Made by a program: the position numbers and the translations under genes. From positions 8,265 through 72,264 of the forward strand of contig JAGWBX010000024.1 in assembly GCA_021295655.1 (NCBI GenBank): a stretch of 64,000 nucleotides of DNA, read 5' to 3'. Below the pieces are notes generated by a model. The model was not told the origin of the DNA and did not search any database. It saw only the letters and a program-made list of their open reading frames with translations. Below, one piece after another: positions 1 to 64,000 of the stretch (position 1 is the stretch's first letter; the number at the start of each line of letters is the position of its first letter). This DNA is from Candidatus Latescibacterota bacterium (GTDB lineage Bacteria > Latescibacterota > UBA2968 > GCA-2709665).

Positions 1-1
1 C

Positions 2-679
2 GCACACTGCGGCATCGACCGGACGGCCATGATGAGCTGGAACGCGCCGGTCTGCGTGGATGCCCAGGACGGCAATGAGATCGTCTGGCGGGCCATGCAA
101 CGGTTCGGCGACCCGGTGATCGGCGTGGCCGTCATCGATCCAACCCATATGACGCCGGCGGAGATCGATGCAGAGATACGCCTGAGGTATATCGAACAGG
201 GATTCGTGGGCATGAAGCCTTACGTGCGAATGAACCTGAACTATGAGCATGACGGATTTACGCCCTGGTGGGAGTTCGGCAACGAGCACAGCCTGTACGC
301 GTTGATGCACGTGGCCGGTCACACGGGCGGGGTGGCCGGCATCGGACGGCTGGCGGACCGGTTCCCGGAGGTGAGCTGGCTGATCGCGCACGCGGGCGGG
401 AGTTATCCGTTCGCGGAAGAGGTGGCCGCGTGTATCCGGGATCACCCCAACGTGTACGCGGAGATTACGCTCACCCCCGTCACGAACCGCGTCGTGGAGT
501 TTCTGGTCGCGGCAACGGACGAGGACCACGTGCTGTTTGGCACGGACGCCCCCATGAGAGACCCGCGGCAGCAACTCGGATGGGCGGTATGGACGGCGTT
601 GCCCGTGGACGTAAAAATGAAGGTTCTGGGCGGGAATTTCCAGCGGATACTGGATCGGGTGAAGTTGCCTCGTGCGTGA
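2..679 (+). CDS. amidohydrolase-2 family metal-dependent hydrolase (5' partial, frame open to window edge)
   Basis: The frame is open from nt 2. The C-terminal region 'HVLFGTDAPMRDP...LGGNFQRIL' is typical of TIM-barrel amidohydrolases. Confidence 0.55.
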   Translation, partial: AHCGIDRTAMMSWNAPVCVDAQDGNEIVWRAMQRFGDPVIGVAVIDPTHMTPAEIDAEIRLRYIEQGFVGMKPYVRMNLNYEHDGFTPWWEFGNEHSLYALMHVAGHTGGVAGIGRLADRFPEVSWLIAHAGGSYPFAEEVAACIRDHPNVYAEITLTPVTNRVVEFLVAATDEDHVLFGTDAPMRDPRQQLGWAVWTALPVDVKMKVLGGNFQRILDRVKLPRA

Positions 680-733
680 GCGCGCCGCCGAACACAAGGT
701 GAAGGCCCACGCTGAAGGAGTGAATCCGGAGTT

Positions 734-1807
734 ATGGACAGGTTACGAGTGGCTCTGTTCGGGCTGACGCACCCGCATTCCCTCGGGCACCTGAAAACGT
801 TGCAGTTGTCCGATATGGTGCGCGGAATCGTGTTGTACGACGACGACGCGCGGGCTGTTGCGGAAGTTCAATCGACGATGGGAAACAAGGTCGAAGGGGG
901 GTACCACAACCTGGATGAGATGCTGGATGGGGAGTCCTTCGACATGGGAATTGCGGATTTTCAGAATCACCTGAACGGGGCGCTCTGCCTCAGGCTCATT
1001 GAGAAGGGCGTCCACGTGATCAGCGAGAAGCCGATTACCAATGCCTCGGCCGAACTGTCGCGCATTGTGGAGGCCGCGGCGCAGGCGGACGTGAAACTGG
1101 GCGTGATGTACCAGAACCGGTACCATCCGGTCGCCCGGGAGGCGCGCCGTCTGGTGGAGGATGGCGTCATCGGGCGGGTCACCGGGTGTGAGGCCAGGAT
1201 GATTACGTCGCAGGTCAAATTCAGAAATCCCGGTCACTGGTTGTTCGACAGGCGGAAAGCGGGCGGCGGAATTCTCACCTGGCTGGGATGTCACTATATC
1301 GATCTGTTGCGTTACGTCCTGGACGACGACGTGGTGGAGGTATCCGCGATTGCCGATACCCTTAGCGGTGAAGACATCGACGTGGAAGACGTGGCGTCAC
1401 TTGCGTTCAGGTTTGGAAAGGGCGCCATTGGCAGCCTGCACGCGGGGTATCAGCTTGCGATGAGTATCCCCGGTTATTCCGGCGCCACGTACGACACCTA
1501 CGTGGGCTTTCGCGGTACCGAAGGAAGGGTGTACTGGAATCCCGTCGACAGACCGCCGGTATTGCACGCCGAGAGCGCGACCGCGGGATGGCGCGCCTCA
1601 CCGGTACGCTCGTTTCACTACGCGTTGCCGGAGCTGGACTGTTACGGAGGCGCGTTCGGACTTGCGTTCCTGGAACGGTTTTTCCATTCCGTGAACGGAG
1701 ACGGCGAGCCGCCTGCAACCGGCGAAGACGCGCTCAGGGTGGCCGGGATCATCGAGGCGGCATACGCGTCCAGCCAGACCGGCCGCCGGGTCGCAATCAC
1801 TTCCTGA
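734..1807 (+). CDS. Gfo/Idh/MocA family oxidoreductase
   Basis: 357 aa. N-terminal Rossmann-like 'RVALFGLTHPH', then 'VISEKP' and a typical C-terminal alpha/beta domain. Confidence 0.75.
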   Translation: MDRLRVALFGLTHPHSLGHLKTLQLSDMVRGIVLYDDDARAVAEVQSTMGNKVEGGYHNLDEMLDGESFDMGIADFQNHLNGALCLRLIEKGVHVISEKPITNASAELSRIVEAAAQADVKLGVMYQNRYHPVAREARRLVEDGVIGRVTGCEARMITSQVKFRNPGHWLFDRRKAGGGILTWLGCHYIDLLRYVLDDDVVEVSAIADTLSGEDIDVEDVASLAFRFGKGAIGSLHAGYQLAMSIPGYSGATYDTYVGFRGTEGRVYWNPVDRPPVLHAESATAGWRASPVRSFHYALPELDCYGGAFGLAFLERFFHSVNGDGEPPATGEDALRVAGIIEAAYASSQTGRRVAITS

Positions 1808-1828
1808 GCCCGGTACTCCGGGAAAATC

Positions 1829-2659
1829 GTGAACGATTCCAATGAAATGAAGACATTGGCCGGCGAACCGGTCCGGCCGCTGGGCCTTGCCGGCGCCCCC
1901 GACTCGCAAAGCGAATTTGCATCCGTCGCTCACGGGTCCGGGGTGAATTTCTTTTTCTTTTATGGCCTGCACTTTGACGGAATGGTGGACGGCGTGAACC
2001 GGCTGTTGCGTCAGCGTCGGGACGAGGTCTTCGTCGCCACCGGGACGGAGTCCCGCGATCCGTCTCAGATGCGGGACTATCTGGACGCTGTGCGCAGGGC
2101 GCTGGACGTGGATACGATTGACCTGTTCTTCGCCGAGTACGTGTCGCCTGCGGACAATATTCAGGACGTACTGGGAAAGGGCGGCGCGATCGACCAAATC
2201 TGGAAGTGGAAGAACGATGGCAACGTACGCTACGTGGGCGCAACCGCGCATAGCCGTCCGATTTCGCTGACCCTTATCGGGAGCGGACGGATCCAGGTGC
2301 TGATGCACCGGTACAATATGGCGCACCGGAAGTCGGAGCGGGAGGTGTTGCCCGCGGCCATCGACGCCGGCGTACCCGTGGTCGCGTTCACCTGTACGCG
2401 CTGGGGATCGCTGCTTGAGGGACACGCCGATTGGCCGGGACAGACGCCCACCGCGGCGGATTGTTATCGGTTTGTTCTGAGGCACCCCGCCGTCCGACTG
2501 GCGTTGACCGCGCCGGCAACGGAAAACCAGCTACGACGAAATCTCACGGTACTGACGGAGCCACGCGAACCGCCCCTGGAAGAGATGTCCACCTGGAAGG
2601 CATACGGCGACCTGGTCTATGGTGATGGCGCCGATGCATTTGAAACCCGTTGGCCTTAA
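1829..2659 (+). CDS. aldo/keto reductase-like oxidoreductase
   Basis: 276 aa with 'IDLFFAEYV' and 'VRYVGATAHS' AKR-like blocks. The TAA stop at 2657-2659 abuts repeat R1-A. Confidence 0.6.
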   Translation: MNDSNEMKTLAGEPVRPLGLAGAPDSQSEFASVAHGSGVNFFFFYGLHFDGMVDGVNRLLRQRRDEVFVATGTESRDPSQMRDYLDAVRRALDVDTIDLFFAEYVSPADNIQDVLGKGGAIDQIWKWKNDGNVRYVGATAHSRPISLTLIGSGRIQVLMHRYNMAHRKSEREVLPAAIDAGVPVVAFTCTRWGSLLEGHADWPGQTPTAADCYRFVLRHPAVRLALTAPATENQLRRNLTVLTEPREPPLEEMSTWKAYGDLVYGDGADAFETRWP

Positions 2660-2804
2660 CAGTCCGTTGATAAAGTCGCTCTGCAGGCGAGGCCGAGTCA
2701 TTGTGGCCGTAGACAAGGCGCGCGACCGCGTCGAATCGCGCAGTAATACGGCCACAGGGGCCGGACGTAGCCCGGATGGACTTTTTCAACGGGCTGTTAA
2801 GGCC
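2652..2804 (+). repeat. R1-A: full-length hairpin element (26-nt arms, 2 mismatches)
   Basis: The left arm ggccttaaCAGTCCGTTGATAAAGTC (2652-2677) pairs with the right arm GACTTTTTCAACGGGCTGttaaggcc (2779-2804). There are nested inner stems: tgtggccgta/tacggccaca and gcgcga/tcgcgc. Confidence 0.75.
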
Positions 2805-2813
2805 GGAGTATTT

Positions 2814-3581
2814 ATGAACCCATTACGCCTGTTGTTGACAGGGCTGTTGGTGACGGCGTGCAGCCCGGGCGCCAAAAATCCGCCGGCGGACGGCTTCGAC
2901 TCAGCCGGTTCGGATGCCAGGGCGATCGAGATAGCCGACGCCGTGATGAGGAAAATGGGCGGGCGGGAGAACTGGGACCGCACGCGGTATCTCACATGGA
3001 GATTCTTCGGCCAGCGGCTGCACGTCTGGGACCGGTGGACCGGCGACGTCCGCTTTGAAGAGGCCGGTCGCGTCACGCTGATGAATGTCCATACCCGGAA
3101 GGGACGCGTCTGGAATGCAGGAGAGGAAATCGCGGAGGCGGACTCTTTGAAGAAATACCTGGACAGGGGATACCGCGCCTGGATCAACGATTCCTACTGG
3201 CTGGTCATGCCATATAAGCTGAAGGACTCGGGCGTGACGCTGACGTACGGAGGCGAAGCGACAATGGAAAACGGCCGCGCCGCGTTCGTATTGACGCTGA
3301 TTTTCAGGAACGTGGGCGTGACGCCGCAGAACAAATACGACGTCTACGTCGACAAGGAGCGGATGCTGGTTGAACAGTGGGCATTCTACAGAACGGCATC
3401 GGACCTGGACCCGCAGTTCGTCGGCCCATGGACGGACTGGCAGCCGCACGGAAGGATCCTGCTGTCGGCCGGGCGCGGCACAAGAGCACATTCCGACGTG
3501 GCGGTTTTCAACGATCTGCCGCGAGCTGTCTTTGAAAGCCCCGAACCTGTGGACATGATGGCGTTCGACAAAGCCAGGTGA
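2814..3581 (+). CDS. hypothetical lipoprotein
   Basis: Internal ATG at 2814 gives 'MNPLRLLLTGLLVTAC', a signal peptide plus lipobox. The upstream part of ORF 2619 is repeat R1-A. Confidence 0.6.
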   Translation: MNPLRLLLTGLLVTACSPGAKNPPADGFDSAGSDARAIEIADAVMRKMGGRENWDRTRYLTWRFFGQRLHVWDRWTGDVRFEEAGRVTLMNVHTRKGRVWNAGEEIAEADSLKKYLDRGYRAWINDSYWLVMPYKLKDSGVTLTYGGEATMENGRAAFVLTLIFRNVGVTPQNKYDVYVDKERMLVEQWAFYRTASDLDPQFVGPWTDWQPHGRILLSAGRGTRAHSDVAVFNDLPRAVFESPEPVDMMAFDKAR

Positions 3582-3728
3582 CGTATAGCCATACGGATTG
3601 CCCGGTGCGCTCTTGCCCTGCAGTCGCCGTTCTGCAAACCAGGAAGAGAAGAAAGCCGTTCGTTCAGAGGGGCCTTTTTTCTGCACAAATTACCCGCCGG
3701 GACGTGTTCTGGCGCAGGGGCGGGTGTC

Positions 3729-3757
3729 TTGACTTGCTTTGTCCATTTGCTTATGTT
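3729..3757 (+). promoter_or_regulatory. sigma70-like promoter TTGACT-17-TATGTT
   Basis: -35 at 3729-3734 and -10 at 3752-3757. It lies about 175 nt upstream of the ATG at 3932. Confidence 0.4.
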
Positions 3758-3931
3758 GTGAAGACTTTCCAAAGATGAATTTGCGCCGGATCTTTCACGC
3801 GCCGATGGTCTTGTATGGCAGGTAACGGGTACCCTGGAGAGGGTCGACCGGTCATCAGTCGGTTCGACGGAACGCCCTCGCCAGGCACACGGTCAAACAG
3901 GCAGAGTCAACCACCTCAGGGGAGGACGGCT

Positions 3932-4711
3932 ATGCGTTTATACTTAAGATGGAACTTCATTGGATTGCTGTTGTTGTTGCCCGCGATCGGGTACGCACAA
4001 CTTATGGATCAAGGGTCGGAAAAGCCCGAACCCGAGGGTGGCGACCCTGCGGGCGCGTGGATGGCAGACTCGACGGCATTGCCCGTTTGGGCGTCTCCCG
4101 CCTTGCTGCAATTGGTTTCTGATCTGTCCATCGATGGAACTGTATCCGGATCGCTGACACTGGATGCCGATGCAGACACATACGAGGCGGAATACGTCAC
4201 ATCGGTAAAGGTAAAGCTGACGATACCGCTACTGGGTCAGACCATCGACAGCACTTTTGTCGACACAGTCAGGGAAGCGGGCGCGTTCAGTGTTGAGGAT
4301 GCCAATTTGATTCTGGTGCCGACGGTTGAAGAGGGAGAAACGGCGGTCAGCGATACGCTTGGATTTACTGCCAGAAACGACTCGCTGTTCCTGATTCAGG
4401 TCGTACCTCTGCCCGCTCAGTATGCGACCATAATGGCGAATTTCGGGTTGGAAGCGCCGCTGGCAATTCTTGGCTTTGAGCGGCTGGAAGACGAACCGGC
4501 GCCGCCAACGCTCCCCGAACCGCCGCCGCCAGGATCCGCGGCGGACTTCAACAGCGACGGGCGTGTGGATTTCTCGGACTTTATCGCGTTTGCGCAGAAT
4601 TTCGGGCGGAGCGACGGGGATGCAAACTACGACGCAAAGTTCGACCTGACCGGAGACGATAGCGTCGACTTTTCGGACTTTATTGCCTTTGCGCAACAAT
4701 TCGGCCAGTAA
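3932..4711 (+). CDS. secreted protein with C-terminal dockerin/EF-hand-like repeat pair
   Basis: Signal peptide 'MRLYLRWNFIGLLLLLPAIGYA'. Duplicated 'D.N.DG.VDFSDFIAFAQ.FG' segments at the C-terminus, with GGAGG 6 nt upstream of the ATG. Confidence 0.65.
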   Translation: MRLYLRWNFIGLLLLLPAIGYAQLMDQGSEKPEPEGGDPAGAWMADSTALPVWASPALLQLVSDLSIDGTVSGSLTLDADADTYEAEYVTSVKVKLTIPLLGQTIDSTFVDTVREAGAFSVEDANLILVPTVEEGETAVSDTLGFTARNDSLFLIQVVPLPAQYATIMANFGLEAPLAILGFERLEDEPAPPTLPEPPPPGSAADFNSDGRVDFSDFIAFAQNFGRSDGDANYDAKFDLTGDDSVDFSDFIAFAQQFGQ

Positions 4712-4732
4712 TAAACGGGGGAACCATCGTAT

Positions 4733-5503
4733 CTATGGGACGCCGCCGAGCAGCAGGCCGCCGTCCACCGGCAGTGAGACGCCGTTGACGTTTGCCCCGT
4801 GGGGACCGCAGAGAAAGACCACGGCCCGTCCGATATCCTCCGGGGTGCCGTACCGATGTGTGGGGATGAAGCCGTGGAGGCGGTCCGGCGCGCTGCCGCG
4901 TTGTGGTGGCGCCTGGCCGAAAGTGTGCTCGGTGTCCATATAGCCGGGCAGGATTGCGTTGCAGCGAATGCCGAGGGGGGCCAATTCGAAGGCTATGCTC
5001 TCGGTCAGCCGCAGGATTCCCGCCTTTGCGATGCCGTAACAGGTGTCGTTTGCCCACACGCCCCGTGCGTGTACCGAGGAAATGCTCACAATGCTCCCGC
5101 CCTCGCCACGTTCCGCCATATTCCGGGCGGCAGCCTGGCTGCACAGGAAATAGCCCTTCAGACATACGTCCAGCGTTCGGTCCCAGTTCGCTTCGGTGAT
5201 TTCCAGAAACGGCCGGTTTTCGGAAGCGTAGGGGTTGTTGACCAGGACGTCGATGCGGCCGAAGCGGTCCAGAAACGCTTCAAACATCCGATTCACCGCC
5301 TCCGCGCTGGAGATATCGGCATCGAAATAGGCCGCCTCACGGCCGGCTCCCTCAATGAGTTTCAGGGTCTTCTCAGCATCGGCGTCCCTCTCGACATCGT
5401 TGACGCCCACGTCGCAGCCGGCTTCCGCCAGGGCCTGGGCGATTCCCCGGCCAATGCTGCGCCTGGCGCCGGTAACGAGTGCTTTCTTGCCTTCGAGCAA
5501 CAT
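4733..5503 (-). CDS. SDR family oxidoreductase
   Basis: 'KKALVTGARRSIGRGIA' (TGxxxGxG), plus 'NNPY' and 'YGIAKAG' (YxxxK). Start chosen at the internal ATG preceded by GAGGT. Confidence 0.85.
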   Translation of the reverse strand: MLLEGKKALVTGARRSIGRGIAQALAEAGCDVGVNDVERDADAEKTLKLIEGAGREAAYFDADISSAEAVNRMFEAFLDRFGRIDVLVNNPYASENRPFLEITEANWDRTLDVCLKGYFLCSQAAARNMAERGEGGSIVSISSVHARGVWANDTCYGIAKAGILRLTESIAFELAPLGIRCNAILPGYMDTEHTFGQAPPQRGSAPDRLHGFIPTHRYGTPEDIGRAVVFLCGPHGANVNGVSLPVDGGLLLGGVP

Positions 5504-5668
5504 AGAGGTACCTCGCTGGAAATGGCGCATGGAATGGAATGTAAATCTGCGGCATGAAATACGAATTCGAACTTTGTATGTCAAACAGAAAAAGGGGGAG
5601 GTAACGATGCCTTCCCCTCACATCTGAACCCTTCGCTCTACGCGCGGCTTGTCCGCAGGAGAACGCCA

Positions 5669-6370
5669 TTGAAACAGGCGGTGATGATTACGTTCATTCT
5701 TTTGGGACTCCTTTCACACGCGGCGGCCCTGGAGTCGAATCCAGTCGGACCGGCATTGGAGGACAGTCTGTACATTGCCGCGGATTCCGTGGCTACGCTG
5801 CTTGCGCCCGAACTGCACGTTGCCGCGGCCGCCATGGAATCGGGAGACTATCGGTTGGCGGCGGCGAAACTCGAGGCGCTCGCACGGAACGATCCGGCAA
5901 ACGTCGGCGCCCTGCGCATGCTGGCAAGCGCCTATCTGCGGCAGGAGGCATACGCCTCGGCCGTTCCGGTTTGCGAAAGGATTGCGGTGCTGGATTCCAC
6001 GGATGCGGGCATCAGGGTCGCATTGGGTTTCCTGCACGGGAAGGCGGGTCATGCGGACCGCTCTCTGGAGGCGTACCGAGAAGCGTTGGACGTGGATGCC
6101 AAAACGGTTCAGGCATATCAGGGTCTGGGATGGATTCATCTACAGCGGCGCGAACTTCAGGAAGCGATGAACATGATCGCAAAGTCCACCGAACTTGCAC
6201 CGGAATACGCCCCGAATTACGTGCTGATGGGTCGGGTCCTGACGGCGCAGGGCTTTTACGAAAATGCCCGGCAGGCCTTCGAAACCGCATTCAGGCTGGA
6301 CTCCGGTTTAAGGGAGCAATATGGCATCCTGCTTCAGGAGCTTGTTCTGAGACACGGACTTGGAAGGTGA
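5669..6370 (+). CDS. TPR-repeat protein with signal peptide
   Basis: Hydrophobic N-terminus 'MITFILLGLLSHAAA' and repeated 'A...Y...G....A...Y..AL..D' TPR pattern. The start is TTG at 5669 or ATG at 5684. Confidence 0.65.
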   Translation: MKQAVMITFILLGLLSHAAALESNPVGPALEDSLYIAADSVATLLAPELHVAAAAMESGDYRLAAAKLEALARNDPANVGALRMLASAYLRQEAYASAVPVCERIAVLDSTDAGIRVALGFLHGKAGHADRSLEAYREALDVDAKTVQAYQGLGWIHLQRRELQEAMNMIAKSTELAPEYAPNYVLMGRVLTAQGFYENARQAFETAFRLDSGLREQYGILLQELVLRHGLGR

Positions 6371-6498
6371 ACGAGCAGGGAGTTGCATTCCGGTTGGCCG
6401 GCAGCGTTGGTCTTCTTCGGCATACGAAGTGCCGGGAAGCGGGTCTCGTTCCCGATTGCTGGGTGTCGCACGGAATCACGGCAGGAAAGTGCGGAGGC

Positions 6499-7257
6499 TT
6501 ACTTGAGGGAGAAACCGATGGGCATCACCATCCAGACCTTGCGTTTCTGGCCTTCATGCTTTCCGGGGCGGAAGCGGAACTGGCGCGCGGCTGCCATGGC
6601 ATTGTTTCGAAAGATCTCGGGCCCGCTGACAACCTCCACCTTCTCCACGCGCCCTCGCTTGTCCACGAGCACACGAACCTTTACCGTGCCTTCCAGCTTC
6701 TGCTTGTGCGCCTGCCGGGGATATTCGGGCGCAACGATGCGGATAGGGTGGGGTTTGTACTCGATGTCGAATTCGTCCATCGGCGCATCCGACGGCGGGC
6801 CCGCGGCAATCGGGCCCCTGAGGCGAAGATCCAGAGGGAGCGAGTCGAGATCCAGTTCGGTGGTCTCGATCGTGATGTCTTCCGGTATTTCCTCCCCTTC
6901 AACCTCGATCGGCACGGCGGGACGCGGGGGCGGGGGCGGACGTTTGGCCTGGGAGGTCTCGGGAATCTGTGCCCACTGGACGACGTCGATCTGGGGGTCG
7001 TTGAGCACTACGGTGGGGATATGTTCGGGGTAGATGAGAACGGTGAACAGCATGAAGAGAAAGGACGCACCCAACGACTTCAGAAAGCGGGTCCCGTAGT
7101 CGCGTTTGAGGTCCACGTCGGGGTTCTTGGAACGGACCGAAACCCGGACACCCGTCGGATGATCCTTCAGGAGACGCACGAACCTCTCCTGGCGCTCACG
7201 AAATCGCGCCAGTTGTGCCAGAAGCGAATGACTGAAGCGATGGTGAACGATATTCAT
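6499..7257 (-). CDS. energy transducer TonB family protein
   Basis: N-terminal TM segment, a Pro-rich linker 'KRPPPPPRPAVP', and a C-terminal TonB domain 'YPRQAHKQKLEGTVKVRVLVDKRGRV'. Confidence 0.75.
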   Translation of the reverse strand: MNIVHHRFSHSLLAQLARFRERQERFVRLLKDHPTGVRVSVRSKNPDVDLKRDYGTRFLKSLGASFLFMLFTVLIYPEHIPTVVLNDPQIDVVQWAQIPETSQAKRPPPPPRPAVPIEVEGEEIPEDITIETTELDLDSLPLDLRLRGPIAAGPPSDAPMDEFDIEYKPHPIRIVAPEYPRQAHKQKLEGTVKVRVLVDKRGRVEKVEVVSGPEIFRNNAMAAARQFRFRPGKHEGQKRKVWMVMPIGFSLK

Positions 7258-7627
7258 TGTTCAGATGACTGGTGTTATGATTAAATGGAGATTGTGGCGG
7301 CGCCCGGGGCCGATTCGATCTTCGCAACGGTGTTCACATTGGAGAAGACGCTGAGACCTTCGCCGGGGGAGATTGGCCTGATTCGAATCATCTCCACTTT
7401 ATACCCACAGACCGGGAAAAGGTTCCGGGCCGACGGCTTCCCTCAGCCCGGCCCGGCAAATGCTGAGACGATATGAATTCACGTAGGCGAAGACTCGGCA
7501 CGCTGCGTAGGCAGCGTAGATGTAACGGAAGCAACAAACCACTAAGTTAGAACAGACGTACGAAAAGTCAAGCGCAAACTTGAAAAACGGGTCTCAGGTC
7601 CATAGCCACACGGCCTGTCTTGGCGTT

Positions 7628-7963
7628 ATGAACGAAAAAACCGGCATTCCCTTACGCATCGACGTAAAACGGGACCATGGGGAGATGGAAATCGAATGGC
7701 GGGGCGGCTGCGTCGACCGCCTGCCGCTTTCCGTGTTGCGGCGCTGGTGTCCATGCGCGCTGTGTTCGGACCGTCGTGAACAACAGGCCCGGGGCCGGGG
7801 ATTGCACATGCTGACGCCCGAGGAGCGCGATGCGACCGCTGACGTTACGGATGTGGTTCCGGTGGGCCGGTACGCCATACAGATCACGTGGGGAGACGGT
7901 CACGATACGGGAATCTATACGTACGACTCCCTGCGTAAGCTGGGTGAAGAGCAGACGGGTTGA
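7628..7963 (+). CDS. DUF971 family protein
   Basis: 'LPLSVLRRWCPCALC' and 'YAIQITWGDGHDTGIYTYDSLRKL' are characteristic DUF971 blocks. Confidence 0.65.
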   Translation: MNEKTGIPLRIDVKRDHGEMEIEWRGGCVDRLPLSVLRRWCPCALCSDRREQQARGRGLHMLTPEERDATADVTDVVPVGRYAIQITWGDGHDTGIYTYDSLRKLGEEQTG

Positions 7964-8081
7964 ACGGCGCCGATCGGATGCCGCCCTTTGCATCCGTGTT
8001 TGACGGCTCCGGCATTGTGACGTCACATTCGAATGACGCGAAGCAAAGACCCTGGAGAAACCTCACTTTCGGGAGAATGTC

Positions 8082-9005
8082 ATGGCTCAGTCCGTTGAGA
8101 GTGGTCCGGTAGCGGCGGCAACGACCAATCAGACGATGCAGTTGCCCCATCGGGTGTTGGGAAAAACCGGTGTGCGGGTACCCGTTCTTGGCTACGGTTC
8201 GGCCCCGGGCGGAATCGGCATGGATGACAATGAGGCTGTTTCGCTGTGCCACATGGCGATCGACCACGGCGTGACGTTCATCGATACTGCGCCAGGTTAC
8301 GGCCGGGCGCATCTTCAACTCGGCCAGGTCATGGCCAGCCGCAGGGACGAAGTTTTTCTGGTCACCAAGACGCCGGCCGACGATGCGGACGAGGCGCTCT
8401 CGATGTTGGAGAAAGGCCTGAGAGACCTGCAGACCGACCACGTCGACCTGGTCTACGTGCATTCGATGGGCAATCGGGACGTGGACAGGGTGCTGGCATC
8501 CGATGGCGCGCTCGAAGGCCTTCGGGAAGCGCGGCGGCGAGGCTGGACCCGGTTTATCGGAGTGACGGCGCACAACGCGCCCTGGCGCACGGCCCGGGTA
8601 TTGCAGGAAGCGGATATCGACGTGGTGATGCTTGCGATGAACATCGCTGACAGATATACGTACAACTTTGAGAACGAAGTACTCCCACTCGCCCGTGAAC
8701 AGAACGTTGGCGTGGCGGCCATGAAGGTTTACGGAGGGGCGTTGGGCATGAAATACGACAAGCCGGCGCTTTCGGCCCTGGCCGCGCACGGGCCCCACGA
8801 TCATGAAGCGGCGCTGCGTTACGCGCTGGGGCTTCCCGGGGTCGGTACGGCGGTTGTGGGGGTGTTTTCCGAGTCCGAACTGGTGCAGAACGTGGAATGG
8901 GCGCGGCGGATCAGGCCGCTGGATGGGGTGGACAGCCTCGCTGCGGAGCGCGTCGGGCGGAAGGTGGCGGCAGACTGGGGGCCGCATTACGGGGCGGTGG
9001 AATAG
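8082..9005 (+). CDS. aldo/keto reductase
   Basis: 'LGKTGVRVPVLGYG', 'IDTAPGYG' and 'HVDLVYVHS' match the AKR family. The true start may be ATG 8136, because 8088-8100 carries an R1 left-arm fragment. Confidence 0.8.
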   Translation: MAQSVESGPVAAATTNQTMQLPHRVLGKTGVRVPVLGYGSAPGGIGMDDNEAVSLCHMAIDHGVTFIDTAPGYGRAHLQLGQVMASRRDEVFLVTKTPADDADEALSMLEKGLRDLQTDHVDLVYVHSMGNRDVDRVLASDGALEGLREARRRGWTRFIGVTAHNAPWRTARVLQEADIDVVMLAMNIADRYTYNFENEVLPLAREQNVGVAAMKVYGGALGMKYDKPALSALAAHGPHDHEAALRYALGLPGVGTAVVGVFSESELVQNVEWARRIRPLDGVDSLAAERVGRKVAADWGPHYGAVE

Positions 9006-9021
9006 AAAGCGATCAGCACAT

Positions 9022-10164
9022 ATGAAAACCAACAGCAGTGCACGCGGGATTTTTGCACAACCAGCGGTCTGCGGACGGCGGGTGCTTCCCGTCCTATGGT
9101 CCGCCATCGCGGGAGTGGCATTGTGCGCGTGCGGGGTGGACGAAGCAGGGTCACCGCTGGGAAGTGTGACGCCCAGGTCCTTTGGCGCGGTCGGCCCGAT
9201 GGTTGAACCCCGGAGGGATCACACGGCCACGCGATTGTCCGACGGCACCGTAATGCTCGCCGGAGGGATACACGTGGTCTCGGCCGGCGTCGAAGAACCG
9301 CTGACGAGTGCAGAGGTATTCGATCCGGTTTCGGGGCGGTTTCGGCAAACGGGCAGTTTGCCCGAAGGGCGCAGCGGACACGTGGCCGCCTTGTTGAATA
9401 ACGGCAGGGTGCTGATCGCCGGAGGAGGCAGGCAAACGCTGGTTCTGTACGATCCGGATTCCGGTTCCTTTGTTGGCAGTAACGCCGCCAGCAGAATCCA
9501 GCGTCCGAGTTCGGCCACGGCATTGCGGGATGGCAGGGTACTGCTGCTGGGCGACCTGACCCTCATGGCGGAAGTCTACGACCCTGAAGAAGACGAAATC
9601 GTAAAGAACCTCTTCGTGGGTACAAGGCGCATTCAACAGACCGCAACGCTGTTGAACAGCGGAGATGTGTTCATCGCGGGCGGCGCCAGGGGACTTGCCG
9701 AACGCTTCGATCCACAAACCGACCTGTTCTCAGCGCCTGGCGGCGCCAGCCTGCAGGTCGTCAGATTCGGGCATACGGCGACGTTGCTGGACGACGGACG
9801 TGTGTTCCTGACCGGTGGCAGCGCCGAGTTCGCGGCGGGCGTGTTCAGCCCCGTGAGCAGTACGGAGATATTCGATCCCAACCTCCCGTCGTTCCGGGAC
9901 ACGGGAAGTATGCAAACGCCAAGGTTCGGACACTCGGCCACCAGGCTGCGCGACGGAAAGGTACTCATTGTGGGCGGCGCGGCGGCCGATGCGGAGATCT
10001 ACGATCCTCATACGCGGGTGTTTCAGTTTGTAGGCGGAGACGCTGGCAGGATCAGAAGCGGCGCTACCGCCACTCTGTTGAACGACGGGCGGGTGCTCGT
10101 GGCCGGGGGTGTGGACGAGGAGTTCCTGTATCTAGAGCGCGCGCTGGTGTACAATCCCGAGTAG
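9022..10164 (+). CDS. Kelch-repeat lipoprotein
   Basis: Lipobox 'GVALCAC' followed by six or seven 'GHTATLL.DGRVL.AGG' repeats. Confidence 0.75.
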   Translation: MKTNSSARGIFAQPAVCGRRVLPVLWSAIAGVALCACGVDEAGSPLGSVTPRSFGAVGPMVEPRRDHTATRLSDGTVMLAGGIHVVSAGVEEPLTSAEVFDPVSGRFRQTGSLPEGRSGHVAALLNNGRVLIAGGGRQTLVLYDPDSGSFVGSNAASRIQRPSSATALRDGRVLLLGDLTLMAEVYDPEEDEIVKNLFVGTRRIQQTATLLNSGDVFIAGGARGLAERFDPQTDLFSAPGGASLQVVRFGHTATLLDDGRVFLTGGSAEFAAGVFSPVSSTEIFDPNLPSFRDTGSMQTPRFGHSATRLRDGKVLIVGGAAADAEIYDPHTRVFQFVGGDAGRIRSGATATLLNDGRVLVAGGVDEEFLYLERALVYNPE

Positions 10165-10190
10165 ACCGGATATTGGCGGATACAGCAAAG

Positions 10191-10228
10191 CCGAGGCTGA
10201 ATCCCGCAGGGGCGGCCTCTGTTTTTTG
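10191..10228 (+). terminator. putative intrinsic terminator after the Kelch gene
   Basis: Stem gaggc (10193-10197) pairs with gcctc (10215-10219), with an inner ccc/ggg pair, followed by TGTTTTTT. Confidence 0.4.
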
Positions 10229-10261
10229 TCCGGATTTTTGGACGACGTTCCAGCAGCGCCG

Positions 10262-12298
10262 ATGCATTCCCGGTACGTATCGCATCCATTTCAGAATGCT
10301 ATGAGTCAGCCCGAATCCCGCAGTCACGTCACGCTGTCCGAGGATGCCCCGGTCTCCGCCGCGGAAGGTTTGCGTGGAACCGTAATCGCGCTCTCGGTCG
10401 CGATGCTGATTTTCGCGTGTGTCGCCGCAACGTTTCTGGAGTTCAGGTCTCGCTCCGCGCATATGGCCATGGCGAATCTGCCTCTCGCCGTGTTGCTGCC
10501 CTTTGTCGCATGGCTCCTGGTTAACGCCCTGTTGAAGCGGTTTGTTCCGTGGCTGTCCATGACTTCGGCGGAGCTGAGGATGGCTTTGAGCATGCTCTGG
10601 GTGGGCGGTTCGTTTGCCGGATACAACTGGATCACGCAATGGGTAGGCGCTATGGCGGCCCCCAGGTATTACGCCTCCCCCGAGAACAGGTGGCGGGAGT
10701 TGATTTTCGACTATCTGCCATGGTGGATGTTTCCATCGGATTTTCCCGGAGTTACAGAAGGGTTCTTCCTTGGTGTTGAGAAGGGCGCGGGGGTGCCCTG
10801 GGGGGCATGGTTGGGACCTGTTTTCTGGGCGATGTCCGCCGGGGCCGCGATGACCGCGATCGGGGTGGGGTTGACGGCGGTGTTTCAGAAACAGTGGGTG
10901 CGGCACGAACGGCTGACCTATCCGCTTGCCCAGGTGCCGTTGGATTTGACTGAAGGCTTCGACCGCAAGCGAGGTTGGCCTCCGTTTGTGCTTCAGTGGC
11001 TGTTCTGGACAGGTTTCGCGATATCAGCGATTCCCCTGCTGTGGAATCTGATTGAATATTGGAGTCCCGGGTTTCCCCGCCTTGCCATCTTCGACGCGTA
11101 TTATGGTCCGACAGGGCCCCGGGGTGCGGAATTGTCGCGTTATCTGCAGCCGTTCTCCTACCGGATGTTACCCACCGTCCTTGGCTTTACGTTTCTGTGC
11201 GACCTGAATATCCTGTTCAGCATTTGGTCGTTGTGGCTTTCCGGACAGCTGGGATTGTATGCGATGTCCCGGGTCGGATTTACGATAGGCCTCGTGGGGC
11301 AGGAGGCCAAACCGTCGACCATTCTGGGTCTGTTTACGCACGGCGTAAGCATGGGCCTGGTGATATGGACGCTCTGGGCCGCACGGGGCCACCTGAAGAA
11401 GGTCTTTCGGCAGGTGGCAAGGCCGAGAGACGGCGAAGCGCCGGAAACCGCGATTCTTTCTCCCCGACTCGCCTTGCTTGCCATTCTGGCCGGCGTCGTC
11501 TATATGGTTTTCTGGTTGAACAGGACGGGTTACAGCGTCACGGTGGGCCTTTCCTGGCTGTTGCTGTTCTGGGCGAGTATCCTGGTGGTGATGAAGTTTC
11601 TGGCCGCGAGCGGGTTTGCCTATCTGTTTCCGAGTTTTCCAACCTCGATCCTGAATATGACCGTAGGCGCGAACCGGATGAACGAATCCACGCTCGTGGG
11701 GTTGCGCCTGGTGAACTGGCGACTGCTGGCCGGCTGGCGGCTGCCGGCGGCGCTTCCTCACGTGGAACGTCTGGCCGGGCGGCCTGGCCGTACGGGATGG
11801 GTCGTGGCTGTCAGCCTCGTCGCGGGCATGCTGGCGGCAGTCGTCTATACGGTCTCCATCTGTTACGAGGAGGGCGGCAGCACGTTTCGCACGTGGTCGC
11901 TGGTGGGCGCGCCGAGAGGGATGTACGAGGGTATCGCAAAGGCGGTTGCGGACACGGACCCCGAGGTTACCGATCCGGGAAAGATCGGCGTATGGCTCCT
12001 TGGCGGCCTGGCCGCAGGCGCCATACAGTTGATGCAAAGCCGATTCTCCTGGTGGCCGCTTCATCCCCTGGGGGTTATGCTGATGTCGAGCGGGTACGTC
12101 CGGCTTTATGTGCTGGACATATTCCTGGTTTGGCTGGCCAAGTTGACGGTCCTCCGTTTTGGCGGTATCTCACTGTACCGGCGCGTAAAACCGGTCTGCT
12201 ACGGATTGATTGTGGGGTACGTGTTCGCTGTTGGATGTTCGTTTCTGGTGGATCTGATCTGGTTTCCCGAGGGCGGCCACTATATACATGGGTACTGA
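10262..12298 (+). CDS. large polytopic membrane protein, function unknown
   Basis: About 680 aa with many hydrophobic segments throughout. It ends 6 nt before the ABC ATPase gene. The start is moved from 10226 because that codon overlaps the terminator T-run. Confidence 0.55.
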   Translation: MHSRYVSHPFQNAMSQPESRSHVTLSEDAPVSAAEGLRGTVIALSVAMLIFACVAATFLEFRSRSAHMAMANLPLAVLLPFVAWLLVNALLKRFVPWLSMTSAELRMALSMLWVGGSFAGYNWITQWVGAMAAPRYYASPENRWRELIFDYLPWWMFPSDFPGVTEGFFLGVEKGAGVPWGAWLGPVFWAMSAGAAMTAIGVGLTAVFQKQWVRHERLTYPLAQVPLDLTEGFDRKRGWPPFVLQWLFWTGFAISAIPLLWNLIEYWSPGFPRLAIFDAYYGPTGPRGAELSRYLQPFSYRMLPTVLGFTFLCDLNILFSIWSLWLSGQLGLYAMSRVGFTIGLVGQEAKPSTILGLFTHGVSMGLVIWTLWAARGHLKKVFRQVARPRDGEAPETAILSPRLALLAILAGVVYMVFWLNRTGYSVTVGLSWLLLFWASILVVMKFLAASGFAYLFPSFPTSILNMTVGANRMNESTLVGLRLVNWRLLAGWRLPAALPHVERLAGRPGRTGWVVAVSLVAGMLAAVVYTVSICYEEGGSTFRTWSLVGAPRGMYEGIAKAVADTDPEVTDPGKIGVWLLGGLAAGAIQLMQSRFSWWPLHPLGVMLMSSGYVRLYVLDIFLVWLAKLTVLRFGGISLYRRVKPVCYGLIVGYVFAVGCSFLVDLIWFPEGGHYIHGY

Positions 12299-12303
12299 CA
12301 GCC

Positions 12304-13060
12304 ATGACAGGGTGCGCGATGAAGCGTCCGGCCATTGATGTCTGCGGCGTGAGCAAGGTGTTCGAGAGCGACACCGGGCGGGTGGAGGCGTTGAGAGATG
12401 TGAATCTTCAGGTTCCCCAGGGCGTTTTCGTGTGCGTCGTCGGGCCGTCCGGTTGTGGAAAGACCAGCCTGATGCGTATCGTGGGGGACCTGGAGGCGCC
12501 CACGTCGGGGACCGTTCGGGTGAACGGAAAGTTGCCCGGGGAAGCCAGGAAGGCGCGGGAAATCGGCGTGGTATTTCAGAGTCCGGCGCTTCTCGGCTGG
12601 CGGACGGTGGAAGAGAACGTCAGGCTGCCCGGACAGGTATTAAACGATTCCCACGTGGCGGCCCGGGCCCGGGAAATGGTCAGGACGGTAGGCGTGGTGG
12701 GGTTGGAGCAGGTCGGGTGGTATGCAGTCACGAGTGTCCATCGCCAGGGCGCTGACGTACCGTCCCGCCGTCTTGCTGATGGATGAACCGTTCGGCGCGC
12801 TGGACGAAATGACGCGAGAGCGCATGCAGTTGGAGTTGCTGCGAATCTGGCGGGTCTCAAGGCCGGCCGTGCTGTTTATTACCCACAGCATTCCGGAGGC
12901 CGTTCTGCTTTCGGATCGGGTGGTGGTGATGTCGCCCCGCCCCGGCGGGCTCGTGGGAGACGTGGCGGTGGATTTTCCAAGACCGAGAAACGTCGAATTG
13001 CTTTCACAGTCGCGTTTCGTCGAGATGGTCGCGCATCTGAGAACCCTGATGGCGGGCTGA
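12304..13060 (+). pseudogene. ABC transporter ATP-binding protein (NitT/TauT-like), frameshifted
   Basis: The Walker A motif 'GPSGCGKTS' is in one frame, which runs to 12786. 'SGGMQSRVSIARAL...LLMDEPFGALD' is in another frame, which runs from about 12707 to 13060. About 8 residues expected between 'VGL' and 'LSGG' are missing. Confidence 0.7.
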
Positions 13061-13126
13061 TGCGTCATCTCAGGCGGCCTGGCATGAAAGGAGCCGGGGT
13101 TCCGCATGGAGACCGCATCGGCGCGA

Positions 13127-14098
13127 TCAGGGAGCCGGGGGAAGCAGATCGGAAACGAAAAGCCGGGAAACGTCGATCTTGCGGTCGATCAGCCCCAGAT
13201 CGAAGAGAACATCCTGGGTGTGCGACCACCGTTCCGCGGTCTGTGCGCCAAGCCCCAGGCGTTCCACGTCCGGGCTCATCAGGATGGGGATGAGCTTTTC
13301 GAAATTCGCCCGGTTGAATCTGGCGTCGCTCTCCGGGCGTTCGGCCATATATGCCGCCACCGCATCTTCCGGGTTGTCGACGGCGTAGCGCCAGCCCTTC
13401 ATACTGGCGTGGACGAATTTTCGCACGATGTCCGGGTTCTTTTTCAAATAGTCGGCGTTGACAATGATGTTGGTGCTGTAGAGGTCGATGCCGTATTGGG
13501 CAAATGAAATACGGGTTACCGCTCGACCGCGGAGTTCGACCGTTACCGGCTGGTCTTCGGTATAGCCCAGCATGGCGTCCACCTTGCCGGCAAGGAGGGG
13601 CGCCGGACTGGATTCCGTCATTCCCATCACCCGCACGCGTTCCTCGTCGATACCCGCCTTCTTGAGAAATGCCTGAAATTCCCGGTGGTTGGTGCCCCCG
13701 ATATTGACACCGACCCGTTTGCCAAACAGATCCTCCGGTTTCCGGATGTTATTCTCTTCCAACGCATACACCACAACCGGAGAGTGCTGGTTGATCACCG
13801 CGAGGGAGACCACGGGGATGTCCCTCGTGCGCGCGATCAGGGTGGCTGATCCACTGGAAATCCCGAGTTGATACTTGCCGCTGCCCACAAGACGCGCCGT
13901 CGTGGGCGCGCCGGTACCTTCGAGAATCTCGACCGAAATACCCACGGCATCGTAATATCCCTTCGCCTTCGCCGCGAAGAAACCCGCGTGCTCCATCTGC
14001 GCCTTCCAGTCCAGAAGCAACTGGATCCGCTGTGGCGTTTCGGGTGGTTTGCCGCAGGCGGTCAGAATTACAAGAAAGAGCCAGACCATACGTTTCAT
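13127..14098 (-). CDS. ABC transporter substrate-binding lipoprotein (NMT1/THI5-like)
   Basis: Lipobox 'LVILTAC', then 'IQLLLDWKAQMEHAGFFAAKAKGYY' typical of NitT/TauT-family binding proteins. GGAGG lies upstream of the ATG. Confidence 0.8.
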   Translation of the reverse strand: MKRMVWLFLVILTACGKPPETPQRIQLLLDWKAQMEHAGFFAAKAKGYYDAVGISVEILEGTGAPTTARLVGSGKYQLGISSGSATLIARTRDIPVVSLAVINQHSPVVVYALEENNIRKPEDLFGKRVGVNIGGTNHREFQAFLKKAGIDEERVRVMGMTESSPAPLLAGKVDAMLGYTEDQPVTVELRGRAVTRISFAQYGIDLYSTNIIVNADYLKKNPDIVRKFVHASMKGWRYAVDNPEDAVAAYMAERPESDARFNRANFEKLIPILMSPDVERLGLGAQTAERWSHTQDVLFDLGLIDRKIDVSRLFVSDLLPPAP

Positions 14099-14132
14099 CG
14101 GATTCCTCCAGTGAACGGTTCCGGAATGATGT

Positions 14133-14924
14133 CTATCGCCTGAGTGGTTCGTGGTAATCGCCCCAGCGTTTGAGCAGGATTTTTTCCAGGCCTTCCACAA
14201 TCAGGAAAAGGAGCGTGCCCATCGCGCCGAGTACAATCAACGCGGCGAACATGAGATCGGTAGCCAGTTCGGCGTTGGCCAGCCGCGTAAGATGCCCCAG
14301 CCCGGCGCTTGCGCCCACGAATTCTCCAACAACCGCGCCAATTACACTCAGGGTGATGCAGATTTTAAGGGCGGCGAAGAGATAGGGAATGGCGTGGGGC
14401 AGGCGGACTTTGATCAGTATCTGGCGGCGACCGGCGGAAAGCGCCCGCATCAGATCCAGAATAAGCGGGTCCACCGCCAGGAGGCCGCGTGTGGTGTTGA
14501 TAATGACCGGGAAAAATGAAATGAGCGCCGCGATGATCACCTTGGGGAACAGCCCGAGGCCGAACCAGACGATAAACAGCGGGGCGAGTGCTTCTTTGGG
14601 AAAGGTCTGGGATGAAATGACGATAGGGTACAGCATGCGCTCGATGATCGGAGAGCGCGCCATGACAATGGCGCCTGCCACGCCCGTACCGGCGCCGAGA
14701 AGAAAACCCCAGAGCGCTTCCTGCAGGGTCACCCAGGCATGGGACAAGAGCGTGTAGCGCGCCGAAACCAGTTTGACCAGGATTCGCGACGGCGCGGGCA
14801 GGATATAGTCTGCGATGTCCCACGCATAGACCAGCAGTTCCCAGATCCCGAGGGTGATGAGAACGAAAACGAGGGAGAGGCCGTACTCACGGATGAGGAC
14901 CCGAACGACGTAGACCGGAATCAC
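14133..14924 (-). CDS. ABC transporter permease (NitT/TauT family)
   Basis: The EAA-like loop 'ALSAGRRQILIKVRLPHAIPYLFAALK' marks the family. The GTG start at 14924 overlaps the TGA of the upstream gene (GTGA). Confidence 0.8.
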   Translation of the reverse strand: MIPVYVVRVLIREYGLSLVFVLITLGIWELLVYAWDIADYILPAPSRILVKLVSARYTLLSHAWVTLQEALWGFLLGAGTGVAGAIVMARSPIIERMLYPIVISSQTFPKEALAPLFIVWFGLGLFPKVIIAALISFFPVIINTTRGLLAVDPLILDLMRALSAGRRQILIKVRLPHAIPYLFAALKICITLSVIGAVVGEFVGASAGLGHLTRLANAELATDLMFAALIVLGAMGTLLFLIVEGLEKILLKRWGDYHEPLRR

Positions 14925-15298
14925 CGTTCGAACAGAATGATCTGGGCCTGAATCGAGCCGGCCTGGTTCTGGTAATCGGGGTTTTCGTTCATCGCCATAA
15001 ACAGTGGTCCTTCGTAAGGTGAGAAAAGGTCGAAATAGACCCCCGCCGCCATGGGCGGATTTTCCGATCCGACTCTGCAAATCAGGGCGCCCACGTTGGC
15101 GCCTGGCAGAAGGTAGTCGTCTCCGGCCAGGAGGCCTTCGATTCCGTTCGCGCCGCACCAGGTGATGGTTGCAGGACGCATCTCGGGCGACCAGATGCCT
15201 TCGGCGGACATCACGAGACGCTGGCCCTCTCGTACCCGCAGATACATCTCCTGCCAGATCGCATTTGGCCTGATGGTTTTGTTGATGGTCAGCGGCAT
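14921..15298 (-). CDS. PA-IL (LecA)-like lectin-fold domain protein
   Basis: 125 aa. The block order 'GQRLVMSAEG.W', 'VGALICRVGS' and 'GSIQAQIILFE' mirrors PA-IL ('GDVITIVAAGW', 'CGALVMKIGN', 'GSFSVNI'). Confidence 0.5.
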   Translation of the reverse strand: MPLTINKTIRPNAIWQEMYLRVREGQRLVMSAEGIWSPEMRPATITWCGANGIEGLLAGDDYLLPGANVGALICRVGSENPPMAAGVYFDLFSPYEGPLFMAMNENPDYQNQAGSIQAQIILFER

Positions 15299-15344
15299 GG
15301 GGACGTTTTCTCGTACATAGGTCTGAAAAAGGAACCCGGCAGGC

Positions 15345-15425
15345 AGAACACTGGCAGCCCGTTGTAAACGCCCGTCCGGGCTTTGGCCGGTCTTGCCTGC
15401 CAAGCGACATTATCAACGGACACTA
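15345..15425 (-). repeat. R1-E: hairpin element in the 5' leader of the lectin-like/ABC operon
   Basis: The minus strand reads TAGtgtccgttgataatgtcgcttggcaggcaagaccggccaaagcccggacgggcgtttacaacgggctgccagtgttct. Confidence 0.6.
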
Positions 15426-15426
15426 G

Positions 15427-15455
15427 AAGATAGGATCTCTCAACGCCAATGTCAA
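15427..15455 (-). promoter_or_regulatory. sigma70-like promoter TTGACA-17-TATCTT (minus strand)
   Basis: -35 at 15450-15455 and -10 at 15427-15432. The predicted start site falls at the first bases of R1-E. Confidence 0.5.
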
Positions 15456-15526
15456 GGCGGGAGGTCCACGCGCCAGGCACTGTCGATCGTACTGCCGCGT
15501 TGTGCGAAACCTCGAAAGGCCGAACA

Positions 15527-17281
15527 ATGGATTTCCATATGACCCTTGACTTCAGGGACGACTTCACCGCGACGTCGGTCCCCTGGACCGCCGAACGGTT
15601 CCGTGAATATATCCGTCTGGTGGCCGATCTGGGTATGAAGGGTATTCACTGGATTGAAATGGGGGACAAGGAGATGGGCAAGTGGGATCGGGGTTCCTCC
15701 ACCGATCTCATGGGTGGGGCCCGCGAGTTCGTGGAAGCCGTTCCGAATCCCCTGGCGTTTCTGTGCGAAGAGGCCCATCGCGTCGGATTGAAAGTGTACG
15801 CAGTACACAAGATCAACGATATGGCCAGCTTTGGCCCCGGTCGGTTTTATCCTCCGGGAACGGCGCCGGACGTATTGCCGGGGATTCCCCAGATCGGCGG
15901 ATCGGGCCAGATGGCGTTCCGGTGGCTTCGCGAGCATCCGGACCGGCGCGTGGAAATTCACCCGTCTCTAATGGAAGGCACAGGTGTCCGGAAACCCGTG
16001 CGGACCGTTCGCCTCTGGCACGAAACCGATCGTCTTGAAGGCGTTCCGGACATTGAGCTGTTTGTCAGTGAAACCAATGCACGATATACGCCCTATCGAG
16101 GCAGCAGCCGGGTCGACGTTTCCGTGCGGAGGCGAAAACCGCCGTTATTTGCGCCGGCGCCCGAGAAGCGTTTCGCCAACGAAGGAGAATTCGTCTGCAT
16201 CGAGGTTTCCGGCCTCGAGTTATCCCAGCCGTTTTTCTGTATCCGCTTCTCCGGTGCAATCGGCCTGACGAACACATTGACCGCGCTCCTTGAAGTCGAG
16301 GACGTTACGGGAGCGCCGGTCGTCTTCACGTGGGGATTCTTCCCCAGGTCCGATTATTCCAGATCTCTCGGTACATTCGAGGAGGCCGGTATCGGATATG
16401 ACGCCAACTGGCTCATTCCGTTCGAAAACCATCCCGGGGGACACGACTGGCAACACTCCGCGGGACGGTACCGGCTGAACGTGGACAGGGTGCCGTTCAT
16501 AGGAATCGCCCGCGGAAGAAACCGGTTTCTGACGTCCGTGGTCGAACTCGGGTACCCGGATGTCAGACGCTGGCTGCTCGACGTCGTTCAGTATGAACTC
16601 GACGCGGGTTGCGACGGGGTGGACATCCGGGTGGAGAGTCATACGCAGAATATGGATTTTGAGAATTACGGATTCGGAAAACCGGTTGTCGAAGCGTTTC
16701 GCGATCGATATGGCGTGGACATCACGCGTGAATCGTTCGATCGGGGCGCCTGGCGGGAACTGCGCGGAGAATATTTCGATCTGTTTCTGAAAGACGCATC
16801 TGAACTGATCCGGTCTCACGGAAAGGAAACGTGGATACACCTGACGGCCTATCCAAGCATGGAGCGGGAGCCCCGGCAGCAAAGCCTGCATCAGATGTAC
16901 TGGAACTGGCGTAAATGGCTGGCGGAAGGCTGGGTGGACGTCGTGAATTTCAAACGGTTTCAGGCGAGAAACCTCTCAGCCGGACAGCAGGAGGCAATCG
17001 ACCGTTTTTATCTGAAGGCGTTGAATTTCTGCAATGAACTTGGACTGCGAATGGCCTACACGCCCAATCCGAGATTCGAGGGGATGCGCGAGGAGGAATT
17101 CGTGGACATGGAACTCCGAGATATCCGGCGTATCGCCGCGGACGGATTCGACGTCTACAATTTTTATGAGGGGTGTACCTACATTCGTCTCACGGAAAAT
17201 GGCTTTAGAGTAGAAGCCGGGAGCTTGTGGCGAGCGGTCCGTGAATGGAACCGCAGAGCCGGTCTTCCACCGGGTCCATAA
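15527..17281 (+). CDS. hypothetical protein, possibly a TIM-barrel glycoside-hydrolase-like fold
   Basis: Long ORF with coding-like composition; I recognise no firm family. Start taken at 'MDFHMTLDF'. Confidence 0.45.
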   Translation: MDFHMTLDFRDDFTATSVPWTAERFREYIRLVADLGMKGIHWIEMGDKEMGKWDRGSSTDLMGGAREFVEAVPNPLAFLCEEAHRVGLKVYAVHKINDMASFGPGRFYPPGTAPDVLPGIPQIGGSGQMAFRWLREHPDRRVEIHPSLMEGTGVRKPVRTVRLWHETDRLEGVPDIELFVSETNARYTPYRGSSRVDVSVRRRKPPLFAPAPEKRFANEGEFVCIEVSGLELSQPFFCIRFSGAIGLTNTLTALLEVEDVTGAPVVFTWGFFPRSDYSRSLGTFEEAGIGYDANWLIPFENHPGGHDWQHSAGRYRLNVDRVPFIGIARGRNRFLTSVVELGYPDVRRWLLDVVQYELDAGCDGVDIRVESHTQNMDFENYGFGKPVVEAFRDRYGVDITRESFDRGAWRELRGEYFDLFLKDASELIRSHGKETWIHLTAYPSMEREPRQQSLHQMYWNWRKWLAEGWVDVVNFKRFQARNLSAGQQEAIDRFYLKALNFCNELGLRMAYTPNPRFEGMREEEFVDMELRDIRRIAADGFDVYNFYEGCTYIRLTENGFRVEAGSLWRAVREWNRRAGLPPGP

Positions 17282-17334
17282 CCACTTATGGCCGGCGCCC
17301 TGGTCGTCGGCTGGAAAACAGGGGAATACGAGTG

Positions 17335-18882
17335 ATGTCGAATCAAGCAATCGACGTGGGATCCGGAAAGCAGTTGTTCGTGGATTCGAAGTTTGTCGAG
17401 TCCAGCGCGGGTGTCACATTTGTCATGAATCCGCCCTATCAGGCTCACGAACCGGTACTGATGCCCGACCAGGCGTGGGAACAGCGGCCCGGAGCGAGTT
17501 ACGGGATCTACAGCAGCATTCTCAAGGACGTTGACGGCAGGATTCGCGCCTGGTACCACGTTCGCATCGGCGACTACCGGTCCGGTCGGGACGAAGCCCA
17601 CGTCGCCTACGCCGAGTCTGCCGACGGCATCCATTTCACCAAGCCGGTCCTGAATCTGTTCGAGTCCGGCGGGACAACGGCGAATAACATCGTCATCCCG
17701 GGCGATATCGGGGGAAGTTCCGTCTGGATCGATCCTCACGCGGACCCTGATTCCCGCTACAGGAACCAGGCGAAAGTGTATTCGCCGCCCGAGGTATGGG
17801 GTCATCTGCATATGCACGGATCGCCTGACGGGATTCATTGGAAACTCGCGCGCGACATACGGCTCAGCCGCGGCGGGTGGGATACGCAAACCGTCGTGTT
17901 CTGGGATCCGCCGGTCGGGCGCTACGCGATGTATACCCGGCACTGGTTTGCACAGCGGCACGGCACCGCCGGGGGCAATCTCAACTACAGAACGGTGCGC
18001 CGGCTGGAATCCGAGGATCTGCAGGAGTGGGGAAACCAGCGAATCGTCATGCGGCCAGACGACGCGGATATGGATTCTTATGAGACGCCTTCTCCCCTTC
18101 GCCCCGACGGTCCGGAAAAACCTTACGGACGGGTACCGGTGGACTACTACGGCGCTTTGGTATTCAAATATCCGGACCCTGACGGCGTGTATATCATGCT
18201 GGCCGATGCAAACTGGTACTGGTACGATCGCGAGCCGATTGTCACCGTCGTGCGGGACGATATGGGCGTCGCGCGGGAAGAAACCCGGAGGATTTACGGT
18301 CCCAGTCGTTTCGACGCCCGGTTGTCCGTCAGCCGGGACGGTATCGACTTTCAGCGTTGCGGCGGGCGCATGGCGTTCCTCAGGCCCGGCAGGGAAGGGA
18401 GTTTCTCTTCCCGAATGGTTTGGGCGATGCCGCATCCCGTACCGATGGGGGACGAGTTGTGGATTTATTACAGCGGTACAAACCGGGATCACGACGGCGT
18501 GGTCGACCCGGCGGCAGAGGGGCATCTAAGCGGAATCGGCCGCGCCGTGATGCGCCTGGATGGCTTCGTATCGGCGGATGCCGGCTACGGTGGCGGTGAG
18601 CTTGTCACCCCGGCGATTCGATTTGAGGGGACGCAACTGGAGCTGAATCTGGATACCGGGGGCGGAGGTTCCGTAAGGGTGGAGTTGCAGGATCACATCG
18701 GCCGGCCGATCCGGAATTTCACGGAAACGGACGCGTCCTATCTCTGCGGCAACGCTGTCCGGATGCCGGTTCGATGGGGCGGCCGTACCGACGTTGGTGA
18801 ACTGTCCGGAGAGCCGATCAGGATACGTTTCGTTATGCGCGACTGTAAACTGTACGCGTTTCAGTTCACGGCGTCCGCCTGA
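17335..18882 (+). CDS. hypothetical protein, beta-propeller glycosidase-like
   Basis: 'GKQLFVDSKFVE', 'AWYHVR' and 'DGIHFTKP' resemble uncharacterised GH32/43-like propeller proteins. Confidence 0.45.
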   Translation: MSNQAIDVGSGKQLFVDSKFVESSAGVTFVMNPPYQAHEPVLMPDQAWEQRPGASYGIYSSILKDVDGRIRAWYHVRIGDYRSGRDEAHVAYAESADGIHFTKPVLNLFESGGTTANNIVIPGDIGGSSVWIDPHADPDSRYRNQAKVYSPPEVWGHLHMHGSPDGIHWKLARDIRLSRGGWDTQTVVFWDPPVGRYAMYTRHWFAQRHGTAGGNLNYRTVRRLESEDLQEWGNQRIVMRPDDADMDSYETPSPLRPDGPEKPYGRVPVDYYGALVFKYPDPDGVYIMLADANWYWYDREPIVTVVRDDMGVAREETRRIYGPSRFDARLSVSRDGIDFQRCGGRMAFLRPGREGSFSSRMVWAMPHPVPMGDELWIYYSGTNRDHDGVVDPAAEGHLSGIGRAVMRLDGFVSADAGYGGGELVTPAIRFEGTQLELNLDTGGGGSVRVELQDHIGRPIRNFTETDASYLCGNAVRMPVRWGGRTDVGELSGEPIRIRFVMRDCKLYAFQFTASA

Positions 18883-19004
18883 TTCGGATCGTGCCGCGGA
18901 GAGTCCCGTTGTGACGGTGCGAGTCCCTGCACGCAACTGTATCTGTTCTGATGAGCATCGATCCCCACGGCGCCGGAAAACCCCCGATCGAATTGGAGGG
19001 TGAT

Positions 19005-19463
19005 ATGGCCGGTTATTCAGTCGAGATCAAGTCCGTCAAGGCATTCCTGATTGCCTCCAGACGTGAGACCATTCCGGACTACGGTGCCATCGGTTCGGCC
19101 ATGAACCGCATGTACAATGAGGTTGTCTCGTATATCGGAGAACGACACGGGAACATCGTGGGGCCGGGAATTACAATCTGGCACGGGTCACTGGATGCGG
19201 AGGCGGCACTGCCGATTGATAAACCGCTGCCGGATGGCGACCGCGTCCGGGTAGGGGAATTGCCGGCCGGTGATATGGCGTGTCTGGTACACCACGGCCC
19301 GTTCGACGGGTTCCGTGGCGCGTACGAGGCCGTACGACAATGGATCCGGGAAAACGGCTACCGGATTACCGGACCCGGCCGGGAAGTCTATCTGAAATTC
19401 ACGCCCGATGGAAACCCGGAGGACTTAGTCACCGAAATCCAGTTTTCCGTCACAAAGGTTTAG
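19005..19463 (+). CDS. GyrI-like small-molecule-binding domain protein
   Basis: 'GPFDGFRGAYEAVRQWIRENGYRITGPGREVY' is typical of the GyrI/AraC effector-binding domain. GGAGGG lies upstream of the ATG. Confidence 0.65.
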   Translation: MAGYSVEIKSVKAFLIASRRETIPDYGAIGSAMNRMYNEVVSYIGERHGNIVGPGITIWHGSLDAEAALPIDKPLPDGDRVRVGELPAGDMACLVHHGPFDGFRGAYEAVRQWIRENGYRITGPGREVYLKFTPDGNPEDLVTEIQFSVTKV

Positions 19464-19571
19464 CCCCAATAGGTAAAAAAAGCAATTCGGCGATGTGACG
19501 AAAACCCCTGAAACGGGGCGTAACGGTCATCAAAAAGGACATGCTTTCAGTTCACGTCCAGTGACCTGGTG

Positions 19572-19627
19572 TATCTCCACTTGCATATATGCGGTTTTAC
19601 TTCCCCGAAGAATTTCGCATCAAGGTT
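19572..19627. repeat. R2 copy 1: conserved ~55-nt hairpin element
   Basis: Reads tatctccaCTTGCATATATGCGGTTTTACTTCCCCGAAGAATttCGCATCAAGGTT, which matches 60314-60367. Confidence 0.6.
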
Positions 19628-20493
19628 AGATTCCGGGTTTCATCGTTTGTGCAGTTACTTCGTAGTTCGAACGTCCTGGCGTGTTTTTCCAGGAGCGCCT
19701 TGCTTTTCAGAACGCCCTCGCGGTCGTCGGTCTTACCCTCGTACTCGATACCGAAGGGGTTGTCATAGCCCGCGTCCTTAAGGATACCAATCGCGGCGGC
19801 GCAGTCGATTTCCCGCGACTCGCCGTCCGCCGTGAAGCTGAGGAATTTCGCATGAGTCGCCCAGGCGTACGGTGCGACCATTCTGAGGTTTTCCAGCTTG
19901 TCGTCTTCCGCCGGCCAGTTGAGGAAGTCGGCGAGGACCCGGCAGTGGTCGCTTCCAACCGCTTCCATGACCCGCAGGATGTTTTCCGGCGAAACCGAAA
20001 CGCCCCCGTGATTCTCCATCAGCAGCCGGATACCCGCCTGGGCACAAAGTTCCGTGAGTTCGCCAAAGCTTTCGATGCATTTTCCAATATGGGTCTCGGT
20101 CACGGATTCGCCCCTGCCGGGGCCGGTGTTGGCGCGAAACGCGTTGCAGCCCAGCGCCAGGCAGGCATCAATCCATTTCTTGTGGTTGTCAACAGCCTGT
20201 TTTCGCTCCTTGTTGTCTGGCGACGCAAGGTCGCCGTGGCCGTCAACGGCGACATTCAGCAGCTGTACGCCCGAATCCCGGGCGCGTTGGCGCAGTTCGA
20301 TGAGATACCCGGCGGCTAGTCGGCTCGTTGCGGGGTTGTCCGGATCGGCGTACGCGAAGAAGGGGCTGTTGAGTTCCAACAGTCGAATGTCGAATTCTTC
20401 AACGGCCAGAGCGGGAAAGTCAAGAAGAAGCAAGGGGCTCTCGGAATCCCTGAACCGCCGGTGAATGCTCCATCCCGCGAGTGAAATCTCCAT
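19597..20493 (-). CDS. sugar phosphate isomerase/epimerase (xylose isomerase-like TIM barrel)
   Basis: 'LLELNSPFF', 'LLMENHGG' and 'ATHAKF' match the family, with GGAGGT upstream of ATG 20493. The last ~10 codons and the stop lie inside R2 copy 1. Confidence 0.75.
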   Translation of the reverse strand: MEISLAGWSIHRRFRDSESPLLLLDFPALAVEEFDIRLLELNSPFFAYADPDNPATSRLAAGYLIELRQRARDSGVQLLNVAVDGHGDLASPDNKERKQAVDNHKKWIDACLALGCNAFRANTGPGRGESVTETHIGKCIESFGELTELCAQAGIRLLMENHGGVSVSPENILRVMEAVGSDHCRVLADFLNWPAEDDKLENLRMVAPYAWATHAKFLSFTADGESREIDCAAAIGILKDAGYDNPFGIEYEGKTDDREGVLKSKALLEKHARTFELRSNCTNDETRNLTLMRNSSGK

Positions 20494-20728
20494 CGGAATA
20501 CCTCCGTCGTTGTATTGGGTTTGCACTTGCTTTTGATTTGGCGCGGGAATATAATATCCCGCTGCACGCTTTGCCAGAGATTCCTGTTCGTCCGGCACGC
20601 GGCCCGGTACCGGGATGGGTAATGCCATTCGCCGGATCTCGAAGGACTGCCGATCGTCTCGCTTGAGCGGTCTTCCCCATCATTGTGGACGTTCTCGCAG
20701 CAAATTGAAAGGAAATCCCGTGAAAGGC

Positions 20729-22288
20729 ATGGTTTCAGCGCCTCAGCCGCTGGCGGTAGACGCCGGCGTCAAGGTCCTGGCGGATGGCGGGAATGCCGTC
20801 GACGCGGCCGTAACGGCGGCATTTGTTCAGATGGTCACCACGCCGCGCAGCTGCGGCGTGGGTGGCTTCGGTATGATGTACATCCATACGCCGGAATCCG
20901 ATACGATTCTGGATTTTCACGGGAAGGCGGGCGAACGGGTCAGGCCCGATATGTGGGAGCACGAGATGCTCCGTGAGAACGCCACGGGTTACGGATACAC
21001 GCTGAGGGACCAGGTCAACGAACGCGGCTACGGCGCGGTGACAACGCCCGGCACGGTGGCCGGCCTTTACAGAGCCCAGTCGGATTTCGGCACCATACCG
21101 TGGCGGGCGACCCTCCAACCCGGTATCGCGGTTGCAACCGGCGGCTTCGAGGTGACGCATGCGACGGCGGCAGCGTGGAAACAGATTCCAACTCCTGAAA
21201 CGACGCCCTGGATAACCGTAGCGGCGTCGCCCCACGAAGGCGGGGGCGAGTTGATCGCCAATCCCCATATGGCCAGGACGTTTTCGGCCCTGGCCGAGGG
21301 CGGCGAAGAGGTCTTCTATCGCGGAGATCTGGCGAAGGCCATTGCCGACGACATGGAGAAAGGCGGCGGATTTATTACGCTGGAAGATCTCAACCGCTAC
21401 GAGGTGACGGTAACCTCGCCGCTGGTCTCACGGTACCGGGAATATACGGTCGCATCCAACCAGCCTCCCGGCGGCGGGTTGACCATTCTGCAGATGCTCA
21501 AGATTCTTGAGGGATACAACCTTTCGGATATGGAACACCTTTCGACGGAATACGTATATACGGTGTCGATGGCGATGAAAGCGGCGTGGACGGACCGGGC
21601 GAATCTGGTTGGAGACCCGGCATTCGTGGAGGTCCCGGTGGAGGACCTGCTGTGTGAAAGACGCGCGGCGGCCTGGCGCCGCCGCATCGATGCCCGGGAA
21701 AAGATCACGATTCCTCGATGGCGCCCGCAGGAGCCGCCCAGTACCACCCATATTTCCGTTGTGGACCAATGGCGCAACGTGGTGGGGCTCACGCACTCGC
21801 TGGGATCGGGTTCGGATGTGATTACACCGGGATTGGGTTTCATGTACAATAACTGTATGAATTGTTTCAACCCCGTGCCCGGACACGTGAATTCGATCGA
21901 ACCGGGCAAATCCAGAACGACGGGTATGGCGCCGACGCTGGTGAAACGGGGTGACGCTCCCGTCTTCAGTGTGGGCGCGCCCGGGGGCACACGGATCGTA
22001 ACCGGGATCCTGCACGCCATTCTGAACGTTATCGACCACGGTATGTCGGCCACCGAGGCGATCGCGGCCCCCAGGTTCGACTGCCAGAGCGACGTAATCG
22101 TCGCCCACTCCAGAATCGCGCCTTCCGTCTGCGAGGGAGTCAGGGCGATGGGCCACGAGGTCCATTCACTGCTGGACGGCTACGGTGGAATTGCGTCGGT
22201 GCACGGCATCATTCTGGATCCGGAAACGGGAACCCTGGACGGTGGGGCCGATCCCGGTTCTCCGGGAATGGCGATGGCAGTGATCTGA
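20729..22288 (+). CDS. ggt: gamma-glutamyltransferase family protein
   Basis: 'GGNAVDAAV', the catalytic 'TTHISVVD' and 'GAPGGTRI' are GGT hallmarks. No signal peptide. GTG 20720 is an alternative start. Confidence 0.85.
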   Translation: MVSAPQPLAVDAGVKVLADGGNAVDAAVTAAFVQMVTTPRSCGVGGFGMMYIHTPESDTILDFHGKAGERVRPDMWEHEMLRENATGYGYTLRDQVNERGYGAVTTPGTVAGLYRAQSDFGTIPWRATLQPGIAVATGGFEVTHATAAAWKQIPTPETTPWITVAASPHEGGGELIANPHMARTFSALAEGGEEVFYRGDLAKAIADDMEKGGGFITLEDLNRYEVTVTSPLVSRYREYTVASNQPPGGGLTILQMLKILEGYNLSDMEHLSTEYVYTVSMAMKAAWTDRANLVGDPAFVEVPVEDLLCERRAAAWRRRIDAREKITIPRWRPQEPPSTTHISVVDQWRNVVGLTHSLGSGSDVITPGLGFMYNNCMNCFNPVPGHVNSIEPGKSRTTGMAPTLVKRGDAPVFSVGAPGGTRIVTGILHAILNVIDHGMSATEAIAAPRFDCQSDVIVAHSRIAPSVCEGVRAMGHEVHSLLDGYGGIASVHGIILDPETGTLDGGADPGSPGMAMAVI

Positions 22289-22431
22289 GCGTTGGATGCG
22301 GATCGAGCCGTCCTGTGTCGAAATTTTCACCCCCGCAGGTGTCCGGGTCGGGATTACTCATTCTACATAACAAAGATCAGGGTGGCGGTTCATGGCCAAC
22401 ATGAACGACCAGGACCTGGAAAGGAAACGAA

Positions 22432-23631
22432 ATGTTTGAAACGCTGGAGGTGGCGCCTGCGGACCCGATTCTGGGATTGACCGCGGCATACAACCAGGAT
22501 ACGAATCCCGATCGAATCAATCTCGGCGTCGGAGTCTATAAGGACGGCGACGGCAATACGCCCGTTTTCAACTCGGTGCAACGTGCGGAAGCCCGGATCC
22601 TCGACCGACAGAACACGAAAGACTATCTGCCGATTTCGGGAGCGCCTGAATATGCGGCGGCAGTTCAGGCCCTGTTGTTCGGCCCCGAACACGAAGTCGT
22701 TACGGGAAAAAGGGCGGCGACTTTCCACGCACCGGGGGGGACCGGTGGACTGCGCGTTGCCGGCGATTTTGTCCACAAGCTGTTTCCGCAGGCGAGAATC
22801 TGCCTGAGCGAGCCAACCTGGGCGAATCATCCCAATATCTACAAACACGCCGGTGTGGCCGTTGAGACGTATCCTTATTTCCGGAAGGAAACGAACGATC
22901 TCGATTTCGCCGCCATGCGCGACGCTTTGAATTCGGTTCCCGAGGGAGATATCGTATTGTTGCACGGCTGTTGTCACAACCCCACGGGTATCGATCCCAC
23001 GCCCGAACAGTGGGCGCAGATCGCGGAGGTGGCCGGCGCGCGCGGCTGGATACCTCTGGTGGACTTCGCCTATCATGGGCTGGGAGACGGGCTCGAGCAG
23101 GACAGACGGGGATTGTTGGCGTTTTGCCGAACGGGCGCGGAGTTGATGGTGTCCAGTTCGTTTTCGAAGAATTTCGGGCTGTATAACGAGCGTGTCGGCG
23201 CGCTTACCCTCGTGGCGTCCTCTCCCGAGGCGGCCGGTGCGTTGATGAGCCAGGTGATGATCTGTATCCGGGCCAACTATTCGAATCCGCCGGCCCACGG
23301 CGCGGCGATCGTGACGGAAGTGCTGAACGATTCCGGTCTTCGTCAGCAGTGGGAGGGCGAGGTAACCGAGATGAGAAACCGGATCAACAGCATGAGGGCG
23401 TTATTTGTGGATACCCTGGAGAGGAAAGGCGTACGACGCGATTTTTCCTTTATCGCCCGGCAGCGCGGGATGTTCTCGTTCTCGGGGTTGACCGGTCAAC
23501 AGGTGGACGCCCTGCGGGAGGAAAACGCAATCTATATGGTGGGTTCAGGTCGGATTAACGTCGCCGGAATCACCGAGGCGAACATCGACTATCTCTGCGA
23601 ATCCATCGCCGCCGTGCTTCGGCCGTCATAA
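22432..23631 (+). CDS. aspC: aspartate/aromatic amino acid aminotransferase
   Basis: 'MFETLEVAPADPILGL', 'HGCCHNPTG' and 'SFSKNFGLYNERVG' are close to E. coli AspC/TyrB motifs. Confidence 0.9.
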   Translation: MFETLEVAPADPILGLTAAYNQDTNPDRINLGVGVYKDGDGNTPVFNSVQRAEARILDRQNTKDYLPISGAPEYAAAVQALLFGPEHEVVTGKRAATFHAPGGTGGLRVAGDFVHKLFPQARICLSEPTWANHPNIYKHAGVAVETYPYFRKETNDLDFAAMRDALNSVPEGDIVLLHGCCHNPTGIDPTPEQWAQIAEVAGARGWIPLVDFAYHGLGDGLEQDRRGLLAFCRTGAELMVSSSFSKNFGLYNERVGALTLVASSPEAAGALMSQVMICIRANYSNPPAHGAAIVTEVLNDSGLRQQWEGEVTEMRNRINSMRALFVDTLERKGVRRDFSFIARQRGMFSFSGLTGQQVDALREENAIYMVGSGRINVAGITEANIDYLCESIAAVLRPS

Positions 23632-23780
23632 TGCACCGGAGTCGTCCGGTGCGGGGTGTCGGCTTCCCTGGAGGATTTGACCGCGGCGATTCCAGCAGGG
23701 ACAAGGTAGTGCCCCCTCCCGAAGATATCTGACCATTCAGGCAACCGGTTTTCAGGACAGAACGCTCGAGTGAGTTAAAA

Positions 23781-25283
23781 ATGGACGACTCGCTGTACTG
23801 GGGAGACCTGCACGCGCACTGTGGGATCAGCTATGGCTACGGCAGTCTCGAGAGGGCATTCAGGCTGGCGGACGAGCACCTGGATTTCTGTTCGGTGGTG
23901 GGGCACGCAACGTGGCACGACATGCCGGCCGACCGGGAACGTCACGGCTTCATTATCGATTATCACCGGGAGGGTTTCGACAGGCTGAGTCGAGACTGGC
24001 CGCAGGTGCAGGAGACCGTTCGGCAACATAACCGCCCGGGGCGGTTTGTTTCCTTTCTGGGTTACGAATGGCACTCCTGCGCTTTCGGCGACCACAACGT
24101 TTACTATTTGGACGATGGCGGCGAAATCGTCGAGCGCAACAGCCTTCAGGAACTGGATGAGGCATTCGAGGGACAGGATGTCATGATCCACCCTCACCAT
24201 ATCGGCTATGGGGCGGGCTTCAGGGGAATAAACTGGTCGCATTTCGACTCACGACGTTCTCCGGTCGTCGAGATTTTCTCCGGACACGGTGGGTCCGAAC
24301 GGGACGGCGGTCCATACCCGATGTACCATACCATGGGCCCCAGGCAATATCGGGGTACCGTGGCGCACGGGCTTGCGCTCGGTCACCGGTTCGGGTTCCT
24401 GGGAGGCACGGATCATCATGGGGGATATCCTGGGCACTACGGCGAGGGAATAACCGGCGTGTATGCGTCGGAACTCACCCGACAGGCGATCTGGGACGCG
24501 ATTCGCGCAAGGCGGTGCTATGCGGTAACCGGCGATCGAATGGGGTTGCGGTTTTCCATAAACGACGCGGCGATGGGGGAGGAAACCACGGGTACCGGCC
24601 GCCGTGAAATCCGGGTGTCCGTCAGTGGCGCCGACGCGCTGGATCGGATAGAGGTCATCAAGAACAACCGTCCCCTGAAACGGGTATTCGGGCCCGCGCC
24701 CGTGGCGGAACCGCACGGCCCGGTCCGCGCGAAGGTGAGGCTGGAATGGGGATGGGGAGACAAGGAGGAGTGGGTGCGGTGGGATGCAAGTGTGTGCCTG
24801 TCGGATGGCCGGCTGCTTTCCGTGGAACCCTGTTTCACCGGCGACCCGGTTCTGGCGCCGTCGGCGGACGGAGCGATTCTGGCAACCGGCGACGAGCCCG
24901 TTCACGGGATCGTGGCGCGGGACGACAGGCAGGTGGCGTGGTTTTCACATACCCGGGGCAACGCTCACCCGTATCTGCGCGGTACGAACGCGCTGGTCCT
25001 GGAACTGGATGCCCCACGCTCCGCCGTTTTGGAATTCAATATCAACGGTGCGGCCTGTCGCTACCGGCTGGAGGACCTCATGACGGGTTCCAGGAGTGAG
25101 TTCATCCGGGGATGGCGTTCCGAGGCAATGCTCGTGCACCGTGCCGTACCCGATTCGCGGCTGCGGGCGACGCTGACATTTGAAGATGCCGCGCCTGAGC
25201 GTGAGACCGACTTCTATTACGTCCGGGTGGCGCAGGAGAACAACCAGTGGGCATGGGCAAGCCCGATCTGGGTTTCGAGCTGA
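23781..25283 (+). CDS. DUF3604/PHP-like metal-dependent phosphoesterase
   Basis: The N-terminal 'YWGDLHAHCGISYG' is a His-rich metal-binding motif. Confidence 0.5.
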   Translation: MDDSLYWGDLHAHCGISYGYGSLERAFRLADEHLDFCSVVGHATWHDMPADRERHGFIIDYHREGFDRLSRDWPQVQETVRQHNRPGRFVSFLGYEWHSCAFGDHNVYYLDDGGEIVERNSLQELDEAFEGQDVMIHPHHIGYGAGFRGINWSHFDSRRSPVVEIFSGHGGSERDGGPYPMYHTMGPRQYRGTVAHGLALGHRFGFLGGTDHHGGYPGHYGEGITGVYASELTRQAIWDAIRARRCYAVTGDRMGLRFSINDAAMGEETTGTGRREIRVSVSGADALDRIEVIKNNRPLKRVFGPAPVAEPHGPVRAKVRLEWGWGDKEEWVRWDASVCLSDGRLLSVEPCFTGDPVLAPSADGAILATGDEPVHGIVARDDRQVAWFSHTRGNAHPYLRGTNALVLELDAPRSAVLEFNINGAACRYRLEDLMTGSRSEFIRGWRSEAMLVHRAVPDSRLRATLTFEDAAPERETDFYYVRVAQENNQWAWASPIWVSS

Positions 25284-25398
25284 TTCCCGGATCATCGCGC
25301 GTCGAACGCGAGAATTCGGTCAGAAGTGTCGATTTGCCGGCCGATTGAAATCTTCCTATTACTCCGCGGCAGTTGTATCGATAGAAAAGGAGGTCTCA

Positions 25399-26172
25399 AT
25401 GGTGCTGAAAGACCGGGTGGCCATCGTCACGGGCGGGAGTTCGGGTATTGGCCGAGGCATTGCCCTTGAATTCGCTAAAGAGGGGGCGACGGTGGTGGTG
25501 GCAGATATCCGGGAGGCGCCGAAACGGGGAAAATATCACGAACAGGAAGTCCGGACAACCACTCTGGAAGAGGTGCGAGGGCTGGGTGGTGACGGGATGT
25601 TCATAGAAACCGACGTAGGCGACGCCGCCGCGGTCGAGGCGCTGGTGAACCGGACGGTCGACGGGTTCGGCGGACTGGATATTCTGGTGAATAACGCGGG
25701 CATTCACATTCCCGGCGACAGCCAGACCCTGTCGCTGGAGGCGTGGGACCGGGTGACAGGCGTAAACATCCGGGGGGTATTCGTGGCGTCGAAAGCCGCG
25801 ATTCCCCACCTGAAGCGATCTCAGGCCGGGAGAATGATCAACATCGCGTCGGTGCATTCTTTCGGCGGCGGCGGCGGCCCGGCCTATGCGCCCGCCAAGG
25901 CCGGCGTGGTCAACCTCACGCGGGACCTGGCGATGGAAGTGGCTCCGGAAGGGGTAACGGTGAATGCTGTCTGCCCGGGCTATATTGAAACCGCCATACA
26001 GGATTATCTGACCGAGGAACAGATACAGGATGCGCTGGACAACACCCCCCTTCCCCGGTTCGGATTACCCCGGGATATCGGACGCGCGTGTGTCTTCCTG
26101 GCGTCGTCGGACGCGGAGTGGATCACGGGGGTGGCGCTGCCGGTTGACGGCGGCTGGCTCGCGCCCGTCTAA
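25399..26172 (+). CDS. SDR family oxidoreductase
   Basis: 'VAIVTGGSSGIGRGIA', 'NNAG' and 'YAPAKAG' match the family, with AAGGAGG upstream of the ATG. Confidence 0.85.
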   Translation: MVLKDRVAIVTGGSSGIGRGIALEFAKEGATVVVADIREAPKRGKYHEQEVRTTTLEEVRGLGGDGMFIETDVGDAAAVEALVNRTVDGFGGLDILVNNAGIHIPGDSQTLSLEAWDRVTGVNIRGVFVASKAAIPHLKRSQAGRMINIASVHSFGGGGGPAYAPAKAGVVNLTRDLAMEVAPEGVTVNAVCPGYIETAIQDYLTEEQIQDALDNTPLPRFGLPRDIGRACVFLASSDAEWITGVALPVDGGWLAPV

Positions 26173-26233
26173 CCGATGGAACCCGCCGCGGGGCACGAAC
26201 CGCGTTCGCTTTCGATCGATTAATCGGTGAAGA

Positions 26234-27298
26234 ATGGAGATCCGAGCCGTACGAGAGGACGAGATTGAGGAGACGCTGGCGCTCCAGCGGATGGTGTTCC
26301 GGCCGGACGAGGGGGAGGCAGCGCTTGAACGGTACCGGACATACGTGCGGGACGATCCGAGCTATCGGCTGGAACAGTCGCGGGTTCTCCTCGCAGACCG
26401 GCGGATCGTGGCGCATCTGCGGGTTTGGAACCGGGAAATCCGCGTGCGGGGGTCCGTGCTTCGAGCCGGAGGTATCGGCAGCGTACTGACCCATCCCGAT
26501 TACCGGGGCAGGGGATATGCGCGCGCGCTGATGCAAAATGCCGAGGCCTATATGCTGGCCGCGGGGTGCGACGTCGGGCTCCTTTTCACAATCATCGGGA
26601 CGCCGTTCTACCGGGCGCTGGGATGGACGCCCATCCCGCTGCCGACGTTTGCGATCGATCTGGAGTCCGGGCCCGAATACCGCCCCTCCACACACGTGCG
26701 GGCTCTGGACGTCAATAGGGACCTGGATGCGGTGATGGCGATTTACGGGCGTTGTTCCAGTTCCCTGACCGGACCTGAAGTAAGACCGCGAGACTACTGG
26801 CGCGCCGGTCCCTCGCGGATACGGGGTGTCTTCCCCGAGTGGGGCATTGCAGCAGGATCCGAACTTTGCGGGTATGCGACGTTCGACGCCTGTGCGGACC
26901 GGATATGGGTGAAAGAAGGATGCGTGGGGCCATCAGGAGACGGCGCGTACCCGGACCTGGCGCGGTTGATCTGCGGTTGCGCCCGCCGGAACGGATTGAA
27001 ACGGATCGAGGGCAGCCTTCCCGCCGGACACGGCCTGGTTGGCGCGCTTGAAGCAATCTGCGGATCCAATGCGGCGTGGGCCAGTCACGATGAAATGATG
27101 TTGAAGGGAATCAACTGGCGTTCATTCAGGAAAAAGCTGAACGGAGACCCGTGCGGGGGCGCACCGGAGGACGAGGGGGCGTTCTGGCGCGCGCTGTACG
27201 GTCAGGCGGTGGCCGAACCGGATGCATCCCTGTCGGAATGGATGGCATCGCTGCCGGCGTGCGAAGGGCCCTTCTACTGGTGGAGCGACATCTTCTAG
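26234..27298 (+). CDS. GNAT family N-acetyltransferase (Eis-like, long C-terminal domain)
   Basis: The acetyl-CoA loop 'HPDYRGRGYARALM' is present. Size and layout resemble Eis-type enzymes. Confidence 0.65.
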   Translation: MEIRAVREDEIEETLALQRMVFRPDEGEAALERYRTYVRDDPSYRLEQSRVLLADRRIVAHLRVWNREIRVRGSVLRAGGIGSVLTHPDYRGRGYARALMQNAEAYMLAAGCDVGLLFTIIGTPFYRALGWTPIPLPTFAIDLESGPEYRPSTHVRALDVNRDLDAVMAIYGRCSSSLTGPEVRPRDYWRAGPSRIRGVFPEWGIAAGSELCGYATFDACADRIWVKEGCVGPSGDGAYPDLARLICGCARRNGLKRIEGSLPAGHGLVGALEAICGSNAAWASHDEMMLKGINWRSFRKKLNGDPCGGAPEDEGAFWRALYGQAVAEPDASLSEWMASLPACEGPFYWWSDIF

Positions 27299-27330
27299 AA
27301 GCGGGGCCAGGGTGACGGGTCCGGCGCGTT

Positions 27331-29187
27331 TCAGGGGGTTTCCGTACCCACGCGTGATTCGGCTTCGTCCACCATTCCTGTGAGTATTCGCGCCGCCATC
27401 CGGTCGACTGCGGTTTTCGTTTCCTGCAGGCCCGTGCCGCCGAGATCGGGATGGTCCACCGATGCGGCGGAGACGTAGTATTTAATCTTGGGTTCGGTTC
27501 CCGACGGCCGGGCGGTGACCCGGGTATGCCCGGCGGGGGTGAACGTGAATGTAATCACGTTGCCCGTTGCGCCTTCGATCGTCCGGACGGACTCCGTGTG
27601 CAGGTTCAGTGCCTTCCCCGTTCTCCTGTCGATGACTTCCACGACGTCACAACCTCCGATCTGCGTTGGCGGCTGGGAACGCAGGGATTCCATAATGTGA
27701 ACGATATCCCGGCTGCCCTGCGCTCCGGTTCTCATTACAGACCGCTGGATTTCACGGAAGTAACCAAATTCCGCATAGATCTCGTCCAGGTAGTCCCTTA
27801 GCGTGCAGCCACGGGCCTTGAGGGCCGCTGCGCATTCGCACAGGAGGACGGCGGCAACCGCGGCGTCCTTGTCTCTCGTAAACGACCCGGTCAGATAGCC
27901 GTGGCTTTCTTCGGCCCCGAACAGGAATTCGGCGCCCGCCGGAAGCTCGTCGATCAGCCTGCCGATGTATTTGAATCCGACCAGCAGGTTGTCGACGACC
28001 GTGGCGCCAAAGCCGCGCGCGATGTTGGCTGTCAGGTCGGTTGTGACAATCGTCTTGGCGACAACACCCTCGTCGGGAAGTTCCCGGCGAATTTTTTTTT
28101 GATCCAGGATGTAGTGGCACAGGACAGCGCCGATCTGATTTCCGTTGAGCGCAAGATTCTCGGGTGGTGCGTTCCACCCGGTTCCGGAATCCGGTACGGC
28201 GCAGCCGAGCCGGTCCGCATCCGGGTCGCTGGCGATAACCAGATCGGCGTTGATCTCGGCGGCTTCCCGGACAGCCACGGCCAGCGCGCGCGGATCTTCG
28301 GGGTTGGCGACGCCGCCAGGCACCGTGGGAAAATTGCCGTCCGCTTTCGCCTGCGACGGGACGACGTGCAGATCCTTGTAGCCGAGGATTTTCAGCGCCG
28401 GCACTACCGACGTTAAACCCACGCCGTGCAGCGGGCTGTAGACTGTCCGAACCTGGCGTTCGGGCCTGAGGGTGAGCCCGGCCAGCTCACGATGGTAGCG
28501 GGTATCGACGGTGCGATCCAGAATTTCAATGAGGCCCTGTTCCATCGCGTGCTTGAAGTCGAGTTTTTTGATCGCGGTAACCGAGTTGACCTCGGCGATG
28601 ATGTTTCTGTCATGAGGGGGTACGACCTGGCCTCCGTCGGACCAGTACACCTTGATTCCATTGTCGCCCGGCGGGTTGTGACTGGCGCTGATTACCACGC
28701 CGGCCACAGCGTTGGTCAACCGGACCGCAAAGGAAAGTTCAGGAGAGGACCGGCAGGATTCAAAAATCCTGACACGGATACCGTTGCCGGCAAGAATAGC
28801 TGCTACCTCGTTGGCGAAGCCTTGTGAATTGTTCCGTGTGTCGTGTGCGATGACCACGCCGCGGCGCGGTGCATCGGCGCCGGATTTCAAAACGTACCTG
28901 GCAATGCCCTGTGCGGCTTCACCAACAGTACGCAGGTTGATGCGGTTCGGCCCCGGTCCCATCGCGCCGCGAATGCCCCCGGTGCCGAATTGGATCCTCA
29001 CGCGAAATGCGTCTTCGAGTTCGCTCAGATCGTTGGTATGGATCAGGTTATTGATTTCCTCCTTCGATGCCGCGAAACGGGGGTCGGTAAGCCAGAGCGC
29101 GGCGTGGGCTCCGGCGGCTGCGGACAGTTCGCCCGCAGCAACCCGGAACCGGATTCTATCCAATAGATCCTTGGGAGTTTTTTTCAC
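27331..29187 (-). CDS. phosphoglucomutase/phosphomannomutase family protein
   Basis: Active-site 'ISASHNPPGDNGIKVY', metal loop 'ASDPDADR' and 'GAEESHG' are present. Confidence 0.85.
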   Translation of the reverse strand: MKKTPKDLLDRIRFRVAAGELSAAAGAHAALWLTDPRFAASKEEINNLIHTNDLSELEDAFRVRIQFGTGGIRGAMGPGPNRINLRTVGEAAQGIARYVLKSGADAPRRGVVIAHDTRNNSQGFANEVAAILAGNGIRVRIFESCRSSPELSFAVRLTNAVAGVVISASHNPPGDNGIKVYWSDGGQVVPPHDRNIIAEVNSVTAIKKLDFKHAMEQGLIEILDRTVDTRYHRELAGLTLRPERQVRTVYSPLHGVGLTSVVPALKILGYKDLHVVPSQAKADGNFPTVPGGVANPEDPRALAVAVREAAEINADLVIASDPDADRLGCAVPDSGTGWNAPPENLALNGNQIGAVLCHYILDQKKIRRELPDEGVVAKTIVTTDLTANIARGFGATVVDNLLVGFKYIGRLIDELPAGAEFLFGAEESHGYLTGSFTRDKDAAVAAVLLCECAAALKARGCTLRDYLDEIYAEFGYFREIQRSVMRTGAQGSRDIVHIMESLRSQPPTQIGGCDVVEVIDRRTGKALNLHTESVRTIEGATGNVITFTFTPAGHTRVTARPSGTEPKIKYYVSAASVDHPDLGGTGLQETKTAVDRMAARILTGMVDEAESRVGTETP

Positions 29188-29499
29188 AGAACCGATCCTG
29201 ACGAATACGCGCGATTTTGGTTGAGGTCAGAAACTCGTTTGCCTCAGGCTTGCAAGCCGGTACCGCGCTCATCAATATATCGGATGGGACGCGCCGAACA
29301 ACACAAAATAGTTTGATTCTTGGAAGCCATTGCGCATATTTTCGACATGAGGTGCCGGAAGACCCTTGTGTTTCAGCTGATTGCAATAAGCAGACCGCCA
29401 TTCTGCAGCGAAACAAAACGTGAACAGGAAACAAAAGGCAGAACGAGGATTGTCACGCACTGGTGTTTAAACCCGCATTGCGGGACGGAAGGATCTTAT

Positions 29500-29751
29500 A
29501 TGAAAATTGAAACTGAACGAGAAGAAGATGGCAGATGGATTGCAGAAGTGTCTGATTTGCCCGGTGTGATCGTTTATGGAGGCGATAAAGAAGTTGCCAT
29601 TCTTAAGGTTTAGGCATTGGCATTGCGGGTTCTTGCCGATCGCATAGAACACGGCGAGGAAATACCGGAAATCTGTGACGTCTTTGCAGGATCAGTGCCG
29701 CAGAGCCCCCAAAGAAAACCCTTGGAAAGCAGACTGAATAACACTACTTAA
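29500..29751 (+). pseudogene. HicB/UPF0150-like antitoxin with in-frame TAG (29611-29613)
   Basis: The frame reads 'MKIETEREEDGRWIAEVSDLPGVIVYGGDKEVAILKV*ALALRVLADRIEHGEEIPE'. Family-like sequence continues after the stop in the same frame. Confidence 0.5.
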
Positions 29752-29915
29752 ATATCCAATTGTAAACTCCATAATCGCCTGAGCGGCCTCGCAACAGCGA
29801 TCGTTGCCTGGCCTGATCGAAGTTTTCAGTGAAAACGCGCCGGGCGGTGAATGACTTTCGCAGTGAACCGCGGGGATATGGGTTCGACGAGGCGGCGGGA
29901 TATGAAGTTGGTCAA

Positions 29916-30617
29916 ATGACAATGCTCTTTCTTCTGCTGTTTTTGTGCTTCCTGATCGTCCTCGCGCCCGTGCGTCTGTGGGCGCGAGGACGTAACGGCT
30001 CAGGGCGGGGACCGATCCTGGAAATCCGCGTGAGGCCGTGGATCGGACTGGCGGGTATCCGGCTGTTCCACACCGGCGGCGATTGGCGTATTGGCGCGCT
30101 ACTGGGATGGTGGACAGTGTGGGCCGCACCCTTGAGAAAGGGAGAAGATGGGAAAAAGAAGAAACGCGACCCCGGTGCGAGGGACGAGGCGGAAGCGGAC
30201 GTATCGGATGGTTTTTCGGCAAAGGTTGAGCGGTTCGCGCGGGCCGGACGGCGTTTAAGGACGCTGTCATTGCCCCTCAGGCGGTGTGCGTTACGTTTTC
30301 TGAGGGGTTTCCGTCTTCGCAGCATCAAATGCAGCGTAACGTTCGGCGCCTCCGATCCGGCCACGACCGGCCGGATCTACGGATACGTCATGGCCGCCTC
30401 CTCTCTGATTGGAGCAAAGGGAAGCATTCACGTGACGCCCGATTTCGAGTCACAGCGTCTGGACGGGGAAGCCCGGGTTGAAATTCGGATTTATCCCCAC
30501 AGGCTGTTGTTGGCATCCGTTTATTTCGGATGGCGCCTTGCGCTTGCGTGGTTTTCGGAACGACGCAACCGGAAACGGCGTGAGGAAGGCATTTTGGGGG
30601 CCGGCGCGACGAGTTGA
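29916..30617 (+). CDS. DUF2953 (YtfI-like) membrane-anchored protein
   Basis: N-terminal TM segment 'MLFLLLFLCFLIVLAP', basic linker, and 'VTFGASDPATTGRIYG...VTPDF'. It lies upstream of a GerW/YtfJ gene, as in the Bacillus ytfI-ytfJ pair. Confidence 0.5.
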   Translation: MTMLFLLLFLCFLIVLAPVRLWARGRNGSGRGPILEIRVRPWIGLAGIRLFHTGGDWRIGALLGWWTVWAAPLRKGEDGKKKKRDPGARDEAEADVSDGFSAKVERFARAGRRLRTLSLPLRRCALRFLRGFRLRSIKCSVTFGASDPATTGRIYGYVMAASSLIGAKGSIHVTPDFESQRLDGEARVEIRIYPHRLLLASVYFGWRLALAWFSERRNRKRREEGILGAGATS

Positions 30618-30638
30618 GCGGTCTTTAATGGAGGTATT

Positions 30639-31040
30639 ATGTCGGTTGAGGATCTCATCAGGACGGTGATGACGGAATTCCGCCAAATCGTCAAGGCGGA
30701 GACGGTTGTGGGAGAGCCGATCGAAATCGGGGGTACGGTTGTGGTACCCGTCTCCAGGATTTCTTTCGGATTCGGCGCGGGTGGCGGCGCGGACACGGCG
30801 GACGGCGGCGGGAGCGGCACGGGTGGTGGCGCATCCGTGGAACCCCTGGCATTTGTCGTGATTCGAGACGGAAAGGCCCAGATTCTTCCCGTCCAGGAAA
30901 AGGAAGGATCCATCAAGGGTCTGCTGGATCTGGCGCCCGACCTTCTGTCGAAAGTAAAGGCCTTTAAGGAGAAGCGAGACCGGAAGAAGGCTGAGGAGGA
31001 AGCCGACGCAGATTCCGGTGACGACGACGTGAGCGCCTAG
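30639..31040 (+). CDS. GerW/YtfJ family protein
   Basis: 'AETVVGEPIEIGGTVVVPVSRISFGFGAGGG' and 'EPLAFVVI' match the family. Confidence 0.7.
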   Translation: MSVEDLIRTVMTEFRQIVKAETVVGEPIEIGGTVVVPVSRISFGFGAGGGADTADGGGSGTGGGASVEPLAFVVIRDGKAQILPVQEKEGSIKGLLDLAPDLLSKVKAFKEKRDRKKAEEEADADSGDDDVSA

Positions 31041-31114
31041 CAGTCCGTTGATAAAGTTGCTCTGCCCGCAGGCCGAAGGCCGGATGGGCGCTTCCAACGG
31101 GCTGCAAGTGTTCT
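31041..31114 (+). repeat. R1-C: short hairpin form of R1
   Basis: Starts directly after the gerW-like TAG and reads CAGTCCGTTGATAAAGttgctctgcccgcaggccgaaggccggatgggcgCTTCCAACGGGCTGcaagtgttct. Confidence 0.65.
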
Positions 31115-31192
31115 TTCCCATAAACAGGTTGCCTGAATTCGGCGGACGAGTGGTGAGATATTTATGGGACAGGACACAAGGCCAGGGCTGCA

Positions 31193-32413
31193 ATGAACCG
31201 GCTTCTGCTGCTTATTCCAACGTCATCCTACCGAACCCATGATTTCATGGCAGCGGCGGCAGCACTCAATGTTGCCGTGGTCGTGGGAACAGACCGCCGC
31301 CAGGCGCTTGCGAGCCTGACCCCCGGAAAGACGCTCGCGTTGAACTTCGCCAGGCCGGCAGCCTCGGTTGGAAGAATCGTCGCCTATTCGGAGGAATACC
31401 CCGTCCGGGCGGTGGTGGGCGTGGACGACGAGACCGTCGTACTCGCAGCGATGGCCTGCGAGGCGCTCGGACTTCCGCACAATACGACGACGTCCGTACG
31501 GGCGTCCCGTTACAAACACGTGATGCGTCAGATACTTGCCGAAAAAGGCCTGCCCTCGCCGGGGTTCAGGCTTTTTTCAATTCGGGACGAACCGGCGGAA
31601 GCCGCCGCAACCGTCGACTATCCGTGCGTGCTGAAGCCGGTTTCGCTCTCCGCGAGCCGCGGCGTGATTCGGGCGGATCGTGAAGCGGATTTCGTGACTG
31701 CTTTCGATCGGATTCGGGCGTTGATTTCGGAATCCGGGAATAACGTGCACGAGGCAATTCTGGCGGAGGACTACATTCCCGGCCGGGAGGTCGCGCTGGA
31801 GGGTTTGCTGGTTGACGGTGAGCTTCACACCCTCGCATTGTTCGATAAACCGGACCCGCTGGACGGCCCTTATTTTGCCGAGACACTGTACATTACGCCG
31901 TCCCTGCTGCAGGAATGCGTGCAGGCGCGGATTCAGGACACTGCGCAGCAGGCTGCACTCGCCCTCGGATTGACCGTGGGGCCGGTGCATGCCGAACTGC
32001 GGCTGAACACGAGCGGCATCTACGTGGTGGAAATCGCGGCGCGATCCATCGGCGGGCTGTGTTCGCGTATATTGAGATTCGGCGCTGGCGTGTCGTTGGA
32101 GGAACTGATTCTGCGCCAGGCGACGGGTCGCTCCCCGATCGATTTGTGCAGGGAAAACACGGCGGCCGGGGTGATGATGCTTCCGGTGCCGAAGCCGGGA
32201 ACGCTCCGGTGCGTACGCGGTACGGCGGGCGCGCGGCGCGTACCGGGAATTGTCGACGTCGCGATCACCGTTCCGAGGGGGCATCCCGTTCAGCCGCTGC
32301 CCGAGGGAGACCGGTACCTGGGGTTCATCTTTGCACGCGGAAGGACACCAGAGGCCGTGGTAGCGGCGCTTCGTGAGGCCAATGGTCTGCTCGCCGTCGA
32401 GATCGAGGGTTGA
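31193..32413 (+). CDS. ATP-grasp domain protein (amino-acid-ligase-like)
   Basis: 406 aa. 'YPCVLKPVSLSASRGV', 'EDYIPGREVALEGL' and 'GPVHAELR' are ATP-grasp blocks. Confidence 0.7.
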   Translation: MNRLLLLIPTSSYRTHDFMAAAAALNVAVVVGTDRRQALASLTPGKTLALNFARPAASVGRIVAYSEEYPVRAVVGVDDETVVLAAMACEALGLPHNTTTSVRASRYKHVMRQILAEKGLPSPGFRLFSIRDEPAEAAATVDYPCVLKPVSLSASRGVIRADREADFVTAFDRIRALISESGNNVHEAILAEDYIPGREVALEGLLVDGELHTLALFDKPDPLDGPYFAETLYITPSLLQECVQARIQDTAQQAALALGLTVGPVHAELRLNTSGIYVVEIAARSIGGLCSRILRFGAGVSLEELILRQATGRSPIDLCRENTAAGVMMLPVPKPGTLRCVRGTAGARRVPGIVDVAITVPRGHPVQPLPEGDRYLGFIFARGRTPEAVVAALREANGLLAVEIEG

Positions 32414-32469
32414 CCGGCGGCAGGCAGGCGGGATGGGGATCAATATGCCAGGGTCTTTCACTTCCAGCG

Positions 32470-33897
32470 TCAGACAAGAGCGAACTGCTCTTCGGTTGGC
32501 TCCGCTCAGCAGTACCAGGGTTCGGTAAGGCGGGGGAGCGAAAGGCGGGCTGAGGTCGCATCGAAATCGGCGTCCGGGACAGGGCGTTCCACCAACCCGT
32601 ACACGTGCGACCGTATCCTGCGGAAGATCTCTCCCCGTGCGGCATCCCGGTTCTGAAGCCGTGTGACGAGCCGGGACAGTTCGTGCTGGAGCCGGTCCAG
32701 GCGGGCGTCGGCATGCGCCCAGGGGTACGACAGTGCTGCCGGCGCGAACGGACCCACCAGGTCGCGGACCTCGGCAAGATTCAGCAGCTCTGATCCTCCG
32801 GGAATAAGCAGCCGGATGGTGAGCTGAACGGGCGAGACATGCTCGATCAGATCGAGGTCGGCGAGTGTATCCAGAAAGCGGGCATATCCCTCCAACGTGA
32901 TCCATGGCGTGAACGGGATAAACGTCGGATTCATCACCAGCCCGTGTTTATTGAAGAGGTCCACAACTTCGAGGAAGTCGTCTACTGTATGGCCCTTGTC
33001 CAGCAGCGCGAGAACACGGCTGTCAAGGGACTCGACGGCGGTTGTGACGAGTGCGCACCCGGTGTCTCTGATGCGGGGCAGATTGCGGCGATATTTCAGC
33101 AGATGTTCGATCTTGACGGTGATGTCGTACGTGAGGTCGGGAAATCTGCCATGGAGCTCTTCGACAAGCGGCAGGGCGTGGCCGATGCCGTTGAAGAAGT
33201 CGGGATCGCCAAACGTGATATGGCCCGCACCCGCGGCGACCTGTCTTTCAATGTCGTCCAGTACGATTTCAGGTTGTACAATCCGGAACCTCCCGCCGTA
33301 CACGGGCACCACGGGACAGTGGCGACAGAGATGTTTGCAGCCGCGGCTTGCCTCTGTATAGCCGACGGTTTTCAGATGCCCGTCACTGGTGGAAAGTCTT
33401 GCGTAGCTGGGCAAGTCCGGAAGGCCTGTGCGGTCAGGTGGAAGAAAACGCTGTCTGGCGAGGGAAACGACGGGTTCTTCCTGGTCTCCGATGGTGCCGG
33501 GCGCCCCCCGCAGACGATTGCACAGCTGAAGCAGACCGTTTTCGAATTCGCCACCGAGGATGGTCTGCGCCCCCAGGCTTCTAAGGAAGGATTCGTTAAC
33601 CGAAGCATAGAGACCATAGAAACAGAGGTGCGTGTTGGTATTCAGCTTTCGGGATCTGGCGACCAGCGGAACGGCAAGGCGCGTCGCGGTATGCATTGGT
33701 ACGTAGAAAGCCACCAGATCGGCGTCGCGGACGTCTTCGTCAGGGAAGTCTTCTATCGAAACGTCGGCCTGGACCACGTCGATGCCCGCCCTCCGCAGCC
33801 ACGCAGCCGGCGACGCCAGACCGAACGGCTGCCGACCCAGTTCGTAGGTGGAAACGAGTACGGCTTTGAAAGGACGCGATCGGTTAATGGCCGTCAT
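32470..33897 (-). CDS. B12-binding-domain radical SAM protein, CUAEP-tail type, with TGA at 32506-32508 read as selenocysteine
   Basis: 'CKHLCRHCPV' is the radical SAM cluster motif. The ORF track ends '...LTEPWYC' at a TGA, and the same frame continues A-E-P-T-E-E-Q-F-A-L-V to a second TGA at 32470-32472. Confidence 0.7.
32476..32492 (-). promoter_or_regulatory. candidate bacterial SECIS hairpin
   Basis: The RNA reads AAGAGC-AGUUC-GCUCUU: a 6-bp stem starting about 13 nt after the UGA, with GU in the apical loop. Confidence 0.4.
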
Positions 33898-33909
33898 CGG
33901 TCATCTGTC

Positions 33910-33957
33910 CAAAAAATAACGGCAGACAACGGGGAGGCCCCCATGAAGTCTGCCGTT
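33910..33957 (-). terminator. strong intrinsic terminator after nfuA
   Basis: The minus strand reads AACGGCAGAC-(20 nt with inner GGGG/CCCC)-GTCTGCCGTT-ATTTTTT: a perfect 10-bp stem and a T-run ending about 13 nt before the radical SAM ATG. Confidence 0.6.
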
Positions 33958-33972
33958 TGTTGTGAACACACG

Positions 33973-34557
33973 TTATTTTGAGGTCTGGTAGTAGGGGTTT
34001 GTGCCGTCCGCGTGTTCGGTCACGTCGAGGATTTCTTCAATTTCCGGCACAGCCTCCTTGATGAGGACTTCAACCCCCTGCTTGAGCGTCACGTCCACCA
34101 TTCCGCAACCCTGACATCCGCCGCCGAACTGGACGTAAGCCTTGTTGTCCTTTACGTCGATAAGTGAGATTTGGCCGCCGTGCATGGCCACGCTGGGGTT
34201 GATCTTCTCGTCGATGATGTTCTGGATCTTTTCGGCGGCCGTGCCCTTCAGATGCGGAGGCACCTTGTTGGGATTCTCGATTTTGAATCCCCTGCCCATG
34301 AGGCTGTCCACAAAGTCCAGTGTAATGTGCTCGGCATAGGGCGCGCTTTCCGGGTCTACGTAGATGTTGAACCCGTCGAACGGCGTAACGGTGTCGTCTT
34401 CCTCTTCCTGGCCGCTGGCAACAAACGCGAGTCGGTAGTTGGCCTGCAGCGGCGAGACGGCTTCGGCCTTGACCCGAACGCCAATGATGTCCGACTCCTG
34501 GCTCCCGATCAGGTTGACAACTTCCTTCTGCGCGGCTTCCGTAACGGTGATATTCAT
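33973..34557 (-). CDS. nfuA: NfuA-type Fe-S cluster carrier (degenerate A-type N-domain plus Nfu C-domain)
   Basis: 'INPSVAMHGGQISLIDV...FGGGCQGCGMVDVTLK' carries the CxxC Nfu motif. Confidence 0.8.
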   Translation of the reverse strand: MNITVTEAAQKEVVNLIGSQESDIIGVRVKAEAVSPLQANYRLAFVASGQEEEDDTVTPFDGFNIYVDPESAPYAEHITLDFVDSLMGRGFKIENPNKVPPHLKGTAAEKIQNIIDEKINPSVAMHGGQISLIDVKDNKAYVQFGGGCQGCGMVDVTLKQGVEVLIKEAVPEIEEILDVTEHADGTNPYYQTSK

Positions 34558-34593
34558 ATGGACTTTCCCCCTGGAGAGGTTGGCAGTACCTGT

Positions 34594-34662
34594 CGTCCCG
34601 TTGAGAAAGTCCATCCGGGCTGCGGCCGGCCCTGCCTGCAGAGCGACTCTATCAACGGAATG
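34594..34662 (-). repeat. R1-F: short hairpin form between the nuoB paralog and nfuA
   Basis: The minus strand reads cattCCGTTGATAGAGTCGCTCTGCAGGCagggccggccgcAGCCCGGATGGACTTTCTCAACGGgacg. Confidence 0.65.
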
Positions 34663-34670
34663 CCGGACGG

Positions 34671-35165
34671 TCAGGATTCGAACGCCACGGTTGACCGTGC
34701 GGGTTGTTCCCGGTCTATCTTTTCCTGGATCTTCATCAGCGCGGACAGCAGATCTTCGGGCCGGGGGGGACAGCCGGGCACGTAGACGTCGACCGGCAGA
34801 AACTGGTCCACACCCTGTACCAGCGTATAGGTATTGAAGACACCCCCTGACGATGCGCACGCCCCCATGGAAATTACCCACTTCGGATCCGGCATCTGGT
34901 CATAAATCTTCTTGAGTACCGGCATCATTTTAATGGATATCCGGCCCGATACGATGAGCAGGTCGGACTGGCGGGGCGAGAATCTCACGGCTTCCGCGCC
35001 GAACCGGGCCATATCGAAGCGCCCGGAGAGCGTGGCCATCATTTCGATGGCGCAGCAAGCCGTGCCGAACGGCATCGGCCAGAGGGATGACTTGCGTGCC
35101 CAGTTGATCATTTTGGACATAGTGGTCGTGATAACGTTGTCGCCAAGGCCGGTTTCAAGTCCCAT
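34671..35165 (-). CDS. NuoB-like protein (orphan paralog of the NADH-quinone oxidoreductase 20-kDa subunit)
   Basis: '[18 protein letters not shown]', 'MGACASSGG' and '[13 protein letters not shown]' keep all N2-cluster Cys positions. Confidence 0.75.
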
Positions 35166-35268
35166 TGAACACCTCAGGAAGGAATATTTGGCGTTGTCGC
35201 CCGGTTTTACGACGGCTGGGGTGGCCCCCCACAATGCATTGCGTTGGCCTCGCGTGTCAGGCGAGCCG

Positions 35269-35748
35269 CTAACCGGATACCTGTATCAGCTCTTCGGTGA
35301 CGTTTTGCAGACAGGCGTCCATGGCCTGTTCTTCTCCCAGCAGGTCATCCAGAGTAACGCGGCTGAGAAGCTGATCGATCACAGACTGCACAGAGGTCCA
35401 CAGCGACCGGATCGAACAGTCCACGGAGTGGGTGCACAGCCCTTCACGGCCGGCGTGATCTTCACAGAATTCAGGATTGAACATCCGCCCGCCCAGGGCT
35501 GCCAATACATCTCCAACCACGATCATGTCGGCAGATTGCGCAAGCCGGTACCCTCCGGACTGACCTCGAGAGCTCTCGACAAATCCTCCCAGCCGAAGAA
35601 GACGCATCAGCTTTGCAACATTCGGGACCGAGAGCCCTTCGAACCGGCTGATTTCAGATATGGAAAGGCCGCCGCCGGTTTCTCTCTGCCGGCGACCGAT
35701 CTGGAGCAGGCACCGGAGCCCGTATTCTTCGCCTGCGCTTAATTTCAT
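35269..35748 (-). CDS. Rrf2 family transcriptional regulator (IscR/SufR-like, 3 clustered Cys)
   Basis: '[15 protein letters not shown]' and the wHTH segment '[33 protein letters not shown]', plus 'C..H......C.....C'. Confidence 0.8.
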
Positions 35749-35886
35749 GGAACGATCGCATTTCCTGTTGGGATGGAATCTGGTTTGTGCCGTCAGAGGC
35801 GATGACGCCGTGCGGATGCCCGGGCACGGTGTCATTGAAATGTTGGCGCAGCCGGAGGCATGCGGCTGCCCTCAATTGAAGTCCGG

Positions 35887-36399
35887 CTATAGCAACCCGA
35901 GTTCGAGCCTCGCGGCTTCGGACATCAATTCAGGGTTCCATGGCGGGTCGAAGGTCAGATCCAGAATGACGTCGCGTACTCCGGCAACAGACCGGGTCGC
36001 GCTTTCTACCTGACCGGGCAGAATTCCCGCTGCCGGACAGGCGGGGGAGGTGAGCGTCATCTGAACGTGGGTCATCCCGGAGGGTTCGACCCGGATATCG
36101 TAAATGAGGCCGATATCGTAAATGTTGACCGGAATCTCCGGGTCGAACACCGTGCGATGCGCGGCGATAATGTTCTCTTTGACGACCTCCGTGTCGACAG
36201 GACCATCGGTTACGGCCGCTTCGGCCGATTCCTCTTTTTCTTCTTGGCGTTTGCCGGCGTGCGCCGTCAGCGCGCTTGTGTCAACGGGGTTCACGGTGTC
36301 TTTGGCTTCGGAGTCCGGTGTGTCTTCCTTTCGAGCCGAAGCTTCGCTCTCCTCGTTTCCGTAAATACGGTTCAGGAGTCGATTGAGCAAGATGATCAC
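35887..36399 (-). CDS. SufT-like DUF59 Fe-S assembly protein with acidic N-terminal extension
   Basis: 'VFDPEIPVNIYDIGLIYDI' and 'MTLTSPACPAAG' match DUF59. The start is a non-ATG codon (GTG 36399 or TTG 36390) next to GGAGG. Confidence 0.65.
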   Translation of the reverse strand: MIILLNRLLNRIYGNEESEASARKEDTPDSEAKDTVNPVDTSALTAHAGKRQEEKEESAEAAVTDGPVDTEVVKENIIAAHRTVFDPEIPVNIYDIGLIYDIRVEPSGMTHVQMTLTSPACPAAGILPGQVESATRSVAGVRDVILDLTFDPPWNPELMSEAARLELGLL

Positions 36400-36413
36400 C
36401 TCCGGATGGATGC

Positions 36414-36866
36414 CTACTCGGTGGTTACCGGGAATTCGCTGTTTTCGAGTGCGGCCTCGAGTGTATGCCACGCCAGGGTTGCGCATTTGATACGTACGGG
36501 GAACTCTCTCACGCCTGCGAAGACGGCCAGCTTTCCGATCCCGTCGACAACGGGTTCCGTGGAGATATCGCTTGTGACCAGGTCACGAAATTTTCCAAAG
36601 AGCAATTGGGCTTCCCGAATGGTCTGACCCTTCACGGCGTCTGTCATCAGAGAAGCCGACGCCTTCGAGATGGCGCATCCGGCGCCCTGAAAAGCAATAT
36701 CGGCGATCCTGCCTCCGTCGAGCTTGACGTAAAGGCTCAAGTGGTCGCCGCATAGCGGGTTGTGCCCCTCGGATGACCGATCAGCCTCAGATATGCACCG
36801 GTAGTTGCGCGGACTCCGGTTGTGGTCCAGAATGACCTGCTGGTAGAGTTCTCTGAGGTCGGACAT
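36414..36866 (-). CDS. sufU: SUF-system NifU-family scaffold SufU
   Basis: 'NPLCGD', 'GAGCAISKAS' and 'RIKCATLAW' are SufU hallmarks. Confidence 0.85.
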   Translation of the reverse strand: MSDLRELYQQVILDHNRSPRNYRCISEADRSSEGHNPLCGDHLSLYVKLDGGRIADIAFQGAGCAISKASASLMTDAVKGQTIREAQLLFGKFRDLVTSDISTEPVVDGIGKLAVFAGVREFPVRIKCATLAWHTLEAALENSEFPVTTE

Positions 36867-38146
36867 TAACGAAAAACCTCCTTGGCTGCGTGCAACGCCC
36901 GTACGAGCGTGTCGATGTCTTCCCGCGTATTGTAAAACGCGGTGGCCGCACGCGTTGTTGCGGAAATGTTGAAATGGCGCATGACGGGTTGGGCGCAGTG
37001 GTGTCCGGCGCGGACCGCCACGCCGTGCTGATCCACGATGGTGCCGACGTCGTGCGGGTGTATGCCATCCATCACAAAGGAAATGACGCTGACTCTTTCT
37101 CTTGCGGTACCAATGATTCTCAGACCTGAAATCCCGGCGAGGGCGTCCGTTGCGTAGGCGAACAGCTCATTCTCGTACGCAGCGGCGGCTTCCAGGTCGA
37201 TCCGGTTCAAGTAGTCAATAGCGGCGCCCAGCCCGATGCAACCGGCAATATGGGGCGTGCCCGCTTCGAATCGGGCCGGTGGATCGGCATAGGTGGTCTT
37301 TTCAAGCGAAACCTCTCGAATCATGCCGCCGCCACCCCTGTATGGCGGCATCGAATCCAGCAGTTCGCTTCTTCCGTAGAGTACTCCTATGCCGGTCGGA
37401 CCGTACAGTTTGTGCCCCGAAAAAGCGTAGAAGTCGCATCCCAGCGCCTGAACGTCCACCTTGAAATGGGGGACGGCCTGTGCTCCGTCCAGCAGAACGG
37501 GGATACCGCGTTCGCGCGCCGTATCCGTGATCGAAGCAACTGGATTGAGGGTGCCAAGGACGTTCGACACGTGTACAACGGACACGAGTTTCGTACGTTC
37601 GTTCAACAGCGGTTCGAGCCTGTCGATCTGTAGCTCGCCCCTGTCGTTAATGGGGACAACGCGAAGTTTCGCGCCTTTTTCCTCGCAGAGCATCTGCCAG
37701 GGCACGATATTCGAATGGTGCTCCATCGCGGTGACGACGATTTCGTCGCCGGCTTTTATGGTTTTTCGTCCCAAAGTCTGGGCAACCAGATTGATGCTGT
37801 CCGTCGTTCCGCTGGTGAAGATGATTTCCCGGTCGTGGGACGCGTTCAGAAACTGGCGGACCTTGTTGCGCGCGCCCTCGTAAGAATCCGTTGCAATCTG
37901 GCTGAGATGATGGACACCGCGATGCACGTTCGCATTCGCCGCTTCGTAAAAGACTTCGAGGACGTCGAGCACATCCCTGGGTTTCTGGGTTGTGGCGGCG
38001 TTGTCCAGGTAGACCAGCGGTTTGCCCCGAACGAATTGGTGTAGGACCGGAAAGTCCCGTCGGATACGGTGGGGATCGAAAGGCCCGGCGCGTTCGATGA
38101 GTGGGCAGGAGAGCCGTTCTGCCAGGGCATGTGCAGTAAGGCTCAT
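36866..38146 (-). CDS. sufS: cysteine desulfurase SufS
   Basis: 'YLDNAATTQKP', 'SGHKLYGPTGIG' (PLP Lys) and 'RAGHHCAQP' (catalytic Cys loop) are present. Confidence 0.9.
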   Translation of the reverse strand: MSLTAHALAERLSCPLIERAGPFDPHRIRRDFPVLHQFVRGKPLVYLDNAATTQKPRDVLDVLEVFYEAANANVHRGVHHLSQIATDSYEGARNKVRQFLNASHDREIIFTSGTTDSINLVAQTLGRKTIKAGDEIVVTAMEHHSNIVPWQMLCEEKGAKLRVVPINDRGELQIDRLEPLLNERTKLVSVVHVSNVLGTLNPVASITDTARERGIPVLLDGAQAVPHFKVDVQALGCDFYAFSGHKLYGPTGIGVLYGRSELLDSMPPYRGGGGMIREVSLEKTTYADPPARFEAGTPHIAGCIGLGAAIDYLNRIDLEAAAAYENELFAYATDALAGISGLRIIGTARERVSVISFVMDGIHPHDVGTIVDQHGVAVRAGHHCAQPVMRHFNISATTRAATAFYNTREDIDTLVRALHAAKEVFR

Positions 38147-39468
38147 GACGCGTTCCGGGCGTCACGCACCTGGTCGAATTTATCCATGACAATTCGTTCC
38201 AGGTAGTTTCGAACGGATTCGGGCTTGATCCTGTTAAGGATGTCGACCGCGAACGCATGTACCAGAATACGCTGTGCGGTTGCCTGACTCAACCCTCGCG
38301 AGCGCAGGTAGAAGACCGCGTTCTCATCGAGCTGACCGATCGTTGCGCCATGTGAGCACTTGACCTGATCGGCGTAGATTTCGAGTTGCGGCTTGGTATT
38401 GATGTCGGCGCCTTCCGATATGAGCAGGCTCTGGTTGCTCTGATACGCGTCGGTTTCCTGAGCCTTCCGGTGAACGTGTATCTTGCCGCGGAACACGCCG
38501 CTGGACCTGCCTCCGAGTATTCCCTTGTACAGTTCGTGGCTGTTGCAGTTCGGCTCGGCGTGTTCGATCAGGGTATGGTTGTCGATATGCTGTTCGCAGT
38601 CGGTCAGATAGAAGCCGTTGACCGTGGCTTCGCCGGCTTCACCGGCCAGCAGCGCATTGACTTCGTTACGCACCAGTTTGCCGCCGATAGAGATGGCGTG
38701 TGTGGACAGGTCGCTATGGGCGCCCTGGCGGCTCTGCATTGTGGCAATGTGAAACGCTTCCGGGCTCTCCAGTTCCAGCTTGTAGTGATCCACCTTCGCG
38801 CTATCGTTGGCGATCACCTCGGTAACCGCGTTCGTGAAATAGGCCCCGTCGCCTGTATAGGATTCGATAATCGTTACCTGGCTGTTTTCTTCGGCCAGTA
38901 CGAGGGTACGGGGGTGTGAAATGGAAGGGGCGCCTGAAGCGGTTGAAACAAAAACCACGTGAATGGGCGTCTCGACAGCGGTGCCCCGAGGGACGTATAT
39001 GACGGCGCCATCCTGCAGAAATGCGGTGTTGAGCGCGACGAAAGCGTGCTCATCGTAAGCGGCGTGCCGTGCGATATTGCCTGCCACCCAGTCGGCCTCG
39101 GAATCCTTTAATCCGGCAAGACTGCACGCCCGAACACCATGCGGGAGGCTCCCCGCGCGGGAACGTTCGGCGCTGTAGAAGCCGTTTACGAAGACCAGGC
39201 GTGTCGCAGTCAGGTCCTGAAAAACCTGCTCCGACTTCCAGGCCCCCTGCGCATCCTCCAGCGTCGTTGTGCGAAACGGCGTACGGACAAGCGGCGCGAC
39301 ATTCGTGTGAAACCAGGCTTCGTCCCTTGTGCCCGGAAACCCGAGTTCCGCGAAACGGCCGATCGCCGACCTGCGAAGCGCGTGCAGGGGCGCGCCGGAT
39401 CTTCCGTTCAGGCTTTCTTCAAACCTGGCAAATGCCGACAGATAGGTGTGCGTGCCTTCGAACTTCAT
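38143..39468 (-). CDS. sufD: Fe-S cluster assembly protein SufD
   Basis: 441 aa in the position between sufC and sufS. The C-terminal 'KCSHGATIGQLD...FYLRSRGL' is SufB/D-type. Confidence 0.85.
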   Translation of the reverse strand: MKFEGTHTYLSAFARFEESLNGRSGAPLHALRRSAIGRFAELGFPGTRDEAWFHTNVAPLVRTPFRTTTLEDAQGAWKSEQVFQDLTATRLVFVNGFYSAERSRAGSLPHGVRACSLAGLKDSEADWVAGNIARHAAYDEHAFVALNTAFLQDGAVIYVPRGTAVETPIHVVFVSTASGAPSISHPRTLVLAEENSQVTIIESYTGDGAYFTNAVTEVIANDSAKVDHYKLELESPEAFHIATMQSRQGAHSDLSTHAISIGGKLVRNEVNALLAGEAGEATVNGFYLTDCEQHIDNHTLIEHAEPNCNSHELYKGILGGRSSGVFRGKIHVHRKAQETDAYQSNQSLLISEGADINTKPQLEIYADQVKCSHGATIGQLDENAVFYLRSRGLSQATAQRILVHAFAVDILNRIKPESVRNYLERIVMDKFDQVRDARNAS

Positions 39469-39482
39469 GAAGCGGCTACCTC

Positions 39483-39498
39483 CTTATTCAACGGACTG
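39483..39498 (-). repeat. R1-G: left-arm half copy in the sufC-sufD spacer
   Basis: The minus strand reads TGA(sufC stop)-CAGTCCGTTGAATAAG-GAGGTAGCCGCTTC-ATG(sufD). Confidence 0.4.
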
Positions 39499-40272
39499 TC
39501 AGGTGCGGGCGAGTCGGGCCGTGGATTCCTCTCGAATCCAATCGTAGCCATCGGCTTCCAGCTTCCGGGCGAGTTCCTTGTCGCCCGATTTGACAATCCG
39601 GCCCTTCAGAAGAACATGCACGAAGTCCGGCACGATGTAATTCAACAGCCGCTGATAATGGGTGACCACGAGGACTGCGCTTTCGGGGTTTTTCCGGTGA
39701 AGCGCATTGACGCCGTCGGCCACGATTCTCAGGGCGTCGATATCCAATCCGGAGTCGGTTTCGTCCATGATGGCCAGCCTGGGTTCGAGCATGGCCATCT
39801 GGAAAATCTCGTTCCGCTTTTTCTCGCCGCCGGAAAAGCCCTCGTTGACCGCCCGGTTGAGAAAGGACTCGTCCATTTCCACCAGTTTGAGCTTGTCCCG
39901 GGAGAGGGCGAGAAAATCCATCGCATCGAGTTCGTCCTGGCCGCGTGCCCTGCGGAGCTCATTGAGTGCCGTACGGAGAAAATAGGCGCTGTTGACGCCG
40001 GGGATCTCAACCGGATATTGAAAGGCCATGAAAACGCCGGCCTGGGCGCGTTCTTCAGGGTCCAGATCCAGAAGATCCTCGCCTTCGTAGTAAACTTCGC
40101 CCCGGGTGACTTCATATTCTTCCCGCCCGGCCAACACCTGGGCAAGGGTACTCTTGCCGGACCCGTTGGGTCCCATAATGGCGTGAATCTCCCCGGCATT
40201 GATATTCAGGTTGATTCCGGTAAGGATTCCGGTTCCCTCGATGCTTGCCTGCAGGTCTTTGATTTCCAGCAT
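39499..40272 (-). CDS. sufC: Fe-S cluster assembly ATPase SufC
   Basis: 'GPNGSGKSTL', 'FSGGEKKRNEI' and 'AIMDETDSGLD' are present. Confidence 0.95.
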   Translation of the reverse strand: MLEIKDLQASIEGTGILTGINLNINAGEIHAIMGPNGSGKSTLAQVLAGREEYEVTRGEVYYEGEDLLDLDPEERAQAGVFMAFQYPVEIPGVNSAYFLRTALNELRRARGQDELDAMDFLALSRDKLKLVEMDESFLNRAVNEGFSGGEKKRNEIFQMAMLEPRLAIMDETDSGLDIDALRIVADGVNALHRKNPESAVLVVTHYQRLLNYIVPDFVHVLLKGRIVKSGDKELARKLEADGYDWIREESTARLART

Positions 40273-40386
40273 TCGTATACTGTCCTCAGTTTCTGAAGTG
40301 AAGCCCGATGTGACGGGGCATGGGTCAACAGTCCGTCCGGGAAGCCTTGAGTGTTACCAACGTCTCGCCGTCCGTCGTCTCATGTT

Positions 40387-41853
40387 TTATCCGACACTGC
40401 CCTCCAGGCTGATGCCAAGCAGCTTCTGCGCTTCGACGGCGAATTCCATGGGGAGTTCGGCCAGCACCTCCTTGCAGAAACCGTTGACGATCATGGATAC
40501 GGCGTCTTCGGTGGAGATACCGCGCTGGTTACAGTAGAAGATCTGGTCTTCACCGATCTTTGAGGTGGACGCTTCGTGCTCGACCTGGGAGGTCGTGTTC
40601 CTGACATCGATGTATGGAAACGTGTGAGCGCCGCAGCGGTCGCCGATGAGCATGGAGTCGCATTGGGTGAAGTTTCGCGCGTTCGATGCGCCCTTCATCA
40701 CCTGCACCCGGCCTCGATAGGTGTTCTGCCCGTTCTTTGCCGAGATGCCTTTCGACACGACCGTGCTGCGGGTGTTTTTGCCAAGATGGATCATTTTGGT
40801 GCCCGTATCGGCCTGCTGGCGCCCGCTGGTGACGGCCACCGAATAGAATTCTCCAATGGAGTTGTCACCCTGGAGAATGCAGCTTGGGTATTTCCAGGTT
40901 ATTGCCGATCCGGTCTCAACCTGGGTCCAGGAGATCTTGGCGTTGGCGCCGCGGCAGGCGCCGCGTTTGGTTACGAAGTTATATATTCCGCCCACGCCGT
41001 TTTCGTCGCCGGGATACCAGTTCTGAACGGTCGAGTATTTGATCTGCGCATCGTCGAGGGCGACCAGTTCCACAACCGCGGCGTGGAGCTGGTTTTCGTC
41101 TCTCTGGGGGGCCGTGCATCCTTCGAGGTACGAAACGTAGGCCCCTTCTTCGGCGACAATGAGCGTCCGTTCGAACTGGCCCGTGTTGGCCGCGTTGATG
41201 CGGAAGTAGGTGGACAGTTCCATCGGACACCGCACGCCCCGGGGGATGTAGCAGAATGAGCCGTCGGTAAAGACGGCGGAGTTGAGTGCGGCGAAGAAAT
41301 TGTCGTTGTACGGCACGACCGAACCCAGGTATTTCCTCACCAGCTCGGGATGGTCCTGAACGGCTTCGGAGAACGAACAGAAAATGATCCCCAGATCCGA
41401 AAGCTTGTCCTTGAAGGTCGTCGCCACGGACACGCTGTCGAAAACGGCGTCGACCGCCACGCCCGCCAGCATTTTCTGTTCCTCGAGCGGAATGCCGAGT
41501 TTTTCGTAAGTACGGAGGATTTCGGGATCGACCTCGTCGAGGCTCTGGAGTGTCTCCGCATTCCTGGGCGCCGAGTAATAGATGATTTTCTGATAGTCGA
41601 TATCCGGATAGTCGACCATTGCCCACTGTCGGCTGCGCCCGCGGCGGGTGGGATCATCCATCCCGAGCCAGTTGTGATACGCCTTGAGACGCCAATCCAA
41701 CAGCCAGTCGGGCTCGGATTTCTTCCGGGAAATGAAGGCGATAATGTCTTCATTCAGACCCGGTGGCGCGGCGTCCTGTTCGATTTCCGTGACGAACCCG
41801 TATTTGTATTCTCTGGTCGCCAGTTCTTCGATTTCCTGGACTTCTTCGCTCAT
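40387..41853 (-). CDS. sufB: Fe-S cluster assembly scaffold SufB
   Basis: 488 aa. 'YKYGF', 'YIPRGVRCP' and '[15 protein letters not shown]' are SufB hallmarks. Confidence 0.95.
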
Positions 41854-41938
41854 CCTGCGCTCCTTCCACGACTTGAAAGGGCATTAGTTTTGTTATTGTT
41901 TATGCGACACGTCGATAACGTTTCCTGAATTCAGGCTT

Positions 41939-41967
41939 AACATACCCAATCCGTATCCATGTGTCAA
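41939..41967 (-). promoter_or_regulatory. suf promoter TTGACA-17-TATGTT (minus strand)
   Basis: -35 at 41962-41967 and -10 at 41939-41944. The palindrome CCTGAATTCAGG (41924-41935) overlaps the predicted start site. Confidence 0.5.
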
Positions 41968-42064
41968 GATCAAAAATGTACGAAAAAGTCAAGTTTAATC
42001 CATTTCGAAGTCACGCGGGCACCCGCGCGGGCGGGTGGATCGATGTTCGAGGGGTGCTTTTCAC

Positions 42065-42094
42065 TTGACAGAAGCGCCCGGATTTCGCTAATTT
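42065..42094 (+). promoter_or_regulatory. nuo promoter TTGACA-18-TAATTT
   Basis: -35 at 42065-42070 and -10 at 42089-42094, about 100 nt upstream of nuoA. Confidence 0.45.
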
Positions 42095-42193
42095 ATCGCC
42101 GTCAGTTTCGAATGCGCAAAACGTAATGAATGCAGGCTCAGGCGCAATCTTGCGCACGTTCGACGGCGCAGCCCAAGGGGAGGCCCGGATACC

Positions 42194-42613
42194 ATGCTGG
42201 ATCAATATGCCAACGTACTCATTTTTCTGGGTATCGGCGCTCTCTTCGTGGTGGTCAATCTGTTTATTGGCAGCCTGATTCGGCCCAGGAATCCCAGCGC
42301 GGAGAAACTAAGTACGTACGAGTGCGGCGAAGAGCCCGTGGGTGGATCATGGATTCAATTCAATATCCGGTTCTACGTGATCGCCCTGGATTTCATCATC
42401 TTCGACGTGGAAGTCGTCCTGCTGTATCCCTGGGCCGTTGTGGCGAACGATTTCGGCTGGTACGGCTTCGGCGCGATGTCGATCTTCGCTGTCGTACTCC
42501 TGCTGGGCCTCGCGTACGCCTGGCGGAAAGGGGCGCTCGAGTGGGTTCGCCCCAAATTGTCGGGGCGGCAGGCGCCGGTACCGGCACCTGCGGCCGGAAG
42601 CCGCGTCGGCTGA
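42194..42613 (+). CDS. nuoA: NADH-quinone oxidoreductase subunit A
   Basis: 'YECGEEPVG', 'FDVEVVLLYPW' and three TM segments. It carries a Pro/Ala-rich C-terminal tail of about 20 aa. Confidence 0.85.
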   Translation: MLDQYANVLIFLGIGALFVVVNLFIGSLIRPRNPSAEKLSTYECGEEPVGGSWIQFNIRFYVIALDFIIFDVEVVLLYPWAVVANDFGWYGFGAMSIFAVVLLLGLAYAWRKGALEWVRPKLSGRQAPVPAPAAGSRVG

Positions 42614-42754
42614 CCGGTCGATCCGGCTCAGGTTCGTTGCCGGCACATCGATTGGACCGTTCCGCCTGCATTGCATCACCGGATACCTTTCGCTGCCGTT
42701 CACGGCATTCAACTCGCGTCATCCGGCTGGACGCTTCAGGAGGCAGGCCCGTTT

Positions 42755-43240
42755 ATGGGAAAGCTCACAGGTCGTTTCCAGGATAACGTCATTGTAACAT
42801 CGGTCGATTATTTCGTCAATTGGGCGCGGCTGTCCTCGCTCTGGCCGATGACATTCGGATTGGCGTGTTGCGCCATAGAAATGATGGCCACGGGGGCGTC
42901 GCGGTACGATTGGTCGCGCCTGGGCATGGTTCCGCGCGCCACCCCGCGGCAGTCCGATCTGATGATTGTGGCCGGCACGGTTACCTTGAAAATGGCCACT
43001 CGTGTAAAGAAACTGTACGACCAGATGGCCGAGCCCCGGTACGTGATGTCGATGGGCTGCTGTGCAACGTCCGGCGGCCCGTACTGGCAGCACGGATACC
43101 ACGTTTTGAAGGGTGTTGACAGGGTTGTGCCGGTTGATGTCTATGTCCCGGGTTGTCCTCCGAGGCCGGAGGCCCTGCTGGAGGGCGTAATGAAACTGCA
43201 GGACAGGATCCGCATCGATTCCATCGCGAAAGTGAGTTGA
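42755..43240 (+). CDS. nuoB: NADH-quinone oxidoreductase subunit B
   Basis: '[18 protein letters not shown]', 'MGCCATSGG' and 'PGCPPRPE' are present. CAGGAGG lies upstream of ATG 42755. Confidence 0.9.
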
Positions 43241-43284
43241 GCCGGTTCGGAAACCTTGCGCCGGAACGTGTGTGGAGGCGAACA

Positions 43285-43755
43285 ATGACGCCGCAGGAGA
43301 TTTTCGATCGGCTGAAAGAGAAGTTCGGCGACCGGGTTCTGGATCTGACCGAAAACGTGGATCCGTTTATTCTGGTGAGCGCTGATGCAATTGCCGAAAT
43401 CGGTCTTTATTTGAGAGACGATGAGGCAATGCGGTTCGAATCGTTGATGTGTCTGAGCGGGGTGGATTATCCGCAACACCTTTCGCTGGTCTACCATCTG
43501 TTCTCCTCGGCGCACCGCCACAAGATAACGCTTAAGGCGGAGATGGGAAGAGAGGATCCCCGATTACCAACCGTGGAGGGCGTCTGGCGGGTGGCGAACT
43601 GGCACGAACGCGAGACGTACGACATGTTCGGCGTTGTCTTCGAAGGCCACAGCGACCTGCGTCGAATCCTGTGTCCCGACGATTGGGAGGGATGGCCCCT
43701 GCGCAAGGATTACGAGGTCCAGGAATATTATCGCGGTATCCGGGTTGAGGTATAG
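43285..43755 (+). CDS. nuoC: NADH-quinone oxidoreductase subunit C
   Basis: 'WHERETYDMFGVVFEGHSDLRRIL' matches the family. Confidence 0.85.
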   Translation: MTPQEIFDRLKEKFGDRVLDLTENVDPFILVSADAIAEIGLYLRDDEAMRFESLMCLSGVDYPQHLSLVYHLFSSAHRHKITLKAEMGREDPRLPTVEGVWRVANWHERETYDMFGVVFEGHSDLRRILCPDDWEGWPLRKDYEVQEYYRGIRVEV

Positions 43756-43758
43756 ATT

Positions 43759-44958
43759 ATGACGGAAATTTCACGGGCGGCGACAGAGGTGACGGTGGAA
43801 CGGCCGGGGCTGCCGCCGGTAGAGGACGTGGAGGACGACAACCTCAACAGCGAGTTGATGACGATCAACATGGGACCCCAGCATCCGAGCACGCACGGGG
43901 TGCTGCGTTTGGAGATCAAGACGGACGGAGAGATTGTAGAAGAGGCAAAACCCCATATCGGCTATCTCCATCGTTGCTTCGAGAAGCACGCCGAGAACCT
44001 GCCGTATCAACAGGTGATCCCGTTCACGGATCGAATGGACTACCTGGCGGCGATGAACAACAATATGGGGTATGTTCTTGCTGTAGAAAAACTCCTGGGG
44101 ATCGAGATTCCGGAGCGCGTGGAATACATCCGGGTGATCATGTGCGAGTTGAACCGGATTGCAAGCCACCTGGTTTCGTTCGGGACCTATGGCATGGATA
44201 TCGGGGCGTTTACGCCCTTTTTGTTTGCCTTCAGGGAACGTGAGGATATTTTCGACCTGTTCGAGATGACGTGCGGGGCCCGGATGCTGTACAATTATAT
44301 CTGGGTGGGCGGAGTCTCTCACGATCTGCCGCCCGGTTTCATGGAGCGCTGCCGGCATTTCCTCACCGCGTTCGAAGGAAAACTGAAGGAGTACAACGAT
44401 CTGCTGTCGTACAACAAGATCTTCATTGAACGCACCGCCAACGTCGGCGTTCTGTCGCTGGAGTCGGCGTACAGCCACAACATTACCGGTCCGAATCTTC
44501 GGGGCTGCGGAGTGGAATGGGACCTGCGTAGGGACGAACCGTATTCAATATACGATCGATTCGAGTTCGACGTGCCCTGCGGCAGGGGAGAGATGGGGAC
44601 CCTGGGGGATTGCTGGGACCGGTATATGGTGCGGATTCGCGAGATGGAGCAGAGCGCCGGGATCGTGTCTCAGGCGCTCGATCAACTCCCCGACGGCGGC
44701 GACGTACAGGCCGCGGTCCCCAGAAACGTCCGGCCCCCCAAAGACGCGGAGTGCTACGTTCGCAGCGAAAACCCCAGAGGTGAGCTGGGCGTATACGTGA
44801 TCAGCGACGGTTCCAACGTGCCGTACCGGGTGCGTGTGAAATCGCCCTGCTTTACGGTGATGAGCGTATTCGACGAACTGGCAAGGGGCCATTATCTGGC
44901 CGACATTATCGCCATCATCGGAAGCATCGATATCGTACTGGGCGAGATCGACCGCTAG
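43759..44958 (+). CDS. nuoD: NADH-quinone oxidoreductase subunit D
   Basis: '[14 protein letters not shown]' and '[10 protein letters not shown]' are present. It ends with 'DIVLGEIDR'. Confidence 0.95.
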
Positions 44959-44969
44959 AGGGATGCCAC

Positions 44970-46145
44970 ATGCTCGAGTTAGCAGAGGTGATAGTAAGTC
45001 AGGTGGGCTTTTTGAGCGCCGTGCCGATCGGTCTGGTGTCCCTTGCATTGGGGTTGCTCGCCGGGATCGTTGTCGTAACGCTTGTCGCGGTACTCGGGCT
45101 CATCATGGTTTACATGGAAATGAAAATATCCGCACACATCCAGGACCGCCTGGGACCGATGCGAACCGGCGGCTGGCACGGTTGGGCGCAGCCCATTGCC
45201 GACGGTGTCAAGCTGCTCCTGAAGGAAGACATCATTCCGGCCGCGGCGGACAAGGGTCTTTTCATCCTGGCGCCGCTGCTGGTCTTTTCCGGAACCCTGG
45301 CCGTCTTCGTCTGCATCCCCTTCGGCGGCAGCCTGATCGTAAGCGATCTGAAAATCGGGATATTTTATATTCTCGCCATTTCGTCGCTGGGGGTTCTGGG
45401 CATTCTCATGGCCGGGTGGGCGTCCAACAACAAGTGGTCTCTTCTCGGCGCGATGCGCTCGGCGGCACAGGTCGTGAGCTACGAAATTCCGGTGGCCGTG
45501 GCGTTCCTGAGCGTACTTCCTCTCGCAGGCACCCTGAGCACACAGGGCCTGGTCGACGCGCAGTCCGGGTCGATGTATCACTGGTTCGTGTTTCGCAATC
45601 CCTTTACGTTTCTCGCGTTCATCCTCTACTTTATCGCTTCGCTTGCCGAAGTCAACCGGACCCCGTTCGATATACCCGAGGCCGAATCAGAACTGGTGGC
45701 GGGCTATCACACCGAATACAGCGGCATGAGGTTCTCCTTCTTTTTCGTGGCCGAATACGCGGCGATGGTTGCCGTGAGTATGGTTGGCGCGGTTGTGTTT
45801 CTGGGTGGCTGGCAGGCCCCCTGGGGCGGTTCGTTTCCGGCCGGTCCCGTCTGGATGATCGGAAAGGGTCTCCTGCTGGTGGCCGTGCAGATGTGGATCC
45901 GCTGGACGCTTCCCCGTCTGCGTGTCGATCAGTTGATGTTCGTGGGCTGGAAGGTGCTCACGCCGGCCACGTTTCTGTGCCTGTTCGGATCGGTCGTGTG
46001 GCAATTCGCCGTTCCGGCCTGGGTACAGGAAATCTCCAAGGTAGGGTTGATGGGCGCGCTGGCCATCATTCTTGCCTTTCTGCTGCGTTCGGCCGCCCAG
46101 GGATTGATGCACGGGCGGACACAGCGCGCCCAGACCGCATCGTAG
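44970..46145 (+). CDS. nuoH: NADH-quinone oxidoreductase subunit H
   Basis: '[23 protein letters not shown]' and '[16 protein letters not shown]' are present. It follows nuoD directly, with no nuoEFG between them. Confidence 0.95.
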
Positions 46146-46199
46146 CAAGGCGACAGATCTCGATCAGACTCCAAGGACTCTTCCTCCACAGGTGATGCA

Positions 46200-46688
46200 A
46201 TGGGATCGTATTTCAGGAATCTCTATCAGTCCGCTGCTTCCATCTGGGTGGGCCTGAATATCACGTTGAAGCATATGTTCACGCCGTCAATAACCCTGCA
46301 ATACCCGGACGAGCGCTGGCAGATGCCGGAACGGGCGCGCAACCAGCTGTTCAACGATATAGATGATTGCATCGGCTGCGATCAGTGTGCAAGAGCCTGT
46401 CCCGTGGACTGCATTTACATCGAATGCGAAAAGGCCGGTCCGGACGAGGATCTGGGCCTGACGTCCAAGGGTACGAAAAAGCGGCTCAAGGTCCTGCGTT
46501 TCGATATCGACATGGGGCTTTGCTGTTATTGCGGCCTTTGTACGTATCCCTGCCCCACTGAATGTCTGGTGATGACCCCGAACTACGAGTCGTCGGTCTA
46601 CGATCGGACGGATCTGATCTACCGATACGCCAGACCATGGGACTACGAAAAGAAGCCCGCTGACGCAGCGTCCGCCGAACGCCGGTAG
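46200..46688 (+). CDS. nuoI: NADH-quinone oxidoreductase subunit I
   Basis: Two 4Fe-4S motifs, 'CIGCDQCARACP' and 'CCYCGLCTYPCP'. Confidence 0.9.
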   Translation: MGSYFRNLYQSAASIWVGLNITLKHMFTPSITLQYPDERWQMPERARNQLFNDIDDCIGCDQCARACPVDCIYIECEKAGPDEDLGLTSKGTKKRLKVLRFDIDMGLCCYCGLCTYPCPTECLVMTPNYESSVYDRTDLIYRYARPWDYEKKPADAASAERR

Positions 46689-46792
46689 ACGGCGGGGGGT
46701 TGGGTCAGGGCACGGCGCGAAAGACATCGCAGCGGGCCTCGATGCGACTGGCCGGCCAAATCTGAAACCCGGCGTCCGGGACTGGTTGTCAT

Positions 46793-47314
46793 ATGGAACT
46801 CTCTTCGATTGTGTTTTACCTGTTTGCCGCCGTGACCGTGGGGTCGGCGGCCGCGGTCGTTTTTGTAAGCCGGCTGATTTACGCCGTGTTTGCGCTGCTG
46901 TTTACGTTTTTCGGCGTCGCCGGTTTGTACGTATTTCTCGATGCCGATTTCCTGGCCGGAGCGCAGGTATTGATCTATGTCGGCGGAATCCTGATTCTGT
47001 TGCTCTTTGGCGTGATGCTGACCAACCGGATCTACGACTTGAATCTGCTGGCCGAACGGGTGCAGTTCCTGCCCAGCGTGGTCGTCGTGGGCGCGGGGTT
47101 CGCGCTGCTGGTCATGGTGATCCTGAAAACAACGTGGCCGCTGTCCGATGGACCGGCGCCTGCTTCCAGTACGGCGGAGATCGGAAAGTCGCTCATGACA
47201 ACCTACGTTCTGCCGTTCGAGGTTGCAGGCATGCTTTTGCTGGCCGCCCTGCTGGGCGCTTCGATGTTGGCCGGAAGCGGGAAGGGGCAGGAGGAGGACG
47301 AGGGGGAGTTATGA
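46793..47314 (+). CDS. nuoJ: NADH-quinone oxidoreductase subunit J
   Basis: 173 aa hydrophobic protein with 'AQVLIYVGGILILLLF', in the operon position expected for nuoJ. Confidence 0.85.
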   Translation: MELSSIVFYLFAAVTVGSAAAVVFVSRLIYAVFALLFTFFGVAGLYVFLDADFLAGAQVLIYVGGILILLLFGVMLTNRIYDLNLLAERVQFLPSVVVVGAGFALLVMVILKTTWPLSDGPAPASSTAEIGKSLMTTYVLPFEVAGMLLLAALLGASMLAGSGKGQEEDEGEL

Positions 47315-47616
47315 TTTCCCTGGAGCACTATCTGGTCGTGGGGGCCATTCTTTTCTGTCTGGGAATTCTGGCCGTTGCCACCCGCCGCAATGCAATCAGC
47401 ATTCTGATGGGGGTGGAGCTCATATTGAATGCCGCCAACCTGAACCTCGTTGCGTTCGCACGGTTTTCGGATTCGGGGCTGGAGGGTCAGGTTTTCGCCG
47501 TTTTCGTGATCGTGCTCGCCGCGGCCGAGGCGGCGGTTGCACTCGCGATTGTTTTGAACATTTACCGCAATTATCAAATGGTCAACATCGACAGACTGGA
47601 CTCACTGAGCGGTTGA
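47311..47616 (+). CDS. nuoK: NADH-quinone oxidoreductase subunit K
   Basis: 'MGVELILNAANLNLVAF' and 'AAAEAAVALAIV' are present. There is an ATGA overlap with nuoJ. Confidence 0.9.
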   Translation: MISLEHYLVVGAILFCLGILAVATRRNAISILMGVELILNAANLNLVAFARFSDSGLEGQVFAVFVIVLAAAEAAVALAIVLNIYRNYQMVNIDRLDSLSG

Positions 47617-47633
47617 CGGTTCCGGGGGAGTGA

Positions 47634-49712
<2,079 letters not shown>

Positions 49713-49879
49713 CCTGTCGTCATGTGAATGACCTGTCGTAATCCGACGCGTGGATCCGCGAACAACGCGCTGACAAACGTCGCGCCAATACAGAACAACA
49801 GAACGATTCCGGGAATTGGCACCCCGGGCGGTTCTGCCATCCGACCGGGACGTGCGATTCTGAAGGAGGTAGCCGACAG

Positions 49880-51457
49880 ATGGATCAGTGGATTCTTTCA
49901 CTCTTGACCTTCGTTCCCGTGCTCGGTGCCGTGGTCATTCTGCTGATGCCCGGCAGGGCGGTCGATGCGATTCGCCGGGTCGCCCTCGCTGCGACCGGAA
50001 TTTGCCTTTTGCTGGCCATCTGGCTGTTTCAGGATTTCGATCGGTCTGTGCCCGGCATGCAGTATGAAGTGCGGCTTCCCTGGATCGAATCGTTCAACAT
50101 CCAGTATTATATGGGCATAGACGGCCTGAGTGTTTCAATGGTACTGCTGACGGCGTTGCTGGGTTTCCTTTGCGTGCCCGCCTCCTGGTCCATCAACCGT
50201 GGGGCTAAGGGATATTTCGCACTCTTTCTGCTGCTCGAGACCGGCATGCAGGGTGTGTTCGTATCGCTGGACTTCTTCCTGTTCTACGTGTTCTGGGAAG
50301 TGATGCTGTTGCCTATGTACTTCCTGATCGGAATCTGGGGAGGGCCCCGAAAGGAATACGCCGCCATCAAGTTTTTCCTTTATACACTGGCAGGAAGCGT
50401 ATTGTTGTTGCTGGTCATGCTCGCGTTTTACTTCAACGTCACCGATCCCGATACGGGCAAACATACATTCAATATGCTTGTCATGATGGACCAGGCCAAC
50501 CACTCGGAATGGCTTCGTGCCGGCATGATTTTCGGGTATTCGGCTCCCGTGGTCATCTGGATGGCCATGTTTATCGGATTCGCCATTAAAGTACCCCTGT
50601 TTCCGTTCCATACCTGGCTTCCCGACGCCCACGTCGAAGCGCCTACGGCCATCAGCGTCATTCTGGCGGGGGTACTCCTGAAGATGGGTACGTACGGTAT
50701 TCTGCGGTTCAATTACCCCATGTTGCCCGATGTCACACGCGACTTCAGTTATTTTCTGGCCGTGATCGGGGTCATCAACATCATCTATGGCGCACTCGTT
50801 GCAATGGCGCAGACGGATCTGAAGAAACTGGTGGCGTATTCCAGTATCAGCCACATGGGTTTTGTGATGCTTGGCATGTCGTCGTTCACGCCCCATGGAA
50901 TCAACGGGGCGGTCTTTCAGATGTTTAATCACGGCACCATCACGGCGATGTTGTTTCTGCTGGTTGGCGTCATTTACGATCGGGCGCATCACCGGTATAT
51001 TGTCTATCCCAATGATTACGAAGATCCGGATTTGCGCGGGAAACTGGGATTCGGGGGGTTGTGGTCGCACATGCCTGTGTACGGCAGCCTGACGATGGTG
51101 GCATACTTCGCCGCGCTGGGTCTTCCCGGCCTTTCCGGGTTTATCAGCGAAGCGCTCTGTTTCCTGGGCGCATTTCAGGTCCACCGCACCATGACAATCC
51201 TGGGTACCCTGGGCGTGCTCCTTGGAGCGGCGTACATGCTCTGGGCCTTTCAGCGTCTGTTCATGGGGCCGTTCAACGAACGGTGGAAAGATCTGCCTGA
51301 AATCAACGGGCGCGAGATTTTCAGCCTGGCTCCGCTGGCGGTCATCGTTATTGTCCTGGGCATCTATCCCACGCCGGTACTGGATCTGCTGGCGCAGTCG
51401 CTCGGAGAGCTTGTAAAGGACCTGAACGGACCGGTTATGTCCGCATTGCAGCGGTAG
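49880..51457 (+). CDS. nuoM: NADH-quinone oxidoreductase subunit M
   Basis: 'FWEVMLLPMYFLIGIWGG' and 'PFHTWLPDAHVEAPTA' are present. Confidence 0.95.
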   Translation: MDQWILSLLTFVPVLGAVVILLMPGRAVDAIRRVALAATGICLLLAIWLFQDFDRSVPGMQYEVRLPWIESFNIQYYMGIDGLSVSMVLLTALLGFLCVPASWSINRGAKGYFALFLLLETGMQGVFVSLDFFLFYVFWEVMLLPMYFLIGIWGGPRKEYAAIKFFLYTLAGSVLLLLVMLAFYFNVTDPDTGKHTFNMLVMMDQANHSEWLRAGMIFGYSAPVVIWMAMFIGFAIKVPLFPFHTWLPDAHVEAPTAISVILAGVLLKMGTYGILRFNYPMLPDVTRDFSYFLAVIGVINIIYGALVAMAQTDLKKLVAYSSISHMGFVMLGMSSFTPHGINGAVFQMFNHGTITAMLFLLVGVIYDRAHHRYIVYPNDYEDPDLRGKLGFGGLWSHMPVYGSLTMVAYFAALGLPGLSGFISEALCFLGAFQVHRTMTILGTLGVLLGAAYMLWAFQRLFMGPFNERWKDLPEINGREIFSLAPLAVIVIVLGIYPTPVLDLLAQSLGELVKDLNGPVMSALQR

Positions 51458-51531
51458 GGGCGTGAAGAAAAATTGGATCTTCCGGGTCTTCGCTGCGTTT
51501 TGGGCCCGATATCGATAGGAGGTGCGATCCT

Positions 51532-53061
51532 TTGGCTGAGGCCATTAAATACGCGATCGCGGTGAATCTGGACGGCCTGCAATATATCTGGCCGGAGATC
51601 ATCATTACGGTTGCAATTATAGGCATCGTGACCGTCGATCTGATCCTGACCGCCAGGAAAAAGGCGTTGTTGACGGGACTGACGCTGCTTGTTCTTGTGG
51701 CCTGTCTGTTTTCGATCGCGGATTTGTACGACGAGCCGCCCAGGTCGCTGTTCATGGGCATGATCGCCCTGGATGGTTTTGCCCTGTTCTTCAAGCTTGT
51801 CATCGTGGTCACGACCATCCTGGTCACGCTGTTCGGCCTGCAATCGCGGGACATCGACGCCGACCGCATGGGTGAATTCTACGCGCTCTTTCTTTCTGTC
51901 GGGCTGGGCGGCTTTCTGATGGCCGGCGCGACCAATCTGCTGATGATGTATCTTGCCCTCGAACTCGTCAGTCTGCCTTCCTATGTGCTGGCGGGGTATC
52001 AGAAACGGGTCCGGCGATCCAACGAGGCGGCGCTTAAATATGTCGTCTACGGCGGGGTGTCGTCCGGTATCATGCTCTACGGATTCTCACTGATTTACGG
52101 CCTGACGGGTACTCTGGATATCTACGGAATTGCCGCGCGCCTGGGAACCACCGCACCATATGAACTGACGTTGTTTCTCGGCGCGACGCTCGCGATGGCC
52201 GGTTTCGGATACAAGGTGGCTTCGGTACCGTTTCACTTCTGGTGTCCTGACGTCTACGAAGGTGCGCCGACTCCGGTGACGGCGTTTTTCTCAGTCGCGC
52301 CGAAGGCGGTAGGATTCGCCATGCTGGCGCGGTTCTTTTACGTGGGACTTTCCGCTTTTGACGGTGCGTCGGGCACGGGCGTCGCGTTAGGTGTGGCATG
52401 GCCGCAGTTACTCGCTCTCATTTCGGCTTTTACAATGACACTGGGCAATCTGACGGCCATTTGGCAGCGCAACCTGAAAAGGCTGCTTGCGTACTCCAGT
52501 ATCGCCCACGCGGGCTATATGATGATGGGTGTGGTGATGTTGTCGTCCGCGGGCCTGAAGGCAGTGATGTTTTACGCAGGCGCCTATCTGTTTATGAACC
52601 TGGGTGCGTTTCTGGTTGTTCTGCTGTTGGCCGAAAGAATTGGAAGCGAGGACATCGCGGATTACAGCGGCCTGGGGTGGCGGTCGCCCTGGATTGCGTT
52701 GACGATGTCTGCGTTTCTTTTTTCTCTTACGGGACTGCCGCCAACCGCCGGTTTTGTCGGGAAGGTGTATCTGTTTGCCGCCGTTGTAGATGGTGGGCTC
52801 TACTGGTTGGCGGTCGTGGGTGCGCTCAACAGTGCCGTTTCCTTGTATTATTATGCGAGGGTTGTGCGCGCCATGTACCTCGAGAAGCCCCGCTCAGATA
52901 CACCTGTCGCCATATCCCGGTTCGCCACGGCAACTCTGGCCGTATTGTTTGTGGGTACGCTGCTGTTTGGCGTCTACTGGGCGCCGCTGGCCGATCTGGC
53001 CGAAACGTCTACCGCGATCTTCCTGAACGGAGGGGATGCCGTTCAGGCCATGATGCGGTAA
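51532..53061 (+). CDS. nuoN: NADH-quinone oxidoreductase subunit N
   Basis: 'LELVSLPSYVLAG' and 'PFHFWCPDVYEGAPTPVTAF' are present. TTG start, 9 nt after GGAGG. Confidence 0.9.
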   Translation: MAEAIKYAIAVNLDGLQYIWPEIIITVAIIGIVTVDLILTARKKALLTGLTLLVLVACLFSIADLYDEPPRSLFMGMIALDGFALFFKLVIVVTTILVTLFGLQSRDIDADRMGEFYALFLSVGLGGFLMAGATNLLMMYLALELVSLPSYVLAGYQKRVRRSNEAALKYVVYGGVSSGIMLYGFSLIYGLTGTLDIYGIAARLGTTAPYELTLFLGATLAMAGFGYKVASVPFHFWCPDVYEGAPTPVTAFFSVAPKAVGFAMLARFFYVGLSAFDGASGTGVALGVAWPQLLALISAFTMTLGNLTAIWQRNLKRLLAYSSIAHAGYMMMGVVMLSSAGLKAVMFYAGAYLFMNLGAFLVVLLLAERIGSEDIADYSGLGWRSPWIALTMSAFLFSLTGLPPTAGFVGKVYLFAAVVDGGLYWLAVVGALNSAVSLYYYARVVRAMYLEKPRSDTPVAISRFATATLAVLFVGTLLFGVYWAPLADLAETSTAIFLNGGDAVQAMMR

Positions 53062-53595
53062 TACGGTGTGCCGGACTGTGAGGAGCGGATCCGATATGGA
53101 CCGTATCATGTAAGTTCCGGTTTTTTTTGGCACAGACACGATTACGGCCCCGCGATCCTGAATCGCGGGGCCGCTTTCTTCGAACCCGGTTTTGAACGCT
53201 ATCCCCAGGCCTTTCCGCTGGCGCTTCTTTTCTTTTTTCTCAGATCGCCTTCGTCCCAGGGTTCTAAGGTAGCTCAATAGAGAGATTTCAGCTTCCTTTG
53301 CATTGAGCTTGTGGGTGTCGCACAATCGCTTGATCATTGCGGCCACGGACGTGCGGCCGTCACACATATTCCAGACCTGAGAGCCGATCTCATCAAGGAC
53401 CAGCGTTCGTTTTTCAGGCACCCAGAATATCTTGGAAAGGATCTTCACCTTAGTGGTATCCGCGCGCCTCAATGTAATGGTCACTTCGTCGTCTTTGTTC
53501 GTTTTCCATTCCAACTGGCTGTTCCGGGCAGGTTTGGAGTTGAACATCGCCTCCCGGCTGATCTTGGGCTGTCTCTTCAAGGAGAACAAGGACAT
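52894..53595 (-). CDS. PqqD-like (RRE-fold) domain protein; C-terminal ~100 codons doubtful
   Basis: 'LVLDEIGSQVWNMCDGRTSVAAMIKRLCDTHKLNAKEAEISLLSYLRTLG' is PqqD-like. The ORF then runs through the nuoN terminator hairpin and 168 nt antisense into nuoN. Confidence 0.5.
   Translation of the reverse strand: MSLFSLKRQPKISREAMFNSKPARNSQLEWKTNKDDEVTITLRRADTTKVKILSKIFWVPEKRTLVLDEIGSQVWNMCDGRTSVAAMIKRLCDTHKLNAKEAEISLLSYLRTLGRRRSEKKEKKRQRKGLGIAFKTGFEESGPAIQDRGAVIVSVPKKTGTYMIRSISDPLLTVRHTVLPHHGLNGIPSVQEDRGRRFGQIGQRRPVDAKQQRTHKQYGQSCRGEPGYGDRCI
53146..53180 (+). terminator. hairpin terminator candidate after nuoN
   Basis: GGCCCCGCGA-tcctgaa-TCGCGGGGCC is a perfect 10-bp stem, followed by GCTTTCTT. 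A separate T8 run lies at 53121-53128. Confidence 0.5.
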
Positions 53596-53634
53596 ATGAC
53601 TTCCCCGGGTTCAGGGATAGAGACGGGCCGTCCG

Positions 53635-54603
53635 TTAGTGTTCCGTGCACTCCGGAACGGCATCCTGGTGGCAGATCACGGAGCGGCGGGCATTTTCAAT
53701 GTCGGCCGCGTCCTTCTGTTTCTTGTAGTAGGTGTGAACCGCGTATATCTTGTTTACTTGATTACAGATCCAGACGCGGGCTTCCATATTCAGACGCGGC
53801 CTGACATTCCAGAAAGGTAGAGGCATCAGCAAGCCCCGCCAGCGGCTCTTGGGTTTTCCGCGAAGTAGCAGACCAGGATGGCTGCCGACACTGGACTCGC
53901 GGGCGTCCAGATTGACCTGCCGCAGGCTTTTGCGGAAAAATTCCTGATACCAGTCCAGGAGTGTGCGTCGCTTCAGGAGTACCTGGGCAAGGCTGAGCCG
54001 GTCAACCTGAAGGATATTCTGGCCGTGCTGAAAACAGAGTCGAAGATGTCCGGACTTGAGGTCGTAGGTTTCAAGGGAAAACAGGGGAGGCGATGAACAC
54101 ACGAGGTCGTATAGCGCCCAGGTTCTGTGACCGTCGGGTGAGGTATCCCGGATCGAGTTCAGAATCCTGCTGATATTCTCCCGCGCATCCTCCTCCGGTT
54201 TTGTCCGGATTCTGACGAACAGGAGCCTGTCGGAACGCAGGCTGTAGAATGCCAGCGCGTGGACCCGGTACTCAGCCTGCCAGGCGAAAAAGACTGGAGA
54301 ACGCGCATCGGGCAGATCAATCCACCCTGCATCGGGATTGCGGTTGATATCGATGCGTTTCTTTTCCTTGCCGGCGCTCTGGGTGAGTCCATCGACAAAG
54401 CGGTCCACGATTGGCGCGACTCGCTCGTCTCCCCGGGCATCCTTCCACTCAATTTCCAGTCTGGCCAGTGTGGGGTCATCCAGGCGAACGCTACCTGCCT
54501 TGAAATCGCCCGTTATCTTGCCGGGATTCCACTCCAACGGCACCTCGAGTGTCAGCCCGTGCCACCCGAACAGGGACCAGTCTGAATAACGTAAGGGCTT
54601 CAA
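53635..54603 (-). CDS. hypothetical protein (322 aa), no recognisable family
   Basis: TTG start 9 nt after AGGAGG ('MKPLRYSDWSLFGWHG'). The upstream part of ORF 54837 is repeat R1-D. Confidence 0.5.
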   Translation of the reverse strand: MKPLRYSDWSLFGWHGLTLEVPLEWNPGKITGDFKAGSVRLDDPTLARLEIEWKDARGDERVAPIVDRFVDGLTQSAGKEKKRIDINRNPDAGWIDLPDARSPVFFAWQAEYRVHALAFYSLRSDRLLFVRIRTKPEEDARENISRILNSIRDTSPDGHRTWALYDLVCSSPPLFSLETYDLKSGHLRLCFQHGQNILQVDRLSLAQVLLKRRTLLDWYQEFFRKSLRQVNLDARESSVGSHPGLLLRGKPKSRWRGLLMPLPFWNVRPRLNMEARVWICNQVNKIYAVHTYYKKQKDAADIENARRSVICHQDAVPECTEH

Positions 54604-54623
54604 GTGACGCCACCTCCTACCAG

Positions 54624-54780
54624 GCAACCCGTTGAAAAAGCTCAACCGGGCTGCCTGCCTGTGCGGTGCACGCAGACAGGCGGCCGGCTCGCGTGGCCGA
54701 ATGACTTCGTTGCGCTCCCTCGCCGAATCCAACAGGTCGACTCGGTCTCGCCTGTGGAGCGACTTTACCAACGGACTACT
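54624..54780 (-). repeat. R1-D: full-length hairpin element in a 5' leader
   Basis: The minus strand reads tAGTCCGTTGGTAAAGTCGCTCcaCAGGCGAGaCCGAGTC...(about 90 nt)...AGCCCGGttGaGCTTTTTCAACGGGtTGC, ending 20 nt before the TTG start. Confidence 0.65.
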
Positions 54781-54805
54781 GGAGAGCCAGTGCGCAGGAT
54801 GGATA

Positions 54806-54833
54806 AATATACCTAACCCGACACACCTGTCAA
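54806..54833 (-). promoter_or_regulatory. sigma70-like promoter TTGACA-16-TATATT (minus strand)
   Basis: -35 at 54828-54833 and -10 at 54806-54811. It would start transcription about 20 nt upstream of R1-D. Confidence 0.5.
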
Positions 54834-54991
54834 GCACTTTATGTTTTACCTAAGTATAGGTTTTGCAGTGATTTGCAATTGAACTTAGAGGTGACGTCGT
54901 GTGGATTTTCCGTTTGGCGAGAGTAATCGTCCAATGACAGATCGACCTTTCTTGCCGCAGAGCCAGGGCGCCTCGCCGCACAAAACAGATG

Positions 54992-55020
54992 TTGACGAAT
55001 GAACTAATGTTCACTATATT
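54992..55020 (+). promoter_or_regulatory. lexA promoter TTGACG-17-TATATT with an embedded SOS box
   Basis: -35 at 54992-54997 and -10 at 55015-55020. GAACTAATGTTC (55001-55012) lies within the spacer. Confidence 0.6.
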
Positions 55021-55118
55021 CAAATGAGCAGTGTCCATGTTCGCGTGCCGGAATTGGAACGAGCAGGCCGGTTTTTTCGGATTTTGAAAAGAGCGTTTGG
55101 CTTTTGAGGAGATGCGCG

Positions 55119-55748
55119 ATGCGTCATAAGCTGACGGACAGGCAGAGGGAAATCTACGAATTTATCGCCCGGACGATACGGGATGGCGGCGCCCCTCCTA
55201 CTATTCGGGAGACCATGGATGCCTTCAACATTGCTTCCACCAATGGTGTGCGAACCACGCTGGCCGCTCTTGAAAAAAAGGGTTACATCCGGAGGCGTCC
55301 GATGGTGTCGCGGGGTATCGAGCTTACGGACTATATGGAACGCGACGTTCCCGGGGTATCCGGGTCGCGGGACGTGCCGGTAATTGGACGCGTGGCTGCC
55401 GGGGAGCCCATTCTGGCAACCGAAAACGTGGAGAGTACAGTGGCTATCGATCGTTCCTTTCTGCCGTCGGAGGACGTTTTCGTTCTTCGGGTCAAAGGCG
55501 AGAGCATGCGCGATGCAGGCATTCTGGACGGAGACTATGTGCTGGCGCGACATCAGGAAACGGCGAGCCCTGGGGAGATTGTGGTGGCGGTAATCGGAGA
55601 GGAGGCAACCGTCAAGCGATATTTCCCCGAGGCAGGCCGTGTACGGCTCATCCCGGAAAACGAAGCTTTCGAGGCCATTGTGGTGCAACCAGGCCGCGAC
55701 GAGTTCCGCATTGCAGGCAAGATTGTGGGCCTGATGCGTCGATTCTGA
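55119..55748 (+). CDS. lexA: LexA repressor
   Basis: The wHTH 'PTIRETMDAFNIASTNGVRTTLAALEKKGYI', cleavage site 'VAAGEP', and catalytic 'GESM' and 'VKRY' are present. Confidence 0.9.
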   Translation: MRHKLTDRQREIYEFIARTIRDGGAPPTIRETMDAFNIASTNGVRTTLAALEKKGYIRRRPMVSRGIELTDYMERDVPGVSGSRDVPVIGRVAAGEPILATENVESTVAIDRSFLPSEDVFVLRVKGESMRDAGILDGDYVLARHQETASPGEIVVAVIGEEATVKRYFPEAGRVRLIPENEAFEAIVVQPGRDEFRIAGKIVGLMRRF

Positions 55749-55780
55749 GATTATCTGAACGCACCGGCCCTGAATTTTCG

Positions 55781-55808
55781 CCTCTCTCGAATTCGAGGGG
55801 GGTTTTTC
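55781..55808 (+). terminator. intrinsic terminator after lexA
   Basis: CCTCTCTCGAATTCGAGGGGGG forms a stem of about 9 bp including G-U pairs, followed by TTTTT. Confidence 0.6.
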
Positions 55809-55931
55809 TATGGTTCTGTCGATTCATTGCAAATGGAGGGTTTCGTACCCGCCTGTCGACGCTCTTTCCTCAGTGAGCGGTCAAGGAGAACCAACCACCT
55901 GGTTTTCGAAATCCGCTCATGGCTTTTGGAT

Positions 55932-57074
55932 TTATCCGGTACGAACCGGCTTCCGGACATAGTGTTTTCCAGGTCGTTGCTCGGCGATGCCGGCCAGCTC
56001 CAGAGACAGAAGTACAGAGAGCACGCTGGCGGACGGCAAATCCGTACGTTCGGCAATGGCATCGATATGGGCCGGCAAGTCAGGCGAAAGGCATTCATAG
56101 ACCTGGCGTTCCCGTTTCGAGAGTTCCGGGAGTTCTGTCGCCGGCTTCGGACGGGTATTCCGTGGCGGAATTCGCGACAGGTGCGGACGAAGTTCATCCA
56201 GAATGTCCTCCACCGATTGAACCAGAACGGCGCCCTGCCTGATCAGCCGGTTTGTACCGCGGCTTCGACCCGAATGAACCGGACCTGGAATGGCGAAGAC
56301 CTCCCGGTTCTGGTCAAGCGCCAGCCGGGCGGTTATTAACGCGCCACTGCGTTCACCCGCCTCGATAACAAGGACGCCAAGGCTGAGCCCGCTGATGATT
56401 CTGTTGCGACGAGGAAAGTTGTGGGCTTCCGCGGATGCGCCCATAGGGAATTCGGAAAGCGTAGCTCCGGTTTCGTTGATGATATGGAACAGGTCCCTGT
56501 TCTGTGGCGGATACGGCCTGTCCAGCCCGCTACCCAATACCGCCACGGTGTATCCCCGTTCCGCAAGCGCGCCCCGGTGGACGTGAGTATCGATACCGGT
56601 GGCCAACCCGCTAACCACCGTAATCCCTCGACGAACGAGTTCTCCGGAGATCTGAAAAGCAACTTCTCGTCCGTAGGACGTGAATGAGCGAGAGCCCACA
56701 ATTGCGACGGTGGGTTGCGCACAAACATCTATTTTTCCAAGCACATAGAGGATTGGGGGCGGCGCGTTAGTTTCTCGGAGATAGGCTGGATAGTCGGGAC
56801 ACTGCCGCGTCAGCCGACGAACACACCCATCATCTGCGCGTTGAAGTTGTTCTTCAGCCCACGCCGGGTCCCGCTCCTCCGGACCAATGCCGGGCGCCGT
56901 GCACAAACGTTCGCGGGTTGCACGCAATACCTCGCCGGGGCTGCAAAACTGACGAAGCAATGCGGAAAACGCGACGGGTCCGAGCCCGGAGACCGAATGA
57001 AGCGTCAACCAGTCTAGGATATCTTTGGACATCTTGGCCGGGAAAGCCCCTCGTGCCGCAATCATAGACGGCAT
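55932..57074 (-). CDS. dprA: DNA-processing protein DprA
   Basis: 'VAIVGSRSFTSYG', 'VVSGLATGIDT', 'GSGLDRPYPPQN' and 'PRRNRIISGLS' are present. Confidence 0.85.
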   Translation of the reverse strand: MPSMIAARGAFPAKMSKDILDWLTLHSVSGLGPVAFSALLRQFCSPGEVLRATRERLCTAPGIGPEERDPAWAEEQLQRADDGCVRRLTRQCPDYPAYLRETNAPPPILYVLGKIDVCAQPTVAIVGSRSFTSYGREVAFQISGELVRRGITVVSGLATGIDTHVHRGALAERGYTVAVLGSGLDRPYPPQNRDLFHIINETGATLSEFPMGASAEAHNFPRRNRIISGLSLGVLVIEAGERSGALITARLALDQNREVFAIPGPVHSGRSRGTNRLIRQGAVLVQSVEDILDELRPHLSRIPPRNTRPKPATELPELSKRERQVYECLSPDLPAHIDAIAERTDLPSASVLSVLLSLELAGIAEQRPGKHYVRKPVRTG

Positions 57075-57262
57075 GCTGGCGTGGTGTATGGCGGGTTCAG
57101 TTTAGCTGTATGCAAAAGAAGTACCAGGAAAAAAACCGGGAATTGTTGCGCAGGAGACATGGTGCGGTGAACGGTGTTTTCAGATGCGGTATCGGGTACG
57201 AAAGAATATTGCAGGACACCGTGAGAGGGGGGTATTGTCGGGCAGGCGATGCCGGTGAGGGA

Positions 57263-58327
<1,065 letters not shown>

Positions 58328-58383
58328 TCATCCGCCTGTCTGCGTGCGTGAGATAGCACGCACAGGCAGGCCGATTTATTCCG

Positions 58384-58860
58384 TCAGGCGAACGTCGCCT
58401 TCAGTCGTTTCTCAACCGCCGGCGGCACGAAAGCGGTCACATCGCCTCCAAAACGCGCGATTTCCCGAACAAGCGTGGAGTTGAGATAGGCATATTGCAG
58501 ACTGGGCATCAGATAGAGGACTTCCAACCGGGGTTCCATCTGACGGTTGGCAACCGCCATTGCAATTTCCAGTTCGTATTCCGTCGTTGTGCGCAGACTG
58601 CGTACAACGGTGAAGACGCCGCTCTTTCTGGCAAAGTCAACGAGCAATCCACTGTACTTCGTGACTTCCACGTTGGGACAGTTTGACGAGACTTCCTGAA
58701 TCATGCGTACACGTTCATCTGGCGGGAACAGAGGGCGTTTCTCAGGATTCAGGCCCACGGCGACGATCAGCCGGCTGCAGATCTTCGCCGTTCGTTCGAT
58801 CAGGTCCAGATGGCCGAATGTCACAGGATCGAAGGTGCCGGGATAGATCGCCGCGTTCAT
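58384..58860 (-). CDS. coaD: phosphopantetheine adenylyltransferase
   Basis: 'AIYPGTFDPVTFGHLDLIER' and 'RSLRTTTEYE' are present. Confidence 0.9.
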   Translation of the reverse strand: MNAAIYPGTFDPVTFGHLDLIERTAKICSRLIVAVGLNPEKRPLFPPDERVRMIQEVSSNCPNVEVTKYSGLLVDFARKSGVFTVVRSLRTTTEYELEIAMAVANRQMEPRLEVLYLMPSLQYAYLNSTLVREIARFGGDVTAFVPPAVEKRLKATFA

Positions 58861-59810
58861 AATCGCTCCTTCGCAAGGTTCATGTAAGCCAGTCCTGCCG
58901 TAATGCTGAAGGCAGACTGGTTCACCAGGAAATGCCGCTGTGATTCCTGGAGCGTCTCGGTTGTGCAGTTCGAAAAGGGCAGGAGGGACTCGAGTCTTTG
59001 CCCGCCGGCCGTCTCTATGCGTTGGCTAAGGGTCGCGATCTGATGTTCTTCGCCGCATAACAGTATACGATCAAATTCGGATCTGTTCCGGTTGGACTGT
59101 CGCCGCCTGTTGAGCCATCGGCGTATGATGAGGTCGGTTCCTTCCACGTTCGTTGAGTTGCGCAAGGACTCAGGTGGCAACCCGTTAACTTCCCGCGTGT
59201 TTTTCACGCAGACAGCCTCTGCCGAAACCAGATTGCCCGATTGCGTCGCCACAAAATAGAGCCAGGGATGTACGCCCATGACGGCGGCGCTGGACCCGGC
59301 CCGGCCTTTCGCCAGCAGACTGGCGTAAAACAGTCCGATGGGATCGGCTTCGATCCGGTACTCCCTCACGCGTAACGACGAGAGCAATTCAGAACAGAAT
59401 TCGACAACCTCCCTGGGAATGGCAATCCAGAACGCTGTTCGCCCGACGGCGAGGTAATCAACGACATACCTGTCGATGGGGTCGACCAGCGTCTGCGCCG
59501 CCTCCCACATGATGTGTTCCTGCCGGTCGTCGGACGAAGCCAGCTCCAGCGGGGTCTTTTGCACGTGAAAGAAGCCGCCTCCCAGTGAGATTACAACGGC
59601 CCCCGGAACTTCTTGAACCTGCGCGAATGCATGCTGCAGACCTTCCGAAATGCATTGCCGTACTCGCGGTTGAACGGGCCACTGCGGCAGAACAGGCGCG
59701 ATCAGCCGGGTCTCGAATAACGCACAGAGACGGTATCCCGACTGCGTGCGTTCCAGGCAGGCCAATCGAAGCAAATCACCGGCGATCTGAATCCCCGTTG
59801 CCCTGTTCAT
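58857..59810 (-). CDS. hypothetical protein (weak PilM/actin-like resemblance)
   Basis: 317 aa. ATGA overlaps at both ends couple it to comEA and coaD. The family call is tentative. Confidence 0.4.
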   Translation of the reverse strand: MNRATGIQIAGDLLRLACLERTQSGYRLCALFETRLIAPVLPQWPVQPRVRQCISEGLQHAFAQVQEVPGAVVISLGGGFFHVQKTPLELASSDDRQEHIMWEAAQTLVDPIDRYVVDYLAVGRTAFWIAIPREVVEFCSELLSSLRVREYRIEADPIGLFYASLLAKGRAGSSAAVMGVHPWLYFVATQSGNLVSAEAVCVKNTREVNGLPPESLRNSTNVEGTDLIIRRWLNRRRQSNRNRSEFDRILLCGEEHQIATLSQRIETAGGQRLESLLPFSNCTTETLQESQRHFLVNQSAFSITAGLAYMNLAKERL

Positions 59811-60193
59811 GGACTGCCTGTCGTAATCTTCGTACCCAGTCTTTCCAGCGTTTTTTTTCCGATTCCCTTTACACGGGACAGATCGTCCACGGACTTGAAC
59901 GGGCCGCGTTGATTTCTGTCGTCCACAATTCGACGGGCGATTTTAGGGCCGATGCCCGGCAGGCGTGTCAGCTGTCCTGCTGAAGCCCGGTTCAGATCGA
60001 TTGGCCCGGTGTGCTGCTCTACAGATTCAGTTTCAGCCGGCCGATCGGGAACAGGTACAGCACCCTTTTTGACGTGAAAGTCCGGAAGATCCCGGTCGCC
60101 GTAACGTTCAACCAGGTTGACCGCCCCGCCGATCAGCAATGCGGCGGTCAGACCCAGTAACACAAACCGTTCCTTGCGATTGAAGGAAAACAT
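59807..60193 (-). CDS. comEA: ComEA family helix-hairpin-helix DNA-binding protein
   Basis: N-terminal TM segment, then 'IDLNRASAGQLTRLPGIGPKIARRIVDDR...FKSVDDLSRVKGIGKKTLE'. Confidence 0.8.
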   Translation of the reverse strand: MFSFNRKERFVLLGLTAALLIGGAVNLVERYGDRDLPDFHVKKGAVPVPDRPAETESVEQHTGPIDLNRASAGQLTRLPGIGPKIARRIVDDRNQRGPFKSVDDLSRVKGIGKKTLERLGTKITTGSP

Positions 60194-60234
60194 ACGAACT
60201 CCGTCAGAGGTGGTGGGGACCGGTGGAGGCTTAA

Positions 60235-60268
60235 CAGTCCGTTGATAAAGTCGCTCTGCAGGCGAGGC
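60235..60268 (+). repeat. R1-B: left-arm half copy (34/34 identical to R1-A)
   Basis: Reads CAGTCCGTTGATAAAGTCGCTCTGCAGGCGAGGC with no right arm nearby. It is the only copy antisense to the flanking genes. Confidence 0.6.
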
Positions 60269-60313
60269 ATGGTGTCCCCTCCCGGAAAAAACGAATCAAG
60301 GTTAAATCGCCTT

Positions 60314-60367
60314 TATCTGCTTGCATATATTCGGTTTTACTTCCCCGAAGAATCACGAATCAAGGTT
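60314..60367. repeat. R2 copy 2
   Basis: Reads tatctgCTTGCATATATTCGGTTTTACTTCCCCGAAGAATcaCGAATCAAGGTT. Its last 13 nt (ACGAATCAAGGTT) are also present at 60291-60303. Confidence 0.6.
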
Positions 60368-60385
60368 TACAGCAGGCGGGCATTT

Positions 60386-63300
60386 TCAATTGAAACGAAT
60401 TTCTCCCCATACTTTGAATTCCCAGACCCTGTTGTTCAGGTCCCGGAGTTTGTCCTTCCGGTTTTCGTGTCGAAAACGGGTCCCGCCCGTAAACTTGCTG
60501 CTGAATTGATATTGACCGGCAAGGCTGGCGTGCCAGCGATCGTCGCTCTGGCGCACAACGGCTTGTTCAGTTTCGGCAGCTTCCGCGCTGCGGGGAATTT
60601 CCCTCTTGAGGCTTGTGTTGGTGCCGTATTCCAGGGTCAGGTCGAGGTTGCTCTGCATTTTGCGGAAGAACTTCGAGCTGAGTGAATATCTGAGGGATGC
60701 GGAAAACTGGGAGTTTTCTGTTATGGTCGTTCCAATCAGGCGCTCCGCCAGCGTCGGCTGTACCACGGTCGTATCGAGGGCCACGTTTCGCTGGTACCTG
60801 AGGTCGCTCTGGCGACTGCGGTTTCTACGGAAGTTCGTGTTCATTCTGTTCTTCCATCGGGCCTGCCATGCGATAAGAGGCCGGAACTCCGTTCTCCGTG
60901 TATCGCTGGTCAGGACATTGTCATCCAGCCCCCCATCGCCGCGGAAGATCCGGTTTGTCTTATAGTTGAAACTGAGATTTGAGCTGGTGAACAGCCACCT
61001 CAAGACCGGAAGTTCCCCAAGGCCGCGCCAGTTTACGCCAAAATCCGGAAATTCCAGCTTCTGTTCTTCCGTATTGGCGTTGCCAAAGCTTCTCGCATGG
61101 TTAAACGTCAGATTGGTACTGCCGCGAAAGCCGGCCGGAAGGCGGACGCCGCCCTTGAGAATCGCGTTATCGGTGATGTTTCTGGTGTTGACCCGTGTAA
61201 CGCCCCCCGATCCGTAACGAGGCGACGTGGTGGTGTCGGTGAGCCCGAGCTGGAACTTCAACGTGGGTCGACGCCGCAGGCCGAAGAGATTGAATGCGCG
61301 GCTACGATACACGTTGAGCTGTACCGCTTCCAATGACCCGCCCAGTCTTCCAATCATCCGGATTACGGAAAACCCGTTCTGGCCCTTCGACGGACGTGCG
61401 AGAGGTCGAAAAAGACCCGGCAGGTTCAGGCTGAACCTGCCGCCGACGCGGCTGCTGTTGCCCACGGTCAGTCCTCTGCGTTGATTGCCTATGGGGATAC
61501 GCTGGCCCCCGGTTTCAAGGCGTTCACGATAGCGGGAGGAGTAATCGGAATTGATGTTGAGCCATTTGGAAACGCGGGGCGTGAAGTTAAAGCTCACCTC
61601 CTGATTTCGCGTGGTCTCGCGGCCGAACTGCAGCCTGGCGAAATCAAATGAATTCCGGAGGTCGCGGTTCACCGCGACGGAATAGTTGGCGTTCACGCTG
61701 CGAAAGGGAGTCAGTTTTACAGCGAAACTCTCGTTGACGTTGAAGGTTTCGTTCAAAACCGCGATGACATCGGAGGTGTCGCCTTCAACGGCGGAGAAGG
61801 ATCGCCTGTTGATGTTCTTCCGGTCAAAACGCAGGTTATAACGAAGGGTTGAAGGGAGGTAGAAGAACTGGACATCCTTGAAATAGGAACCCAGCCCCGG
61901 GACCCAGTTGAAGATTTTCAGTCCCTGCTGTCTGGACCAGTTGACATCGTAGCTGAAACTTCCGTTGAAATTATGCTCCTTGTTGGACCGGCGCCGCGTG
62001 ATCGCGCCACTGACCGCGTTATTGGTTAAAAGGTTCAGTGACGCGTTGATCCGGTCGAAGAAGAGTCTGGCTATCCAGCGGCGGTCCTGGGCCGCCGGGC
62101 GTTTGCGCATGGAGACATTGAACCGTGAGGAAGCGCGGACCGCGCTCTCCCTGCTCTTCTGCTGTTCGGTCAGCACGATGTCGGACCCCTGCCGGATGCG
62201 GGGTATGGAGCCATTCCGGAGGTAATTGAATCGTACCGGGATAACTGTGTTCCACCTGTCGGGCAGGAACTTGTTCAGATTGAACGATCCATTCATGCTG
62301 ACCTGCGTTGTCGTATTGCCCGTGGAGCGTCCCTGGAGATCCTGGAAGTCGCCGCTCCTGCGTTCCAGATTCAGGCTCACGTTGCCCAGATCCGCCAGTG
62401 TCGTCTGAACGTTCAGTAACATGGATACGGCGTTCTTCTTGCGGATTCGATCCACACGGAGTTCGTCCAGCCAGATTTCGTTCTCTCCATCCAGAGGGAA
62501 TTCCCCGGTGTTTCTGACGCCGACCACGAAAGACTTGATTTTAGAAAGCGCGGGGTTTCCCCGCACGGTATACGTGCCGCCGTGCAGGTCTGCGCGTATC
62601 TGACTGGCTTCGCTGTCGTAATCGGCCAGGACCTCTCCGGTCGGAAGGGAAAGCCTCAGGGTGTCGGACGACTGGCCGATGGCCTTGAAGTCCGTGAGTT
62701 TTGCCTTGATCTGGGACAGGACGTCGAGCTCGATTCTGAATGTGTTGTCTTCCGGAGACCAGCCCCGATAGATGGGCTTCCTGAACTCATAGAAGTTGAG
62801 CGTATCTTCGCCGAAGGGTGAAAACCTCACGAAGAGTTCCACCGGGCTGAATCTGCCGGCGACCGAATCGGGTCCGGCTGGAAAATTGGCCTCGTAGGTG
62901 GGTGATGTGGGGTTCCCGCCGTGCACGAACATGGTCATCAGACCGTATCGGGTGTAATTCTGTCCCTCGGTAAAGGTCCGCGAGGCCGACACGCTCTCGC
63001 CGGGAAAGAGGTCTTCAAACCGGAGAACAAGAGACCGTTCGAGGAGTTGCCGTCCCGTCTGGGGATCGATCTCGCGTTCGAGGCCGGGCGGAAGTTCATA
63101 GACCTGATTGTCCGTACCGATTGTAGCGACTCTGAAGTCCCCCGACTGACGTCCATCCGGGGTCTCGTCTTCGAGCCAGTCGCTACCTACCGCGGCTATC
63201 GTGAAGATGTCGAGAGAGGTTGTATCGTCGTGTTCAATCCAGATTCGCGCAAAATCAAACACGCCGGCGAACGTGGTGTCCGGATTGCCTTCGACCGTGC

Positions 63301-64000
63301 GCGGCGCATTGCTGCCGCGCAGAGGAATGCGCAACAGCCTCCAGGGCATGTCGGAAGGGTCCGACTGGCTGCCCACGACGAGCACAGAAGGGCCGTTGTA
63401 CTCACCCGTCATCGGATTCAAGCCCCGATCTGACGCCAGGTCGACGCCATAGTGCAGGTAGTGGTTTCGGGTGTCCAGGATGCCGTTCTGGTTGAGGTCT
63501 TCGGAATCGGGTCTCTGTTCACGCTCGCGATTGTTGTTCTGGGTGCCATTAACGCCTGCCGGGTACCGGAAGCGAAGGTCCTCCTGGTCGAAGTCCACGT
63601 CCTTGAAGTTGTCGTCCGACGGATCGTCAGGTACGGTCACACCGGGGTGGATCAGGCGAAAGACCGAATCTTCCTGGGCGTCTGTCAGGCCGTCCAGACC
63701 GATGTCCTCTTCCGGAATAGCCACGTCATCGCCCGTGGGAAATCCGGGAAGGGGACGGTCTTCGGTGCGAAACTGTCCGCCAGGCGGCGGATTGAACGTT
63801 GCGTGGTCAAGCAGCAGGTCCGCCCGCTCGGAGATTTCACCCAGATCGATATGCAGCCGGCCGGAATTCCCCCTGACCCAGAGCTCGATAAATTTGGACC
63901 GTGAGAAGTCCATGCCGAACAGAAAACTCGTAATGCCCGCCCAGGAGCTTTCGGGGAGGCCACCGGCCGGGTTCCGCGAGGTCTCGGGAAAGCCGTTGGT
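60386..64000 (-). CDS. sprA: very large outer-membrane/cell-surface protein, SprA-like (T9SS), 5' partial
   Basis: More than 1200 aa with the frame open to the window edge. It is Asn/Ser/Arg-rich beta-strand-like sequence ending in aromatic 'IRFN'. The resemblance to SprA is from memory only. Confidence 0.5.
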   Translation of the reverse strand, partial: TNGFPETSRNPAGGLPESSWAGITSFLFGMDFSRSKFIELWVRGNSGRLHIDLGEISERADLLLDHATFNPPPGGQFRTEDRPLPGFPTGDDVAIPEEDIGLDGLTDAQEDSVFRLIHPGVTVPDDPSDDNFKDVDFDQEDLRFRYPAGVNGTQNNNREREQRPDSEDLNQNGILDTRNHYLHYGVDLASDRGLNPMTGEYNGPSVLVVGSQSDPSDMPWRLLRIPLRGSNAPRTVEGNPDTTFAGVFDFARIWIEHDDTTSLDIFTIAAVGSDWLEDETPDGRQSGDFRVATIGTDNQVYELPPGLEREIDPQTGRQLLERSLVLRFEDLFPGESVSASRTFTEGQNYTRYGLMTMFVHGGNPTSPTYEANFPAGPDSVAGRFSPVELFVRFSPFGEDTLNFYEFRKPIYRGWSPEDNTFRIELDVLSQIKAKLTDFKAIGQSSDTLRLSLPTGEVLADYDSEASQIRADLHGGTYTVRGNPALSKIKSFVVGVRNTGEFPLDGENEIWLDELRVDRIRKKNAVSMLLNVQTTLADLGNVSLNLERRSGDFQDLQGRSTGNTTTQVSMNGSFNLNKFLPDRWNTVIPVRFNYLRNGSIPRIRQGSDIVLTEQQKSRESAVRASSRFNVSMRKRPAAQDRRWIARLFFDRINASLNLLTNNAVSGAITRRRSNKEHNFNGSFSYDVNWSRQQGLKIFNWVPGLGSYFKDVQFFYLPSTLRYNLRFDRKNINRRSFSAVEGDTSDVIAVLNETFNVNESFAVKLTPFRSVNANYSVAVNRDLRNSFDFARLQFGRETTRNQEVSFNFTPRVSKWLNINSDYSSRYRERLETGGQRIPIGNQRRGLTVGNSSRVGGRFSLNLPGLFRPLARPSKGQNGFSVIRMIGRLGGSLEAVQLNVYRSRAFNLFGLRRRPTLKFQLGLTDTTTSPRYGSGGVTRVNTRNITDNAILKGGVRLPAGFRGSTNLTFNHARSFGNANTEEQKLEFPDFGVNWRGLGELPVLRWLFTSSNLSFNYKTNRIFRGDGGLDDNVLTSDTRRTEFRPLIAWQARWKNRMNTNFRRNRSRQSDLRYQRNVALDTTVVQPTLAERLIGTTITENSQFSASLRYSLSSKFFRKMQSNLDLTLEYGTNTSLKREIPRSAEAAETEQAVVRQSDDRWHASLAGQYQFSSKFTGGTRFRHENRKDKLRDLNNRVWEFKVWGEIRFN

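Follow-up and report, generated by a model that had tools for sequence, protein, structure and literature searches.

R1, a dispersed hairpin repeat of Latescibacterota genomes, is very probably a MITE family inserting at YTAR sites

R1 members and their neighbours in the window

In the 64-kb window, that is, the whole stretch of DNA that was analysed, seven members of the R1 repeat were located among housekeeping genes. Five of them are full copies (A, C, D, E and F) and two are left-arm fragments (B and I), with coordinates refined by an nhmmer profile and a covariance model; every copy folds as a long hairpin. The first-pass annotation had counted eight full or half copies, of which the five full ones and B were found in place, whereas its half copies G and H proved to be a terminal 11-mer only, and I had been missed. 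The exact 10-mer AGTCCGTTGA, for which five occurrences had been given, actually occurs six times, the additional site at 58264 being member I.

Copy A (2660-2796, + strand) is a full copy of 137 bp (nhmmer E = 1.4e-37; covariance model 137 bits) and corresponds to the canonical 160-bp form with 23 nt deleted from its interior. It is bordered by the target-site duplication TTAA (2656-2659 and 2797-2800), the TAA stop codon of an aldo/keto reductase gene sits within the left TTAA, and its fold energy is -77.2 kcal/mol (z = -7.1). A lipoprotein gene lies downstream of it.

Copy C (31041-31104, + strand, 64 bp) retains both arms with almost no interior, was matched by both the profile and the covariance model, and starts straight after the TAG that ends a YtfJ/GerW-like gene; the copy has CTAG and CAAG as its flanks. 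At copy C, the right-hand target duplication is interrupted by a member of another MITE family, R2 (31109-31176, - strand; ends TGTYCYGTCCCGGAAATA), which has CAAG on either side (31105-31108 and 31177-31180); the orthologous locus L009 has no R2 copy there and carries a single TTAG instead. Copy C is an old insertion: R1 also occupies the corresponding site in a genome of about 80% identity.

The three remaining full copies lie on the - strand and are older, clean target duplications being no longer visible around them. Copy D (54625-54778) is full length and diverged (nhmmer E = 4e-20; covariance model 38 bits), with an extra small palindrome in its interior (CCTGTCTGCGTGC..GCACAGGCAGG). It is located between a strong sigma-70-like promoter match (54833-54806, 11/12) and the downstream gene, so that it would belong to the 5' leader. 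Copy E (15355-15423), a short 69-bp diverged form with profile and covariance model matches, lies directly downstream of another sigma-70-like promoter match (15455-15427, 10/12) and upstream of a small gene, after which ABC-transporter genes are found. Copy F (34594-34662), also of the short 69-bp form (covariance model 62 bits, E = 5e-11), is found between nuoB, whose stop codon is 8 nt upstream, and an NfuA-like gene, both neighbours being identified with Pfam.

Fragment B (60235-60268, + strand) is a left arm only, with 34 nt identical to the family consensus (nhmmer E = 3e-9). TTAA lies on its left and the left end of R2 (60270-60289) on its right, an arrangement shared with the 324-bp composite class of R1, but the remainder of the composite is absent here. 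The fragment is fixed in related strains, as seen from the equal intergenic length in L119 and L120. Fragment I (58264-58297, + strand), a diverged left arm matched by the profile, lies between coaD and obg and is followed by a partial R2 (58298-58408) that contains a small palindrome (58330-58372).

Regarding the two 11-mers (CAGTCCGTTGA), G (39488-39498, - strand) did not reach significance with the profile and begins where the sufC stop codon (TGA) ends, ahead of the sufD ribosome-binding site, and H (8088-8098, + strand), not detected by the profile, is at the very start of an open reading frame (8082-9005). As this 11-mer occurs five times in the window against 0.01 expected by chance, G and H are probably relic ends rather than chance matches.

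Size, copy number and spread of the R1 family

A pattern scan with one genome per species detected at least 114 R1 loci, at least 109 of them in 13 Latescibacterota-type MAGs, with at least 1 to 15 loci per MAG among the matches listed. Among the related records are MAGs submitted as Candidatus Latescibacterota, together with several 'RHO' bins that were submitted as Gemmatimonadota. The repeat family is real, with the further copies elsewhere that the first-pass annotation had proposed to look for. Full-text literature searches with the arm sequences, and with Latescibacteria plus MITE, found nothing.

From the matches listed in the genome scan, 113 de-duplicated full copies were extracted. 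Their ends are CAGTCCGTTGATAAAGTC...GACTTTTTCAACGGGCTG, and the terminal inverted repeats, conserved in the 113 copies, match at 16 of 18 positions when CAGTCCGTTGATAAAGTC is compared with the reverse complement of the right end, CAGCCCGTTGAAAAAGTC. The canonical size is 160 bp (60 of the 113 copies; mean pairwise identity 0.915), with deletion and nested variants ranging from 57 to 324 bp. These variants fall into discrete deletion classes of 146, 99, 84, 69 and 58 bp and a nested class of 324 bp; the shorter copies are internal-deletion derivatives, as had been supposed from the conserved arms and variable interiors in the window, and the longer ones hold a second MITE nested inside. R1 copies are small and dispersed, and encode nothing.

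Target-site duplications and empty sites

R1 copies are flanked by a target-site duplication of 4 bp with the sequence YTAR. The base at position -4 was the same as that at +1 in 82 of 108 copies (Fisher p = 7e-10), and the base at -1 was the same as that at +4 in 85 of 108 (Fisher p = 5e-13). All four bases matched in 46 of these copies and three of the four in another 42, the duplicated sequences including CTAA (15 copies), TTAG (14) and TTAA (5).

Empty sites were found in related genomes. At the position of copy A, where the window reads TTAA-element-TTAA, the contigs L115, L116 and L117 have just one TTAA; their flanks are 99.0-99.9% identical to those of the window, and the two BLAST blocks share exactly the 4 bp TTAA. 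The samples with filled and empty A sites are JGI 3300002734, ERZ23495260, ERZ15614322 and SRR35761419. Three more filled and empty pairs were detected, one of them between L104 and L007, the latter with a single TTAA, and the others between L091 and L062 and between L046 and L026. Copy A is thus a recent insertion that is polymorphic among strains. Since the polymorphism involves strains with 99-100% identical flanks, R1 is still moving: it is, or very recently was, active in the organism of the window.

The inverted repeats, the target duplications and the empty sites bear out a mobile element of the MITE type, which had been one of the options raised at first. We consider it very probable that R1 is a family of such elements, that is, small, non-coding, non-autonomous DNA transposons mobilised in trans by a DDE transposase and inserted at YTAR.

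Transposase-encoding elements with the same ends

Twenty elements of 1432-1530 bp were found in metagenome contigs with the same 18-bp ends as R1 and a 4-bp duplication, mostly CTAG, and at 27 loci such an end has a gene for a transposase of about 460 aa beside it. This protein contains the Pfam domains DUF772 and DDE_Tnp_1, both above the gathering score. It was below the curated cut-offs of both NCBIfam models that it resembled, with 157.7 bits against 270 for IS1182 and 83.2 bits against 140 for IS5_4. A relative encoded by plasmid pLB1 (about 52% identical) is annotated as 'IS5 family transposase', and its element has the ends CAGGCCGTTGACGAAGTC and the duplication CTAA. IS5 itself makes a 4-bp YTAR duplication (PMC5009759), like R1, whereas E. 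coli IS5 has ends (GGAAGGTGCGAA...) that do not resemble the R1 ends at all.

The partner transposase and E. coli IS5 InsH were used as tblastn queries against the window and against Latescibacterota loci amounting to about 1 Mb, and neither gave a match. The search for multi-copy open reading frames among the loci of the pattern scan returned orthologous synteny only, and a transposase gene sought beside five solo left arms (L022, L049, L052, L063 and L083) was not found, ordinary genes or nested repeats occupying these places. Considering the shared ends, a transposase of this kind may well mobilise R1 in Latescibacterota genomes. According to the mechanism proposed, an IS5/IS1182-type DDE transposase carrying the DUF772 and DDE_Tnp_1 domains would recognise in trans the terminal inverted repeats of about 18 bp (CAGTCCGTTGATAAAGTC / CAGCCCGTTGAAAAAGTC), the element would be inserted at a YTAR tetranucleotide, and those 4 bp would be duplicated.

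Insertion at stop codons

The three left arms described at first as starting right after a stop codon, namely those next to the aldo/keto reductase gene, the GerW-like gene and sufC, were correctly described, and the association is genuine and family-wide. In 39 of 106 copies (37%) the element abuts a stop codon that lies inside the duplication, against 13% expected from free non-coding YTAR sites. Every YTAR contains TAA or TAG on each strand, and its duplication would regenerate the stop; insertion exactly on a stop codon would therefore be harmless, which may explain why many copies start right after one. Nevertheless, given the difference between 37% and 13%, the target sequence alone is insufficient, and either selection or an extended target preference has to be added.

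Hairpin folding of one strand

The position of the arms at which a T faces a G, pointed out from the window copies, was conserved at position 4/157 in 55 of the 60 canonical copies, and it belongs to a more general strand asymmetry. The top strand folded better than the bottom strand in all 60 canonical copies (-85.7 versus -71.6 kcal/mol) and in all 18 orientable MITEs from four other clusters. The R1 consensus has five G-U pairs and no A-C pairs, and departures from Watson-Crick pairs amounted to 26 G-U versus 12 A-C site-events.

When R1 was aligned with its diverged sister families, 28 of the 46 pairs had changed on both sides and 93.7% of the cells were paired, values that none of 500 shuffles reached and that were far lower in slid controls, the alignment behind these counts having been fitted to the structure. 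Within R1 alone covariation was weak, with 3 of 46 pairs changed on both sides, as the divergence is too low. The hairpin is kept by compensatory changes across the sister families and one strand always folds better, a real property for which the MITE reading gives no explanation; a plain model of two ends plus filler does not predict it.

One way to account for this is that the MITE superfamily formed by R1 and the sister families sharing the 18-bp end also acts as the single-stranded hairpin of one defined strand, and that selection keeps this fold. Such a hairpin could form either in an RNA that the element itself carries or in a single-stranded DNA intermediate during transposition. The changes on both sides of the pairs, the consistent advantage of the top strand in R1 and in the other MITEs, and the excess of G-U over A-C would all agree with it. 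On the other hand, R1 is randomly oriented with respect to both genes and replication skew, which leaves no host process that would see one strand more than the other, and no internal promoter was identified in the element. Moreover, the families are homologous and the asymmetry may be partly inherited, the alignment was fitted to the structure, and R1 by itself covaries weakly. We regard such selection as a tentative and rather unlikely addition to the MITE reading.

Other readings of the repeat

A different proposal is that R1 acts from the sense strand as a structured, cis-regulatory RNA, be it a riboswitch, a leader or an attenuator, in the 5' or 3' untranslated regions of particular genes. 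The hairpin is very stable, its non-Watson-Crick pairs are G-U on one strand, and D and E lie directly downstream of strong promoter matches, from which they would be transcribed as leaders. Seven of the eight copies first listed in the window are indeed oriented like the next gene, but this bias disappeared in the larger sample, in which, over 106 copies, 41 had the same orientation as co-directional flanking genes and 40 the opposite one. The orientation was also random relative to GC skew (51 versus 57), so the argument for an RNA function that had been drawn from orientation fails, while the G-U observation attached to it survives as the folding asymmetry conserved across the superfamily. 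The genes flanking R1 are functionally unrelated, which together with the random orientation makes a riboswitch-like role untenable, and the number of loci per MAG, the target-site duplications and the absence from 99%-identical strains point in the same direction. Rfam gave no match in the whole window at gathering scores and, for copy A at E <= 1, only a chance-level hit to Twister-P5 (E = 0.68). A cis-regulatory RNA is already contradicted for the family and thus very improbable; it is conceivable for individual exapted copies only.

A MITE of the IS630/Tc1-mariner type would duplicate TA only, with variable terminal bases, and the TA preceding some copies had been taken at first as a faint hint in this direction. 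TA is central in nearly all the R1 flanks, and IS630 has been reported to target NTAN (PMC5678879). However, the bases on either side of TA change together between the left and right flanks, as in a direct repeat (p <= 7e-10 for both outer pairs), giving a duplication of 4 bp, and the elements with the same ends encode IS5/IS1182-like proteins with DUF772 and DDE_Tnp_1 domains instead of IS630-type transposases, so there is hardly any likelihood left for this origin.

The REP/BIME palindromes, which are spread by RAYT (TnpA-REP) enzymes of the HUH type and which had also been suggested at first, resemble R1 in being abundant, intergenic, palindromic and often placed just after stop codons. Yet these repeats measure 20-40 nt, without terminal inverted repeats or target duplications, and begin with a GTAG head that is missing at the start of R1, whereas R1 has a canonical unit of 160 bp with 18-bp inverted repeats and a 4-bp duplication, and its full-length relatives encode a DDE and not an HUH transposase; this origin is the least credible of all. 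An integron attC site was also considered and rejected: attC sites read RYYYAAC ... GTTRRRY and are located at the 3' ends of gene cassettes, whereas R1 reads ...GTTGA...TCAAC..., with the core sites in the opposite order, and neighbours housekeeping genes.

Discussion

R1 adds a new example to a familiar class of elements and does not represent a new RNA gene. Correia elements of Neisseria and the ERIC/IRU elements of enterobacteria are MITE-like intergenic sequences of 100-160 bp that fold end to end as a long hairpin, are found in both orientations, form size classes of full and internally deleted copies, and are often transcribed together with their neighbours. Compared by description, R1 shares with them the hairpin fold, the size classes and the presence in both orientations, and differs in sequence, host phylum and target, Correia elements duplicating TA instead of the 4-bp YTAR. 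The transposon group closest to R1 is that of the IS5-group and IS1182-like insertion sequences, on account of the YTAR duplication and of the 18-bp ends that match those of transposase-encoding elements of 1.43-1.53 kb.

If the superfamily were selected to fold as the hairpin of one strand, R1 would be more than two transposase-binding ends with filler, and this would imply either a strand-specific single-stranded DNA step in IS5/IS1182-like transposition or a structured RNA encoded by the element. The strand-asymmetric hairpin thus leaves a small question on how such elements transpose or are used.

For the MITE family itself, a conspicuous repeat in the genomes of an uncultured phylum now has a clean, named explanation, and it is tied to a group of insertion sequences that is widespread, has been little characterised and shows strong conservation of its 18-bp ends. 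Its target illustrates how YTAR can turn stop codons into safe landing sites. The movement of R1 is a source of strain-level variation and of assembly breaks, and possibly of changes in gene expression, as an effect on the neighbouring genes is possible.

R1 is a dispersed repeat family with discrete size classes

When a degenerate left-arm pattern of the hairpin repeat R1 was scanned across one genome per bacterial species, at least 114 loci were found. Among the matches listed, 109 lay in 13 MAGs deposited under Candidatus Latescibacterota, as RHO bins of 'Gemmatimonadota' or as a TPA bin, so that the copies beyond the window sought by the first-pass annotation amount to at least that number; the remaining five, from Firmicutes and Bacteroidales, were chance matches. 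After de-duplication, the listed loci and the window gave 113 full copies, 60 of them exactly 160 bp long with a mean pairwise identity of 0.915. The other copies fell into discrete size classes: those of 146, 99, 84, 69 and 58 bp kept both ends and lacked interior segments, and in a 324-bp class another small element, R2, was nested within a 160-bp R1. The ends (left, CAGTCCGTTGATAAAGTC; right, GACTTTTTCAACGGGCTG) formed inverted repeats in which 16 of 18 positions agree.

In the window, the arm sequences first reported were present at their positions, although the 10-mer AGTCCGTTGA, said to occur five times, was counted six times; the one not listed before, at 58264, marks another left-arm fragment (copy I). 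An nhmmer profile made from 60 canonical copies located outside the window recovered on the plus strand copies A (2660-2796, E = 1e-37), B (60235-60273, E = 3e-9), C (31041-31104, E = 4.7e-4 for the left and 4.4e-3 for the right arm) and I (58264-58308, E = 1.3e-3), and on the minus strand copies D (54626-54777, E = 4e-20), F (34597-34662, E = 1.6e-7 for the right and 3.2e-5 for the left arm) and E (15355-15421, E = 5.9e-4 for the left and 6.9e-4 for the right arm). A, F, C, D and E were also recovered by a covariance model. The reported half copies G and H gave no significant nhmmer match to the R1 profile in the window and comprised the terminal 11-mer CAGTCCGTTGA with nothing more of R1, H (8088-8098, +) at the start of the ORF 8082-9005 and G (39488-39498, -) between sufC and sufD, directly before an AAGGAGG ribosome-binding site. 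As this 11-mer occurs five times against 0.01 expected by chance, both are probably relic element ends.

Two short-read assemblies of the same strain (L121 and L122) were broken within fragment B at a point some 67 nt upstream of comEA; assemblies commonly break at dispersed repeats. Adjoining this fragment, the sprA-comEA intergenic region carries the direct repeat CGAATCAAGGTT at 60293-60304 and 60355-60366. In the ortholog L063 (7000-7040), the stop codon of the gene downstream of D is closely followed by a solo R1 left arm, whereas the corresponding stretch of the window (53596-53625) retains only a degenerate remnant (cagggatagagacgggccg).

Target duplication and mobility

R1 was flanked on both sides by the tetranucleotide YTAR as a direct duplication. 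Among 108 copies, flank base -4 equalled +1 in 82 (Fisher p = 7e-10) and -1 equalled +4 in 85 (Fisher p = 5e-13); all four bases were identical in 46 and three in 42, the most frequent duplications being CTAA (15), TTAG (14) and TTAA (5). The duplication of TA only, which would go with the faint IS630/Tc1-type likeness of the ends noted by the first-pass annotation, was rejected because the outer bases co-vary between the flanks. YTAR tetramers were scarce in the compared loci (L001-L114, 861 kb), with 1046 free sites (roughly 1.2 per kb); coding sequence contains 43% of these sites but makes up 85% of the DNA.

An exact-match search with the protein encoded downstream of A identified three metagenome contigs, L115, L116 and L117 (JGI 3300002734, ENA ERZ23495260 and ERZ15614322), in which 13 nt separate the reductase gene from the next gene and the site reads GGCC-TTAA-GGCC, without copy A. 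The window reads GGCC-TTAA-[137 bp]-TTAA-GGCC, with flanks 99.0-99.9% identical to those of the contigs, and the BLAST blocks on either side overlap by precisely the 4 bp TTAA. A fourth contig (L118, Logan SRR35761419) carried the filled allele. Therefore, copy A is a recent insertion, polymorphic among conspecific strains, and the mobility suspected earlier is borne out by empty sites. Three more filled-versus-empty pairs were found between related MAGs, for example TTAA on both sides of the element in L104 and a single TTAA in L007. Other copies include old ones: C also occupies the orthologous site in L009, a genome of about 80% identity, and fragment B had the same structure in related strains.

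R2, with ends TGTYCYGTCCCGGAAATA and also with 4-bp flanking repeats, is a second MITE family. One copy (31109-31176), with CAAG at each flank, lies in the right duplication of C and is missing from the L009 ortholog, where a single TTAG stands; others were at 58298-58408 and 60270-60289 in the window and at L107:4830-4986, L015, L044 and further loci. The 324-bp composite has itself multiplied, with eight copies 95% identical. A third small palindrome, CCTGTCTGCGTGC...GCACGCACAGGCAGG, was seen at 58330-58372 (+), in L088 and inside copy D (about 54650-54690, minus strand), and turns up repeatedly within other repeats as well as behind the stop codon of coaD; it may represent either a terminator-like stem or another mobile hairpin.

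A putative partner transposase

When metagenomes were scanned for the 18-bp end continuing into bases that differ from those of the MITE at three positions, at least 119 loci were found. Among the matches listed, 20 were complete elements of 1432-1530 bp that had these inverted ends and were flanked by a 4-bp duplication, CTAG in most cases, and 27 encoded a transposase of about 460 aa adjoining the end, with DUF772 and DDE_Tnp_1 domains (Pfam). Its best NCBIfam matches, IS1182 (158 bits) and IS5 (83 bits), were both under the curated cut-offs. A relative about 52% identical, annotated 'IS5 family transposase', is encoded on plasmid pLB1 by an element of 1457 bp whose ends are CAGGCCGTTGACGAAGTC and whose duplication is CTAA, and IS5 makes a 4-bp YTAR duplication (PMC5009759). 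Because ends and 4-bp duplication are common to R1 and the transposase-encoding elements, R1 appears to be the non-autonomous partner of an IS5/IS1182-like insertion sequence group. Neither the window nor about 1 Mb of Latescibacterota loci yielded a transposase of this type.

Across widely differing metagenomes (L124-L242), the 18-bp end CAGCCCGTTGAAAAAGTC was also joined to a large number of unrelated interiors, in several MITE families as well as in full-length insertion sequences, a distribution implying a large insertion-sequence group with unusually conserved termini.

Genomic context of R1

The genes flanking R1 were unrelated (aldo/keto reductase, lipoprotein-like ORF, YtfJ/GerW-like, ATP-grasp ligase, NfuA, NuoB, ComEA-like and Obg). 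With genes called by a simple codon-usage gene finder, 106 copies were placed between genes; in co-directional contexts 41 followed the gene direction and 40 opposed it, and relative to GC skew the orientations were 51 versus 57. Rfam gave no match to R1. Strong promoter matches lie close upstream of copies D and E, so that these would be transcribed; nevertheless, with unrelated neighbours and random orientation, a riboswitch-like or leader function is not supported for the family as a whole.

The adjacency to stop codons first noted in the window proved general, the duplication holding the stop codon of the abutting gene in 39 of 106 copies. The YTAR target makes such insertion possible, but stop codons make up only 13% of the free YTAR sites in non-coding sequence (p = 3e-10). 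Given this excess, we infer that the target alone is insufficient and that a further contribution must come from an extended GC-rich target context or from selection against insertion elsewhere between genes.

A conserved, asymmetric hairpin

Each full copy folded end to end into a long hairpin (copy A, -77 kcal/mol, z = -7.1). Within R1 only 3 of 46 pairs covaried, because the copies are too alike. Sister MITE families of 158-188 bp, sharing the R1 ends and about 50-60% identical to it overall, were found by covariance model in unrelated metagenomes. A model-guided alignment of 22 such elements had 28 of 46 pairs changed on both sides and 93.7% of cells paired, counts to be read with the caveat that the alignment was made to fit the structure and that the elements are related to one another; none of 500 shuffles attained the observed values, and slid controls were far lower.

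The better-folding strand was constant in all 60 R1 copies (-85.7 versus -71.6 kcal/mol) and in 18 of 18 MITEs belonging to four other clusters, whose orientation was set by an end motif without regard to folding. The R1 consensus contained five G-U and no A-C pairs, and departures from Watson-Crick pairing comprised 26 G-U against 12 A-C site-events. The T opposite G that the first-pass annotation had seen in the arms thus reflects a conserved strand asymmetry, but gives no indication of a role in host transcripts, since chromosomal orientation is random. The asymmetry may reflect a single-stranded transposition step, an element-borne RNA or inheritance.

With terminal inverted repeats, a 4-bp duplication and empty sites all present, as the MITE reading anticipated, R1 is a bacterial MITE, a known kind of element, of a previously undescribed family; no record of it was found in the literature or Rfam. 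It has been recently active, with a YTAR target and 4-bp duplication, and shares its ends with IS5/IS1182-like insertion sequences. R1 is an element of an ordinary kind whose details are well resolved, the one modestly interesting point being its conserved asymmetric hairpin.

Follow-up and report, generated by a model that had tools for sequence, protein, structure and literature searches.

The locus

The window, by which we mean the whole 64-kb stretch of DNA analysed here, carries on its minus strand a radical SAM gene flanked by a gene for an iron-sulfur cluster carrier and by a convergent ATP-grasp gene. The features referred to below are as follows.

31193 to 32413, plus strand: ATP-grasp gene of the L-amino-acid-ligase type, 406 aa, convergent with the radical SAM gene (Pfam ATP-grasp_4, LAL_C2 and ATPgrasp_N)
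32470 to 33897, minus strand: predicted full-length gene for a CUAEP-tail radical SAM selenoprotein, 475 aa with U464, terminal TGA at 32470-32472
32473 to 32505, minus strand: predicted translated tail AEPTEEQFALV, 3' of the Sec codon, the peptide being kept in relatives
32476 to 32492, minus strand: SECIS-type hairpin AAGAGC / AGUUC / GCUCUU, with the loop G at 32485 and the loop U at 32483
32506 to 32508, minus strand: in-frame UGA, predicted to encode Sec (U464) in the context W-Y-C-U-A-E-P
33316 to 33339, minus strand: CxxxCxxC motif, C187-K-H-L-C191-R-H-C194, ligands of the radical SAM [4Fe-4S] cluster as predicted from Pfam and alignments
33918 to 33957, minus strand: strong terminator-like hairpin with a U-run, separating nfuA from the start codon of the radical SAM gene (dG = -35.8 kcal/mol, z = -5.15)
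33973 to 34557, minus strand: gene for an NfuA-type Fe-S cluster carrier, directly upstream of the radical SAM gene at the end of a suf operon (NCBIfam TIGR03341, E = 4e-47)

The initial annotation, made from the letters and a list of open reading frames, had described a 463-aa minus-strand ORF (32506 to 33897) that closes with ...LTEPWYC at the TGA and whose frame continues beyond it. Translation confirmed both points, the codons past the TGA being GCG GAG CCA ACC GAA GAG CAG TTC GCT CTT GTC TGA, which give AEPTEEQFALV and a stop, and the string CKHLCRHCPV was likewise found in the protein. Because the frame runs on to the stop at 32470-32472, position 32470 is the probable true 3' end of the gene, and gene callers would drop the last 12 residues because the UGA at 32506-32508 encodes Sec rather than a stop.

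The annotation had also named a curated family of CUAEP/CCAEP-tail radical SAM (seleno)proteins. This family is real (NCBIfam NF040546, rSAM_CUAEP), and the protein is a member of it, scoring 611.2 bits against a curated cutoff of 500 when U was entered as C, with residues 13-473 aligned onto profile positions 2-467 of 468, the tail included. The Pfam model for the radical SAM core (PF04055, Radical_SAM) matches residues 184-330 at 46.3 bits (cutoff 29.5), and the cysteines C187, C191, and C194 show no variation in alignments A1 and A4. The C-U-A-E-P motif lies about 12 residues before the C-terminus, at a point where Cys-form homologs read EPWYCCAEPT.., and the nearest named relatives are proteins from Gemmatimonadota and Latescibacterota metagenome-assembled genomes at 80-86% identity. 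Some members are already named "(seleno)protein" by NCBI, and a preprint by Haft counts the family among the CU-motif selenoproteins. The selenoprotein status is thus already known from an NCBI-curated family and one preprint mention, and a literature search found no publication on the activity of the CUAEP family.

Probable recoding of the UGA codon

Comparison with relatives supports the decoding of the UGA at 32506-32508 as Sec. Among 80 loci in related genomes, TGA stands at the aligned codon in 62, TGC or TGT in the other 18, and TAA or TAG in none. Past the TGA, the region is conserved and keeps the frame in each of the 62 loci with TGA, and tblastn alignments in relatives extend across the TGA to residues 472-475. 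Homologs ending uniformly at the Cys, which the initial annotation had named as a result that would speak against recoding, were not what we found, as the Cys forms run on as CCAEPTEEQFA... The pattern of substitution is that of a translated sequence: over codons +1 to +4 of 61 Sec forms, variability at the first, second, and third positions is 3.3%, 0.8%, and 44%, and the tail peptide is identical in five loci (L001-L003, L007, and L075) that differ from one another at third positions only. The alternative, that the TGA is a genuine stop at which the enzyme ends in ...EPWYC, with the downstream tail and hairpin left untranslated, for instance as a small 3' stem-loop, has on its side that all gene callers terminate the protein at residue 463, that the hairpin by itself is unremarkable, and that the 64-kb window holds no Sec machinery. 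It is nevertheless very improbable, as over the 33 nt past the TGA neither the frame nor the peptide AEPT..Q.. is lost from one phylum to another, the changes being confined to third positions, nearly a quarter of the relatives (18/80) place a Cys codon before the same tail while none has TAA or TAG, and the curated family model itself contains the tail. The reading of the TGA as a standard amino acid under an altered code, or as a sequencing error or pseudogene lesion, is already contradicted, since nothing beyond the in-frame TGA itself favours it, whereas TGA is the stop of many genes in the window whose identity is secure (e.g., nuoL, sufD, and the gamma-glutamyltransferase gene), the alternative residue at the site is Cys rather than Trp or Gly, and the identical TGA recurs in independent assemblies and in 62 genomes.

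No selA, selB, selD, or tRNA-Sec was detected within the 64-kb window by ARAGORN, by four NCBIfam scans of 40 window ORFs, or by tblastn with E. coli SelA, SelB, and SelD as queries, and none was found in the related loci that were fetched (ARAGORN was run on 60 of these). In a tblastn search of a plasmid collection with SelA, the Thermomicrobium roseum megaplasmid was absent among the best 40 matches listed. Screening in-frame TGAs by codon usage pointed to no credible further selenoprotein gene in the window, the top candidate being no more than a pair of neighbouring genes that share a frame.

The SECIS-type hairpin

Bacterial SECIS elements, whether of the fdhF type or in the general model of Zhang and Gladyshev, are stem-loops in the coding region soon after the UGA, with a G in the apical loop. 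The initial annotation had pointed to such a hairpin, AAGAGC-AGUUC-GCUCUU, and it is indeed present, starting 13 nt past the UGA (+17 to +33). Taken alone, the hairpin in the window is within chance: about 13% of the TGA trinucleotides in the window are followed by a comparable one (a stem of 6 bp or longer and a loop with a G, within the appropriate range), and the fold of the single 81-nt sequence has a z-score of only -0.56. In the minimum-energy fold the loop region is instead base-paired with the region of the UGA, an arrangement that by eye fails in the second hairpin class. Rfam returned no SECIS or other relevant match, either for the whole window at the gathering threshold or around the site at E-values up to 10.

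The significance of the hairpin comes from the comparison with relatives only, and this comparison bears out its proposed identity as a SECIS element. Every Sec form has it at one and the same distance, and Cys forms lack it (mean stem of 5.7 versus 1.4 bp, p = 1.6e-9), with stems of 6-8 bp that fall into two registers having a 5-nt or a 4-nt loop. Compensatory pairs are found at three to five stem positions, with a covariation that exceeds 500 of 500 shuffles and all slid registers, and the loop nucleotides G24 and U26 do not vary. Gln is encoded by CAG in every Sec form, but in Cys forms CAA is sometimes used. We would expect decoding to be carried out by SelB and tRNA-Sec, guided by this small hairpin, which lies within the codons of the tail.

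Neighbouring genes

The product of the convergent ATP-grasp gene matches the L-amino acid ligase BL00235 (PDB 3vot), the nearest relative of known structure, at E = 4e-36. An ortholog adjoins the radical SAM gene in 45 of the 62 loci that have enough flanking sequence, next to both Sec and Cys forms, and an adjacent ligase is missing in the remaining 17. The ligase gene in the window is convergent with the radical SAM gene and is not co-transcribed with it. This conserved neighbour of the L-amino-acid-ligase type is a new observation, and no description of a pairing between such a ligase and a radical SAM selenoprotein was found in the searchable literature; searches on ArsL together with ATP-grasp proteins, on DUF169, and on Sec use in Gemmatimonadota likewise yielded nothing usable. 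The products of BL00235 are Met-X dipeptides, namely Met-Gly and Met-Met.

The genes for NfuA and for a DUF169 protein also recur near the radical SAM gene, less often than the ligase. The nfuA gene, which public assemblies call as 194 aa, is the immediate upstream neighbour of the radical SAM gene in 14 loci, which belong to several phyla, and the terminator-like hairpin that separates the two in the window is kept, with inner-stem changes, in L001-L003. Several apparent neighbour clusters in Acidobacteriota are probably outside the system: the upstream clusters at L041 are shadow ORFs of aconitase, a reading of these clusters drawn from that single locus, and other clusters, which resemble zwf and glk by sequence, were set aside as probable lineage synteny.

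Fold and relationship to ArsL

A search of the PDB by sequence returned no close solved relative. An AlphaFold model of a Cys-form homolog is confident (pLDDT of 88.5, with 75-83 in the tail). Its best structural matches are AprD4, MgmA, TsrM, and OxsB, and its fold corresponds to that of radical SAM enzymes with a B12-type domain. The B12-binding N-terminal domain that the initial annotation had suggested finds agreement at the level of the fold, whereas the Pfam model for it falls below threshold (PF02310, 20.1 bits against a cutoff of 32.1). AprD4 is not known to use cobalamin.

The second-best family is ArsL (NF040542, RCCLKC-tail), which scores 273.1 bits over residues 13-405, below its cutoff of 450, and by sequence comparison (about 34% identity over about 400 residues) ArsL is the closest characterised relative. 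ArsL cleaves SAM into MTA and a 3-amino-3-carboxypropyl (ACP) radical, and its Cys-rich CCxxC tail binds the substrate As(III) and is required for product formation; its reactions as described contain just ArsL, SAM, and dithionite. When the ars proteins of P. amygdali were used as tblastn queries, no arsenic genes were found in the window or the 80 loci except one methyltransferase match in L010. With no arsenic gene cluster near any of the loci, arsenite is therefore unlikely to be the substrate of an ArsL-like reaction here.

Proposed function

The results are, with high confidence, best explained jointly by a member of NF040546 whose UGA is read as Sec by way of a SECIS element and whose tail would function in the manner of the ArsL tail. 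In such an enzyme, an N-terminal Rossmann domain of the B12-binding kind would precede the radical SAM core with its CxxxCxxC motif, and the C-terminal tail would carry adjacent Cys and Sec residues. The proposal of the tail as a carrier is made because of the analogy with ArsL: the Cys-Sec (or Cys-Cys) tail would bind a soft atom or a chalcogen adduct and swing it to the active site, where its joining to a fragment derived from SAM would give an amino acid resembling methionine. From this product the adjacent L-amino-acid ligase would make a dipeptide by condensation, and NfuA would provide the [4Fe-4S] cluster. Judged by its sequence, the enzyme may generate either an ACP radical or the 5'-deoxyadenosyl radical from SAM. 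Taken to its full extent, the very widespread module of ArsL-like radical SAM enzyme and ligase, often with NfuA or DUF169, might constitute an undescribed pathway in which an ACP radical and a chalcogen or soft atom held by the tail yield a new methionine- or homocysteine-like amino acid and, from it, a dipeptide metabolite. We regard this as a speculative and rather unlikely proposal; if it were true, the metabolite would be a cofactor, a low-molecular-weight thiol or selenol, or an antimetabolite.

A different role for the tail has to be weighed. Mobile redox tails, such as that of thioredoxin reductase, are characterised by a vicinal Cys-Sec pair close to a flexible C-terminus, and the protein may be a real selenoprotein in which the pair forms a redox-active selenenylsulfide that donates or withdraws electrons or resolves an intermediate instead of holding a substrate atom, perhaps with ordinary 5'-deoxyadenosyl chemistry and possibly with cobalamin. 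The resemblance of the fold to B12-type radical SAM enzymes and to AprD4 would suit such a role, as would the absence of metalloid genes nearby and the presence of an additional core residue, Cys281, that is invariant in the CUAEP family and absent from ArsL. Against it, the nearest characterised homolog binds its substrate atom on the equivalent tail and makes an ACP radical, the Pfam match for B12 binding is sub-threshold, and the Haft preprint associates CU motifs with heavy-atom contact. A redox tail is thus a possibility to be taken seriously, though on this evidence somewhat unlikely, and we retain a substrate-carrying tail as the working model. Nothing found here points to chemistry of the mercury, arsenic, or thioredoxin type.

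Distribution and annotation

The radical SAM enzyme is encoded in at least 598 species-representative genomes and accounts for more than 8000 database proteins, the carriers being soil, groundwater, and possibly sponge-associated bacteria. The family is large, and in the lineage studied here its gene adjoins core genes of Fe-S assembly. The cultivable bacterium T. roseum (strain DSM 5159) carries a Sec form, gene TRD_RS12835, with the predicted C-terminal sequence ...ESWFC-U-AEPLEDPSGPV..., that is annotated as truncated; its entry in the megaplasmid gene table distributed by PLSDB, like those in public assemblies, ends the protein at least 12 residues early. Such annotation needs correcting, as the early end removes the most distinctive residue of the protein. 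What is new here is the conserved partnership with an L-amino-acid ligase, the definition of a family-specific SECIS element, and a cultivable carrier of the Sec form, which together make the function testable. The sole characterised relative, ArsL, is known for an unusual formation of carbon-heteroatom bonds by an ACP radical.

Comparison with known systems

Set against the members of NF040546, the protein is a typical one with no real difference, sharing the full-length match, the motif, the CxxxCxxC core, and the alternation of Sec and Cys. The hairpin resembles known bacterial SECIS elements in lying within the coding region, in presenting a loop G and U about 20 nt from the UGA, and in being confined to UGA forms, but differs in that it is very short, occurs in two registers, and matches no Rfam model. 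The partner protein has ATP-grasp_4 and LAL_C2 in common with the ligases BL00235 and BacD, although the similarity is just moderate. With the CU-motif proteins HgcA, the SaoL/MerB-like proteins, and the MerT variants, the enzyme has in common the Cys-Sec pair, of a kind proposed to contact a heavy atom, while their folds are unrelated, and the same is true of thioredoxin reductase, in which the vicinal Cys-Sec pair acts as a mobile redox centre on an unrelated fold. In the comparison with ArsL, the tail reads CUAEPTEEQFALV in place of RCCLKC, offering two chalcogen ligands rather than three in the alignment with the P. amygdali protein, and the usual partner gene is that for an L-amino-acid ligase, with no arsM, arsQ, arsN, or other ars genes nearby; the two enzymes nonetheless share their domain layout, clear homology, and a Cys-rich C-terminal tail at the equivalent position.

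The radical SAM gene and its family

The radical SAM gene of the window belongs, as an ordinary member, to NF040546, the NCBIfam family "CUAEP/CCAEP-tail radical SAM (seleno)protein"; in public gene calls it is cut short. When the window was re-read, the sequence features described in the initial annotation (ORF end, tail frame, hairpin, and cluster motif) all proved correct, coordinates included:

33897 (ATG) to 32506-32508 (TGA), minus strand: radical SAM ORF, 463 residues, C-terminal ...LPRLTEPWYC
From that TGA to a second TGA at 32470-32472, minus strand: tail GCG GAG CCA ACC GAA GAG CAG TTC GCT CTT GTC, coding for AEPTEEQFALV
33316-33339, minus strand: cluster motif C187-KHL-C191-RH-C194
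32476-32492, minus strand: hairpin AAGAGC/AGUUC/GCUCUU, 13 nt past the UGA

Translation through the first TGA gives a product of 475 residues with the context C463-U464-A-E-P. An identical protein, with the same 463-residue call and the same neighbors, is encoded in two metagenome assemblies (JGI 3300002734, contig PetF_10000941, and ENA ERZ15614322).

The family named in the initial annotation exists in NCBIfam: with U written as C for scoring, the window protein reaches 611.2 bits against a cutoff of 500, over profile positions 2-467 of 468, thereby including the tail. The second-ranking family, ArsL (NF040542), scores 273 bits, under its cutoff of 450. A protein database search returned at least 8000 homologs at E below 1e-20. 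Among the homologs listed, the majority of gene calls stop precisely at ...EPW[YF]C, and a minority (P0111, P0113, P0043, and others) run on as C-C-A-E-P-T-E-E-Q-F-A, so the homologs do not uniformly end at the Cys. Several carry "CUAEP/CCAEP-tail radical SAM (seleno)protein" as their NCBI name. The closest relatives that carry a name are MAGs of Gemmatimonadota and Latescibacterota, with identities of 80-86%, and the source organism probably belongs to Gemmatimonadota or a lineage near it. The MAG closest to the window locus is RHO1_bin_28; going by names alone, this one and the PetF contig prefix may point to a sponge-associated origin. Haft's 2022 preprint, which places the family among CU-motif selenoproteins and calls it uncharacterised, was the sole mention found in a literature search. 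Curation already covers the family, the name, and the status as a selenoprotein; the initial annotation is thus correct without being novel.

Recoding of the TGA

Species-representative genomes yielded at least 598 loci, 80 of which were fetched for comparison of the codon after ...EPW[YF]C. This codon is TGA in 62 loci, TGC in 13, and TGT in 5, and it is TAA or TAG in none of the 80. In every TGA locus, the frame stays open and codes for A-E-P-T/A-x-x-Q-..., and the region past the TGA is conserved in relatives. Over 61 Sec forms (60 loci and the window), 3.3%, 0.8%, and 44% of sequences depart from the majority base at positions 1, 2, and 3 of codons +1 to +4, and five loci with a tail identical to that of the window (L001-L003, L007, and L075) differ from it at third positions only. 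Judged from these alignments, the pattern is the signature of a translated sequence under purifying selection, and it is for this reason that a true stop at 32506-32508 is ruled out, the tail being conserved in frame with variation biased to third positions. Confidence is high that selenocysteine is truly encoded at U464.

A Sec form is also present in a cultivable organism, Thermomicrobium roseum DSM 5159, where its annotation is truncated and for which no earlier description was found. On the megaplasmid NC_011961.1 (locus L081, 9366-9450), TRD_RS12835 is annotated in the PLSDB gene table to end at ...ESWFC, followed by TGA GCG GAG CCG (U-A-E-P), and the frame goes on as AEPLEDPSGPVASQV... 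A hairpin, GGACC-CGUCG-GGUCC, lies at the distance usual for the family. The neighbors are aminotransferase and MFS transporter genes, with no ATP-grasp gene.

The 64-kb window holds no tRNA genes, and no second selenoprotein gene was found within it. selA, selB, and selD were found neither in the window (family scans of 40 ORFs and tblastn with the E. coli proteins) nor in the 80 fetched loci. SsuA/SsuC-type ABC substrate-binding and permease genes (13127-15416, minus strand) match the SaoX and SaoP models, which come from a selenoprotein-containing system; at 45 and 106 bits, far under the cutoffs of 300 and 295, these matches are probably general family similarity only.

A SECIS hairpin in two registers

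Taken by itself, the window hairpin is within chance (z = -0.56 for an 81-nt fold), and for about 13% of the TGA trinucleotides that the window contains, a stem of 6 bp or longer with a loop G follows in the right range; the case for a SECIS element therefore rests on homology and comparison. Counting from the U of UGA, the Sec-form hairpins close on C22 in one of two registers, with positions 15-22 paired either with 28-35 around a 5-nt loop, A-G-K-U-N (35 sequences, including the window), or with 27-34 around the loop A-G-U-U (26 sequences). Uninterrupted stems average 5.7 bp among the 61 Sec forms versus 1.4 bp among 18 Cys forms (Mann-Whitney p = 1.6e-9), and folding energies differ in the same sense. 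In two ungapped alignments made without fitting to structure, both-sided changes occur at five of the eight stem pairs, and neither the covariation score nor the percentage of paired cells is reached by any of 500 shuffles or any slid register. G24 and U26 are invariant in Sec forms, and the Gln codon supplying G24 is CAG in all of them versus CAA in several Cys forms. These comparisons support the SECIS reading of the initial annotation. Bacterial SECIS elements in general are coding-region stem-loops whose apical loop has a G at a distance of roughly 16-37 nt from the UGA, and the family hairpin agrees in position and shape. Rfam models gave no match to it, as expected because such elements are short and family-specific. 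No earlier description of a two-register SECIS with covariation was found.

Gene neighborhood

Two neighbors of the window's radical SAM gene recur across loci:

31193-32413, convergent with the radical SAM gene: ATP-grasp gene with ATP-grasp_4, LAL_C2, and ATPgrasp_N domains
33973-34557, minus strand, directly upstream: NfuA-type Fe-S carrier gene, closing the suf operon of the window

Of the 62 loci whose downstream flank exceeds 1.6 kb, 45 have a gene of this one ATP-grasp family next to the radical SAM gene, mostly co-directional and immediately downstream, alongside Sec forms (34/48) and Cys forms (11/14) alike. The closest matches to the window's ATP-grasp protein are BL00235 (3vot, E = 4e-36), an L-amino-acid ligase whose products are Met-Gly and Met-Met, and BacD. 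A conserved L-amino-acid-ligase partner of the family was not found described earlier. Directly upstream of the ATP-grasp gene (29829-31040, plus strand) are genes for a DUF2953 protein and for a homolog of the GerW/YtfJ "sporulation protein"; sporulation is not known from this Gemmatimonadota-like lineage.

In 14 loci, which span several phyla and include the window, the NfuA-type gene immediately precedes the radical SAM gene on the same strand. The stretch from the nfuA stop to the radical SAM start codon contains a very stable terminator-like hairpin (33918-33957, minus strand; dG = -35.8 kcal/mol, z = -5.15) with a U-run to about 33911, only about 10 nt from the ATG; it is kept in L001-L003, differing in the inner stem, and may be a terminator or attenuator between the suf/nfuA transcript and the radical SAM gene. 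A stand-alone NuoB-like gene (PF01058; 34671-35165, minus strand) stands between an Rrf2 regulator and nfuA, where the suf operon ends; the nuo operon itself is far away, at about 43.7-53 kb. In 14 of the 80 loci, a gene for a DUF169 (PF02596) protein of about 238 residues adjoins the radical SAM gene or separates it from the ATP-grasp gene (just downstream in L008, L015, L016, L028, L037, L042, L043, L048, L052, L057, and L063); the window lacks such a gene. Arsenic genes were found near the radical SAM gene at no locus.

Proposed function and comparison with ArsL

The initial annotation had suggested a B12-binding-domain radical SAM enzyme, a reading that holds at the level of fold; in Pfam, Radical_SAM is above threshold and B12-binding below it. 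A confident AlphaFold model of a Cys-form homolog (pLDDT 88.5, pTM 0.89, tail 75-83) resembles AprD4, MgmA, TsrM, OxsB, and MiaB, and the architecture, as modeled, is that of a radical SAM protein carrying a B12-binding-type domain at its N-terminus.

The protein combines family membership and a radical SAM motif with a conserved Cys-Sec tail, a SECIS element, and a ligase partnership. By analogy with ArsL, we tentatively propose that the Cys-Sec tail would be a flexible arm that, loaded with a soft atom or a chalcogen adduct, reaches into the active site, where a SAM-derived radical would form a carbon-heteroatom bond; the ligase would condense the resulting methionine-like amino acid, and NfuA would provide the cluster. 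This model as a whole falls somewhat short of an even chance. Its main rival, in which the tail is a redox-active selenenylsulfide and the 5'-deoxyadenosyl chemistry is conventional, we consider rather unlikely. With a SECIS description, a ligase partner, and a cultivable Sec carrier, the function of this very widespread selenoenzyme becomes testable.

ArsL is the closest characterised relative of the window protein (~34% identity over ~400 residues). Its reductive cleavage of SAM breaks the C-gamma-S bond; the products are MTA and a 3-amino-3-carboxypropyl (ACP) radical, and ArsL attaches this radical to As(III). The RCCLKC tail at the C-terminus of ArsL is an arsenic ligand, not an auxiliary-cluster ligand, and without this tail 2-aminobutyrate is the only product; according to a later preprint, all three tail cysteines hold arsenic. 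The ArsL "CCLKC" aligns to the C-C/C-U position of the CUAEP family, whose tail offers only two chalcogens compared with the three cysteines of ArsL, and the core C281 (motif T-G-C), invariant in the CUAEP family, is Leu in ArsL.
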